A stretch of 57,172 bases of DNA, counting the filler, from Sanchytrium tribonematis (taxonomy: Eukaryota), in NCBI GenBank assembly GCA_018985235.1. It is 4 parts of 4 records of this genome, joined end to end, with 100 filler letters (N's around TTAATTAATTAA, not from the genome) between each part and the next. Parts side by side here need not be neighbours in the genome. Positions count along the whole stretch, not along the records: positions 28,751 to 42,934 come from JADGIG010000173.1; 3 more parts are not named here. The stretch is one strand, 5' to 3'. The position numbers and the translations under genes were made by a program. The notes beneath the pieces were generated by a model. It was not told the origin of the DNA and searched no databases. It saw only the letters and a program-made list of their open reading frames with translations. Shown here piece by piece: positions 1 to 57,172 of this stretch (within the stretch, counting starts at the first letter, position 1; the number at the start of each line of letters is the position of its first letter).

Positions 1-1784
1 CCTCCAAGAGAAGTCCATGCTAGTCCCATAACGACCCCAGGGACCGGATAGTTGTACCTTTGATCAGTGTATTTTGGGGCGCCAAGATACTTCGACAAAG
101 TTGGCATGTCTATCATTTTGGGAGCAAATACATTTGGAAGGTTATTTTTGGGAGGTTCAAACTCGGAAGTATTGGCTTTCGTAGTTTCTGTAACTTTAAT
201 ATCACCCTCACTCTCTAATTTGACAGTTTCTTCCCTAATATATTCTTGACCAATTTTTTCCAATGATTTCCACAGCTGACGGACACCAGATTCCCTGCAA
301 TAACTTTCAACTAAAACGTTTTTTATATCCTCCGATAGTTTAAGGTCGACCCTATACTTTTCTTTCAATTTTGGAAGCAAATGGGAATTTGTCATCTCAA
401 CTTTTTCTTCAATGGTATATCCGTCAATCTCAACTACGGTACATCTATCCAAAAGTGGTTTAGGTATAGTTTCAGTAGTGTTAGCAGTTGCAATAAACAT
501 ACAATTACTTAGATCTATCGGTGCGTCCACGTAATGATCCATAAATTCATGGTGTTGTTCTGGATCTAAAGCTTCCAAAAGTATACTACTTGGGTCTCCT
601 GAATGATGTTTAGACAGTTTATCAATCTCATCCAAAAGAATCACAGGGTCCATACATTTGGATCGAATGAGAGATGTAATTAGTTTTCCTGGCATGCTGC
701 CAATATATGTTCTACGATGCCCTTTAAGTTCAGAAGGATCATTCAAGCCGCCCAAAGGTATTCTGTATAAGGGCCTTTTAATAGCTTCACTTATACTACT
801 AACAATGCTTGTTTTTCCAGTACCAGGTGGACCAACCAATAGCAAAACATTAGCTTTCTGTCTCGTGTATTTCATAAGTGACATATAATTTAAAATCTGC
901 CGCTTAACTTGTTCTAATCCATAGTGGCTATTTAACTTGGAATTTAATTGTTCTAATTTGATGTCAGTTTGATTAAAAGTTGTAAATGGAATACTTTTCA
1001 GAATACTTATGTACTGTTTAGTAAGATGATATTCCGAGTGGTGTGGCTCTAAGGCACTCAATTTCTCTTGTTCTTTCTTCACAATAGCATCAATGTGTGG
1101 AGGAAGCTTCAATTTCTGGGATCTCACGGCAGGAGTACTACTTAAGTTGGTGTCTGATTGTATGCTAGGTTTCATAGCTTCAATATTTAGTTTTGTCAAA
1201 TAGTTTACGATAAATTCCATACCCTCTTTTTCTTCCAGGTACATAAGCTTCCAAGTTTCCGAATCATTTTTCATCAGGTTTCCAATGAATGTTAAAAAAT
1301 TTTCGTAGTTAAGAAAGCTTGAACTTGAATAGTAATTTCCAATTAAATGCCTATAATTCGTATTAAAAAGTGTGTTCAGAATATGAATATAGTTTCTGGA
1401 ATTTGGTGTTAAATTTGGTTTTATGTCTTTACAGATAGCAAGAGTACCATTATACTGTCTAAAGTACTCATAGGCGTTGCAAATTGGTCCTTGCCTTAAA
1501 GTCTTGTGACCTCTATGAAATTTGGAAACACTATCAACCAATTTGACTCGTCCTAAAGACCTCTCGCTATCTAAATCATAAACAATACCAACAGGATGTA
1601 CCTCATCCTTAGCAAAGGATCTAATCGGTTTTGGATCAACTTGGGATGAATTATCTAGAAAGAGTGCGATGCGTCGCACTCTCACATCCTCATTTAACAT
1701 CAACTTGATATCTGTATAAGGATAGATTGGCCTGTTGATTTTAAATGAAATGTAGGCCTGATTTTTTAAGATTCTAGAAATCAT
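1..1784 (-). CDS. Lon protease (AAA+ and S16 domains), probably organellar; 3' end outside window
   Basis: Not in ORF track. Manual translation from ATG 1784 gives [64 protein letters not shown] in one frame. Confidence 0.95.
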   Translation of the reverse strand, partial: MISRILKNQAYISFKINRPIYPYTDIKLMLNEDVRVRRIALFLDNSSQVDPKPIRSFAKDEVHPVGIVYDLDSERSLGRVKLVDSVSKFHRGHKTLRQGPICNAYEYFRQYNGTLAICKDIKPNLTPNSRNYIHILNTLFNTNYRHLIGNYYSSSSFLNYENFLTFIGNLMKNDSETWKLMYLEEKEGMEFIVNYLTKLNIEAMKPSIQSDTNLSSTPAVRSQKLKLPPHIDAIVKKEQEKLSALEPHHSEYHLTKQYISILKSIPFTTFNQTDIKLEQLNSKLNSHYGLEQVKRQILNYMSLMKYTRQKANVLLLVGPPGTGKTSIVSSISEAIKRPLYRIPLGGLNDPSELKGHRRTYIGSMPGKLITSLIRSKCMDPVILLDEIDKLSKHHSGDPSSILLEALDPEQHHEFMDHYVDAPIDLSNCMFIATANTTETIPKPLLDRCTVVEIDGYTIEEKVEMTNSHLLPKLKEKYRVDLKLSEDIKNVLVESYCRESGVRQLWKSLEKIGQEYIREETVKLESEGDIKVTETTKANTSEFEPPKNNLPNVFAPKMIDMPTLSKYLGAPKYTDQRYNYPVPGVVMGLAWTSLG

Positions 1785-1814
1785 AAAGAATTGTTTCACC
1801 CTAAAATTTTTAAT

Positions 1815-3024
1815 TTATTGCATACTCACAAAAATGCTCAGATAAAATAGCAACGCAAAATGGCGGGACACGCCACTTGTAGTTGTTGCTTTCGGAGCAG
1901 TTGTCTCTGATTTTATTTCGTCTGCAGTTTCTATATGAGTTTGATTTACCAACACCTACTGGCCCATTTGTAACGCGATCGTAATTTCCAGCGACCGTTG
2001 AGGTGGAAAATTGAGTCGCTTCCATAGAGACTTCGGTTGAAATATTTCGGACTGTGCTTGATACCTTTTCGAACTCTGTTGAACCATAAGTTGAAGTAGC
2101 TTCTAATCGAAGAGTCGCTGAGCTAAATTTATGGTCGGCATCAATAGTAGATTCAGTGCCGATCGCCCAAAGGGTTGTGGGTTTGATAGATGACATAATC
2201 TTCAAGGAACTCTCTGAATTTACTAACACGGACGTCAACGAATTGGATGATTCCGTCAAGAGGTCCTTTGAGACTCCTGTGTTTGACAGCAAACTACTCA
2301 TTCTTGAATCTGTCATAGACAATGAACTAATCATTTGACTATTTGATTTTTCTAAACTAGAGTACAGAATATTCGTTTCCAAACTTGTTGAAGCCATACT
2401 GAATAGACTGGTTGAATCTGCTTTGAGCAGATATGTAGAACTGTCGGAATTGCTACGACGTTGTGTTTGAGATGTGATTTCTGATGAGGTTTCCTCCACA
2501 TTCCATTTTATTTCTTTACTTGCAGAATTAGACGGACTTTCTAATGTGCTGAAATACAAGGAAGCGGAACCTCTGTCTACATGTTTCTTTATGTTTGGTT
2601 CGTCGTCCACTAAGGTTTGATATCCGTAGGCCCAAATTATGTCATTAAGGCCCTCAGTAATATTCTTCTCAAATGGATAATTGGCGATTAATGGGAGCGA
2701 AAACACGACTGTGGTGTAATTATCAAATGTGGTAAACTTCTCGATTTCGACAAGGCTTACATTATATACAACGACAGGTCGTCCAGGACGAATTGCACGT
2801 CTTGCTCTTAGGTAGGACTGGTTATACATTGGATACTGTTCATACGTGACAACATCGGCATCAGACATGCCTTGACCAAATCCAATCGCACCCCAATTAA
2901 AACCTTCCTTGAATTTTATTTCGACACGTGCTTGATCTCCGATGATATAACCACGTAAACAAATTTGATCTTCGCTGCTAAAGCATGTGAAATTAGTTGC
3001 TTGAAGTATGCTGAATAATATCAT
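1815..3024 (-). CDS. Secreted DOMON-domain, Ser/Thr-rich, probably GPI-anchored protein (one intron)
   Basis: WGAIGFGQGMSDADVV and IIWAYG...KKH DOMON motifs. Removing 1931-1949 gives a GPI-like tail TTTSGVSRHFALLFYLSIFVSMQ*. Confidence 0.75.
1931..1949 (-). other. 19-nt spliceosomal intron
   Basis: GTAAATCAAACTCATATAG; removal yields a hydrophobic C-terminal tail. Confidence 0.75.
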
Positions 3025-3128
3025 AGAGAAGGTTGGCCTACCTTTCTTGGGTTGTATTGCTTAAATAAGCCTAGCACAAGTAGGCCAAGCATTTTGCATT
3101 TCAATATAGTTTGTAGCCATAAAATTTA

Positions 3129-4665
3129 TTAATTTAATGGATTTCCAGATTTGTCCTCTACTAAACCACCTGCGATAGCCTCATCGATCAATATATCTCG
3201 TACTGCTGTCCAAATTTCTTCTCCTGTTGGATTTATCTGAGAGCTTGGAAGTAAAAATCCATACCCAAAAAATGATGGCCTTGGTCGTAACTCAACAACA
3301 TAAGGAAGAGTTCTAAAAACATTTTCTGTTCCATTCCATTTTTGATTGAATACCCATTCAACAGAAGTTCCAGAGGTGAAATACAAGTCATAAGCCGATT
3401 GTGAAGTGTATTGTTTACCGTAAACACTCCTGATAGATTGTCTCATATCATTTCCGACTTCTTTCAACTTTTTTTCCCATACTGTAGGCTCGGAAGTTGA
3501 ACATGGTGGTCTCAGAATTAATTGTGAATAACTATGAAGAGTTAAAAATACATGCACGCCGCCTTGCTTTCTGATGTAATCTGCAATGGCTTTTGTCTCC
3601 GGTTCACTTTCTGGCTTTGTTCCACAAAAAATTTCGGAATTTGGGTCTTTTAATCCAGGAGCTTCATCGCTGCCTTGAGACCAATTTGCGTCAAAATTTC
3701 TGTTCATGTCGACGCCAACTCCGTTGCCTACAGGCCTGCGATTCTTCCTCCATAATCTTTGATTTGTAAAGGTATATGTATATCCGTCTGGGTTAGCAAC
3801 GGGATTAAAAATAAACTCTACTTCCTTCCAGTCAGCATTATTCTTTTTCTTCAAAATGCTCCAAGCAATATATTGCAATGTAGATCCGCCCACCCATTCT
3901 CTATATCAGCAAAATATACCTTGCATGCACCAAACTTTGAATATAAAATTTTTTTCTCTCGCCTGTAAATTCTGGATACGGTTTAATGTGATAAGCATTG
4001 ATACTCCTTTTTTCATAGGACAATCCCATTTCCACTTTTTCCATTACATCTTCGTGAAGTTCTGTCCAAGAATCAAAAAGTTCAAGAATCTCTGAATATT
4101 GGTGGTAATCAGAAAACCATTTTGATGGGTTAAACTCTGCAATGTGCTGCTCATCGGACTGAGATTTAAATTGCTGCTGCAATGGACTTTGCCCTAGCTC
4201 TTCTATCATCTCGTCCACATCAGGTACAAGAATTTGAAAAGTCGATTCTGGTGATAGCTCAGCTATCAAGTCTCCAATTAATTGAAATTGTTCGTAGGAT
4301 ACCATAACATCCGCACTATTGCGAGATAAATGCCAAACATCAAAGTTATAAACATGAATCTGTTGCAGCAACTCTTTAGAGGGCTTCGTGATTCTCAAAA
4401 CTCGCGCAGGACCATCACTTTCTGACTCGTACCATTCTGAAGGTAGCTCGTCTTCATTGTTTTCAAATTCATTCATCAAAGCATCAATAATGGCACCTGA
4501 ATCTGAAGTTTTGTCATTTTCTTGAGAAACGGCTTCTTTACCAAATTTTGAAATCCAACTATTTACATTCTCAATAGCTTTTTGTTTTTTTAGATTTTTT
4601 TGCTTAAACAAGTCTCCTAAATCAAGTTGATCTGAAATTACTAGAACCAAAAGTAAAGTCAACAT
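3129..4665 (-). CDS. Secreted M14 zinc carboxypeptidase with prodomain (one intron)
   Basis: Joins track ORFs 3901-4665 and 3129-3893. Splicing restores HAREW. Also NPDGY, WRKNR, GVDMNRNF, LHSYSQ, VELRP. Confidence 0.93.
3901..3919 (-). other. 19-nt spliceosomal intron
   Basis: GTATATTTTGCTGATATAG interrupts the HxxE zinc motif. Confidence 0.95.
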
Positions 4666-5011
4666 CTTTGGCCTAAAGATATTATGTCAAACTTTAAATA
4701 GTTAAAGACGCATGCTAAAAGAATTAGACAACCTATGCTTTTAATTACGAGAAACCACTGGGGTCAGAGCGCTAGAAACTTTTTCCTCAAAGCTTCTACT
4801 TTGCTTGAATTGTTTTGTTTTGGCATGCACTCAACTAATTTATTTAACAAAAAAGAAACTTTAATAACCAAATGAGGTCATCTCGAATATTGCCGCAGAA
4901 GAGAAACTTAAATCATAGGTTTCACTAACCTGAAATGTCTGATTCTAGACCTACTTTGTCTGGAAGTGCAACCAAAAATGAATGAATACTCCCATTGACA
5001 AAAACTCGTAG

Positions 5012-5875
5012 ATGAGCGATTATGATAAAGTTGTTCACAAAGTCGACGCTAAATTCGACATCAAGAACAAAATAGGATCTATAATTTTAAAAGTCAAAGA
5101 AAAACTAGCTGGAAGCCAAAACTCAAATCTTCAAAATTTAGCGAAAGTGATACCTCCCACTACACCCAGTGCTAGCTCCAATCCAGACGCCGAAGCGGCC
5201 AATTCTTTTTCTCAAGGAGCAAGCAATCTACCCGCTACTAACATTTCAACTTCGGATGACACCAGCCTACACCACTATGTTGACGCTGATCCATCCACAA
5301 GTACTTTTGATGTTGTGTTACTGCAAGGCGATTGTTTTACGTTATCCAATGAAAATACAGACATTTTCAATGGACAATCAATTCAACCATTTATGCTACA
5401 AAACTCAACGATCCAAAGCAATGAAAATTTGGCTTCCGCATTTGATGTTTTGAAGTCTAAATTTCCCGACGGCGATTGCAACAAACTTGCCATGGTTGAT
5501 TTAATAAGCAATGTCATGAGAAATTCAACAAATTGTCCCGGAAAACCATTGTGTGCTAAAGATTGCGACATTATGGCTCCAAACATGATCAAGTGTGGTT
5601 TGCCTACCCAGGCATGTCCTAAAGTCTCTCAGTGCATTTCCATGGATACTAACGAAATCATTAAGGGTTCTGGCCTTACTTGGTGGGCAATTTTATTGAT
5701 TATTCTCGCGCTTTTGATACCTTTGGCAATTGCTCTGTCCAAATGCATTCAGAAGAAAAGAACGCAACGCGACAGCAAACATTTAGCACCTTCTTCTTTG
5801 GGTTCATTTGATTCAAATGGTCAACTCCAAACTAAAAAAGCCAGTTATGAGCTGTCTCCAGATGGAAGAATTTGA
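5012..5875 (+). CDS. Hypothetical single-pass membrane protein with Cys-rich region
   Basis: 287-aa ORF, Cys cluster, then WWAILLIILALLIPLAIAL and a basic KKR. Confidence 0.6.
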   Translation: MSDYDKVVHKVDAKFDIKNKIGSIILKVKEKLAGSQNSNLQNLAKVIPPTTPSASSNPDAEAANSFSQGASNLPATNISTSDDTSLHHYVDADPSTSTFDVVLLQGDCFTLSNENTDIFNGQSIQPFMLQNSTIQSNENLASAFDVLKSKFPDGDCNKLAMVDLISNVMRNSTNCPGKPLCAKDCDIMAPNMIKCGLPTQACPKVSQCISMDTNEIIKGSGLTWWAILLIILALLIPLAIALSKCIQKKRTQRDSKHLAPSSLGSFDSNGQLQTKKASYELSPDGRI

Positions 5876-5895
5876 TTAATAAATTTATTACCCTT

Positions 5896-7096
5896 TTATT
5901 TTTGCAACGAGGTATATAATACCATGGCGATTATCAAAATTGAAAGAATAATGCATGCAGCCAAAAGTATTTTATGAATATCAATACCACAAATCCTATC
6001 TTCAAAAACAACCTGCATAGCCTGTGCGTCCCCTGTAAATGGAGGCATTTCAAATAATTTAGTCTGCTCATCTGATAAGGCTTGATCAGAAAATTGTTTT
6101 CTGATTTCAAATTTGTCTAGAAAATCATTGTCAGTTGCGAGGAATATGGCTTTAAAGTAAGTATAAGTTTTCTTTTGGGATTCTTCTTTTAAAGGACTTT
6201 TGGGTGATGTCATATTTTTTGTCCATACTGCAGGAGACTGCGGATCGATCGCAGAATTACAAAAAGATTTATCTCTCGCGTTGCTAAATTTTGACTCATC
6301 CAGCATACCTTTTTCTACAGGTTGAGAAAATTGAGTGATTATTCCAGGAGGGAGCGCAGATTTTGGAAATTTCCCTATAGCAACCTTGTCAGGGACTTTT
6401 GTCAACATTGTCATAGGAAGAGCTGACTTTGGAGCAGGTGACTTTAAAATTTCTTCTCTATATTTGTCATAAGGTTGAATGGCAGAGCTTGAAGGTCTTA
6501 CCATTTTTGGAGCAATTTGAAATGCAGACTTCCTTCGAGATGATGGCTCTTCTAATGATATAACTCTTGGAGAGTTAAGGGTCCATTGTTGGTCCTGCTC
6601 AACTGGAGATTTTGTGATTATTTTTAATTCTGGCTTCTTTTTGGAATTATCTGATTCTTTTTTTTGTGAATCGTCAATTTGGATTTCTTCAAATTCTTTA
6701 CCATCTAAGTCCTCCAGTTTAGTAATTTCCCTATCTAGAATTGTATCTTCTTGAACAACCATGAAATATTTGACATCTCCAACAATATCGGTATTTGTAA
6801 AAGGATTTAAAACATGCAGACGGTGCAGTAATTTTTTTTGTAGATAGATTTGCGTCTGGAACAAAACCTTATTGATCTGCCAAGCGTCATAATATGAATA
6901 AAACACTCTATTTGGCTGCTTAGGGTCCTAAATTAATGTGAATTACCCAAGTTTGAATCTGAGCTATAAGAAAATTTTTTTGTTTTGCTCTATAAGCATG
7001 AATAGTATCATAAAATGGTTCTAAAGAGAAGCAGTCTTCAAAATCAGCGCTTAACACGTCTACAGTTTTGTTATCTTTTACAAAACGAACAAACAT
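5896..7096 (-). CDS. Hypothetical protein resembling the fungal/microsporidian DUF5092 family, C-terminal TM (one intron)
   Basis: Exon from ATG 7096 joins the track ORF via 6928-6946: IQTWDPKQPNRVFYSYYDAWQINKVLF...LLHRLHVLNPFTNTDIVGDVKYF. Family name is from memory. Confidence 0.65.
6928..6946 (-). other. 19-nt spliceosomal intron
   Basis: GTAATTCACATTAATTTAG; joins two frames. Confidence 0.85.
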
Positions 7097-7559
7097 AATT
7101 TTATTCTCAGTGGCTTTTGAATAAAAATAAATTTTATACTGAAAAATTTATTCGAGTATCTATCTCATTTTTTTGAATCCAATTAAATCTGACTGCTCGC
7201 GAAAACACTGACGACAAATATTCAAGCCGTATTTTCGAATGATTGCGGTTTTGTGCGCACAAACTCTGCATGTATAACTTCCTTTACCATAGGTACGTGG
7301 TCTACTGAACCAAACTGCTGAATGTGCCATTTTCAATTAAAATAAAATTGGCCAAAAGCAACAGAAAATTCACGAAACACGTGAAATTATCCAATCAAAT
7401 ACTTGTATTTCATCCCAAATTAGAATTTGCAAGTTGAACCATGTTTGCTAAATATAATTTAATATCCCTTGAAAATTATTGGAGTTGCGATGTTATCCCG
7501 CTTATTTATTATTTACCAAATATGTAGGTGCCTACGAACATTTGATCCTTGAAACAACA

Positions 7560-7900
7560 ATGGGTGTCCAAGTTGTAAAAACATTAAAGGAATTTACAGA
7601 TATTAACAAAGTCAAGGTCATTGCTGATTTTTACGCCGTGTGGTGTGGTCCTTGTAAAGTTATCTCTCCAAAATTTGAAGAATACAGTGCCAAGTTTCCA
7701 AATTTGAAATTTATCAAGGTATTTACATTTTAATGTAGATTGATGTCGACGAATCCCCCGATTTAGCTCAAAAGTTTGAAGTTTCTGCTATGCCGACTTT
7801 CAAAGTAATTGAAAATGGAAAAGTTGTTGACGAATTGGTAGGTGCCAATCCTTCAAAATTATTGCAGTTGGTTGAGAAACATAGTAAAAGTTCATCTTAA
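7560..7900 (+). CDS. TRX1: Thioredoxin (one intron)
   Basis: [11 protein letters not shown]; after removing 7719-7738 continues [21 protein letters not shown]...VGANPSKL. Confidence 0.96.
7719..7738 (+). other. 20-nt spliceosomal intron
   Basis: GTATTTACATTTTAATGTAG; removal restores FIK|IDVD. Confidence 0.95.
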
Positions 7901-7975
7901 ATAAATGCGAATATGTTTTGTAGGTATAGGTAAAACAGTTGTGGGTAAAAGTTAACAATTTTGAAACACATTTTC

Positions 7976-8894
7976 ATGTCAACTTTTCATTTTTTCGCAT
8001 CGAGTGCAGCGCCTTGTATTGCGTGTTTGTTTACAAATATATTTGACACCACTAAAATAAGACTTCAGCTGGATTCTGAAAGTACTTATAAAGGAAGCTG
8101 GGACTGCATCAAAACAACATATAAAAACGAAGGAATAAAAGGGCTTCAAAAAGGATTGATACCGGCTATTTGGAAAGAGGGAAGTAAAAACATTTTTAGA
8201 ATTGGTGCGTACGATCCGATATTACAAAAATTAATGATACACTCAGGAAATATTTCTAATGGAAAATCCAAGCCGAAAGCTTATTTATGGCAGAGATTAA
8301 CAGCTGGCGCATTTTCTGGTGCTATGGGTGCTATAGCCTGCAATCCTTTTGAGCTCATTAAAACCAGATTACAAAGTAGAGCGATTAAGCAAGTTGGAGA
8401 ACAGTATTCTTACTCAGGAATGATTCAAGGATTTAAAGAAATCTGGAAGCAGGGTGGCGTAAAAGGGCTGTATAGGGGTACTTCAATAAGTACAATGCGT
8501 TCAATCATAGGTAGCTCAACAAACTTGACGGCTTTTTCATTGCAACAAGAGTATTTTAACGATTATGTTTCTTCTGATGATAAGCATAAAAATCTCAAAT
8601 ACACAGCAATTGATGCATTTGCAGGCATGACTTCAGCTTTCGTCTCTGTTTTCTTTATGAACCCATTTGATGTTGTCAGAACGAGAACTTTCAACCAGTA
8701 TCACCTTTACGGAAGTTATGCAGCGTGTGTCACTCAACTAATTCAGAAGGAAGGTTTTTCTGGGTTTTACAAAGGATTTTGGACACGTATTAATTTTTCA
8801 TTTAGATTATTTACGTATTGGACCACATTTTTGCCTGACATTTATGTTTCTGGGTGTTATCAAAAGAACTGGAGAAAATTTCGGTTTTAAATAG
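7976..8894 (+). CDS. OAC1: Mitochondrial carrier, oxaloacetate carrier-like (one intron)
   Basis: Three carrier repeats (IFDTTKIRLQ, PFELIKTRLQ, PFDVVRTR), GLQKGL, AVGEQ-like QVGEQYSY. Spliced C-terminus HYLRIGPHFCLTFMF. Confidence 0.8.
8787..8805 (+). other. 19-nt spliceosomal intron
   Basis: GTATTAATTTTTCATTTAG; removal restores the last helix YLRIGPH. Confidence 0.93.
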
Positions 8895-8904
8895 ATTTAA
8901 TTTA

Positions 8905-9594
8905 TTAGTAAAATGTTGCGATCAGCAAATAAATGAAAACAATTACATTGTTTCTTGACGCCGCTGAAAATAGTCGGTCAAAATCAGGATCGCTAGTGTT
9001 GGTATGCTTGTTTTCATTATGGCTGTATGGAAGATGGTATGATGCGTGATTTTCTTCTTGATTCTCTTTTAGAAAATGAGGTTTCGCTTTAGTCGTAGTT
9101 TTGGTAGTGCGATGATAAGAAATGAAGGCTGGCGCAGTATCCTTATTTTCTTGGGAAGGTGGATACTGACTGTTTGAAGCAGTTGTGTGCCCATTTCCAA
9201 AATCCTGGCACCAATACACGGAGCCTTCACTATCAGTTGCCATGCCAAATCCAACCTCAGTATATGCTGGATTAACCAGATTCTGGAAGTGCCCAGCACT
9301 CGCAACCCAACCTTTCATGACATCTGCTATAGAGTTATAACCTTCTGCAACATTTTCTGCTAAATTGTTCCCATTGTAGCCTCCTAACTTGATTCTTTGA
9401 TCAAAATGGGAGGAGTCGACTGAATGACCCATCATGTGGTATTTTGCCATAGTTTGAGCATACTTCTCAGCCACTGCATTTAATATTGGACTTAATCGCA
9501 ATGGAGGCGCACCAAGCCCTTGACGGACTTGATTGACAAGGTTTAGACCCAGTTGATAATCAAAAGCGGAAATTGCCATCGACAGTATAACCAT
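8905..9594 (-). CDS. Secreted CAP/SCP-domain protein, YkwD-like, with hydrophobic tail
   Basis: VNQVR, MMGH, AENVAEG, GWVASAGHFQNLVN, YWCQDFG. Confidence 0.9.
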   Translation of the reverse strand: MVILSMAISAFDYQLGLNLVNQVRQGLGAPPLRLSPILNAVAEKYAQTMAKYHMMGHSVDSSHFDQRIKLGGYNGNNLAENVAEGYNSIADVMKGWVASAGHFQNLVNPAYTEVGFGMATDSEGSVYWCQDFGNGHTTASNSQYPPSQENKDTAPAFISYHRTTKTTTKAKPHFLKENQEENHASYHLPYSHNENKHTNTSDPDFDRLFSAASRNNVIVFIYLLIATFY

Positions 9595-9767
9595 TACGAA
9601 AATTTAAAATATTTGTTCACACATTATTTGAAAAGGTTCTCAGACCTTCATCTCTGAGAGGTTCCCCCCTATTAGTTGTCTGTCCTTCGAAATCTGTTTT
9701 CAGCAATTACGTAGCACAAAAAAGATTGATCTTCTATATGTTATAATTGATGTTTATTCGTTACCAA

Positions 9768-10508
9768 TCAGTATAATAGAATCAACGCAGTTAAAATAAT
9801 GCTCGAGCTTATGGTACTCGAAGAACTGTAGACATATTCTTCTGGTGTCTCTGTAGATTCAGAATACTGCAAGTCATCACATGTAGGAGCGGCAGTGACG
9901 GTTGCTGCAGTATTTGCTGCATTTTCAGTGGATGATGGAGTCGGTTGCGTGGGTTTGACCTCGTAGGAAGAATTTTGAGTCGGACTTGCGTTTTGTTGGT
10001 CAGAGTCTTGATGAGTTGATTCTTGTTTAGTATCTGATTTTGATTTTGGCTGGGATTTTGATTCATTGTGCAATTCTGGAGTTCCATTACCTTTTCCAAA
10101 GTCCTGAGTCCAATACAATCTTCCGGATGAGGATTTGGCATAACCAATCCCAATTTGATTAGAACTAGAGCTTAAAATATTTGCTCTGTGTCCCTCATCA
10201 CCTAGCCATCCATTTACAACGTCTTGAATAGAATTGTATCCTTCCCCTACATTTTCTGCTGTAGGAAAGCCATTATAGCCTTGATTTTCTATACGTTTGC
10301 CAAAATCAGTACCGTCTACAGAGTGTCCCATTTCATCCCGATCTGCTTGAACTTGGGAATATTGAGAAGCTGCCGAGCATAATTCCGGGCTTAAAGACAA
10401 GGGGGATAATCCATTGGCTGCTCTTAATCCATTCACCATACTCAACATAATGTTTGAACTCGCGTCATCTACAGACAATGACATGACCAGAGTGAAAAAT
10501 GATAACAT
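9768..10508 (-). CDS. Secreted CAP/SCP-domain protein, tandem paralog, GPI-like tail
   Basis: VNGLRAANGLSPL, EMGH, AENVGEG, GWLGDEGHRANIL, YWTQDFG; ends SSSSTISSSIILTALILLY. Confidence 0.9.
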   Translation of the reverse strand: MLSFFTLVMSLSVDDASSNIMLSMVNGLRAANGLSPLSLSPELCSAASQYSQVQADRDEMGHSVDGTDFGKRIENQGYNGFPTAENVGEGYNSIQDVVNGWLGDEGHRANILSSSSNQIGIGYAKSSSGRLYWTQDFGKGNGTPELHNESKSQPKSKSDTKQESTHQDSDQQNASPTQNSSYEVKPTQPTPSSTENAANTAATVTAAPTCDDLQYSESTETPEEYVYSSSSTISSSIILTALILLY

Positions 10509-10671
10509 GATATTGACAGGTTACGATTTGTTGTTAAGTAAATGACACAGAAAGATTTTTCAGAATTCTCACCCTTTGATTGGATAGTCAAGTTTTTTCT
10601 TTTTCTGTGTCGAATAAAAAACTCTGATTTGAAATGAGTTGTTAACAATAGATTATCAAAAAATCGATTTA

Positions 10672-11761
10672 CTAGTAGCTGTAATTTTTAACATACAAGC
10701 TAGTGTCGCTGCCAGATGCTCCGCCAGCGTATTTGCCTAACGCCGCTTCGCTATTGGCTTTAGCTCTTGTTAAAAATGCCTTTTGTGCAGCTTCAATGTT
10801 CGCCTTTTCCCCTTTCCAAGCTTGTAAAGCAGAAGCTTGAAGAGCTCTTCCATAAGAAAAAGTGAGCTTCCATGGTCGGGGACCAGGAACCTTGTTTATA
10901 GCATTCAAATGCAAAGTTGCTTCCTCTTCACTCTGTCCGCCACTCAAAAATGTTATACCTGGTACAGCTACTGGAACAGCTCTTCTTAATTAGTAAATTA
11001 TACCTTAACGCAGTTACAGTTGCAAAAGCAATATCTTCCGGTGTATATTTCTTAGGACAGTCAACTCCAGGACACACCATATTTGGTTTAAGCAAAGTTC
11101 CCTCTAAGTAGACATGATGGTCATTCAAGACCTTGTAAACAGAAGCTAAGACCTTGGTGGTGATTACAGTTGCAGTTTCCAAATCATGGGAGCCATCCAT
11201 CAAGATTTCAGGTTCGACGATTGGAACTAAACCGCTTTGTTGGCAAATTACTGCGTATCTGGCTAATACGGTAGAATTTTCGTGGATAGACAGCTCACTT
11301 GGCTCATACTCACCAATCTTAAGAACGGATCTCCATTTGGCAAATCTAGCACCAGCTGCGTAGTATTTTTGACATCGTTCCAAGAGTCCGTCTAAACCTT
11401 GCGTGGTAGTTTCACCATTGGTGCCTGGTAAATTTACAACGCCTTTATCAACTTTAATTCCAATAACAGGTGACAAAATTTCGGTAAATTTTTTACCACT
11501 ATCAGACGATTGAAATAGAGTCTCCTCATACATGATCACCCCACCAATATAATTATTTAATTCTGAGGTAAACAGCAATTGTCGATATTGTTGTCTGTTA
11601 GATTCTGTGTTTTCGACGTTGATGCCGCTGAATCGCTTACCAATAGTTCCAGTAGATTCATCTGCGGCCAAGATTCCTTTACCATCTGCAACAATCTTTG
11701 AAGCAATTTCTTGTAAAGCTTTTTTTTGATCTGGAGTGAGTGCGTTGATAATCTGTGTCAT
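10672..11761 (-). CDS. Fructose-bisphosphate aldolase class I (one intron)
   Basis: [33 protein letters not shown]; spliced ALRRAVP...[20 protein letters not shown]-terminal Tyr. Confidence 0.97.
10985..11003 (-). other. 19-nt spliceosomal intron
   Basis: GTATAATTTACTAATTAAG, with TACTAAT branch-like motif. Confidence 0.95.
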
Positions 11762-11957
11762 ACGGAGATGATTTGAATATAAGTTTTTTCTAACAGATTG
11801 TGTAAGCTCCGTAGCAAAACTATTTTTAAGACTTGCTTTGGCGACGTTCATGGCAATTATCAAGTGACCTTTGACGCTTTTGACGGGCAAAGTTACTGAT
11901 GCGTAATTTGGTTTGATATAATTCTTGGCATTTGTTGAAACAGGATCTTTAAAAATT

Positions 11958-12827
11958 ATGGATTTATACCTTTATATTATCTTTGGATTAATATTAATTG
12001 TGGCCATATTAACATTTTCAATGTTTATAATGTATTATAAATATATTTTGCGTAAAAAGTGGGATAAGAGAGCAAGTTGTATTGAAATGGCTACTGATAA
12101 AATCAAAGAGACTATTAATCAAGAAATCTCCGATTTAACTGCTGATGGCACTTCGATTGATGACAAGATTGAAGACTCAATCGAAACAAAGACTTTAGTA
12201 CAAATTATTCAGCAGCCAAAAGAACACCCGATCTTTCAAGAGCCACTCCCTGATGACATTCATGAATTGTTTAACCCTAAATTACAACCAAAAAATGGGC
12301 CCTTGGTACAATTTAGCGAGAGGGACCTTTTAAGTTTCCCGAAAACCGCTCTTAAAGGAAACGATATGATAAAAGAAATAAAAGCGAAAGAAACGATTAA
12401 AAAGCGTGATAACGGAGATGCGAGTGACAATGATAACATACCTCTTGAGGTAATAAGAACTAATTCAACAAAAAGAGTGGGTCGTTCTGTTGTTAAATAT
12501 CCTAACTCTAGTCGCGAAACTAGTCAAGATCCCGCAAACTCGAGAAATAGGTCGCATAGCAGAAATCATTCAAGAAGACGCTCACCCAGTAGGGCACGCT
12601 CAGAATTTGACGATCGCCACACCAAATTTGAACATCCAAAATATCGAGGAAAGTCAGATTTCGAGGATTATTACCTCCATTATTTAGTTCCTACAATTTC
12701 TGCAGTCGTGCAGCAAACATTAGAGCAAACCATAAATGCCAAGGGAAATTACGTCGACCAATGGGTAAACAATAATGAAGTCACAAGTGTGGATGGGCTT
12801 CAGACCCCATCACTTAAAAGTTTTTAA
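11958..12827 (+). CDS. Hypothetical protein, N-terminal TM and RS-rich low-complexity region
   Basis: ATG 11958 preceded by [29 protein letters not shown] then RKK. Confidence 0.6.
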
Positions 12828-12842
12828 TTTCAATAAAATGAT

Positions 12843-14331
12843 TTATTTAAAGTCTTTAGGTTGTAAATTTTTCATTTTGAAGTACTCTAAAATTTGAAAA
12901 GGAATCTTTTCGAGGATATTCTCCGGATCTTTCTGCAAGCTAACCTCGTAAAAATCGCAAACGTCACGTCTGGATTTCCTGGAACCGTCTCTGGAAATCA
13001 ATAAACCATTTTCACCACTAAAGCTATGCATTTTGGTAAAATTTTCAGAACCCACTCCTAAAATAATTACACTAATTGGAAAATTAGAGCAAGAAATTAA
13101 CTCCTCCATTGTCTCGTGATAGTCAGTTACTTGACCGTCAGTAATAATAAGGTGGACGTAGTATTCTTTCCTTGATTGTCTTGCAATCTTTGAAGCCAAT
13201 TTAAGATGAGGGGCAAAGTTTGTGGGGCCGCTGAGTTTAATGGAACGTAATTTCTTTCGATAGGCTTTCAATAGCGTCTCCACACTTACTATGTTTTTTT
13301 CTTCGCTTAAATTAAAAGTGTGATTGATTTTATATTTCGTGCCGCTTCTAACTTCTGCACCAAACCCATAAGCCGTGATGTCGTTAGCTCCATAACTTGA
13401 AATTAAGTCGCCAACTAATTTGATGGCCTTTTCATATTCTGTAAGCTTAGATATTTCACGACCCTGAGGACCTATAAAATGTAAACTGGATGAGTTATGA
13501 GGAGTCTTATTGGACGATGTGAAATCTATACCAAGGGAGAATTTCAAATTGAGACCGCATTGTAAAAATTCAGTCAAATTATTTCTCTTCTCTTCTGAAA
13601 AATATTCAAAGGATATTTTTAATTCAGAATCAGGCGAGCTTATTAAAGTCATCTCTTTGATAGCACCACTGAGCAAATCGACTATTGGAATGTTTGAATA
13701 TCCGAGAGAGGAGCCATTTCTCACGAGTTCAAATTTTACAACTGACTCTTCCACGAGTCCTTGTAGGTACCCCTCTGAAATCGCGTTCGATTTACAGTCT
13801 AAAGATACGAGATCTTTATCATCGACCGAGCACCGAAGCACAGCCTGATGATGTTCTTCTACTTCGCATACTTTGATTCCAAATCGAATATTACCAAGTT
13901 CTGCCGGCTCTTTTTTTATATGAAATTCAATAGCTTCATTATTCCATGGGACTATTTCTGAAGCAGTAATAAGTCGAGAGAGATGGCATTGTGTCGAGAA
14001 TGTTTCCTTTGTGTCTAAATCTATTAGTTCCAACTTTATAAGCTGAAGTCTCTTAAACAAATAAGACATTCGGCAGATATTCACAGTGCCTTCAGACACA
14101 AAAGTGCCATCGTAAATGCTTTCATATTGTCCCTTGTTTAGCTCGCTCACTCTTAAATAAATATTTTTCAAATCAGTGGGAAAGGTTCCATAAAGTAGAA
14201 GTGTTTCATAATAGCTTTCAGCAGTAAACTGCTCAGCTTGCGCATTTTCCTCGAAATTTTTCTCCACTACGCTCGATTCACCAAAAGATTGTTTGTAGGA
14301 AATTGCATGAAACTGACTTTCGTCAGGCTTA
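12843..14331 (-). CDS. Copine (degenerate C2 plus vWA domain), 5'-truncated at contig end
   Basis: GIDFTSSN, SLHFI, YGFGA, LSGPTNFAP, LIITDG, PISVIILGVG. Frame stays open to the contig edge. Confidence 0.9.
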
Positions 14332-14431
14332 NNNNNNNNNNNNNNNNNNNNNNNNNNNNNNNNNNNNNNNNNNNNTTAATTAATTAANNNNNNNNNNNNN
14401 NNNNNNNNNNNNNNNNNNNNNNNNNNNNNNN
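14332..14431. other. Artificial contig linker
   Basis: 44 N + TTAATTAATTAA (stops in six frames) + 44 N = 100 nt. Confidence 0.97.
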
Positions 14432-14482
14432 CAATATCCAGACCAAGGTGATCCCAAAAAGAAGCGAGATATGTTTCTTCAT
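14432..14482 (-). CDS. 5' stub of a gene cut by the contig end (signal/anchor peptide)
   Basis: MKKHISLLFGITLVWIL, with TGAAAC ending 1 nt before the ATG. Confidence 0.4.
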
Positions 14483-14565
14483 AGTTTCACTAGCCACTTT
14501 TGACCTCAGTTTTCGACTCTGTAAAAAAGAATGTAAAAATTCTGCAGTAATAAAAGTAATTTTAT

Positions 14566-17131
14566 TTACTTGAGTTTATCCTTACAATATCTTTCCATTA
14601 TAATGTATGACCATGATTCAATGCTAAATTAATATTTAATACTTTGTAGACTTTTCTTTAGTTATTGTAATTGGAGATTTATCATCAACAAATGACCAGA
14701 GCGCTCTTTGTCGAAGCCCAGGATGCCCAGTCTCCTTAACTATAAATATCGGAGGGCATAAGCAATTCATTTCAATATGCCAAGTATACAATATTTTTAA
14801 TACGTTTATAAATTGAGAATCTAATCGATAATTGAGAATGGGAATGTCTTTGTTTGTATTGTTGTATTTTCTATCTTTAAATTCATAGTCAATGACCAGC
14901 ATCCCACTGCTTAGTTGATCATAAGGGATTTCAAATATGTTCAAGGTATTAGCATCCCGGCTGATCCAAATAAACCATTCAAATGGTGTCAAAACTAAAA
15001 ATATACCATCGTGTGTCAACGAGGCTGTGGTGGGCTGCATTACAGCCGAAAAAATCCCGGATAAGTCTTTGCCTAAAATATTATTTACATTTAAGACGCA
15101 AGGCCTCAAGGCAAGTCTGAGAGAATCCAGATTCATGGAACAAATTGCTTCAATATTGGGAATAATGCACTTCTCTCCTCTTAGCATTGGCGTTTTACAT
15201 AGGCCTAGTGCAAAGCTTAAAAGCTGCGTGAAATTAGGAGGTAATTGCTGTCCAGGCAATAAATTATTTTGCTTTGCTAATTGCATCAATTCGATACACT
15301 TGTGTAAAACAGCGTCTTTGGCATCTTCTACATTTGTTTCTCTTGATCTGTCTATAGCTTTTCGACTCAGCCAGGCAATAATAATACTCGGATCGATACT
15401 GCTTAAAGCTTGAGGAATGGTTGTAACTGGAACACGACAAGTCAAGACTCTAATCCTACGATCTCCTTGATCGCTAGTATGAAGTAAAGCACATTGAAAG
15501 ACACATTCTTTTTCTACGGGCTCTTCAATTTGAAATTCAACAAGGTAAGTATTTTGTGGATGTACGTTGGCCAAAGCCAGCAAATCACTACTCCTGGTAA
15601 AAAATTGACCGAAATATTGTACAGCTTTTAGACCACTACTTGCTCTGACTCTTAAAACGGCTTCTAATCCAATCGTTCTTGTGAAATAATAGTGGAATTG
15701 TTGTCTCGAAACGTCCGTTAGAGGATAATACGGAAAAATATTTCCACCAGTGTATTTTGACAAATAGTGCAATTCGTTGTTTGCATTGCAGAAACCATCC
15801 ACCCCCACATGACATCGACTGGCCTCCAAACTTATATTTTTTGGATTTTTGATTGTACAATCATTTTGAAATAAATAAGTAATCGTGCCACCAATCGGCT
15901 TTAAAACATTAAGCATAAAATCGAAAACTGAATTGAGACTGTGAGTCTTGACTCTAGGTTCGGGGTAAATCTGTCTTATTTGATCCAGGACCGGTGCAAT
16001 ATTGACCTCATGTATTCTCATTAAAATTTGATCCCTTGGAAGAATTAATGCATCCTCAACATCATTATAAATCACGATCTCATCTTTAGTTATCAAAATA
16101 ATATCTTCCAAAATTAATATAAAGCCTATCATCGCCCTGTTTTGAGATGTGGGGATTTGGCCTAGAATTTGGCTAATTTCATAAAGATAATTGATGTCGT
16201 CCGTAACAAAGTAAAAGCAGGTTGACATAGGAGGTCTTATCATGTATTCTTGAGGTGCAAAATACTCAACGGAATTACTTGACATTATTGGTTTCAGTAC
16301 ATTTGGATCTGTTGTTTCAAGATTATTAAATAAATTGCATGTATTACATTGCCAACGATTGGCGCGAATTATGCAAAAACAATTTAAGTAAGTTCTACAT
16401 CTCCGACATCTAATAATAGCGTAAGATTGAGTAAATTTAGAATTCAAAGGTTGTATATAAAGGACCATTGGTATATTGGCAACGGTCGACGAAAGCTGTA
16501 TATCGCCAGATTGAATCGCAATATCAGAGGGGTAGTCGGACTCGGGCGAGAAAACTTGCGGCTGGGTTTGTTGATTATACTGCTGAGAATTTTGAGAAAT
16601 CCGATTACTTGGCTGTGCTTTCTGGCTAAATTGTGAGGCAAATCCTGTACTTTGCAATTGATTTGGCGATGTGGGTGATATTTGTTGATTTTGCTGAAAT
16701 TGTGGTATTTGAGGTCTTTGAATATTTGGACCATTTTGCATGGGAGGCTGGATAAATTGTGGGGTTTGAGGTCTTTGATTGTTTGGTCTATTTTGCATCG
16801 GTGGCTGATTAAACTGAGGAATCTGAGGTCTTTGACTAGGTGGGCCATTTTGAATAGCAGGCTGATTGTTTTGCATTTCCACAGGTCTCTGAATCTGTTG
16901 TACAGGCCTTGCATTCAAAAATTGTGGTGGCATTGTGTTCGGGCGTCCTGGTCTTCCTACGACTTGGTTGGTATTGACAGGGTTTGATCTCAAAGGACCC
17001 TGAGGGTATTGTTGCTGGGCCTGATGAGTCGGTGGTCTATTAAAATTATTTTGAATCGGGGATTGCAGTGGCCTAAGCGGCGGACGTTGTTGATTAGGAG
17101 GATATTGTTGATTGTAAGTTTGATGATTCAT
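14566..17131 (-). CDS. SEC24: COPII coat subunit Sec24 (one intron)
   Basis: P/Q-rich N-terminus, IIRCRRCRTYLN...WQCNTC zinc finger, VEYFAPQEYMIRPP, IGLEAVLRVRASSGL, RRIRVLT. Spliced end SWSYIIMERYCKDKLK*. Confidence 0.95.
14624..14642 (-). other. 19-nt spliceosomal intron
   Basis: GTATTAAATATTAATTTAG, matches the intron consensus. Confidence 0.8.
16695..16866 (-). repeat. Three imperfect 57-nt (19-aa) coding tandem repeats in the Sec24 N-terminus
   Basis: GAGGTCTTTG recurs at 16711, 16768 and 16825 (QRPQxPQFxQPPMQN units). Confidence 0.85.
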
Positions 17132-17277
17132 CTAGGCAAAAACTTTGTTTCAAGATATTATTTTTTGTTAAATACTAGTATTTGCAAGTTTTTGAAAATA
17201 GATATGGTGTAAGCAATAAGCCACCAAACATAATAAATTATTAAAAGAAGTTTTTTTTCATGTCTTGTAAATTTTTT

Positions 17278-17283
17278 TGAAAC
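17278..17283 (+). promoter_or_regulatory. TGAAAC start-proximal motif (representative copy)
   Basis: Exact hexamer within about 20 nt upstream of 15 start codons in the window. Confidence 0.65.
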
Positions 17284-17286
17284 AAG

Positions 17287-18526
17287 ATGGACGAGTTTGC
17301 AAATGCACCAGCAGAAGAAATTATTGATAGAACGAGACTTATAGAAAATGAAATAAAAGTATTAAAAAGCGAATTTCAAAGGCTGCAGCATGAGCAGTCT
17401 CAAATGAATGCTCAAGTAAAAGATAATACCGAAAAAATTGCTAGAAATAAGCAACTACCATATCTGGTCGGAAATGTAATCGAGCTTCTTGAACTAGAAA
17501 ATGAAGAAGAAGAAGATGCTCAGATGGACATTGATGCAACAAGAGAAAGTGCAGCCGTAGTCAAAACAAGCACAAGACAAACCATATTTTTACCAATGAT
17601 TGGTCTTGTGGATAAAAAAGAACTGACCCCAAGTGATTTGGTCGGGCTAAACAAAGATTCGTATTTAATATTAGATAAATTACCAGCCGAATATGACGCA
17701 AGAGTCAAGGCTATGGAAGTCGATGAAAAGCCTACTGAAGATTATTCTGATATAGGTGGACTTGATAAGCAAATCGAAGAACTTGTGGAAGCTGTAGTAT
17801 TACCAATGACTCATGCTGATAAGTTTAAAACTTTAGGTATCAAGCCACCAAAAGGTTGCTTAATGTATGGACCCCCAGGAACTGGTAAAACCTTACTTGC
17901 TCGAGCCTGTGCTGCCCAGTCGAAGGCTACATTTCTTAAACTTGCTGGCCCTCAATTAGTTCAAATGTTTATTGGAGACGGTGCCAAGTTAGTTAGAGAT
18001 GCTTTCGCATTAGCTAGAGAAAAAGCCCCTACAATCATCTTTATTGATGAAATTGATGCTATCGGTACTAAAAGATTTGATAGTGAGAAAAGTGGAGACA
18101 GGGAAGTACAAAGAACTATGTTGGAGCTCTTGAATCAACTTGATGGTTTTTCATCAGACGATAGAATCAAAGTAATCGCTGCAACTAATAGGATCGATAT
18201 ATTAGACCCAGCTCTGCTCAGATCAGGACGTCTGGATCGTAAAATCGAATTCCCCCATCCAAATGAGGAAGCCAGAGCTCGTATCATGCAAATTCATTCT
18301 AGAAAAATGACTGTCAAAAATGTAAATTTTGAAGAGTTGGCAAGATGTTGTGAAGATTTTAATGGTGCTCAGTGCAAAGCAATATGCGTTGAAGCTGGTA
18401 TGATTGCTTTGCGAAGAAATGGATCTGAAGTCGGTCATGAGGACTTTATGGACGGTAATTTATTTTAATCTAGCGATCCAAGAAGTTCAGGCAAAGAAGA
18501 AACAAACTTTGCAATATTATGCGTAA
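17287..18526 (+). CDS. RPT5: 26S proteasome regulatory ATPase 6A (one intron)
   Basis: [52 protein letters not shown]; spliced tail [14 protein letters not shown]. Confidence 0.98.
18455..18473 (+). other. 19-nt spliceosomal intron
   Basis: GTAATTTATTTTAATCTAG; removal restores the HbYX tail YYA. Confidence 0.96.
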
Positions 18527-18532
18527 AATAAA

Positions 18533-19615
18533 CTATTTGCTTTTGCAAAAACCTGTCATTTGCTCTTTCTTAAATTGCAAGAATTTGTTTGTATTGAATT
18601 CCAAATCAAATTTTGTTTCTTGCTCTAGGAATCTAGGGTCGATATATCGAGGTTCGCTTGATTCGTTTTCCATAAGCCATTCAGTATCAATATCGCCAAT
18701 GACGGTCGCCAATTCCGAAAAAATGGGCTTTCCATTTGGTAATTTTAAATCTAATTCAATTTGACATCGTTCATTGATTAGTGATTCATCACAGCCAAAG
18801 TTGGAAAGTTGCATCAACGATTCTCTACAATTCGATTTTGAAAGCAAACCGCAAATTATAATATCCTTTGAGTATTCGTCGTATAACTTCGAATATTGGG
18901 GAGGTAAGGTAATATTATTTTCTAAGCAAAAATAAACCAAAGCACATGCGAATGACCTTTCAAGATTTTTAGGTATTTTACAAGTCTCTTTTTGAGCTAT
19001 AAAAACCAACAAATACCCCAAATAATCTGCGACCCAATCTTCAGTAAGAAGTACTCGAGGTACAATTGTCTCGACGTAATAATAGAAATCTCTGCAAGAC
19101 ATCTTCTCCAGATATTTAAAAGTTTCCAATGTATGGTCTTTTAAGAATAATAGAATAAGATCCTGACTCCACAAACAAAGTTGCTTATTTGTATCCGGTA
19201 ACTTACACCAAAATTCATTATGCAAGTAATTCATCATCTGAGACACAATCGATTTAAGCAGAGTTTCACTCGGTAAATTATGGTGACATATGCCATGTCT
19301 TACATCTACCCATAGTTGAGGAATTTTAAGCTGAAGACACAATGCATGCAATGGGACAGCGTGAACGGAATCTTGTTGCGAGTCCATTAAGTTATTTATA
19401 AATCGAATTATTGCAAAGGATAAATTCGCAACATTTGGATCTCGAATAGCCTGCATCAAAATCAGCGTAAGATCAATCGAAAGTGGACACTTACCTCGCA
19501 GCTGCATAGATTCTATGATTTCTTCTGCTTTAGAGTATGCCTTTGATTCGTAAATGAGGTTTTTCAAATGAAGCAGCTCTTCTAATTTTTCAAGCGGAAA
19601 ATATCGATGCTTCAT
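18533..19615 (-). CDS. LAS1: Las1 pre-rRNA processing HEPN endoribonuclease
   Basis: RGKCP, SFAIIRFINNLMD, IPQLWVDVRHGICHHNLPS (RxxxxH). Confidence 0.85.
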   Translation of the reverse strand: MKHRYFPLEKLEELLHLKNLIYESKAYSKAEEIIESMQLRGKCPLSIDLTLILMQAIRDPNVANLSFAIIRFINNLMDSQQDSVHAVPLHALCLQLKIPQLWVDVRHGICHHNLPSETLLKSIVSQMMNYLHNEFWCKLPDTNKQLCLWSQDLILLFLKDHTLETFKYLEKMSCRDFYYYVETIVPRVLLTEDWVADYLGYLLVFIAQKETCKIPKNLERSFACALVYFCLENNITLPPQYSKLYDEYSKDIIICGLLSKSNCRESLMQLSNFGCDESLINERCQIELDLKLPNGKPIFSELATVIGDIDTEWLMENESSEPRYIDPRFLEQETKFDLEFNTNKFLQFKKEQMTGFCKSK

Positions 19616-19660
19616 TGTTCCAGTTTCATCCTTTGGTTTTGGAATTGATATAATACAATT

Positions 19661-19957
19661 TTATTCAGAAATGATGTCAATGTATAACTCACAAGGCAAC
19701 TTAGTCGCATTTTGAAGTCCATAAGTGCTGGCATTTTGAATTAATACTGGACCACGTGGTAGATCCATTATATTATCATCTACAATTAAATTGCAATGTC
19801 CTGCTACCAATGTGACAATAATCTGATGAGAGATTAATTCTGTAAGCTTATCAGACATTGGCTTTAGTTTCACAAACGCAAGAGTTGCTTTCTTAGTCTT
19901 ACAAACTGGTAAAAAAGAGAAGCTGGTTTTCGATTTATATTTCGCAACTTGAAACAT
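19661..19957 (-). CDS. Small cupin-fold protein resembling the CENP-C/Mif2 C-terminal domain
   Basis: 98 aa; beta-rich pattern VKLKPMSDK...LVAGHCNLIVD...RGPVLIQNASTYGLQN...CELYI. Confidence 0.45.
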   Translation of the reverse strand: MFQVAKYKSKTSFSFLPVCKTKKATLAFVKLKPMSDKLTELISHQIIVTLVAGHCNLIVDDNIMDLPRGPVLIQNASTYGLQNATKLPCELYIDIISE

Positions 19958-19969
19958 TTTGTTTTATTG

Positions 19970-20761
19970 TCATCCACCAGTCGAAAATGTTCTGGTAGTA
20001 GGGCTGACTTGTATCTCATCAAATCTGTTTTTTTCTTCTGCAGCTTTTTTCCAAATTTGTCTTTTCCGATTCATTTTTTTGAATAAAATGACAGCAATAC
20101 AAATGATTAACAATAATCCTATTAAACCTCCAATAATTATTGCTGAAATAATGAGTCCATTTTTAAGTCTTTCGTACTTGGACTTATCTTCCTCTTCGTC
20201 GACCATTTCCACGTGATACTGATAGATATTTTTAGTATGATGAATATTGCAGGCGTTCTTATTACACTTTTTACAAATATCTTTGAAAGAACTCAGACCG
20301 CAGCTCTTTTTAGTATTGTTTTGTGAGATACAAATTTCTGATCTTGCATTAGCCTGACTTACAAGCAGCGATTCACAATAAATAATTATATTTTTTCGAA
20401 TGTTTGCAATGTTCGGTTGAGAAGCGCATTCAGAAGTGTAATGCGCGAATTGTTGGGCAAATTTAAAACAGGTATCGGGACAGAGCGGCTTAATTTGCCC
20501 ATTCCCGCAACTTCGAGCATTATTTGCAGCGGTCGCGCACAGCCAAGTAGCATACAATGGTATATTATTATTCAAACTTTTACCACCGCAGGAATTTAAG
20601 TAGTCATAGTGAATTTTCAAGGCAGTCTCGATGCTATGGTCAAAGTCAGATTTTGATAATGCAACAGGAAATTCGTTTATTTCTGAGAACCCCAATTCTC
20701 TAAATTTCATACCTGTGTATTGAGGGCAAAATACTGATTGTGGGACCGTGAAGCAGGACAT
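19970..20761 (-). CDS. Hypothetical Cys-rich single-pass membrane protein
   Basis: First ATG 20761; many Cys; TM IISAIIIGGLIGLLLIICIAVILF then KKMNRKR. Confidence 0.65.
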   Translation of the reverse strand: MSCFTVPQSVFCPQYTGMKFRELGFSEINEFPVALSKSDFDHSIETALKIHYDYLNSCGGKSLNNNIPLYATWLCATAANNARSCGNGQIKPLCPDTCFKFAQQFAHYTSECASQPNIANIRKNIIIYCESLLVSQANARSEICISQNNTKKSCGLSSFKDICKKCNKNACNIHHTKNIYQYHVEMVDEEEDKSKYERLKNGLIISAIIIGGLIGLLLIICIAVILFKKMNRKRQIWKKAAEEKNRFDEIQVSPTTRTFSTGG

Positions 20762-20974
20762 AAGGGGGACTATTTTTATTATTCTATATTTTGTATTAGG
20801 TGACACGAAAATTATTGTGTAACCAAAGTATAAATTGGAGCTCCTTCGTTTTTGTTGTGTAAATTTGAATCGCTGAACTCTAAGCTTTCATTTGAATGTA
20901 ATTTTATCGTTTTTGAAATTTTCGACTTATATCCGAAAGGGTCAGATGATCTTGAAACAGATTTTAGAATCAGA

Positions 20975-23353
20975 ATGAGCAAATTTGATTATGCCACGCA
21001 TTTCGATTTTATCGTTCATAAAAAGCATCATCTTTTATCCTATACAGTACAGAGGATACTTCTTCAGTTGGTTACTGGAGCAGACGCACCTGTTGACACA
21101 TTAATTCAGAGTGCTAAAATATTTTTTCATTATCGATTTATCCCATGGGAATGTGTTCAAGTAGATAATAAAATTGGATTGATTGTTCCCTACCAACAAG
21201 AAAATTGTCAAGATCTGATCGTTGGAAAAGCAGACATCAAGTATATTGAGGATGTTTATACTCTTATGTGGTACCCCTATCTAGTATTATTTCTCGATGA
21301 TATAGAATTAAAAGATGTCACAGGTATCAAAATGGTGGAGCTAATTGAATCTTTGGCTGATTTTAATATATATGAGTCAGTCGTACAACTGTATAAAAAA
21401 TGCATTTTAGTTCCTCGGCTATTTATCGAGAGGCACTCGGCTCTTGAAGTTACTGATGAAAAAATCAAAGAACTTCTTCGTCTTTATTCTAGAACTGAGG
21501 ATTGCCTTAAGCTTACACATCAATCTGCTGAATATTATAATTTGTACATGTCACCTGAGTTTATCATTGGGCATATCAGAACAGACATAAAAGAATTATA
21601 TCAAGGAACTCTTTTGCCAAATGACAACCCATACACCAATTATCTTTCTACATTAAATCATAGACATTCGAAAGTTCCAAGTTTTGAAGAACTCTCCCAT
21701 GTCACTTGGACCAAGGAGTATGCAAGCGGATTAAAGCCAATAGCATTTAGACCAAGCCCTAAGAGATTGGGCGATGCTTTGAGAGAAGAAATGGCGGTCC
21801 CTGATATCATTGATTACGAACCTTACCTGGAGGCCTACTTTTTTCTTTCTCTCAATTCGGAATATATTGGATTGTATCCATTTAGATTTGGAGAATTTGT
21901 TTTTTCAATGGAAAACAAGAGCATGCTTACAGAACACATTTTCTTATCGCTTCTGCATCTCGTGCGATTCACTACTGATAAAGACAAATTTCCCATCCCA
22001 AATTCCCAAAAGTACATGGAGACAGATAAAGCTACTGCAATGATAATTGAGGATGGTAATATTAAACCTGAAAATTTAAAAAGGGCGAAAGCCATTACAG
22101 AGTTTAAGTTGGCTGAAAAAAAGTTTTTCAAGTATCTTAAATATTATAAACCTACTACATGGATTTTTTGCTTTGCCATCTTCTTAAGAGAATTCGTAGA
22201 TTTAGAACAAATACCTGATTTACTAATCATTCTGGAACATTTGCTAGATATAAAACCACCTACAACTATGCAGGTTGATGGTGCTGTGGATATTTCCGAA
22301 GATGACAATGACAGCCTAGACGACTCTAAAAGGACGGTTACTAGGAGTATGGATTTGGACCAATTAAGTCAAACTCGACGCTCTAGTCGCTCTACTTCTA
22401 GCAATGACCAACCTTCTAGTAAAAGGAAAAAACTCAATGATGAAATAAGTGAAGAGTCTAAATTCGTCACGAGCAGTAATAATAATTTAGATGACAATGA
22501 AATATTTGCTGAAATAATGATCACTCGTTTTCACAAATTACAACCCAATCAAAAACTTTCAATGATTTTGTACATGATTTCAATAGTCACTGTTTCTAGA
22601 GAGTTTTCAATTTTTGTTGATAAAAGTGTTGAACTTAAAAGCAATGCAGATGACTTTATTTTCAAAACCAAAAATCTGGTACGTGGAAGAGAAGAGATTT
22701 GTAAAAATATAGAAAAGCAGATTTTACAACGAAGCAGTACAAAACTCAGTTTAATAAATGAACAAAGCACGGCGGACGAAGGCTTGGAAAAATTACAGCG
22801 CGACTTGGATGACACTCAAAAAGATATTATTGACATAAAGAAAAAATTGAGAGAGAATGAGCAAACCTCAATTTTCAAAACAAACTCCCGGATAGAACCA
22901 CTAGGTTCGGACCGTTTTCAAAACAGATATTACTTTATTGATATGATAGGACCAGTCTCAGATATCGAATTCGGTTTGGGAATGATATTAGTCAAAGGTA
23001 GTGGAAACGGATCTGAAATTTTTGGCCAAGAAGGTAAAATACCAGGCTCTGATATATCTCACTACTGCTATTCTAAAAACTTTCCAGAAGAATACACTTT
23101 AGACATTCCAAAAGGTATGGATGATGGAAAGATGTCTAAAAATTGGTTTGTTTACTCAACCATTGAAGAAATTGATCTTTTATTAGACTGGCTTTATGAT
23201 TCCATACCATTGGAGCTATTTTTAAAACAGCAATTAAATCTGAATTTGCCAAACATCAAAAGTAAGCTAGATAAACGACTGAACGTAATTATTAATAACT
23301 TAGAGTCTAAAGAAACGCACGGAAAATGTTTATTATATCAATCCGTGGTCTAA
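20975..23353 (+). CDS. ISWI accessory subunit, Itc1/ACF1-like (DDT, WHIM1, WSD)
   Basis: DDT-like LEAYFFL...IGLYPFRFGEFV, WHIM1-like FHKLQPNQKLSMIL, RIEPLGSDRFQNRYYFID, WFVYSTIEEIDLLLDWL. Confidence 0.75.
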   Translation: MSKFDYATHFDFIVHKKHHLLSYTVQRILLQLVTGADAPVDTLIQSAKIFFHYRFIPWECVQVDNKIGLIVPYQQENCQDLIVGKADIKYIEDVYTLMWYPYLVLFLDDIELKDVTGIKMVELIESLADFNIYESVVQLYKKCILVPRLFIERHSALEVTDEKIKELLRLYSRTEDCLKLTHQSAEYYNLYMSPEFIIGHIRTDIKELYQGTLLPNDNPYTNYLSTLNHRHSKVPSFEELSHVTWTKEYASGLKPIAFRPSPKRLGDALREEMAVPDIIDYEPYLEAYFFLSLNSEYIGLYPFRFGEFVFSMENKSMLTEHIFLSLLHLVRFTTDKDKFPIPNSQKYMETDKATAMIIEDGNIKPENLKRAKAITEFKLAEKKFFKYLKYYKPTTWIFCFAIFLREFVDLEQIPDLLIILEHLLDIKPPTTMQVDGAVDISEDDNDSLDDSKRTVTRSMDLDQLSQTRRSSRSTSSNDQPSSKRKKLNDEISEESKFVTSSNNNLDDNEIFAEIMITRFHKLQPNQKLSMILYMISIVTVSREFSIFVDKSVELKSNADDFIFKTKNLVRGREEICKNIEKQILQRSSTKLSLINEQSTADEGLEKLQRDLDDTQKDIIDIKKKLRENEQTSIFKTNSRIEPLGSDRFQNRYYFIDMIGPVSDIEFGLGMILVKGSGNGSEIFGQEGKIPGSDISHYCYSKNFPEEYTLDIPKGMDDGKMSKNWFVYSTIEEIDLLLDWLYDSIPLELFLKQQLNLNLPNIKSKLDKRLNVIINNLESKETHGKCLLYQSVV

Positions 23354-23414
23354 AATTGTAAAAAAATAAACCTAATTTATGTTTTTAGTAATTAAATCAT
23401 TAATTTAAAATTTA

Positions 23415-23768
23415 TTATCTGGACATGGATATTTTTAAATATTTATCGTTCCCGTAAAAAACTCTAGCACCAATGCTTGTTATTTTTCTTTTATCCAAAA
23501 CCTCAAGTGCGCATTTTAATAGTTTAGTGGTCTCCATTAATTCCACTTTTAGTCTCTCGCTAAATTTCAAGTGACTATCATCAATAAATCGCTCTATGAT
23601 TGACTCCCTGTCTGAATACCGTAATTCAATTACATCTAAATAAGATTGAGAATGTTCCATTTCGTACGCGTCCATGTTTGCAGGATAAGTTTCGCAATTG
23701 TGGTGTGGAGGTTTCAGGACTTTTATGTTAGATGCCAACGAAGCACGCTCGGTTTCATAAAATTGCAA
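23415..23768 (-). CDS. Hypothetical protein, start uncertain
   Basis: 117-codon frame starting at TTG, fills a gap, stop followed by AATAAA. Confidence 0.35.
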   Translation of the reverse strand: MQFYETERASLASNIKVLKPPHHNCETYPANMDAYEMEHSQSYLDVIELRYSDRESIIERFIDDSHLKFSERLKVELMETTKLLKCALEVLDKRKITSIGARVFYGNDKYLKISMSR

Positions 23769-23972
23769 AAGTCCTAATAATTATTCAAATAAGTCAACGC
23801 TTTAAAAAATTCAGAGCTAGCATTGGTTTAGTTCAAATCTTCAATATTTCGTAGGAAGATAAATTTCAAAGAATTGTGCATTAAATTATGATGGGTTAGA
23901 CAGCAAATTATTAACAATTACTTTTGCTGCCTAAAACTTAAGCGAATCCGCACTGCTTTTTGAAGTTTATTT

Positions 23973-24521
23973 ATGACACAGGAGTTATATAGGGTTTTGC
24001 GAAAAACGCAACTTGAATTAGAAAAAGCGAATAAAAAGCTTAACGAATTTGAGTACATGATAAATGTCAAACCAGCCACTGATAAGCAAATATTGCAAAG
24101 AGAATTAGCCCACCATATCGCTAAATACGAAGAATTATATAGAGAAACTCAAACGTCAAATAAGCCAATTGAAACCAATAATGCATACTGTCAAACTGTA
24201 TTTTGGACTCAAAATGCCGAGTCTAGCACCGAGAATATTACTGTGAGCGACAAGTTAGTCGAAACAGTTGAAAAACTAACCTCGGAGTCGCAAGTTCAAT
24301 CCCAACCAGAAATCATGAATGCCGAATGTCAAATAGAACCAATTCTTAAAGGACAAATTACACAGACCATACATTCGCAAGACTTAGAACCCCCACTTCA
24401 TTTCAATTTACCAAACATTCAAAAACCTTTAGAAATTCAATTCGACATTAAAAAATTTAGCAAAAATACCATTATTGAATATGAAATTGTTATTGGTAAT
24501 TTAGAATTAAATACAGAATAA
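23973..24521 (+). CDS. Hypothetical coiled-coil protein
   Basis: ATG-started 182 aa, heptad-like N-terminus, stop inside AATAAA. Confidence 0.55.
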   Translation: MTQELYRVLRKTQLELEKANKKLNEFEYMINVKPATDKQILQRELAHHIAKYEELYRETQTSNKPIETNNAYCQTVFWTQNAESSTENITVSDKLVETVEKLTSESQVQSQPEIMNAECQIEPILKGQITQTIHSQDLEPPLHFNLPNIQKPLEIQFDIKKFSKNTIIEYEIVIGNLELNTE

Positions 24522-24526
24522 ATTTA

Positions 24527-25876
24527 CTATAATTTCTGACAAATATCTAAAAGTTGTTCATCGAGTTGAGTTTCTATGCAATCCTTAGACTGGAATTTAT
24601 AGAACTCGCTTATTCGATCGCTCACAATGTAAAATTTTCTTAAGTTTAAGGAAGGTATTTCATAACCTTCTCCGACAACACTGATATGATCGCTTAAATA
24701 GCTGTCCACCTCTTTCATAAATACAATATCACTAATATACAGGCCAACAAATGGAATTGCGTGCTTTTCGACCATTATCTTCTCTGTGTATTCTCTTAAT
24801 TTCTTAAAATTGTTGAGTGGGCTACATAGATTCTTTAAAAATTCAAACCGATCAAGATCTTCTTTTGCGACTTTAGACCAAATACCAAGAGCATCTAAAT
24901 CAGGGGATTGCAGTCCAAGTATAATTGCCATCAAACTCATGCAATTATTATATCTATAGCAATGATCTGCAATGTGGACAAATTTCCTGACTAACTTGCT
25001 GCTTTTAGTTGCATAGACTGCAGACGACACAACTTGACAAATTCTATTGAATCTGTCTACAAACAGACCTAGATTACTCTCATCCTTAGAACTGCTTTTT
25101 TTATATGGCTGGATTGCCACAGGTGAATATAGTAAGTCAGCAAAGGGAATTTTGGTAAAATTATTATAATCGGTAATATACAAATGATCCGCAATGCTTT
25201 CACTGGAATAATTTAAAAGCCATTCGATATCTTGAAGATCCGAATTGTTGATCGAAGGCATAACGCTTAATCTTTTAAAATAAAAGGACAGTCTAGAGGA
25301 AAAAGAACCACGTTTGTCACTTTTATCATCTTCCTCTTCATCATCTTCGCTGCCTTCTTCAACCTCGTGCATGCCTTTAAAAGCTTTTTCTAGTACAGAA
25401 GTAGAAGATTTTGAATTATCATAAAGCCAGTCTTGAAATTTCAGCGAGGTATCAGATTTTTTATACTGTTGAAATACTGCACCCAGCAACATTTTTTGAT
25501 ACTTAAAAACCCGGATTAACTTTGAACCCATTTCAGGTTTGTATTCTTTCAGCGAATTCAAAGAAACCGCCATCAAACTTCGGACAGGCCGGTTAAAGTC
25601 ACAATGAAAGCAATTAATCATCCACAGCTCCACGAACTCTAGCCACAAATCTTCGAGAAGTGAATTTCCAGCAATATGCCTAAAATAAATCAAGATTAGT
25701 TGAGTAAATTGCTCTGATGAAAGATACATGCGATAAACTAAAATTAATTTAAGTTTATCCTCACGTTTCCCCTGAATTCCACGATGAATACAATCTAAAA
25801 TAGTACCGGTACTGTTTTCAAATATGGTGGGATCCGACCAAAAGTCTGAGTCTTTATCTGGCACAAAAGCAATCAT
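24527..25876 (-). CDS. RasGEF (REM plus CDC25 domain); true start uncertain
   Basis: LVYRMYLS, IADHL, FVDRFNRI, KFVHIADHCYRYNNCMSLMAIILGLQS, SPLNNFKKLR, IPFVGLYISDIVF. Confidence 0.9.
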   Translation of the reverse strand: MIAFVPDKDSDFWSDPTIFENSTGTILDCIHRGIQGKREDKLKLILVYRMYLSSEQFTQLILIYFRHIAGNSLLEDLWLEFVELWMINCFHCDFNRPVRSLMAVSLNSLKEYKPEMGSKLIRVFKYQKMLLGAVFQQYKKSDTSLKFQDWLYDNSKSSTSVLEKAFKGMHEVEEGSEDDEEEDDKSDKRGSFSSRLSFYFKRLSVMPSINNSDLQDIEWLLNYSSESIADHLYITDYNNFTKIPFADLLYSPVAIQPYKKSSSKDESNLGLFVDRFNRICQVVSSAVYATKSSKLVRKFVHIADHCYRYNNCMSLMAIILGLQSPDLDALGIWSKVAKEDLDRFEFLKNLCSPLNNFKKLREYTEKIMVEKHAIPFVGLYISDIVFMKEVDSYLSDHISVVGEGYEIPSLNLRKFYIVSDRISEFYKFQSKDCIETQLDEQLLDICQKL

Positions 25877-26158
25877 AAAAATCTCTGACAAAAAGGGTGA
25901 AGCGTCAACTTGATACCAGAATCTCAGTCAGTTGATATGCACGATTTACGTGCCAGTTGATACAGAGTTGAAAGAGTGCTGAAATCTTTTCTCATTAATG
26001 CAATTTGCCTCTGCGGAGATCAGAAGGCCAGATTCAGAATCTCGTTTCAAGGCCAAGGACAGAATCACTACTGTACAAAAAATTTATCCCAATTTAGGCT
26101 ACACCACGCTAGTGTATGTCATTGATATAAATTTGTTGATTCCCTTGCAAGAAATCCA

Positions 26159-26479
26159 ATGGATTTGCAGCGTCTAAAATATTACTTTACATCCAGTAGC
26201 CAAGGTCGCGTCAAAAGAGCCCTGTTAATAATCAACAAATCTACGGAAGTCTTATTCTTGCTGATTAAGTTGATACTTTTAGCACCTCCAATTCCCAGAC
26301 TGCAAACTAGTAACGAAATAGAAAAGTATAAGCGACTCATGAAATGGAATTTGTATTTTCCTATGAATTATTATTGCGATCCTAGCCCCATTCTTCCAAC
26401 ACCCGAGGCATCTGATTTAAAAACGATTACAGACGATGTATTCGAGATTCTAAGTCCATCCAAAGGGACGGGAGGTTAA
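26159..26479 (+). CDS. Possible hypothetical protein
   Basis: ATG-started 106-aa ORF with downstream AATAAA; no recognised motif. Confidence 0.3.
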   Translation: MDLQRLKYYFTSSSQGRVKRALLIINKSTEVLFLLIKLILLAPPIPRLQTSNEIEKYKRLMKWNLYFPMNYYCDPSPILPTPEASDLKTITDDVFEILSPSKGTGG

Positions 26480-26582
26480 ATCGATCGACGTGTATTGAAA
26501 TCAATAAATTTCTTTCTGTTGTAATCCAGACTCAACAAAATTAGTCGAAAATCAAGAATTGTAGATGTCAATAAATATTTAC

Positions 26583-26927
26583 TCAATAAACACGTTTAGT
26601 AGGTACTGCAATCTTTTGATAAGTGGGATATGTATTCTTCCATCCATGTTTCTCTCCCTCATAATGTTTAATCTTATATTTCACATCTACCTTTTTAGGT
26701 ATTTTGAATTTGCCACTAGCTGGTGCGGTAGTGGTATGATTTTTGCCATATGTACCATTCACACCATATCCTGGTCGTGGCAATACTACAGGCTTAACAG
26801 GTGTAGGATATGCTGTTGGTTTTGCAATCACAGGTAATTTTACAGGTAATTTCACAGGTACTGTTTTGGTAGGAGTTTTTGATTGATAAGCAGATGGAAT
26901 AGAACATACAATGGAAATCCAATACAT
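26583..26927 (-). CDS. Small secreted Pro/Lys/Thr/Val-rich protein
   Basis: MYWISIVCS leader, 12-nt PVKL repeats. Confidence 0.55.
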   Translation of the reverse strand: MYWISIVCSIPSAYQSKTPTKTVPVKLPVKLPVIAKPTAYPTPVKPVVLPRPGYGVNGTYGKNHTTTAPASGKFKIPKKVDVKYKIKHYEGEKHGWKNTYPTYQKIAVPTKRVY

Positions 26928-27128
26928 AGTCAATTGAGATGTGATGCCATTAAATAGTAGAAATGCAAGACAAAGGAATTTTGATTTGACTTTTTGTTTT
27001 GTTTAAATAGAGCAACACTCCAATCAATCTAGATGGACAAGCATGGCAATCACAGAGCAATCATCGTTGTAATGAATTCAAGTGGAGATGAACAATAAAC
27101 GTGTCATCACAAGGCGTTTAAAAGAGAT

Positions 27129-28058
27129 TTACAATTTACTTTGAATGGGGATTCCTGTGATCCATGGATGATTTAATGCCATTTCTGCTGTTAATCTATT
27201 TTTTGGATTGACTCTAGTTAATTGCCGAACAAAATCAATCATTTGTGGATCCAAAATTAAATTTTCAAAATAAAAATCGAAATATATTTCTTTGTAAAAT
27301 ACATATTCACTATTTAATAATGACCCTGTAAATAATTTAGAATAATGCAACATATGTAAACCCAAACAAGCACCCAATTGAAACATATCTGCCATTTGTG
27401 GATTGTAATGTAATTTGTATCGCATTTCTGGTGGAAAATAGTCCAGTGTCCCTGCTATTGTAATCCTACCATCAACTAGTGTATCATTAGTCATGTTTTC
27501 TAAATCAGCAATCACACATCTCCATTCTTTACCTGTGCGACGAACTAGAATATTTTCAAATTTCAAATCTAAATGTGCTCTACCACTCAAATGGATTGCA
27601 AATAGCCCTTTTAGAATTTGACGCATTGCATTTCTCATAGTTCCTTCATACAACGCGATCCAAAGACCATCATTTGGCCGATAATATGCTTTGTACATTC
27701 TTTCCACAAATTCAAGCAAATCAAAAGGATAGTAATCCATTCGAATTTGGTGGCAATCTAAAATATACCCTTTTCCATTTAGCATGTATGGCAGGGGGTA
27801 CATAACTGGATAATCTCCACGAATAATATTAGGATGTTTGAATAAGTCCATCAATTTTAATTCTTTTTTGACATCCGCATTATATTTCAAATTATCTTTA
27901 GGCACACAAATGACTTTATAAGCATTCTTTTCCTGTAAATCACGGTAAACATTAATGACTTTAAATCCATCTTTAAATCGTTTAATTTGATGACCTTGTT
28001 CTATTGGAATTAATTGATTGAAATGTACAATTGCAAATAGAAATACAATCAACAACAT
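27129..28058 (-). CDS. Protein kinase with N-terminal hydrophobic leader
   Basis: MLLIVFLFA; AYK, HPNII, HLDLKFENIL, IADLE, GTLDYFPPE, DMFQLG, RLTAEMALNHPW. Confidence 0.88.
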   Translation of the reverse strand: MLLIVFLFAIVHFNQLIPIEQGHQIKRFKDGFKVINVYRDLQEKNAYKVICVPKDNLKYNADVKKELKLMDLFKHPNIIRGDYPVMYPLPYMLNGKGYILDCHQIRMDYYPFDLLEFVERMYKAYYRPNDGLWIALYEGTMRNAMRQILKGLFAIHLSGRAHLDLKFENILVRRTGKEWRCVIADLENMTNDTLVDGRITIAGTLDYFPPEMRYKLHYNPQMADMFQLGACLGLHMLHYSKLFTGSLLNSEYVFYKEIYFDFYFENLILDPQMIDFVRQLTRVNPKNRLTAEMALNHPWITGIPIQSKL

Positions 28059-28175
28059 GCAAATGTGGAGTCAAAAGGGCGTCGATTTGTTTTGATTGAA
28101 GATGGGGTGATTGGGGGTATCTCGTGATGGTCATGTGTGACACAGGAAACTATTTTGTACAATTTCATTTATTGA

Positions 28176-28571
28176 CTATTTCAAACCTCCTCCCAAATTG
28201 TCCACTGTCTCTGTTAATATTCTCCCTCCTCTCACAAATGGTGGCGTATCATCAGATGCATTGGATCCATCATCAGATCCATATCCACCAATCAATCCTT
28301 CCACTGTTTCTGTAATCACCCCATTGTGAAATACAGGTTTCTTGCTAATGGGTGTAATTGGATTTGGAGGTACGACACCTGGATCAATCGGTTCCATTGG
28401 AATAGTCACAGGTGAATCCCTAAATTTCTTGGTACGCAAATGTTCCACCCATTGCTTCAATGCAGCATTGTTTGTCAAATCCAATCCCTTGGTTGGATCC
28501 AATTTGAAATTGCTTGTCGTGGATGGTGACAATTCAACAGGTAATGAAAGTACAGTACTCATCCAAATCAT
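28176..28571 (-). CDS. Small secreted hypothetical protein
   Basis: MIWMSTVLS-LP leader; internal repeat GVITETVEGL / GRILTETVDNL. Confidence 0.55.
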   Translation of the reverse strand: MIWMSTVLSLPVELSPSTTSNFKLDPTKGLDLTNNAALKQWVEHLRTKKFRDSPVTIPMEPIDPGVVPPNPITPISKKPVFHNGVITETVEGLIGGYGSDDGSNASDDTPPFVRGGRILTETVDNLGGGLK

Positions 28572-28650
28572 GATTATCAAATGGGATCCATCTCAATTTA
28601 TACCCATCCGTGCACGGTGTCATTTCTTGCCATTAATTCTTGATCCAATT

Positions 28651-28750
28651 NNNNNNNNNNNNNNNNNNNNNNNNNNNNNNNNNNNNNNNNNNNNTTAATT
28701 AATTAANNNNNNNNNNNNNNNNNNNNNNNNNNNNNNNNNNNNNNNNNNNN
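28651..28750. other. Artificial contig linker
   Basis: 44 N + TTAATTAATTAA + 44 N. Confidence 0.97.
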
Positions 28751-29467
28751 CATAATCCCACAAATCATTTAAATTCATTATTATTCAGTGGATTCTCATT
28801 ACTATCCTTTTTATCAGCAGCTACACCAATATTAGCCCCATTTGTATTTGCATTCTCTGCAATATCCTATTATTACAAGGATTCCATTAATTTAACCAAT
28901 AATAAATTATATGACAAATATTATAATGATTTTAAAACCAATTTGGAGTTTAGAGCCAGTATTATCAGTAATGCCATTGAATTATCTGAACCAGATGCAT
29001 TAGAATTAGTCAATGATAATCCAATATTCATTAAAAATAATCAAATTATATTCAAACACAAATCTGCCAATATGAAATACACGACAAATGAATTAATCAT
29101 CATTGCACATAGTCATGGTGGTATTGTAGCAGAACAATATCTTAAACGAATCAAGAAATTGATGTATTTGGCCAATTTAGATTGGAAAGATTTGAAATTA
29201 CAAATTCATACATTTGGGACTCCAAAATCAATTTACAAGATTGAAAATAGAGTCACACAACACATGTGTAGAAATGATCCATTATTTGTTGGATTTCAAC
29301 AATCTTATGACGCATTATCCAAATTTGAAAGAAATGAGATTATTTATCATGATCGAGAATGTCTTGCAAATAAATCAACGACATCAAGTGAGAATCATGA
29401 AAGAATTATTGATGATGGATTGCCATTTGAATATCATGATTTTACGCATTACATGGACAAATGGTAA
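28751..29467 (+). CDS. Alpha/beta-hydrolase-like protein, 5'-truncated
   Basis: Frame open from contig start; IIIAHSHGG nucleophile elbow, IHTFGTP, NDPL, late His (YHDF). Confidence 0.65.
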   Translation, partial: HNPTNHLNSLLFSGFSLLSFLSAATPILAPFVFAFSAISYYYKDSINLTNNKLYDKYYNDFKTNLEFRASIISNAIELSEPDALELVNDNPIFIKNNQIIFKHKSANMKYTTNELIIIAHSHGGIVAEQYLKRIKKLMYLANLDWKDLKLQIHTFGTPKSIYKIENRVTQHMCRNDPLFVGFQQSYDALSKFERNEIIYHDRECLANKSTTSSENHERIIDDGLPFEYHDFTHYMDKW

Positions 29468-29669
29468 ATTTTTGAAAAACAAATCACGGTGTTTGTGTTT
29501 TTCACTTGGGATTTACCCAACAGACATTCACAGATCTGTGCATTCAATGACAGTACGAGATAGCCAAATATCAGATATTCTCAGGTCTATTAATAAATCA
29601 CATCCAATCACAGGATCTTGTGAAATTGGATTTCTCCATAAATAGAGACACATCTTTCTTGATCATCCA

Positions 29670-30086
29670 ATGTTTTACGCTCTAATTCTTGCTTCCGATT
29701 ATGCACCCCAACATTATTCTACTGGGTCACCTTCTCCGGTAGTCAACAATTATAAACCAAACGTAGAAGCACAAGAATATCACCACGACGACAAACCAAA
29801 GCAACCAGAATACAAGGAAGATCAACCAAAGTACCAACCAGATCAACCAAAGTACCAACCTCCAAAGTACCAACCAGATCATCCAAAATACGAGCCAGCT
29901 CCAAAACAAGATTATTCTACATCTTCCACCAAAGAATACAATGCTGCACCTACTTATGTAGAACCAAGTTCAACATATTCCCCAGCAGCACAAGCAACAG
30001 ATTCAGGTGATACTGGATATAATTCATACAGCAGTGCCTCTGGATTAACCAATATTTTGGTACTCGGATTTATTTCAATGCAATAA
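29670..30086 (+). CDS. Small secreted repetitive protein, probably GPI-anchored
   Basis: MFYALILA leader, YQPDQPK repeats, tail SSASGLTNILVLGFISMQ. Confidence 0.7.
   Translation: MFYALILASDYAPQHYSTGSPSPVVNNYKPNVEAQEYHHDDKPKQPEYKEDQPKYQPDQPKYQPPKYQPDHPKYEPAPKQDYSTSSTKEYNAAPTYVEPSSTYSPAAQATDSGDTGYNSYSSASGLTNILVLGFISMQ
29793..29900 (+). repeat. 21-nt coding tandem repeat (DQPKYQP)
   Basis: GATCAACCAAAGTACCAACC at 29820 and 29841 plus degenerate copies. Confidence 0.85.
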
Positions 30087-30108
30087 AAAATCAAATTATT
30101 TCATTTAT

Positions 30109-31374
30109 TTACTGTTGATGGTCTATAGCTTCTTCAATATCCCGTCTAGATGTCCCACATTTAAATTTTAATGCCAATATGCCTGTAAATAGTGAAATAC
30201 CAGCACACATCCACACACCAGCCACCAATTCATGATTTAATTGTAATTGGTCCATAATACTCAATATAATAATCCCAAATACTTGTCCCAACAACCACAA
30301 TATATTGTTACTCGTTCCTTCTGGTATATTTGGATAATCCGCTTCCACGCCCAATTCCAAAGCCAATGGCAATAAACTAAATGTGAAACCACCCAATAAA
30401 CAATTAATAATTAAAATTAGAATAAACAAATTGGGATGTAATGATAATGCCAGTGCCACATAGCAAATGGTTAATCCATTTACAAATAATTTGAGAATTC
30501 TGACTTGATGGCCATATTTATCTAAAATGGGAGATGTCATACCAGCCATGAGTAATCCAAATACTATAAAACCAGCACTGCAATAACCTGCTTCATCTGG
30601 TGTATATCCAAATGGATCCAATATTTGTTGTAAATCCGTGGTTAATGCATTAAATAAACCCACTTGTAATCCGAAACAAATGGCCAATATGCAATAAGAT
30701 GGATTATGGAGTGCAGATTGAAGTGCTTGTAGTAGTGGAATATGGGATATAGCAGTGGTTAAACCAGGACTGGATTTAGGTTGATTTTTAATAAATAACA
30801 TGAAAAATAGTGAAATAGTAGATAAAATAGCCAATATGAGTAATGGGATGGGTAAATCACTTGGAAGTATGACTAGAGAAGGTACCAATACCATTGCGAA
30901 TGCGATTCCAATTGGATTACTCAAACTCATAATGGCATTTGCAACTGTGCGTTGTTTTAATTCAAACCATGTAGATGCCAATTTAGTGGTTGTATTTAAT
31001 GCAAATGGTTGTGCCATGGCTGCAATAATCTGACCCACCATGACTAGAGTGAAATTGGTGCCTGCTAATACACGAATCCATGCGCCAATACAATTTAAAA
31101 TAGCCCCTATTAACAAGGAATATCTCAAATGATGATTGATGAAATGGGTAGATATGAATCCCAATGGAATAAACACAAGCATGAATATTAAAGATAACCA
31201 ATTAATGGCAGTTAATGAGACTGAATAATAATTGGAGGAAATAGTCGCAATACTCGCAAATGAGATCCATAAAGTGGCATTTGAGAATGTGAATAATGAG
31301 AATATAAATAATTGGAACCATCTTTCTGGATATACCCTAAATTGAGTAGAATGGGTTAAATGTACTTGAGACAT
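30109..31374 (-). CDS. MFS transporter, FLVCR/MFSD7 (SLC49)-like
   Basis: FRVYPERW, INWLSL, GQIIAAMAQPF, KLASTWF, ALELGVE.YP..EG; about 12 TM. Confidence 0.88.
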   Translation of the reverse strand: MSQVHLTHSTQFRVYPERWFQLFIFSLFTFSNATLWISFASIATISSNYYSVSLTAINWLSLIFMLVFIPLGFISTHFINHHLRYSLLIGAILNCIGAWIRVLAGTNFTLVMVGQIIAAMAQPFALNTTTKLASTWFELKQRTVANAIMSLSNPIGIAFAMVLVPSLVILPSDLPIPLLILAILSTISLFFMLFIKNQPKSSPGLTTAISHIPLLQALQSALHNPSYCILAICFGLQVGLFNALTTDLQQILDPFGYTPDEAGYCSAGFIVFGLLMAGMTSPILDKYGHQVRILKLFVNGLTICYVALALSLHPNLFILILIINCLLGGFTFSLLPLALELGVEADYPNIPEGTSNNILWLLGQVFGIIILSIMDQLQLNHELVAGVWMCAGISLFTGILALKFKCGTSRRDIEEAIDHQQ

Positions 31375-31394
31375 GGTTTGAAAAAAGATTTTTA

Positions 31395-32636
31395 CTAAAA
31401 TGGCAAATGTTCTGATGGGTGTGTCATTGCCCCAATACTCCAAATCAAAGTCATTAGTGAAAAGAATCCTATAATGGCTCCTGGAATGATGGCAGCTAAC
31501 CATGGCTTCTTGGTGCTTGCAATATGGCGTGCTGTTGCATCCAGTTCATTGCATTTTGATGGCGCATCGGCACCCGTGTAATCTCCTTTATTCTTCACAA
31601 CACACAATTTTGCCAATATCTCTTGCTTTAATGCATCTCTCAATACTTCTCCATCCACATCATCCACATATTGAATGGTACGAATCCCTGTAAATGTCTC
31701 ATCCCAATAGCAAGAAGGTGACGAAATAGGTGTACACCCATATTTGCTATAAATACAAGTCGTAATATAGCAATGCGGGACTGATTTCTCATATTGATAT
31801 TCCTCTTTTGTAGGCAAATTGACAGTGTCATCACACTCAAAATAGTAATTACAATGCTGTAATCTGATTTGAGTGGCTACCTTGGCTTGATGTTCAATAC
31901 TCTTCCATTTAATTGAGCCTACTGTAATCAATCCCAAACTACCCACTAAAACAAAGAAACTGACGAATAAAGTGATTAATAAAGCAGGATCATCCATCCA
32001 TTTACGGAAATGTGTAAACATGGCTTTATGACCACTAAAATGTAATCTATGTGCACCCTTGACATGTTGCGGGACATTAAGCAAGGTTGTAGTCTGTCTA
32101 GGAAGACCTTGAATACCACGCCCTACACTTTTAGAAATCTGGGCTTTTCGAATTGATTTGAATAGTTCTCTTCTTCTGCGTAATCCATCTGGATGACCGG
32201 TAGGAACTTCATCAGGATTAGTACCAGATTCCTCATCTGCTTCTTCTGCTTCATCTTCACTATTCTCTCTTTTTTTCAAATGTGCACCAGTTGATTCACC
32301 ACCTAGATGCTTTGGCATCAAACTTGGATTTCGAAGCATCGCCAATAAATTTACCAATAATGGAGTATTGACTGATTTCATTTCTTGAGATTGCTTTTCC
32401 GCAGTTGAACCCAATTTACGATCATTCACATCAAATAAATATTGAATCGCATTTTTAATTTGCTGAAGATCCACGCCCTGTTGAGCCAATTGACACGAAT
32501 CAACATTTCCATTGGCACATTCACGAATTGATGGATAAAGACCTTGTACATTTATCATCACTTTACATATCAAAGATATTTGTTGGTCATTTAAATGGAG
32601 TAGATTGGCAAATAATGACAACAAAATGAACAACAT
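31395..32636 (-). CDS. Hypothetical signal-peptide protein with two TM helices flanking a Cys-rich loop
   Basis: MLFILLSLFA leader, KKR and RRRR basic sites, two hydrophobic helices. Confidence 0.6.
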   Translation of the reverse strand: MLFILLSLFANLLHLNDQQISLICKVMINVQGLYPSIRECANGNVDSCQLAQQGVDLQQIKNAIQYLFDVNDRKLGSTAEKQSQEMKSVNTPLLVNLLAMLRNPSLMPKHLGGESTGAHLKKRENSEDEAEEADEESGTNPDEVPTGHPDGLRRRRELFKSIRKAQISKSVGRGIQGLPRQTTTLLNVPQHVKGAHRLHFSGHKAMFTHFRKWMDDPALLITLFVSFFVLVGSLGLITVGSIKWKSIEHQAKVATQIRLQHCNYYFECDDTVNLPTKEEYQYEKSVPHCYITTCIYSKYGCTPISSPSCYWDETFTGIRTIQYVDDVDGEVLRDALKQEILAKLCVVKNKGDYTGADAPSKCNELDATARHIASTKKPWLAAIIPGAIIGFFSLMTLIWSIGAMTHPSEHLPF

Positions 32637-32945
32637 CCAAATTATTCTGATGTTGCCATTTTATTGCCATTTTTGATCATTTGATGTGGCTTCATTGGTA
32701 TTGAATGTAGTATTGCGAGATATGGTGTAATCAAATGACGAATATGGTGTGATTTATGTCGAGATTGTTTCAATGACAATCTTTTGCAAATCGCATTTAA
32801 ATGCAAACTTCCTGTTAGCAGACAGTAAATATCTTATTTGTCTAGCTCAAGGAATCTATTATTCAATGATTGGGTGTATTGTGACACTATTGGCTCATAA
32901 TCCTTTGAGGATCTATATAAGAGGATCGTAGATCATTAAAATAAA

Positions 32946-33662
32946 ATGCTATGGTTTACATCATTATTTGCATTTATGGGTTTGGGACAACCAAGACCAA
33001 GTTCAAGTGAGGAGCTAATCAGAGGGCTTTTAGAGTCTCCTTTTATCACTACTTTTATGCAGCAAGAAGAATTTACTAATTTACTTGCGAACCCAGATAC
33101 AATTAGTGCCACAAAAGAAGCTATGAAAAATAGCAAGCCTTCAATTTCCAACGCGCTTTGGGAGGCAACCAAGACAAAAGTGAGATCTCTTACTACTGAA
33201 TTTGATGCCAAACCAACTCGTGAACAGTTAAAACATGTCGCTCTCGTGATATACGGTGCTTTTAAAGTCTTACTGACAACAGCTGTAGTAGCTGCCACTG
33301 TTGCGACTATTGGAGGATTGGTATTTGGTACTACTGTTGTGGTTGGAATCGCCGTATTAGCTCATTATTTGGTTGTTAAACCTGTTTGGTCAGGGTTTCG
33401 ATATTTTTGCAAAAAAATTGGAATTGATAATGGATATTCAAGATTACGTAAACAAGCGAAAGAATTCCGAGAAAAAAGAAAGAGTACTGGTAGTACTGAA
33501 AGTGAAAGGTCGCCACCAAATTTAAGAGAAACCAATTCAGCTGTAACAAATACCAACCTTGGTTCAACTCAGCCAGGTGAAGGATCAAGTAGACAAATCC
33601 CTGGTACCACCGATCGTGTACCATCTACTGAAGGACGCCGTTCTATATTCTTGAGAAAATAA
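32946..33662 (+). CDS. Hypothetical membrane protein
   Basis: 238 aa, long central hydrophobic stretch, stop inside AATAAA. Confidence 0.55.
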   Translation: MLWFTSLFAFMGLGQPRPSSSEELIRGLLESPFITTFMQQEEFTNLLANPDTISATKEAMKNSKPSISNALWEATKTKVRSLTTEFDAKPTREQLKHVALVIYGAFKVLLTTAVVAATVATIGGLVFGTTVVVGIAVLAHYLVVKPVWSGFRYFCKKIGIDNGYSRLRKQAKEFREKRKSTGSTESERSPPNLRETNSAVTNTNLGSTQPGEGSSRQIPGTTDRVPSTEGRRSIFLRK

Positions 33663-33738
33663 ATTACTTAATTGAATGTTTTGAATTAGTTCGAATTTGT
33701 CAATATTTTAATTCGGGCTTGACAATTTGAAACTGAAA

Positions 33739-34035
33739 ATGAATTCTGAGCCCGCTTTATTTTGTGTGAAATTGAGTCACGTATTAGTGACATATTATGC
33801 TTTATTAATGATTCACGCGTTGTTTGTTTTCACAATGATGTATATCTATGGATTAAATGAAATTGGATTATTTGTAATTCAATTGATTTTTGGGATAGGG
33901 GAGATTACAACTGGGATATTGGGTATATACGATGTATTTATAAAAGATTTAAAACTATTTAAATACATTTATGGGGTATTCACAGTGACGGAATGCTTAT
34001 TAGTTGCACAAATTTATTTTTACTCGATTGGATAA
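33739..34035 (+). CDS. Small hypothetical 3-TM protein
   Basis: ATG preceded by TGAAAC; three hydrophobic segments. Confidence 0.5.
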   Translation: MNSEPALFCVKLSHVLVTYYALLMIHALFVFTMMYIYGLNEIGLFVIQLIFGIGEITTGILGIYDVFIKDLKLFKYIYGVFTVTECLLVAQIYFYSIG

Positions 34036-34111
34036 TAAGAATAAATTTATTTAGCAGGAATGTTGTTGAATCAAAGTGCGTTGCACATTCAGGTACATCC
34101 CAACAAGATAA

Positions 34112-37100
34112 TTAGTTACCATATACTTTTCTAGTCGAATTTCGTATGAACTTCAACTGTGAAATTATTAGAATCTCGCTGCTACTTTTTAATTCTCTAT
34201 AAATAGTGGACCGGGAAATGTATTCTGGAAGATTGCCATTGCAAATATCGGTAAAATGGTCTAAATTCTTGAAGTTTCTATTACAGAAATTGCATTTGAT
34301 TTGAATATTTTCTAATGATTTGGGGGGTAATCTCCCAGTTAGAAACGAGTCAAAGATTTTTTGCAAATGATTCGGGTTTTTCCTTTTAGCCAGTTTTATG
34401 ATTTTATCGTCAGTTTTGAAAACACTTACACGATTGCTTTGTGGTTGGCTGTTCCAATAATTATCCATCAGTATTTGATTCGCTTCCAAAATTGCTTTGC
34501 GATCTTGATCATTGCCATTGTTGATTTGTGTGTACCCAAGGTTTGACAGCTGATCATTAAAGGTTAGAAGTTTAATGCGATATTGATTGTGGATTGATAA
34601 GTAATTGTAGATCATTTGAAAATATCTATATTTTTGTGAATGGAGATTTTTGATGATTTTTGTTCGGTGTTTCTCCAGTTCATCTAAGCCCTCAGCTGTG
34701 TAGTTCTCGATTCCGTAACACAGTATAGGCATTAAGACCCCATTGTAGAATCGAGAATATGAGTTACGAAATTGTAGAAATCGATTTGTCCATTGAATTG
34801 TTGAGGTAGCGAAATTGGCCTTAGCAACTTTATATGCAATATCTGATCGATAATCAATACCCTCACTATTAATAAAAAGACCTAAATACTTTAGATTTGA
34901 CTGTTTTGAGATGGATATGCCGTTATTCAAAGTTATTTCTTCAAGCAAAGGGTCCGATGAAACGAATTGAAATTTTGATTGATTTACCAGGAATCCATGA
35001 GACTGTAATTGATCGGTGACGCGATTAGTTGTGCTAATCAAAGTATTTAAAGACCAGGAGACTACAAATATATCGTCTGCATAAGCAAAGATTTTTCTGT
35101 TCTCAGAATTCGGTATTTCCGCCAAAATCCTATCAATAACAAATGAGAAGATTAAAGGGCTTAATGTACCACCCTGTGGGGTGCCTCTACACATTAGAAT
35201 CTCATTATTATTAGAATCCCTTTTAAGAGTGAAACGTTGATCACAGATTATATTTCGCAATACGTTTAAATCATGGTCGGGCAATATAGATTGTAGCTGA
35301 TTAAAGACGTCAGTATGTTTGATGGTATCAAAAGCAGTACTGAGATCCAATGCAAGGCAGTGAGCCTGACCATAAACTCTGTGGCATCTTTTTATTTCAT
35401 CGAGAACTGCATGTATTTGAGTAGAACAGCTTCGTTTCTGGCAAAATCCGTGTTGTCTTAGACTTGGTTGTAGCTTGAGGCGATAATGGTGATAATAAAT
35501 AACCTGTTGATAGACTTTGAAAGCAATGCTGATAAGAGAAATTGGACGATATCTACTTGAATTTAAATCGTCTCCACTTTTGAAGACTTCTATGACCTGA
35601 GAAATGCTCCATTCATATGGGACAATCTGATTTAAGTAGCATTGGAGTAAAAGAGAATGCAATATTTCATAGCCACTTTTGGGGAGATATTTGTAAACCA
35701 GAACAGGAATGGAATCTCCACTAGCCTTCTTGCTATTTACAGTTTTGAACATGTGAGTTATTCTTTCTAAAGTAAATAAATTATTTGTCTCTTCTAGCAT
35801 GTTCTGTGTCATTGCTGTAGGTCTATAGGGCCAGATTAGAGCGTCACTCGAGCTAAAGTGATTTGTATGATAATGTATTGCATCGTGAATATTTGATTTT
35901 AGAAATTGATGCTTTCTCTGTTGTCGTAATTTACAAAGTTCTATATATGCAGATGATTGGTCAATATTCACTTTGTCAAGATATTTGTTAAATTCAAAAT
36001 TCTTTTGGGTTTTTCTTGCTACTTTGAGATTCTTTTGAGCCATTTTAATCTTTCGCTTGAGATTCGTGCGTCTTTCTCCTGAGCATCGTCTGCCTTTCAT
36101 ATGTCGCTTAAATCTTTTAATTTTGGTAGATAGATTCAAGATCCGGTCATCATACTCTGTAGTGAGTAGTCTGTCTCTGAAAGATGTAATTGGGAGAACT
36201 TTTCGCGCAGCGTCTACCACTGATAATTTAAATTTATTCCATAAACTATTGCAATCAAGATCCGAAATGTTGGGAAGGAACGATTCAAAGTTTTGATTTA
36301 ATTTTCTAACAAATTGCTCTCTATAGTTGAGATCAGTTTTAATAAGGGAGTAATTGATATTTCGCAGTACTAAGAGAGGATTATCTAAATGAAATTTAAA
36401 GAGAATAGGATAATGATCAGAATTTGTTTGATTGTTTCTTAAGACATGAATAGAGTCAATTTTGTAAGCAAGGCTGTTATGAATCCAGACCTGATCAAAG
36501 CAATTAAGAGAGGACACCATCGTGCTATCACAAGGTGTATTTTTCAAAAGGTAGCATTTGTCAGACATATAAGATTCAAAATTTCTTCCGTGTCTATCAA
36601 ACTCCACTTGGGCACTGGGGCATTTCTGATTGAAATCTCCAACAAACAGAGCTTTCTTATTAAATCCAATTTCCATTTCGGTTTTAATAGATTCTAGATT
36701 GCCACGATATCTCGGAGGTAGATAATTAAAGCTGTAGAAGTCACTATTGATTCTGATTGTGTGGGAAAAGAGGCTATCCTGGCTAACTAGAGAGATATCT
36801 TCTATTTCATTCAATATCATAATACACTGACGATCGCATTCTAGTTGATGTTTAAATTTATAGATTTTGTATCCTTTAATAAATGGGTCCTTTTTCACCC
36901 TGTATTCAGTAAGATGCATTATGGAAGGATGATAGGTTTCAATTAGGCGTTTCAATTCAGAGTCTAAGCAACCATTTCTCTGGCCACGGCAGTTGTAGCT
37001 CACAATGTCAAGAGAGGATAATCTATCTGCAATGGGGCAGTCAGTGGTAACAAGATCTTCAAAGGATCCACCCAATTGCCGAGGCTGAATGTGTATATTC

Positions 37101-38044
37101 TTGAAATCACTATCAATAGGGGTATCACTTGAGATATTATGAAGATTTGAGAATAGCTTATGCTCTTTTGGATTGAATTGAATATTTTTAGAGCATAGAT
37201 GACTGATAATATCTTGGAAAGAGCAAGGAGTCTTAATATAAATTGGAGTCGTTCTACCATCAAGCTTGTGTATCCAAATCAGATTCTCTTTTGGTGGATT
37301 TGTAATAGATTTGTAGATTGGATTTGGAATTAATTGATTATTGATTGATTGAATAACAGCCAATCCAGCTTTAGGGGCAAGAGCAGAGTCAACAGATACA
37401 TTTATTTTAATATCCTTCGTTGCCTTTGTCCATCTCTTCAGTGCCCCTAAGTGATTTAGAAGATACTTCTTTTTATCTGAGTCATCACAAAGAATGACGA
37501 CCTCAATAATTTGAGAGTCTCTGCAGCTAGCCAGTTTTGTATCAAGCGAGATATCTAATCTTTCATTCTCTCTTGTGACCTTTTTAAGACAATCAATATC
37601 AACATTATCCAACGATACTGGGAGAAGATTTTCTAATTCATCACATAATGTAGCCATATCCGATTTCACAAGGACATTACTGCATTCTTGATCCACATCC
37701 CCAGTTTCCTTGTTAACAAGCACCCATTTAATCATGTATTCAACTGGTTTAAATAATGAATCTGCAGTCTTATCCTGTAGATTTCCAGCAGATTGGGATT
37801 CAATGCGGTCTTTATAACTACCCTTTAAGGAGATAATTTGATCCATAATGTCATTTTTCACATGAAATAATGCTTTCATGTTATAGTTAACCATATAGCC
37901 TAAACAAGTGTGATACAGATGATCAAAGAGCTGATAAAATAATACTTTAGAGATTACATATCTATCATCATTAAAATCATGGCTATTACTCAATTTCAAG
38001 CAGTTCTCATGAGCTTTTTGGATTGATTTATCAAAAGTAAACAA
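34112..38044 (-). CDS. Retrotransposon polyprotein: N-terminal region, ubiquitin-like domain (..RQLGG), APE endonuclease, reverse transcriptase, CCHC
   Basis: APE: IVSYNCRG, LTEY, YLPP, VGDFN, FDQVW, SDHYPI. RT: YRPISL, QHGF, LDLSTAFDTI, GTPQGGTLSPLIF, YADD, YLG. Tail CNFC..DHFTDIC. First ATG at 37894. Confidence 0.93.
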   Translation of the reverse strand: MFTFDKSIQKAHENCLKLSNSHDFNDDRYVISKVLFYQLFDHLYHTCLGYMVNYNMKALFHVKNDIMDQIISLKGSYKDRIESQSAGNLQDKTADSLFKPVEYMIKWVLVNKETGDVDQECSNVLVKSDMATLCDELENLLPVSLDNVDIDCLKKVTRENERLDISLDTKLASCRDSQIIEVVILCDDSDKKKYLLNHLGALKRWTKATKDIKINVSVDSALAPKAGLAVIQSINNQLIPNPIYKSITNPPKENLIWIHKLDGRTTPIYIKTPCSFQDIISHLCSKNIQFNPKEHKLFSNLHNISSDTPIDSDFKNIHIQPRQLGGSFEDLVTTDCPIADRLSSLDIVSYNCRGQRNGCLDSELKRLIETYHPSIMHLTEYRVKKDPFIKGYKIYKFKHQLECDRQCIMILNEIEDISLVSQDSLFSHTIRINSDFYSFNYLPPRYRGNLESIKTEMEIGFNKKALFVGDFNQKCPSAQVEFDRHGRNFESYMSDKCYLLKNTPCDSTMVSSLNCFDQVWIHNSLAYKIDSIHVLRNNQTNSDHYPILFKFHLDNPLLVLRNINYSLIKTDLNYREQFVRKLNQNFESFLPNISDLDCNSLWNKFKLSVVDAARKVLPITSFRDRLLTTEYDDRILNLSTKIKRFKRHMKGRRCSGERRTNLKRKIKMAQKNLKVARKTQKNFEFNKYLDKVNIDQSSAYIELCKLRQQRKHQFLKSNIHDAIHYHTNHFSSSDALIWPYRPTAMTQNMLEETNNLFTLERITHMFKTVNSKKASGDSIPVLVYKYLPKSGYEILHSLLLQCYLNQIVPYEWSISQVIEVFKSGDDLNSSRYRPISLISIAFKVYQQVIYYHHYRLKLQPSLRQHGFCQKRSCSTQIHAVLDEIKRCHRVYGQAHCLALDLSTAFDTIKHTDVFNQLQSILPDHDLNVLRNIICDQRFTLKRDSNNNEILMCRGTPQGGTLSPLIFSFVIDRILAEIPNSENRKIFAYADDIFVVSWSLNTLISTTNRVTDQLQSHGFLVNQSKFQFVSSDPLLEEITLNNGISISKQSNLKYLGLFINSEGIDYRSDIAYKVAKANFATSTIQWTNRFLQFRNSYSRFYNGVLMPILCYGIENYTAEGLDELEKHRTKIIKNLHSQKYRYFQMIYNYLSIHNQYRIKLLTFNDQLSNLGYTQINNGNDQDRKAILEANQILMDNYWNSQPQSNRVSVFKTDDKIIKLAKRKNPNHLQKIFDSFLTGRLPPKSLENIQIKCNFCNRNFKNLDHFTDICNGNLPEYISRSTIYRELKSSSEILIISQLKFIRNSTRKVYGN

Positions 38045-39218
38045 TTATGGCCCGTCACCAATCAAAACTTGTTCTGCTTGCTTATTGTTCAATTTTTGCA
38101 TACCAAGATCTTCAAATGCATCGATTAACAATTTCATTGACTTACCTTTTTCTGCAAGCACTGAAATCAGTAGATATTTTGATTTAGCTTTTGTATTCTT
38201 AATTTGCTTTACAGCTGGTACAATGTAGTCATAGGATTTAATCAATGAGTAAATCTGATCCCTATTTACACCAATAGTATCTAAAAAGAGAAATGTGGCG
38301 AATTTTAATTCTTTTAGATATTGATTGGAAACAATCTTTTTTAGTTCATTTTTGTCAGTAAAATGTTTAAGGAGCCCATAAAGTGAAAGAAAGCATCTTT
38401 AAAGTGCTAAGATTTTTTTCAAGAGTAGAGGCTCTACAAACACCAAGTAAATCAGCGATATATTTAGTAGTTTTAGGGACATTACTAATAATTCTATTCA
38501 AAGCAACGATACGCACAATAGGGGCAGTAGAAACATATTTCTGATTCCAGTTCTCTTCATTTTCACTTGTAAAGGTTAGTGGAGAGCAAATTTGTTTGAA
38601 AATCATTTCTTTTAATTCTTGAATGGATTTGGATTTTAAAATCTTACAGCATTGAATATCGTTATTCATGTGTGATTGGGACAGAATATAGTCGCTTTCA
38701 CAACCAATATGAGTCACACCATAAATAAGTTTTTTAATGACAATTTTGCTTGGTTTTTCGTGAAAAGCATTAGGGCAAAAGAGTTGAAAACCAGATTCTA
38801 ACAAATTTGATAAAACATAATCTAAGTGAGAACCATTCTGAGTGGTTTGAAAATACTTTTCTTCAACTTGATTTGTGAAAGTGTCAAGTTTCGATGGCGC
38901 ATTTTTTGCCTCAGATTCGCCATCTGATGTTGCCATTACATCACTCTCCAAATTTGTAATTGAGCATTTGCTGCTTGGTATATCGCTGCCAAAGTCATTC
39001 ATAGAGATAATTTCTTTATAGTTCTTTCTCGGGATGTTTCGTAGTTCAATTTTAACGACATTTTCTTTAAATTTACCAGAAGAATGATCAACTTGATCAA
39101 GTTGCGAAATTTCATGATGCAAAATGGAGTCCCTGCGTTGGATTCAATGAGGAATTAACAGAAGCAGGATTAGTGAGTATATCTGTAATCGGATATGGAA
39201 TTGGATTAAATTTAACAT
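38045..39218 (-). pseudogene. Interrupted upstream reading frames, probable ORF1 or N-terminal part of the element
   Basis: ATG 39218, in-frame TGA 39146-39144, frame open to 38367; a +1 frame open 38398-38048; TAA 38047-38045 in frame with the RT ORF. Confidence 0.45.
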
Positions 39219-39390
39219 GGTATTATAAGCAATACTTGAAAAATAAAGCAAAAGTGATTCCAATTGAAAAATAAAACAATTTCAAGGAGTAAACGCGCAA
39301 CTTTTTATTCTTCAATTGCATTTAACATGAGCAATGACATCGCGTCACCCAAAATAACGTCTAGATAGTTGGCATATTTTGGAAATAACA

Positions 39391-39396
39391 AGCCAC
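39391..39396 (+). promoter_or_regulatory. AGCCAC / RGCCA start-proximal motif (representative copy)
   Basis: Within about 25 nt upstream of 8 starts that lack TGAAAC. Confidence 0.45.
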
Positions 39397-39412
39397 AAAG
39401 TTCAAAAAAGCG

Positions 39413-40516
39413 ATGTTATACTTTGTTTTTGCTTTACTTTTGACCATCATGGTGACGGGTGTGGGCTTTTTAATGTTCTATCTCATGCGTCACCACATTG
39501 TCATCAAATACAGACGACCAGAATTAGTACTTGTAGAACAAATCTTTCTACTCATCACAGCGTGTTTAGAAACTACTAAAATGGACACCATTTCCCAAGA
39601 AATTCCCTGTAAATCCATCTCTATCCCAGTCAGTATCTGTGGATTAACCAGCTTAGCATTCATCATGGCCAGAATCACGTATGTTTATGGATATTTAGTA
39701 TCAGAAAAAGAAGGTAAGATTTCATTCCAATTTATGACGCGTTTCTTTTGGGATAAAGAATTCAAATTAAAGAAATTAAACTTTATTTTGTTGTTGGGTG
39801 TGTGGAATGTAGCCAATATTTTATTCAATATCTTTGGATATGCGTCTATTCAAGAAAATCAAACTTTAGATGCCATTTGTGACAGATTCCCTCAAACAAT
39901 CACTTATATTGCCAATTATCTAGTGGGTTTATTCATGATTCTATTCAGTATCCAAGTGATTCGATTGCGCGTCACAGATAATATTGGAATGACGTATGAA
40001 TTTCTTTCTGTCACATTTTTTCTCATTTTTTGTGCCGTGTTTGTAGAATTCTACAATGGCGTCAATCCATCCAATAAAATAGCATACGAGTACATGGTCT
40101 ACACAGAAACCATGATTTCCATGTTTTTTGGATTATATTTCCCAATGATTTGTTTGGTATTCCATAAAAATAAAATCCAAAATTACGAATTAATGAGTTG
40201 TGATAAATTAAATCCAAATACCAATTGGACGCCAATCTTAAAAACAGCTCAAAAATTCTTTTGTGAAGAAAATGTTTTATTTTGTATGAGATATTTTGAT
40301 TATAAAGAACACAAAATTGGATTTGAGAATTTAAATTCACAATTTTTAATGGAGTCAAGTCCATTAGAATTGAATATATCTAGTGAAATGCGTGCTAAAG
40401 TGCAAGATGCACAAGAACGTGAAAATGCAATTGATGAGATTTATGAGCATATTACTTTATTGATTAAAGACAATATTATGCCATATTTAAACAAGAATAA
40501 AGAATCTACTGTCTAA
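39413..40516 (+). CDS. 7TM-RGS protein (GprK/AtRGS1-type architecture)
   Basis: About seven hydrophobic helices, then RGS motifs FCEENVLF and FLMESSPLELNISS. Confidence 0.85.
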   Translation: MLYFVFALLLTIMVTGVGFLMFYLMRHHIVIKYRRPELVLVEQIFLLITACLETTKMDTISQEIPCKSISIPVSICGLTSLAFIMARITYVYGYLVSEKEGKISFQFMTRFFWDKEFKLKKLNFILLLGVWNVANILFNIFGYASIQENQTLDAICDRFPQTITYIANYLVGLFMILFSIQVIRLRVTDNIGMTYEFLSVTFFLIFCAVFVEFYNGVNPSNKIAYEYMVYTETMISMFFGLYFPMICLVFHKNKIQNYELMSCDKLNPNTNWTPILKTAQKFFCEENVLFCMRYFDYKEHKIGFENLNSQFLMESSPLELNISSEMRAKVQDAQERENAIDEIYEHITLLIKDNIMPYLNKNKESTV

Positions 40517-41568
40517 TTGTCTTTCTTTTTCTAGAAATGGTCAATTTTTTGTGCTGCTCTCTGCTCAATGTTTCTGTAGTAAATTGAAATTGATTTGGAG
40601 TGGCTGTGCTTGGTGTATTGGGTGTTTTAGCTGATTTTGGAGTTCTAGGAGTTCTAGGAGTTTTGGGAGTTCTGGGGGTCGTTGGAGTCGTCGTGGGTGT
40701 TTTTGGACTACGAGTGATTGTTGACATTTTATAAGTTTTGGGTGTTTTGGGAGTCTTTGGACTTGGTGATGCACTTGATTTGGTTCTTTTCATGGTTGGA
40801 ATTGGTGCATCATTGCCATCTGGTGATTTAGCGAATTTCAATATCTCAATTTCAAGAGGAGCAGGTTTCTTTTTAACATTTTGTGACTTTCTAGTCGATT
40901 TTCTGATTGATTTTCTTGCTGGTTCTGGTTTGGTGATGGTGGATTGCAATAAATTTCTCAAATTTCGATATGCTTTTTCTTCAATGGCATCGCTTCCAAC
41001 TTTTTCTTCTCTTTGAAAATTAGATTTGATAGATTTATGACTATATCTAATATCTTTTAATGGATCCTCAAGATCGAACTGGGTGGTTTTGCGTTTATTT
41101 CGCGATAATCTAGATAATCTAGAATTTCGAATTTTGTTGCGTATTTTAATTTGTGCTCTTCTAATTCGATCAAATCCATAAATATGATGATAAAATAAAA
41201 CATAGCTGACTAAATGTGCAAAAACGATGCCCATATAGACTGCAATGACATCTGGGACGGGATTATCATAAAATACGGTTAATTCATAAATGGCAATTCC
41301 AATACCTACTAATACATCGATGCTCAACACGATCTTCTTCCAATTATTAAATCTAGTTTGAATAATGATTAAAATGGCAATCCCACTGATGATGGCTACA
41401 GCCATAAACTCAGAATCACCTTGTTGTATTTTGAAGATTGAAAAGTATATTTTGAGTATGTACCATGCTACTAATATTGATTGTATTACATGAAATTTGA
41501 TTTTGGAGGTCATTCCAAGACTCGTACTTCCAAAAAGAGACAATCACATTCAAATAATCGTTTAACAT
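40506..41568 (-). CDS. Hypothetical multi-TM protein with basic TPxTP-rich tail (probable 5' intron)
   Basis: ATG 41568 joined through 41471-41489 to the track ORF; about 4 TM; stop overlaps the convergent RGS CDS by 11 nt. Confidence 0.6.
40600..40770 (-). repeat. 9-nt coding repeats (TP[K/R/T])
   Basis: GGAGTTCTA / GGTGTTTT units encoding TPRTPKTPRTPRTPK. Confidence 0.75.
41471..41489 (-). other. Probable 19-nt spliceosomal intron
   Basis: GTAATACAATCAATATTAG; the only one lacking the -6 A, and an intronless start (MTSKIK) is also possible. Confidence 0.55.
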
Positions 41569-41741
41569 CCTGTGATTGGCCACAGGATTGGTAAATTCGA
41601 ATCCAATATATCTCCCACAATCACAACACGGACTGCACGCAACTGCTTGCAACTGCTTGCAAATCAAATCGGGCCATAAAATACTATTTTGCCATGTTGC
41701 GTCTAGACTCCGAACTATTTTAATCCCTGAAACTTGCAAAA

Positions 41742-42632
41742 ATGGTCCATCCTCATCATATTTCCATTATTGGTGCTGGTTCAGTTGGTGCTACAGTCGC
41801 ATATGCACTGATTTTGCATAAAGTAGCAGCATTGATCCATTTAATTGACCCACAAGAGAATGTTGTCAAAGGGCAAATTTATGATTTAGAAGACGCATTG
41901 TTTTTAAGCAACACAAAAGTCATTGCAGGTCAACAATCAGATGCCAGTCAATCTGACATCATCATTATTACAGCAGGCGCCAAACAAAAACCAGGAGAAA
42001 GTAGAGATGATCTAATTGATCGTAATTTATCCATTCTCAAGTCTATTTTATCCTCATTTACGCCTAAACCAGATGCAGTCATCATTTTAGTAAGTAATCC
42101 AGTAGATATTCTCACTCAATATGCTCAGAAACTAACTAATTTGCCAAAAAATCAAGTGATTGGAAGTGGCACATTTTTGGATTCAATGCGCTTAAGAACT
42201 CATTTATCCCATTCATTGAATATTCAAGAAAATGCCATTCATGCCTATGTACTAGGTGCACATGGTGACCATCAATTCGTAGGTTGGACTGCTGCGAAAG
42301 TAGCTGGGAATCCAATCAATGTGGAAAACAAGTCAGAAATTGCCAAAGCTGTGATGCGCAAAGCATATGATATTATTGATTTAAAAGGCGCAACTTACTT
42401 TGGAATTGGTGCATGTGTTGCATCTCTCTGTCAAAGCATTTTGTTGGATCAAAAAAGCATCAGACCCATTTCTGTGTTTCATCCAAAATACGATTGCGTT
42501 TTGAGTTGGCCATGTGTTGTGGGGTGCAACGGAGCAGAGAAAGTAGTTGACATTCCATTAAATGATGAAGAAATGGAGAAATTAAAGATTTGTGTGGACA
42601 GCATCCAAAAATCAACTAGCAAATTCGAATAA
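41742..42632 (+). CDS. L-lactate dehydrogenase
   Basis: IIGAGSVG, ITAGAKQKPGESR (Gln specificity residue), VSNPVD, GSGTFLDSMR, GAHGD, KGATYFGIG. Confidence 0.92.
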   Translation: MVHPHHISIIGAGSVGATVAYALILHKVAALIHLIDPQENVVKGQIYDLEDALFLSNTKVIAGQQSDASQSDIIIITAGAKQKPGESRDDLIDRNLSILKSILSSFTPKPDAVIILVSNPVDILTQYAQKLTNLPKNQVIGSGTFLDSMRLRTHLSHSLNIQENAIHAYVLGAHGDHQFVGWTAAKVAGNPINVENKSEIAKAVMRKAYDIIDLKGATYFGIGACVASLCQSILLDQKSIRPISVFHPKYDCVLSWPCVVGCNGAEKVVDIPLNDEEMEKLKICVDSIQKSTSKFE

Positions 42633-42640
42633 ATTTGAGA

Positions 42641-42934
42641 TTATTTATTTGAAGAAGTAAATTTAGTAACAGCTTTGGTTCCTTCAGAGACAGCATGTTT
42701 AGCCAATTCACCAGGGAGAATCAAACGAACAGATGTTTGTACTTCTCTAGATGTGATGGTTGATTTTTTGTTGTAAGCAGCCAATTTCGATGCTTCATTT
42801 GCAATTCTTTCAAAGATATCACCGACAAAGGAGTTCATGATACCCATAGCTTTGTTTGAAATACCAGTATCTGGGTGCACTTGTTTTAATACCTTGTAAA
42901 TATAAGTAGAATAAGTTTCTTTTCTAACCTTACG
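42641..42934 (-). CDS. H2B: Histone H2B, 5'-truncated at contig end
   Basis: [23 protein letters not shown]...[11 protein letters not shown]...[24 protein letters not shown]. Confidence 0.98.
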
Positions 42935-43034
42935 NNNNNNNNNNNNNNNNNNNNNNNNNNNNNNNNNNNNNNNNNNNNTTAATTAATTAANNNNNNNNNN
43001 NNNNNNNNNNNNNNNNNNNNNNNNNNNNNNNNNN
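42935..43034. other. Artificial contig linker
   Basis: 44 N + TTAATTAATTAA + 44 N. Confidence 0.97.
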
Positions 43035-43847
43035 GTCGGTGAATTGCATATTGTCGTGAAGCTAGAGACTGTTTCTGGCGAATAATTAAACCACATATGA
43101 GTTAATGTCATGCATTTTGTAAATACATCTGAACTCAGATCGAATTTCCATTTTGATTCATAATTGACTACGTAATAAGTAGATATACACAAAAATCCAA
43201 TTTCTGTTGCCCAGTGTAAGGGATAAAATTTAGAGGCACGAATCATCAATGAACTGACTAAATTTTTGCTCCTGGCTTCATTCCAATACACCTTCGCAAG
43301 TATATACCCGCTTAAAACAACAAAGCATTCAATAAGAATGTTACCATAATGTTTAATATGAAAAAACAAAGAATCAGTATCGAGATCAATTTTATCCAAA
43401 TACCCTGGCGCACTTGTTGGAACCATGAGAACATGATAAATGACTAAATTAGTATACACGACCTATTCCAATCGCAAGAAGCCCTCGAAATGAATCTAAA
43501 TGGAATAATCTTTCCTCAGAGCTTTCATCTTTATACAATAGAAAGTCGAAAACCCTGTTTCGGATTATATCTCCATGATCTTCAAGCCTTGGTAGCTGAC
43601 TTTTTTGTCTGATGACAAAAGATTTCACAATTGAATAAATTTTAAATTCGTCATCATTTTCTATTAAAAACCAGCATATTTTTCCACAAATTAGCAGAAA
43701 TTGAACTCCGCTTCCTAAACCCATCACTTCATAACTATAAGAGGATAAAGTTATGGTCACAACAAGCCAAAAAATTGGTATTATTTTCTTCTTGATCTTT
43801 TCTAAATTCGCTGACGAGATTTTTGGATTTTGAAATCTTTTTAACAT
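43035..43847 (-). CDS. Acyltransferase-3 family membrane O-acyltransferase, 3'-truncated (one intron)
   Basis: Spliced LDSFRGLLAIGIVIYH; FVVLSGYIL; RASKFYP. Confidence 0.85.
43444..43462 (-). other. 19-nt spliceosomal intron with atypical GTCGTG donor
   Basis: GTCGTGTATACTAATTTAG; removal restores the R...H motif spacing. Confidence 0.88.
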
Positions 43848-43976
43848 TTTAAGTTTCAAATTTTGGCCTTTTTCAAAGCCATCAGAATATTAGTGCTACA
43901 AAAAGATTTTTCCTTATTTATGGTCATTTCAGAATTTAAAATTGTGTTACGACAAGCCTTTAATTTTTGAAACTAG

Positions 43977-46617
43977 ATGCTGAGATTAGTGCGCAGTCTT
44001 CACTTTGGATTAAGATCTGAGACCAAAACATATTGGGAGAGAAGAGTTGCTTTGACACCTGATGCTTGCAAGCAATTAATAGAAAATGGCCACATTATTA
44101 GTGTGGAAGGGTCACAAACAAGAGTCTTTCCAAATGAAGCATATTCTAAAATAGGTGCTAAAATTACGGACAATTTGCAAGATTGCGATGTTATAATTGG
44201 AATTAAAGAGGTCCCACTGCATGAGATTATTCCAGATAAGCATTATTTTATTTTTAGTCATACTCACAAAGCACAAGAATATAATATGCCAATGCTGAGA
44301 ACTTTTATGCATCGCAATTGCACTCTAACTGATTATGAATTATTGACGCAGGTAACTGGAAAAGATCAAGGGAAAAGGTTGGTTCAATTTGGGTTATTTG
44401 CTGGGTATGCAGGAGCTATAAATAGTTTACAAACTTTAGGGAAGAGACTTCTTGGTCTCGGGTTTTGGACCCCTTTTATGTGGTTGAGTCAAGCCCATCA
44501 GTATTCCCGCTTAGAGAACATTAGATTAGATATTGAAAGAGTGGGCGATTATATTAAAACTCATGGACTTCCAAAAGAATTACTTCCTTTTAATGTTATA
44601 TTTACTGGGAAGGGTAATGTCAGCCATGGTGCAATGTCAATTTTTCAGCATCTTCCACATGTTTTTGTGCTGCCAGAAGAGCTGGAAAATCTACCAAAAG
44701 ACCCACATACCATATATATCTGTACTGTTGATTCAAGCGAATATATTATTCACAAACAAGGAAGCGATTTTGACAAAAGTGACTATTATGAAAATCCTCA
44801 TCATTATAAGTCGATTTTTCACAAGAAGATCGCGCCTCATGCTTCAATGTTGATTACTGGACATTATTGGGACCCCACTTTTCCGAGGTTGATAACCATG
44901 GATCAGGCATTGCAGCTAATGCCTTTTTGGAAACAAAACTTAAAAATGCTAACGCTAGGCGATATCACATGTGACCCTAATGGCTCGATAGAATTTATGC
45001 CCCGGGCTTGCACAATCGACGACCCTTACTTTATTTTTGATATTGAAAGAAAAATTGAACATAAAGAACTTAATAGTGAAGGAGTAGCAATCATGAGCGT
45101 TGATATTTTGCCTTCAGAAATTCCTAAAGAATCTAGCGAATATTTCAGCTCAAAATTACTTCCATTTCTTCAAGACCTAAAGAAGCATAAAAGTATTATT
45201 GACAACGCAACTATAGTTAAAGCAGGAAAGGTCGCTCCAGAATATGACTATTTGAATGAAAAGGTTCATTCACAAGGTAAAAACAAGAATGTCGCTGTCT
45301 TCGGAAGTGGGATGGTCGTTCAGCCTCTTGTGGAATACTTGTTGAGAGATTCTAAAAATTTGATCACACTAGCCACGAATCAAGTTAAGGAAGCAAACAT
45401 CGTGAAGTTAAATATAAAAAAATATGATTTAAAATTAGGAGATAGAATAACAATAATGAACGTCGATGTTAAAAATGACAAGTTGGTGGACAAAGTCATT
45501 TCTGAGAGCGATATTGCTGTGAGTCTCGTTCCTGCAGTATTTCATGTTGCAATTGCCAAGTCATGCCTACGTCAGAGGAAAAATTTGGTCACGGCCAGTT
45601 ACATTTCTGAAGAAATGCAGAAACTTGACGCCGAGGCAAAGTCAAAAAATTTGGTATTTCTCAATGAAATGGGATTGGATCCTGGAATAGATTTGACTTC
45701 ATCCAAACAGTTTATAGATGACGTCTTAACAATGGGTGGGAAAATCAGACATTTTGAGAGTTGGTGTGGTGGGCTACCTGCCCCTGAATTTAGCAATATA
45801 CCTTTAGGATATAAGTTTAGTTGGAGTCCTAAAGCTGTTTTAACAGCAAGTAAAAATTCAGCATTATACAAATATAATGGCGAGACTAGAAAAATATCAA
45901 GTGATAATCTTTTAAAAAACCCTTTCAAAGTGAATATTTTCAAAGGCTTTTCATTTGAGGGAATTCCAAATCGCGATTCCCTGAAATATGCAAAACCTTA
46001 TGGTCTTGACCTGGACACATTGAGTACCATGTTTCGTGGAACGCTGAGGTACGCTGGGTTCTGCAATTCTTTAGCAGCATTTAGAGATCTTGGCCTCCTG
46101 GATGACGTAAATCTACAGAGGCATGATTCATTTTATAGCATAATGTCGGCAAAAGTAGGAGATGTTGAATCGTTTGTTGTCAAAAATTATGGGGAATCAG
46201 TATTGACTGACATGGAAGAGTATTTCAAATTGATTTAGAATAGGGCTTCTATCAAAAACTTCACTGAACCTCGATGGCAGTAGGATCGATATGTTAGCTG
46301 ACTTTTTGTTCCAAAAGCTATCTTACAAAAAAGGTGAGAGAGATATGGTTGCCATGCATCACATTTATCATGTAGATTGGCCATCCAAAAAGTCAGAAGT
46401 CGTCCATTCAAGTTATATTCGATATGGCGACAACAAAGCGTCCGCAATGGCATATACAGTTGGAATCCCGTGCGGTATTGCTACCCAACTAATATTAGAT
46501 CGCAAAATTAATACCAGTGGTGTTGTGGCCCCACTTTCTAAAGAAATTTACGAACCTGTTAACAATGAGCTATATAGAGAAAATATCAGGTTTAGTGAAA
46601 GAATTATTCAAAGTTGA
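43977..46617 (+). CDS. AASS: Bifunctional lysine-ketoglutarate reductase / saccharopine dehydrogenase (one intron)
   Basis: WERRVALTP, FSHTHKAQ, DITCDPNGSIEF, VTASY, NEMGLDPGID, YKFSWSP, RGTLRY; last exon SAMAYTVGIP. Confidence 0.95.
46220..46238 (+). other. 19-nt spliceosomal intron
   Basis: GTATTTCAAATTGATTTAG; joins the two AASS track ORFs. Confidence 0.93.
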
Positions 46618-46626
46618 TCAATAAAT

Positions 46627-47613
46627 TTATTTTTTGACAGCGGATGCCTTTCTGATTTTCTCTAGCTCGGAATACATTTCCGATTTCAATGAAAGCAGCT
46701 GATCATCAACATACCATTGCAAATCCTCCAAATTTGCAATCACATGTCCACCAGTCTGGCAAGCAATTTCCTTCTTCTCTATAATTGTCGACTTTTTGTG
46801 TTCAGCTGTCACTTTAATATCAACGACAGATTCTTTTCTGGATACACTTTCTTTTTCTTTTAAAGGAAAATCTTCATTCTTTACATATTTAGCTGAATCA
46901 TCCTTTCGTTGGATGGTTGTGGCTGTAGCTTGGGGAGTTTGGATGGATGGTGGCAATTTCTTGATCGTAGCTGACTTGTCTGATGGCGAATATGCTACAC
47001 TTGTCACATATGTTGATGTTGACTGTTGATTTTTTTTCATCGTACCAGTTTTGTTTTGTTCTAGATAACTGATGCTAGATTTGTGAGCAAGGCCTACTGG
47101 GTCTTCCTCCCTATCAACAGTTTTTGGCTGAGTTGATTTTAAAATGACAGTACCATTTTTGGGCAACGCAACCCCACCTGTGGGGATTTTGTTTGGTTTA
47201 GATTTAGCCGAAACAAAATTGGAAGGAACTAATCCGACTTTGTACATATTGTACTTGAGCCCTTGCTCTTGGACTAGAAGCTCCACGCTTCCAGTGAATG
47301 ATTCAATCATGGCCAAATACCATCCATCAATACTTGTATTTTTGTCCAAAACAATAACCGGATCACCTTCTTTTAATGAAAGCTCGTCGTCATTTTCTGC
47401 AGTATATTCATAGTCACATTGATAATGATAGTGCTCAACCCGCTTAAGAAAATTTAAAGGTACCCATCCAATTTGTTGTTTATTCAAATTGTACATGATC
47501 CACCAGTCTGCACTTTCAGCTTGTAGTACAGTTAAAAATTGGTTTTTTACAAGTGACAATTCGTCAGACTTCGCTGGAGTATAATCGAATTCTACTTTAT
47601 ATACTTCTAGCAT
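46627..47613 (-). CDS. Tandem SH3 adaptor with C-terminal coiled coil
   Basis: FDY..DELSL..DWW..GWVPLNFL and YEY..DELSL..GWY..GLVPSNFV. Start 47613 favoured by upstream AGCCAC; 47637 is the alternative. Confidence 0.85.
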   Translation of the reverse strand: MLEVYKVEFDYTPAKSDELSLVKNQFLTVLQAESADWWIMYNLNKQQIGWVPLNFLKRVEHYHYQCDYEYTAENDDELSLKEGDPVIVLDKNTSIDGWYLAMIESFTGSVELLVQEQGLKYNMYKVGLVPSNFVSAKSKPNKIPTGGVALPKNGTVILKSTQPKTVDREEDPVGLAHKSSISYLEQNKTGTMKKNQQSTSTYVTSVAYSPSDKSATIKKLPPSIQTPQATATTIQRKDDSAKYVKNEDFPLKEKESVSRKESVVDIKVTAEHKKSTIIEKKEIACQTGGHVIANLEDLQWYVDDQLLSLKSEMYSELEKIRKASAVKK

Positions 47614-47700
47614 CAAAAGTAAAAGTGGCTCGAACATAAAACGCGAAATTCATTGCAAAAACCAAATCAAGAAGATAGAGATGCAAGACAATTTTACTTA

Positions 47701-48469
47701 TTATTCATCATTTGATATTCCCCATTTTGGGTTCAAAATATCATGAAGTATATTTTTATCGTAAAAATGTAGAACGCAAGCAATCTTGATAGTGAAAGTC
47801 AGATTGTAGGCAGCATAATATAAATTAACGTCCTATGTTAAAGAAAATTACAAGCTGGCTAAGGACTGCCAAAAAGACATCCAAAGAAATAAGCAAGCAC
47901 ACAATGGCAATCACTTTGGCTAAAATTCTCGCTTTTTTAACAGTCAAGTATCGGGACATTTTTGCAAGTAGCATATAATATATGGCAAAACTACAGATAA
48001 CGAATACTATCTGATCAATAATAATTGTCACAAAGCTGAAGGTATTAACTGACTCATTATCTGTTATCCAAGCGCTCAAAACATAGCTAATGTCATCAGG
48101 AATCAAAAGCAGAACGATTGCAACAGGAATGGCTTTTGCGTATTTGTTAAGAACTGGTAGCTTTTCTAGTGTCACAATTCTGTATGTGTAAGCGCAATAC
48201 GTGAATATAACCATAAAAGGATAAAGACATGCATCAACACTTGTATATGTCGCACCGTTTTCAACATCCCAGTATCCACCTGTAAATGTCACTATCGTTG
48301 ATAAAATTTGAAATAACAGGGACAGTAGAATCAACAAAAAGCCTTTTGTTTTTTCTTTTCTAAAAACACGAAAAGATTGTAAAATAGAGACAGCAATAAG
48401 TGCCACGTTAACCCCGAGGCAGACATAGGATACAGATTCGTACTTCTCTAGCAAAATTACATCTGCCAT
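47701..48469 (-). CDS. 7TM receptor-like membrane protein, paralog A (one intron)
   Basis: Seven hydrophobic segments after splicing; ends AAYNLTFTIKIACVLHFYDKNILHDILNPKWG. Confidence 0.75.
47833..47851 (-). other. 19-nt spliceosomal intron
   Basis: GTAATTTTCTTTAACATAG; removal restores colinearity with paralog B. Confidence 0.93.
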
Positions 48470-48538
48470 TATTAATTCTAAAGTGGCTTGATTTTGAATA
48501 TTGCATGTCAAAATACAATACTAGAAATTGGAGATTTA

Positions 48539-49289
48539 TTATTGGTCCTCTAAGCCCCATTTCGGATTCAAAATGTCATTCATCCAAATCTTTTCTAAGT
48601 CAATAAAAAGTACCATCATAAAAATGCAACACACAAGCCATCTTTATCGTAAAATTGAGATTATATGCTGCATTGTACATGTCCACATTGATTTGACTGA
48701 ACACGGCCAATATAATATCTAATGTAAAAAGCAACAAAACCACAGAAATCACTTTCGATATTATCTTAATTTTACGCACAGTCAAGAATCGGGACATTTT
48801 TGAAAGTAACATCGAATACATGGCAATATTGCATATTATATATATTACCTGGTCAATTATCATCATGGTTTCTATAAAAAGTTGGTCATCCTGCCAAGCA
48901 CTCAAAATGTAACTTGCGTCATCTGGAATCATGAGAATGATAATTCCAATTGGTATACATTTTGCAAATCGATTTAGATGAGGTAACTTTTCTAAAGTAA
49001 TCACTCTTTCACTGTACGCGAAAAATGTTAGAATTACCATCATTGGATATAAACATCCATCTGTTGTAGTGTAATAAGCACCATTATCGACATCCCAGTA
49101 TCCTCCGATAAACGTTATCACTGTCGAACATATTTGAAATAATAGAGCCGTTAAGCAGAACCAAAATGCTCTATTCTTTGTTTTAAAGACTCTGAAGCAT
49201 TGTAATAATGAAATTATAGTCAAGCAAACATCAGTGCCAAAGCAAGCGTATGATATAGACTCGTACTTCTCTAATTGAATTGTTGACAT
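48539..49289 (-). CDS. 7TM receptor-like membrane protein, paralog B (one intron)
   Basis: Shares LEKYES, GGYWDV.NGA, CLYP, IPDD.SY.LSAW, KMSR.LTV with A; spliced end DILNPKWGLEDQ*. Confidence 0.75.
48595..48613 (-). other. 19-nt spliceosomal intron
   Basis: GTACTTTTTATTGACTTAG; removal restores DILNPKWG shared with paralog A. Confidence 0.93.
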
Positions 49290-49459
49290 AACAAAGTGGC
49301 TCGTGGAAACTTGTCAAAAAACATACATTAGAGCACATGCGCGGCGAAATAGGAAATTTGAAATTACATCAATAAATTTAGATCTGACTTAACTCATATT
49401 TCAAATAAAGTTTAGGCGGTTTAAATTGAAAAGATTTTTGAAACATAGGGCCTGAAATA

Positions 49460-51359
49460 ATGTTGACTTATGAATATGATGAAAACTTACTATTCTTCCC
49501 ATCTTTTGTATTTACGGTATCATTCATTTTATCTCTAGTATTTTTGGCAAGAAGAAACTATAGTGGATTTATAGCATCATTTGGATTAGCATCGGCAGTG
49601 GCTGGCTATATTGTCACCAAGGAAAGACCCACACTTAAACTTAATTTTAATCCTTTTGAAATTCTAGAAATGCCTACGGAATCTGCATTTTTCAATGATA
49701 TAAGCGAACAAGACATCAAGAGAGCATATCGAAAATTATCATTGAAGTGGCATCCTGATAGAATGCAATTTAATGAGGGCTCAAATATGACTGCAGAAGA
49801 AGCACATGACAAATTCACACAGATTAATTTGGCAAAACAGACTTTGTTAGATCCTACTATGCGAGAAAATTGGCAAGAGTGTGGTGACCCAAACGGTTGT
49901 TCTGTAGGATTCGCATCTAGTATGGGCCTAGCTTTGCCTTTATGGATGATTACAACTTGGTCCCCATATGTTGTTCTAGTGTATATGCTAGCATTTGGAA
50001 TTGGTACTCCTTTTCTATTGGCCAGATGGTGGTATTCGACAACTCTGCATACTAGAGATGGTGTACATACTGCAGTCGCAAAACAGGTTTTTAAGGGCTT
50101 TTCTGAAGAAATTTCTTTTCATCAAATTATCCATTTGATATGTTCTGCAGTAATCCAAGATCCAGAATTAGTTAAGTGTGTTTCATCAGTTCCAAAAACA
50201 GACTACAAAATCTTAGAGCAGCAAGTAACGGAACAATTAGAGATTCGTGGTCATAAAATTCAAATTCCTGACGGCCTCTCAGACAATTCTATTGAATATT
50301 TATTGTATTTGTTATTTCACGCTCAACTTTTAAGAGTTAATATAAAATGCATTTCCCTTCCGCTGGAGGACTTTAACAAGGTTTGTGTGCAATTTTATAC
50401 AGTTGCTGCAAAAACATTGCTTAAAATTGCTCTTGCTCGACAATGGCTTAGCAACGTCATAGCTTGTTTGGATCTCTCGCAATTGATTGTTCAAGCAAAT
50501 TGGGCCAACGATTCCTCATTATTTCAATTGCCATACATGTCTCACTCAACTCTGAAAACATTAAAAAATAGAAGGAAATCGGTGAAAACGATCACCCACG
50601 TCGCAGAAACACTAGACATTAGAGGACTTTTCAGCATGTTGAATGACGTCGAATATGGCAATATAATGAAGATGCTTGATCAATACCCACGTTTGGTGTT
50701 GGAAGGAGCAGATTTCAGAGTTAAAGGGGAAAAAGTTATTACACCAAGCGCATTAGTTACTTGTACCATTAAAATCAGAAGCGTATCGGTATTGAAAACC
50801 AAGGAGCAATTAAAGCAAGAGTTTGAAGATTATAAAAAGAACAATCCAGATAAGGAAAATATTGAGGATGAGGATGATTTCACGTTAGATGAAGATAATG
50901 AAGATGGCAAACTTATCAATCTGGACGACCCAGAAGACGCTCCAGTTGCACATGCTCCATTCTTTCCAAAGGTATATTTCATTAATTTAGACAAAGCATA
51001 TACATTGGTGGTTGTTTATTGGGTCTCCTTTTTCAAATAGAATCATTTCAGCAAAACGTATCCCTGGTATAAAAGATAGAAAAACTTTATCTATCCAATT
51101 CGCAGCACCTCCTCAAGTTGGTCAGTATCCATTTAGTGTGTTTTTAAAGTCTGATTCATATTTGGGCTCAGATATGAGAATGGACGTTCAAATGAAAGTC
51201 GAACAGGGTGAACCAATGAAGCAGATAGAGGATGATATCAGTGAACCAGACGAGGACACTACAGCAGGACAAATACAAATGATGAAAAGAGGAAGAATGG
51301 CTATGGCGCACGATAATGAGAATGCAGAGGAAGCGTCGGATACTAGTGAAGAGGAATAA
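49460..51359 (+). CDS. SEC63: ER translocon J-domain subunit Sec63 (one intron)
   Basis: YEYDE N-terminus, FNPFEIL, KWHPDR, GLALP; spliced HAPFFPKTKHIHWW, KSDSYLG, DDISEPDEDTTAGQ. Confidence 0.95.
50972..50990 (+). other. 19-nt spliceosomal intron
   Basis: GTATATTTCATTAATTTAG; joins the two Sec63 track ORFs. Confidence 0.94.
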
Positions 51360-51364
51360 ATGAT

Positions 51365-52726
51365 TTATTGCATTGATAATTGCTCTAATTCTAGGGCCAA
51401 TTCATTCTGGCGAGAAATTTTGTTTGATTGTTGTTCATCCAGAACCAAACCTTCCTTTTGCTTATTCTTCAGACTCTCTATCTCTTTCAATTTTTTCTTG
51501 ATAGCTTTAATTTTTTTAGAATTTATATTCGATTCAACTGGGTTTGCGCCTACTACATTTGAACCACCTCGCTTACTAGGCGGGATATATTTCTTACCAT
51601 TAGGAGCCTTTTCGACAATGGCTCCTTGGGGTGGGTCTTTCAATACAAAAGTATCTGCAACATCAGGATTTAAATCTTCAAATACTGCAAAAAGCCTCTC
51701 TTTCGCAAAAAAATTGATTTTACAGCCACTTGGATGCCACAAAGTAATACCATTATCGACTTTTAATCGTCTATAAAAAGTAGCGGTGATAATCTGTTGA
51801 TTGTCAGAAGTGAAATACAACTCACTTGTCAATGAGGCCCTAAATGATCCGGTCATTGTATAACCCTCAGTGGAATACACTTCGGTATCTCCAGGCATAT
51901 TTCCGAATCCTGAAATGACCAATAACTTGCCATTGTGCGAAAATTTACAGTAGTTTTTGTGATCTGCTTTAAATGATTTAACCACATCACACTTAGTGTT
52001 AAAAATATCAATGGATGCTGGCATGTAACCATAAATAACACAAAATTCTATTCGAATAGGATTCCATGCGACGTGGTGAATTGGACCTTCTTTAGCTAAT
52101 GGTATTCTAGCAGTGTAACCATTAACATTAAGCAGATATAAAAAGGAATTTCCATAATAACCCCCGCCGGACTCGTTTATAGCCTGTACAATACAATAGT
52201 CCTTACACCAATAAAATTCAATATATTGCACTGACATCAATGTTGCTGATGACACAAAAGACTTTATATCAGATACATGACATAGTTTTGCGAAAGAAGG
52301 GCCGTTTTTTTTCTTTAAAAATAGGCAGAGGTACGATTCGTCTGGTGACAACGAAATCCGATTTAATCCATGAAGTGTAACTGAATTTTTGGAACCGTTA
52401 GAATAGCATGTTAGAGTATGATTGTGAAGGTGAAAGATACAATCTTTAGAAACTTCGATCTGGTCAGCCCGTTTGCCATTGATCTCCAGATGCAATTCAT
52501 TATTTTTCAATATGACTATTGATTTGAGCGTGTCAATTACAGTATACTTGTATTTTGTAAACCTTACGTCTCCCTCGCAATCTACCTTGTTATTTTGAAT
52601 CGAAATATTTCTATCATTTGAGGTCGCTATCAAATCGTGTATATGACAAATTTCTGCAGGACCCTGGACTGATTTCAATGTGCCATCTTTAAATTGTTCA
52701 ATTCCTTCTGAGCTGTAAATCCACAT
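51365..52726 (-). CDS. eIF2A: Translation initiation factor eIF2A (beta-propeller)
   Basis: YYGNSFLY, KEGPIHHVAWNP, YGYMPA, GFGNMPG, RLKVDNG, KKIKAIKKKLKEIESLK. Confidence 0.92.
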   Translation of the reverse strand: MWIYSSEGIEQFKDGTLKSVQGPAEICHIHDLIATSNDRNISIQNNKVDCEGDVRFTKYKYTVIDTLKSIVILKNNELHLEINGKRADQIEVSKDCIFHLHNHTLTCYSNGSKNSVTLHGLNRISLSPDESYLCLFLKKKNGPSFAKLCHVSDIKSFVSSATLMSVQYIEFYWCKDYCIVQAINESGGGYYGNSFLYLLNVNGYTARIPLAKEGPIHHVAWNPIRIEFCVIYGYMPASIDIFNTKCDVVKSFKADHKNYCKFSHNGKLLVISGFGNMPGDTEVYSTEGYTMTGSFRASLTSELYFTSDNQQIITATFYRRLKVDNGITLWHPSGCKINFFAKERLFAVFEDLNPDVADTFVLKDPPQGAIVEKAPNGKKYIPPSKRGGSNVVGANPVESNINSKKIKAIKKKLKEIESLKNKQKEGLVLDEQQSNKISRQNELALELEQLSMQ

Positions 52727-52774
52727 GATTGCCCAGTTTTAAAGGAGAAATAATTGTGCAAAAATTGAATAAAT

Positions 52775-53395
52775 TTATTGAGTAAGTACAGTTTCACCAG
52801 AGTGTTTGCTTTTCTTTTTCTTCTTTTTCTTCTTTTGCTCGTCATCTGATTTTCTTTTCTTTGACTTGTCGGCATTCTTTTTCTTGGGAGACTTTTCCAA
52901 GTCTACTTTGGGAGAGGCAGAAACCCCTTCGCTAGCAGCTAGTTCTTCAATTGCATCAGGATGAGGTACTGAGCCAACTTCAATATCGGATTCAGCAGAT
53001 AGAGGCGGTGTTTCTTTAGATTTGCTATATTTTTCCATAGCTGACTTGTAATTAGAGACGAGTTGATTATGTTGATCCACATAATCTTGCTTTTCAGCAT
53101 CAGTCATACCTCTCCACACCACACCCAACTGCTTTGCAATTTCAGTCTGATTTGCCTCAGGCATCTCTGCTTTCAAGGTTGGACGCATTTCTTGTGCAAA
53201 TATAAAATATGAAGATAGCGGTTTCTTTGGCATATTGGGATCTGAAGCAGGTTTTTTCGCCTTCTTTTTGACAATTTTTGTAGTTTCACCAGTCTCTAAG
53301 ATGTCTCCGAGCGCCAAAAGTTGTTCTGATAGATCAGCTACACTTTTCGCAATGTTTGCGAAAGTTTTCTTGAGTAGAGATACAGATTCTGTCAT
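52775..53395 (-). CDS. HMG-box protein with Lys-rich tail (Hmo1/Nhp6-like)
   Basis: DPNMPKKPLSSYFIF...EIAKQLGVVWRGMTDAEKQDY. Confidence 0.9.
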   Translation of the reverse strand: MTESVSLLKKTFANIAKSVADLSEQLLALGDILETGETTKIVKKKAKKPASDPNMPKKPLSSYFIFAQEMRPTLKAEMPEANQTEIAKQLGVVWRGMTDAEKQDYVDQHNQLVSNYKSAMEKYSKSKETPPLSAESDIEVGSVPHPDAIEELAASEGVSASPKVDLEKSPKKKNADKSKKRKSDDEQKKKKKKKKSKHSGETVLTQ

Positions 53396-53546
53396 CAAGG
53401 AGGTAAAGGGGAATCATTTTATATTCAAAGGAACACAAGAAATTTGTATTTTCCTTCAAAAAATTTCCTGCGGAAAATGGTAGAAGTTTGTTTCGTAATT
53501 ATTTTGATGCTTTTCTTTTATAAATTATTTATTGTTTCGAACTTAA

Positions 53547-54743
53547 ATGTATGGCAATAGGAGGTTGTGTTACACAAATTGTATGAATTGGTCTCCCTCA
53601 GCGAAAAAATTTTACGTTGATGTCATGAATTTGGTGCCTGCAGACCTGAAAGAGACTGCAGGTGACTATCTTATACAGTATATAAAATTAAAAGGGTTCT
53701 CTCGGCAGTACTCAAAGGAAAACATTGATCAGCATTTAGCAAAAATAAAACTGGCAAAATTCAAATTGTCAATTCAAAACTCCAATTCCTCGAAGTCAAC
53801 AATTGAAGCAAATAAACCAAAAAAAATTTCGAAGTTGGAAGAACGTAAGCGCCGGTTTGCGAGTGATCCAAACACGAACACCAGTTTAATTGAGATTTCC
53901 AATAATCCTATTATTGGAAAAAATCTTAATTTAGAAAAAAGCTACTTAAGACTAACTGGTCCTCCGAATCCCAATTTGACACGACCACTTTATATTCTAA
54001 AGCAAACTCTGCTGTTACTTAGAAATAAATGGGAATTAAAAAAGGACTATTCATTCATTTGCGATCAATTAAAATCACTCAGACAAGATCTAAGTGTACA
54101 GGGAATCCGAGATGAATTTACTGTTGAGGTGTACGAATGGAATGGTAGAGTTTCTTTAGAAATGTCTGACATTGGAGAATTTAATCAATGCCAGACTCAG
54201 TTGTGGGAATTATACCAACTACCTGAAAATTTGAAATGTGGATTGAGAAAAGATGAGTACAAGGCCTACAGAATACTCTATTTAATTTTCACTAGAAGAA
54301 AATCAGAGCTTAATAACTTATTGAAGCAATGTCTATCATTGGGTAAAGTTCCCGCATGTATCAAGCATGCGTTTGAGGTGAGAAAAGCAGTCGATATTGG
54401 GGATTGTGTTCGTGTCCTCGAATTATATGACAATGCTCCTTTTCTTGGTGCAAAATTGATGAATTTATTTATCGAAAAAGTAAGGACGGAGACTTTGCGA
54501 TCTCTTTCTAAATCGTTCCGCAAAACAATATCTATGACTTTCCTAGCGTCTCTTCTGGGAATGAAATTTGAAGAAACATTTAATTTTGTAGACACATTAA
54601 TTAAAAATGTATCAGATGATTCTTTGGACAACGTTTTTGACGAAAATGAAGGATTTGCGCTGGTCTGTACAGAATTGTATCCTTATGTTGAGGAAAGGTG
54701 TTCACAGCTTTCGAAGATTGATATCAAAGGACAAATCCATTAG
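53547..54743 (+). CDS. THP3: SAC3/GANP-family protein, Thp3/LENG8-like
   Basis: LEKSYLRLT, ICDQLKSLRQDLSVQ, EFNQCQTQL, terminal DIKGQI. Confidence 0.88.
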   Translation: MYGNRRLCYTNCMNWSPSAKKFYVDVMNLVPADLKETAGDYLIQYIKLKGFSRQYSKENIDQHLAKIKLAKFKLSIQNSNSSKSTIEANKPKKISKLEERKRRFASDPNTNTSLIEISNNPIIGKNLNLEKSYLRLTGPPNPNLTRPLYILKQTLLLLRNKWELKKDYSFICDQLKSLRQDLSVQGIRDEFTVEVYEWNGRVSLEMSDIGEFNQCQTQLWELYQLPENLKCGLRKDEYKAYRILYLIFTRRKSELNNLLKQCLSLGKVPACIKHAFEVRKAVDIGDCVRVLELYDNAPFLGAKLMNLFIEKVRTETLRSLSKSFRKTISMTFLASLLGMKFEETFNFVDTLIKNVSDDSLDNVFDENEGFALVCTELYPYVEERCSQLSKIDIKGQIH

Positions 54744-54888
54744 AAAATTACTGCGATGACAATTTGGCTGTGTATTTGATTGATTTTATAGATTAAAAAC
54801 TTTATATTTAATAAAATCAAATATTACGTTTTAACCAATCATGTGATTGAAACCACATTTAAATTTGACATTTGACTTTCCAATTGCA

Positions 54889-55479
54889 ATGAAGTATTCG
54901 TTAGATATAATTATGAAAATTAAACGTAGTCCATTAATTCCCGTAATGCCAGACGAGGTAGCAGCCGTAAATGCCAAGGCTCGAAAAAAGAAAACTGGTA
55001 GGAGTCGCTCAACTTCTCCTCAGCCTCAAGAGTTTGCGATCAATGGCGAGTTTTACATTGATTCGTCTGTTTTGTACGATCAGCATGCCAGTACACCTAT
55101 TGCTTTCTTACAGAATGGCGGAAATTGGTGGGAACAAGCTCAATTTCAAGATCAGGCCAAGCAACAATACTTGGGGCTACAACATTTTGGGTACGAAGGG
55201 CAGCCGGCTAATGGACTTTTGACAAAAGAAGCCACTGAAATGGCCCCTGTTGAAGTTCCGAATGTTTATCCACCAGGATTTGAACCAGAAATTGAGGAAA
55301 AGTCTCAATTTTTGCACTCTATGATGAGAAGACGCTCTCAAACTTTACAAGCATTGGCAGATTGCAATGGAGATCTTTCTTCACTGCAAGATAAAGTGGG
55401 GAAAATGACAGTGGATGAGTCTGATCAAATGTACGATAAGTTGGTTCGCGAGGCAAATATGGTCACCGCAAACAAATAA
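54889..55479 (+). CDS. Hypothetical protein with N-terminal eIF4E-binding-like motif
   Basis: MKYSLDIIMKIKRSPL resembles YxxxxL-phi followed by SPL. Confidence 0.5.
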   Translation: MKYSLDIIMKIKRSPLIPVMPDEVAAVNAKARKKKTGRSRSTSPQPQEFAINGEFYIDSSVLYDQHASTPIAFLQNGGNWWEQAQFQDQAKQQYLGLQHFGYEGQPANGLLTKEATEMAPVEVPNVYPPGFEPEIEEKSQFLHSMMRRRSQTLQALADCNGDLSSLQDKVGKMTVDESDQMYDKLVREANMVTANK

Positions 55480-55498
55480 AACTTTTTTTGAAACTTTC

Positions 55499-57172
55499 AT
55501 GAGAAAGAACTTCTCAATTGAAGCGAAATTCACCAACATTCTTGTTTTTGGTGAATCTATTGTGGCATTTGGAAAAGAAAATAAAATCTTGCTTGTTGAT
55601 GGGTCAAAAAATATGCAACCAATTGATCTAGGGGATGAGAATGCAATTTTAGTAGATGGTCGCGAAAATCAATTGGGTATTATAACTGCATCTTCAAAGG
55701 TGCTGATTTTCGAATCTGGTAAAATTGATGTTAGAGCATCCACAATTCCATCACCCTCTTATGTAAAGTGGAATCTCGATGGTTCAATTTTGAGCATTGG
55801 TTCCCATAAGGGCGTGCTTTATACTCTGAGCGGAAATGATTTGCTGGAGTTCAAATCGGAAATGAATAAGAGTATAATATTTATTTCCTGGCTCTCGTCA
55901 AAAATCGTACTATTTATCTCCAAAGACAAGAAAATCAATTTATGTGAGCTGGTCCAAACACATAGACTCAAGCTGCTTGAGTCATATAATCTACAGCTAG
56001 AGCCAGTATACTGTAAGGTGAAGATAGTTGAAAACAAAGTCAAGATTATCATAGGGTCGTTTAACGCAATTGAGGTTGTGAGCCTCGGAAATAATTTGAA
56101 GATGGAAAAAGCAATATTAGAATTTCCTGAGTCTTATGGCACCGTTTGCGATGTGGAATTTGGAGAAAAGTCAATTTTTGCAATATTTTCAAAACCAGTA
56201 GTATTGCAAATATCAGTCGCAGATGCGGACTTTGGTGCTAAAATTTCTAGCTCAAAGCTGCCTCAGGATACTTACACCAAATGCTACTTTGACAAACATT
56301 TATATATTGTGGGCCTGAAGCAAGTAATAGAATTTGAAGCCTTTTTAAAGAGTTCTAAAGTAATAACTACAACTCAGTACAGAATTTTGGATTCTTCATA
56401 TGGAACTAGTCTTGCAATTGGCACAGAAAATTCATCAATAGAGATTTTTACCTCGATTAATCATTTGAATTTCAGTTCTTTCGGTCCGCATTATGTCTTA
56501 CTTAAAAAAAATGAGGTCAATTTATGTCGCATTGTTTACCAATTTAATCCAAATTTAGAAAAAAGATTTTCGTTTAAAAATACTGCAACTTTCGAAATCA
56601 ATGGCAAGTCCAATCTTACATCGAAAATCAGCAAGTCCAAAATATGTTTACGGGAGAAAGATTTACTTCGATTTTTTGATTACAAATTAAGATTTATCCA
56701 TGAACAGAAGTTCGAGGGCTTAGGTTTAGATTTTGAGATAAACGATTCTAGTATTGTTTCTTTAGATTCTAATTGCTTATGTATTTGCACAATTAAGGGG
56801 ATTTTGATCGATAAAATTGAGAATGTCTTCACATACTGGTTGAATAATGAATTTTTGGTATATTCCACTTGCGAGAATGTTCTAATTGTAACCCTTGATG
56901 ACATGAAAGTGAGATTTATTATATCCATTCAAAATGTCAAAAAAATACGCTCTCCCAATACTTATTGCGACGTTTTATTTCTCAAATCTGATCATAAATG
57001 GTTTCTTTGTCGGCCTTTGAAAGGAAGTCTTCTACATCTTGAATATCTGAAAGGAGACTTAATATTTCTGGAAAACTCTGGCCATTTGCATGAATATGTG
57101 GCCTTTGACCAAGAAAGTCTTTCAGCTACTTTATTTAATAACAAATCCTTCAGACAATTTAACACTAGGAGT
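55499..57172 (+). CDS. WD40 protein, divergent IFT144/WDR19-like; 3' end outside window
   Basis: Not in ORF track (no stop in window). MRKNFSI, SYVKWNLDGSILSIGSHKG, NKSIIFISW..SKDKKINL, LEFPESYGTV, DFGAKI are colinear with remembered WDR19 motifs. Confidence 0.65.
   Translation, partial: MRKNFSIEAKFTNILVFGESIVAFGKENKILLVDGSKNMQPIDLGDENAILVDGRENQLGIITASSKVLIFESGKIDVRASTIPSPSYVKWNLDGSILSIGSHKGVLYTLSGNDLLEFKSEMNKSIIFISWLSSKIVLFISKDKKINLCELVQTHRLKLLESYNLQLEPVYCKVKIVENKVKIIIGSFNAIEVVSLGNNLKMEKAILEFPESYGTVCDVEFGEKSIFAIFSKPVVLQISVADADFGAKISSSKLPQDTYTKCYFDKHLYIVGLKQVIEFEAFLKSSKVITTTQYRILDSSYGTSLAIGTENSSIEIFTSINHLNFSSFGPHYVLLKKNEVNLCRIVYQFNPNLEKRFSFKNTATFEINGKSNLTSKISKSKICLREKDLLRFFDYKLRFIHEQKFEGLGLDFEINDSSIVSLDSNCLCICTIKGILIDKIENVFTYWLNNEFLVYSTCENVLIVTLDDMKVRFIISIQNVKKIRSPNTYCDVLFLKSDHKWFLCRPLKGSLLHLEYLKGDLIFLENSGHLHEYVAFDQESLSATLFNNKSFRQFNTRS

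Follow-up and report, generated by a model that had tools for sequence, protein, structure and literature searches.

How does a retrotransposon that encodes its proteins in one open reading frame set its endonuclease and reverse transcriptase (RT) free, and what is the role of a ubiquitin-like (Ubl) domain that ends in Gly-Gly (GG) directly ahead of them? This question is raised by a locus of Sanchytrium tribonematis (assembly GCA_018985235.1) lying in a window, that is, the whole stretch of DNA analysed, of 57,172 nucleotides in which parts of four records are joined. Our analysis points to an APE-type LINE whose single protein carries a predicted Ubl-GG domain before the endonuclease, and in which a host deubiquitinase (DUB) likely cuts after GG, freeing the endonuclease-RT from an upstream, likely ORF1-like, protein.

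The limits of the copy (Table 1) were set by a contig carrying the empty site, in which 34027 is joined to 39138 with six letters that fit either side, and by breaks in the contigs of the sequencing run at 34032 and 39139. The insertion cut a small hydrophobic host ORF, for which a Pfam scan gave no match and whose two halves have in common the codon within the duplicated 6 bp. Neither an LTR nor a terminal inverted repeat was found for the element among the repeats listed, and a second 3' flank, like the end of its 3' UTR, was rich in A/T. The APE endonuclease sits N-terminal to the RT in the same ORF, as in APE-type LINEs, and the element is an APE-type non-LTR retrotransposon (LINE). In a quick RT tree comparing 11 family rows with 57 unnamed rows, and built without named LINE clade references, the family rows were separated from the others by a branch of length 1.07 (SH-aLRT 100). 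Two deep subclades were seen within the family in this tree, and Ubl-GG was found in both.

Table 1. Positions of the element, its target site and its predicted domains in the window.
Feature	Position	Strand	Remarks
Whole non-LTR retrotransposon copy	34034..39137	-	5104 bp; from empty-site contig and contig breaks
Target-site duplication, element 3' side	34028..34033	.	6 bp
Target-site duplication, element 5' side	39138..39143	.	6 bp
Small hydrophobic host ORF, 5' part cut by insertion	33739..34035	+	in-frame remainder 39140-39274
Upstream ORF in 5' leader	38999..39115	-	38 codons; stop overlaps main ATG (39002)
N-terminal part of long ORF, frame A, ORF1-like region	38367..39002	-	matches P0005 (E=5e-4), aligns with P0021 and P0036
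Middle of ORF1-like region, frame B	38045..38398	-	30% identity to P0005, E=2e-9
Open 3' part of ORF (P0001)	34112..38044	-	1310 codons between stops; co-linear with P0005 for 1087 columns
Ubl1, predicted beta-grasp without GG	37487..37744	-	residues 101-186
Ubl2, ubiquitin-fold domain (predicted) with terminal GG	37067..37291	-	residues 252-326
Gly-Gly, predicted cleavage site	37067..37072	-	residues 325-326
Flexible linker GG-APE	37010..37066	-	pLDDT under 50
APE endonuclease	36386..37009	-	catalytic-type motifs present; Pfam Exo_endo_phos_2 E=3e-6
Reverse transcriptase	34877..35560	-	Pfam RVT_1 E=1e-33; YADD at residue 988
C-terminal zinc knuckle	34241..34294	-	motif C-x2-C-x8-H-x4-C
3' UTR	34034..34111	-	78 nt; short A/T-rich tail at end, without poly(A)

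A sequence-only reading of this locus had treated the 1310-codon frame as the ORF. The minus-strand frame (34112-38044) is indeed open, corresponding to 1260 aa when counted from its first ATG, and its residues 255-326 (37282-37067) are as quoted and end in GG, but it proved to belong to a longer single ORF, broken in the window copy, of which it forms the 3' part. Frame A stops where the high-depth contig of the run carries 14 extra letters, and the TAA that ends frame B is a sense codon in that contig. Since the high-depth contig is free of both the stop and the frameshift, and since a relative has one ORF of 1725 aa, the family has a single ORF. A programmed frameshift combined with stop readthrough at the two breaks was rejected because this contig and one relative (P0021) are unbroken, and an alternative genetic code because host genes are read through entire Pfam domains with the standard code. 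The family protein comprises, in order, an ORF1-like region, a GG-less beta-grasp (Ubl1), Ubl-GG (Ubl2), a flexible linker, APE, RT and a zinc knuckle. No recognisable ORF1 domain was found in the N-terminal region with Pfam, PDB profiles (nothing meaningful) or the Atlas (no entry at 0.9 or above, best 0.76), and we infer an ORF1 role for this upstream part.

The APE motif begins at residue 349, in agreement with the earlier estimate of about 20 aa after GG; from GG to the first APE Asn there are 24 residues in the window copy and 22-91 across the family. GG lies on a domain boundary and is followed by a linker of low confidence. The best fold match of the APE domain was TRAS1 endonuclease (Z 22.5; Foldseek E=5e-12). 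A C-terminal CCHC-type zinc knuckle is a feature of many LINE clades, and it is visible in P0003, P0004 and P0021 as well.

A ubiquitin fold is predicted for residues 252-326. Searches with the single Ubl2 sequence gave weak ubiquitin-fold matches (Pfam RBD, E=0.12) and a lone PDB match, an engineered ubiquitin variant (E=0.32). In the PDB, a family profile of nine sequences covered ubiquitin end to end, with E about 1e-3 for linear di-ubiquitin and 0.0002-0.1 for mono-ubiquitin fusions; a smaller profile of five sequences matched ubiquitin less well (E 0.03-0.9). The beta-grasp, on which the sequence-only reading had staked itself beforehand, was predicted for Ubl2 in two AlphaFold2 runs (block pLDDT 73-87 and 77-82), and the model matched ubiquitin-family structures with a best Z of 10.0-10.2 (rmsd 1.8 Å over 70 residues). 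Identity to the structural matches is 6-17%, and core identity to ubiquitin about 11-15%. BVDV polyprotein fragments were among these matches, as were, at tied Z, uncleaved Ubl domains (BAG6, Dsk2); the ties and the 6-17% identity count against a cut. Named Ubl families of Pfam (ubiquitin, NEDD8, SUMO, Sde2-UBL, FUBI) were matched neither by the window domain, at E up to 10, nor by the eight whole relative proteins scanned, and an Atlas look-up of a relative's Ubl2 gave no entry at 0.9 or above (0.88 at best, with a SUMO-like cluster reaching 0.85). Because a full-length profile match, an AlphaFold2 beta-grasp and an invariant GG were all obtained, we judge the resemblance of Ubl2 to ubiquitin to be more than chance.

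The beta-grasp order of Ubl1 was seen in one AlphaFold2 run (block pLDDT 68-84) and more weakly in the other, and this domain was aligned in 5/5 rows extending to it. Tandem-Ubl structural matches, among them di-ubiquitin, ISG15 and FAT10 entries, cover Ubl1 and Ubl2 together; the two domains are spaced by about 65 residues and do not abut. A 2016 paper is said to describe Crinkler/CR proteins with Ubl headers.

Conservation of GG in related elements, as anticipated, was found throughout: GG closes strand 5 and lies in ubiquitin's register in the window protein and in all eight relatives covering the site, four of which come from one species and several of which are broken copies. G325 and G326 are the sole invariant columns of the domain (9/9 rows), whose core averages 21% pairwise identity (6-45%), against 37% for APE. 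An Arg or Lys at ubiquitin position 72 and a hydrophobic residue at L69 are likewise present in 9/9. The tail pattern hydrophobic-x-hydrophobic-x-x-[RK]-x-x-GG, defined after the tails had been inspected, is found in 9/9 tails with one occurrence per protein, and a single time among 131,507 residues from other RT proteins. Positions 73 and 74 drift within the family: the position of ubiquitin Leu73 holds Gln in the window tail and Gly in two relatives, and Arg74 is kept in 2/9, with Leu in the window domain. Only 2/9 tails contain RGG, and the sequence that comes next is acidic or rich in Pro/Ala. Directly after GG stands S in three proteins, F in three, and A, T or N in the others (n=9), and never Pro (0/9); the N-terminal Ser earlier proposed for APE-RT thus holds for the window copy and not family-wide. 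About 75 residues precede APE in P0004, without GG or Ubl, and this protein stems either from a broken copy or from a variant lacking the Ubl. P0004, the broken relatives and the four of eight from one species count against a cut.

Beyond these proteins, a single-sequence search for Ubl plus APE found the window protein alone among 923 candidates, and an alignment-based search gave no further Ubl-bearing protein among 7995 scored candidates. A metagenome scan yielded 80 loci that encode only distantly related RTs (21-33% identity), none of which was matched by the Ubl2 and Ubl1 profiles; outside the family, these profiles had no match among 169 proteins. The GG tail pattern was not seen ahead of APE in outgroups, a weak test in which the upstream sequence was long enough in two proteins of one check and in five of another, the latter with miscalls of the APE start in some. 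The sequence-only reading knew of no Ubl-GG-APE-RT architecture in LINEs, and our literature search also found none.

One ORF in the family implies a need to separate its parts. A 2A motif (DxExNPGP-type before APE) was present in 0/15 family proteins, which favours separation by GG. LINEs bearing 2A likewise have one ORF, in which a signal for separation precedes APE-RT; they rely on ribosome skipping and most lack ORF1, whereas here a folded Ubl-GG would be read by a protease after translation, and about 650 aa lie upstream.

Sde2/SDE2 provides another likeness, being a divergent Ubl cut after GG for which the equivalents of L69, R72 and GG are needed. According to the available text of PMC13572447, the SDE2 Ubl is under 20% identical to ubiquitin and is cut by Ubp5/Ubp15 in S. 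pombe and USP5 in human, cleavage being blocked by mutations of L70, R73 and GG and halved by L74A, and turnover of the released part is controlled by its own N-terminus. Gln or Gly at the Leu73 position, equivalent to this L74, counts against a cut. Sde2/SDE2, a host splicing factor, has its Ubl at the N-terminus and carries a GGKGG motif, whereas the present Ubl is internal and its post-GG residue varies; the Sde2 Pfam model matched no family protein. FUBI-eS30 is also a Ubl fusion, and Leu takes the place of Arg74 in it. FUBI is 36% identical to ubiquitin and the fusion is cut by USP36 and USP16 (available parts of PMC10611586 and PMC8354635), and its Leu shuts out most USPs (PMC10611586, same part). 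As this substitution excludes most USPs, the loss of Arg74 in the family counts against a cut. FUBI-eS30 is a ribosomal fusion, whereas Ubl2 is far more divergent and lies in a mobile element.

Other parasites also engage the ubiquitin system. In cytopathic pestiviruses, ubiquitin inserted before NS3 lets host ubiquitin hydrolases release a replicative enzyme (PMC8310069, available text). The likeness is a parasite polyprotein with host ubiquitin hydrolases, the cut being a presumed one here; the pestiviruses described there captured cellular ubiquitin in individual strains, whereas the present domain is old, diverged and fixed in the family. Ginger and Helitron/Helentron elements, in the available text, carry the protease (Ulp1/OTU/C19; PMC2836005, PMC6431247), whereas this LINE carries a substrate-like domain.

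Since the kept positions are those whose mutation blocks SDE2 cleavage, since GG is invariant in 9/9 at 21% core identity, and since host USPs process Ubls of low ubiquitin identity (SDE2, FUBI), sequence comparison and models support the earlier reading of Ubl-GG ahead of APE-RT as a putative cut site. A host deubiquitinase, presumably a USP-type enzyme, would cut the polyprotein after GG into products of about 650 aa and 984 aa in an unbroken copy. The new N-terminal residue may then tune the half-life of APE-RT, and such control would allow a one-ORF element to keep its RT scarce.

We consider it unlikely that the Ubl instead remains attached, with GG kept for binding, and offers proteasome receptors, p97 adaptors, DUBs or RNA a docking site or a decoy. 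Uncleaved Ubl domains do tie in Z, the RNA-binding SF3A1 Ubl stands at rank 23, tail positions 73 and 74 drift, and the GG-less beta-grasp is also kept, which would mean that the element values the fold itself. However, conservation is highest at GG and at basic position 72 while the surface diverges, the few RGG tails with their acidic or Pro/Ala-rich sequel are unlike an RNA-binding tail, and, to our knowledge, integral Ubl domains generally do not retain GG. That the cut occurs mainly to expose GG, so that E1 activates the upstream protein for conjugation to host or element proteins through a di-Ubl end like that of ISG15 or FAT10, seems very unlikely: E1 requires a conserved surface, core identity to ubiquitin is low and the two Ubls lie well apart, even though the tandem beta-grasp matches di-ubiquitin, ISG15 and FAT10 entries and residue 72, which has a role in E1 recognition, is basic in 9/9. 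FUBI conjugation has been observed (PMC10611586, available text), and conjugation of the upstream product is speculative.

Cleavage after GG in cis by a protease encoded in the N-terminal region appears highly improbable. Cys and His are kept there in 3/3 aligned sequences and other transposons carry Ulp1 and OTU protease domains (available text of PMC2836005 and PMC6431247), but no protease family was matched with Pfam (P0021, P0036), PDB by profile or the Atlas. It is scarcely credible that the Ubl persists as a relic of captured ubiquitin, carried along as a passenger without current role; the window copy and several relatives are broken, but GG is invariant in both subclades, whereas in a relic GG and the core should decay at the same pace. 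Processing by a host deubiquitinase is the reading we prefer. In a wider scenario, which we regard as quite unlikely, a long-branching sanchytrid LINE lineage swapped the ORF1/ORF2 arrangement for a polyprotein so processed, the residue after GG sets RT half-life, and the released ORF1-like protein (tandem Ubl, free GG) is itself conjugated as a transposon-encoded ubiquitin-like modifier.

LINEs face the question of how a single RNA can yield plentiful ORF1 protein but scarce ORF2 protein, and one known solution is the use of two ORFs. A 2A peptide is another (PMC3894237). If our reading is true, a Ubl cut site would add a third to these two, retrotransposition would be directly controlled by a host deubiquitinase, perhaps with N-degron turnover, and FUBI and Sde2 would be joined by a family of natural DUB substrates that have diverged strongly.

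The frame at 34112-38044 (-) is open over 1310 codons and encodes an RT (Pfam E=1e-33), an APE endonuclease (Pfam E=3e-6; matched best in structure by the endonuclease of the retrotransposon TRAS1, at Z 22.5) and a zinc knuckle at its C-terminal end; the element belongs to the APE-type LINEs. Upstream of the 1310-codon frame, two others (38367-39143 and 38045-38398) match P0005, a relative, over its N-terminal part, and in P0021, a near-twin of P0005, one ORF of 1725 aa runs from the start to the zinc knuckle. In a high-depth contig of X1, a sequencing run containing the window DNA, a sense codon replaces the window TAA at 38047-38045, and 14 extra letters, in which no stop was read by eye, stand behind 38367. 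These letters put the frames in register; by arithmetic, the ORF that starts with the ATG at 39002 then has 1634 codons, and GG would lie at residues 649-650 of the unbroken copy. Both breaks are absent from every X1 contig listed, and they are lesions of the window copy or assembly errors: the family has one ORF, not two. Stop-restart at the 38-codon upstream ORF (Table) might set translation of this main ORF.

The sequence-only reading had placed a ubiquitin-like stretch directly before APE, and this was borne out. Single-sequence searches with the stretch that it had named gave weak matches to the ubiquitin fold, and a nine-sequence profile matched ubiquitin from its first to its last residue; among the 60 rows shown, almost everything that was not an RT was ubiquitin or a fusion of it. 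AlphaFold2 predicted a beta-grasp topology for this domain (Ubl2, residues 252-326) in two runs, whose alignments were partly the same, and the model matched ubiquitin-family chains with a best Z of 10.0-10.2 (rmsd 1.8 A). Taken together, the profile, the models and the structural matches support a predicted ubiquitin fold for Ubl2; the matches to ubiquitin, ISG15, FAT10, BAG6 and Dsk2, all within about one Z unit, do not single out one Ubl family.

Among the named relatives, those closest to the window protein come from the fungus Sanchytrium tribonematis (EukProt), which makes an early-diverging, related fungus the likely host. A search of cluster representatives yielded seven more proteins covering the GG site which, with P0021 and the window protein, made a set of nine (P0002 and P0005 were left out as duplicates); four of the eight relatives are from S. 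tribonematis and four from ENA or Logan contigs. The GG read at the end of Ubl2 proved to be conserved, occupying the same alignment columns in 9/9 proteins. Pairwise identity averaged 21% over the Ubl core and 37% over APE; apart from GG, no Ubl column was invariant over all nine rows, and one Thr was kept in the 6/6 rows reaching its column. In ubiquitin numbering, taken from PMC10611586 and PMC13572447, position 69 is hydrophobic (9/9), position 72 is Arg or Lys (9/9), position 73 is hydrophobic in six of the nine (Gln in the window) and position 74 is Arg in two. Six further family proteins do not show the tail: five of them begin downstream of the site, and the sixth is P0004. In a quick RT tree of the best-scoring 68 rows, a long branch (SH-aLRT 100) set the 11 family rows apart from the others, and Ubl-GG was present in both subclades of the family, so that the Ubl2 domain is likely older than their split.

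The spacing between GG and the first Asn of APE ranged from 22 to 91 residues across the family, and this stretch was modeled with low confidence. The residue after GG is Ser (three), Phe (three), Ala, Thr or Asn, and never Pro (n=9). In P0021, P0025 and P0036, which form one subclade, the four residues right after GG are identical, beginning with Phe, even though the linker is otherwise variable, a hint that the N-terminus left by the proposed cut matters. Phe is a destabilising N-terminal residue, and its presence after GG in this subclade (3/9) could, speculatively, be a way to keep RT scarce.

Residues 101-186 were also predicted as a beta-grasp by AlphaFold2, more weakly in the second run. 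This domain is present in the 5/5 rows reaching it and has no GG, and di-ubiquitin, ISG15 and FAT10 entries align over both beta-grasp domains. The element thus appears to have kept the fold twice, with GG only at the APE junction, which provides an inner contrast. In the approximately 420 residues upstream of this second domain, Cys and His residues are kept; family and fold searches gave no assignment for this region, which is "ORF1-like" by position only.

The window DNA is gene-dense and eukaryotic (33-40% G+C, with housekeeping Pfam families). Its contigs, each about 14.3 kb long, are connected by N-filled linkers (14332-14431, 28651-28750 and 42935-43034) that contain stops in every frame, and any ORF touching a linker is an artefact; the element is contained in a single contig. 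Identical 6-bp sequences at 34028-34033 and 39138-39143 are a target-site duplication flanking the 5104-bp element. An X1 contig joins 34027 to 39138, six letters fitting either side, and this empty site restores in frame one small hydrophobic host ORF, for which no Pfam family was found. X1 is possibly the window's own source, so that its contigs are not independent of the window; the empty allele carries many substitutions compared to the window. The presence of an empty site makes the insertion polymorphic among haplotypes or strains and suggests that the element moved recently. Loose contig ends, at six places within the element or on its border, and variant contigs indicate further copies; X1 read depth was raised over the element, a figure that is no measure of copy number.

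Table. Features of the window beside the main ORF of the element.
Feature	Position	Strand	Remark
Zinc carboxypeptidase	3129-4665	-	Broken into two ORFs by small introns or frameshifts
Tandem CAP (cysteine-rich secretory) protein pair	8905-9594, 9768-10508	-	
Small hydrophobic host ORF	33739-34035 and 39140-39274	+	Truncated by insertion
Upstream ORF, 38 codons, in element leader	38999-39115	-	Stop overlaps main start codon
Multi-pass membrane protein, weak C-terminal RGS match (E=0.022)	39413-40516	+	Head to head with element
Lysine-ketoglutarate reductase/saccharopine dehydrogenase	43977-46617	+	Broken into two ORFs by small introns or frameshifts

The single ORF encodes a predicted ubiquitin fold with a kept ubiquitin-type tail, followed by a variable linker and APE-RT, and a host DUB would cut the polyprotein after GG. 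We consider such cleavage probable; the tail positions conserved in the family are those read by the enzymes that cut SDE2 and FUBI. According to PMC13572447, SDE2 shares less than 20% identity with ubiquitin and is cleaved behind its GG, by USP5 or, in fission yeast, by Ubp5 and Ubp15; the cut is blocked or impaired in L70A, R73A and GG mutants, and N-end-rule turnover of cut SDE2 is driven by its new N-terminal Lys. FUBI has Leu at the Arg74 position; USP36 and USP16 cleave it, and most USPs do not (PMC10611586). Inserted ubiquitin serves NS3 release in pestiviruses (PMC8310069). Against a host-DUB cut stand the Gln at position 73 in the window, the very low core identity, and P0004, in which about 75 residues before APE, within the family linker range and more than in P0028 of the same subclade (63), contain no GG.

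Like the 2A-bearing LINEs, as described in PMC3708506 and PMC3894237, the element has a single ORF with a separation signal before APE, but it is not one of them because the 2A motif was found in 0/15 family proteins. Inspection by eye showed a 2A-like motif close to the N-terminus of P0037, an unrelated RT protein among the matches. The proposed working resembles that of Sde2 and FUBI, although the domain gave no match to the Pfam family of either. Ubl proteases are encoded by other transposons (PMC2836005 and PMC6431247), whereas this element carries a predicted Ubl substrate. Three metagenome loci (L004, L038 and L039) have very long RT-bearing open frames of 1957, 1676 and 2682 codons, respectively, and gave no match to the Ubl profile. 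No LINE with a ubiquitin-like domain was found in the partly accessible literature, Repbase Reports, most subscription journals and supplements being outside its scope, and there may be an earlier mention. Ubl-GG before APE-RT is a real, family-wide feature, and the mechanism proposed for it is likely and easily tested.
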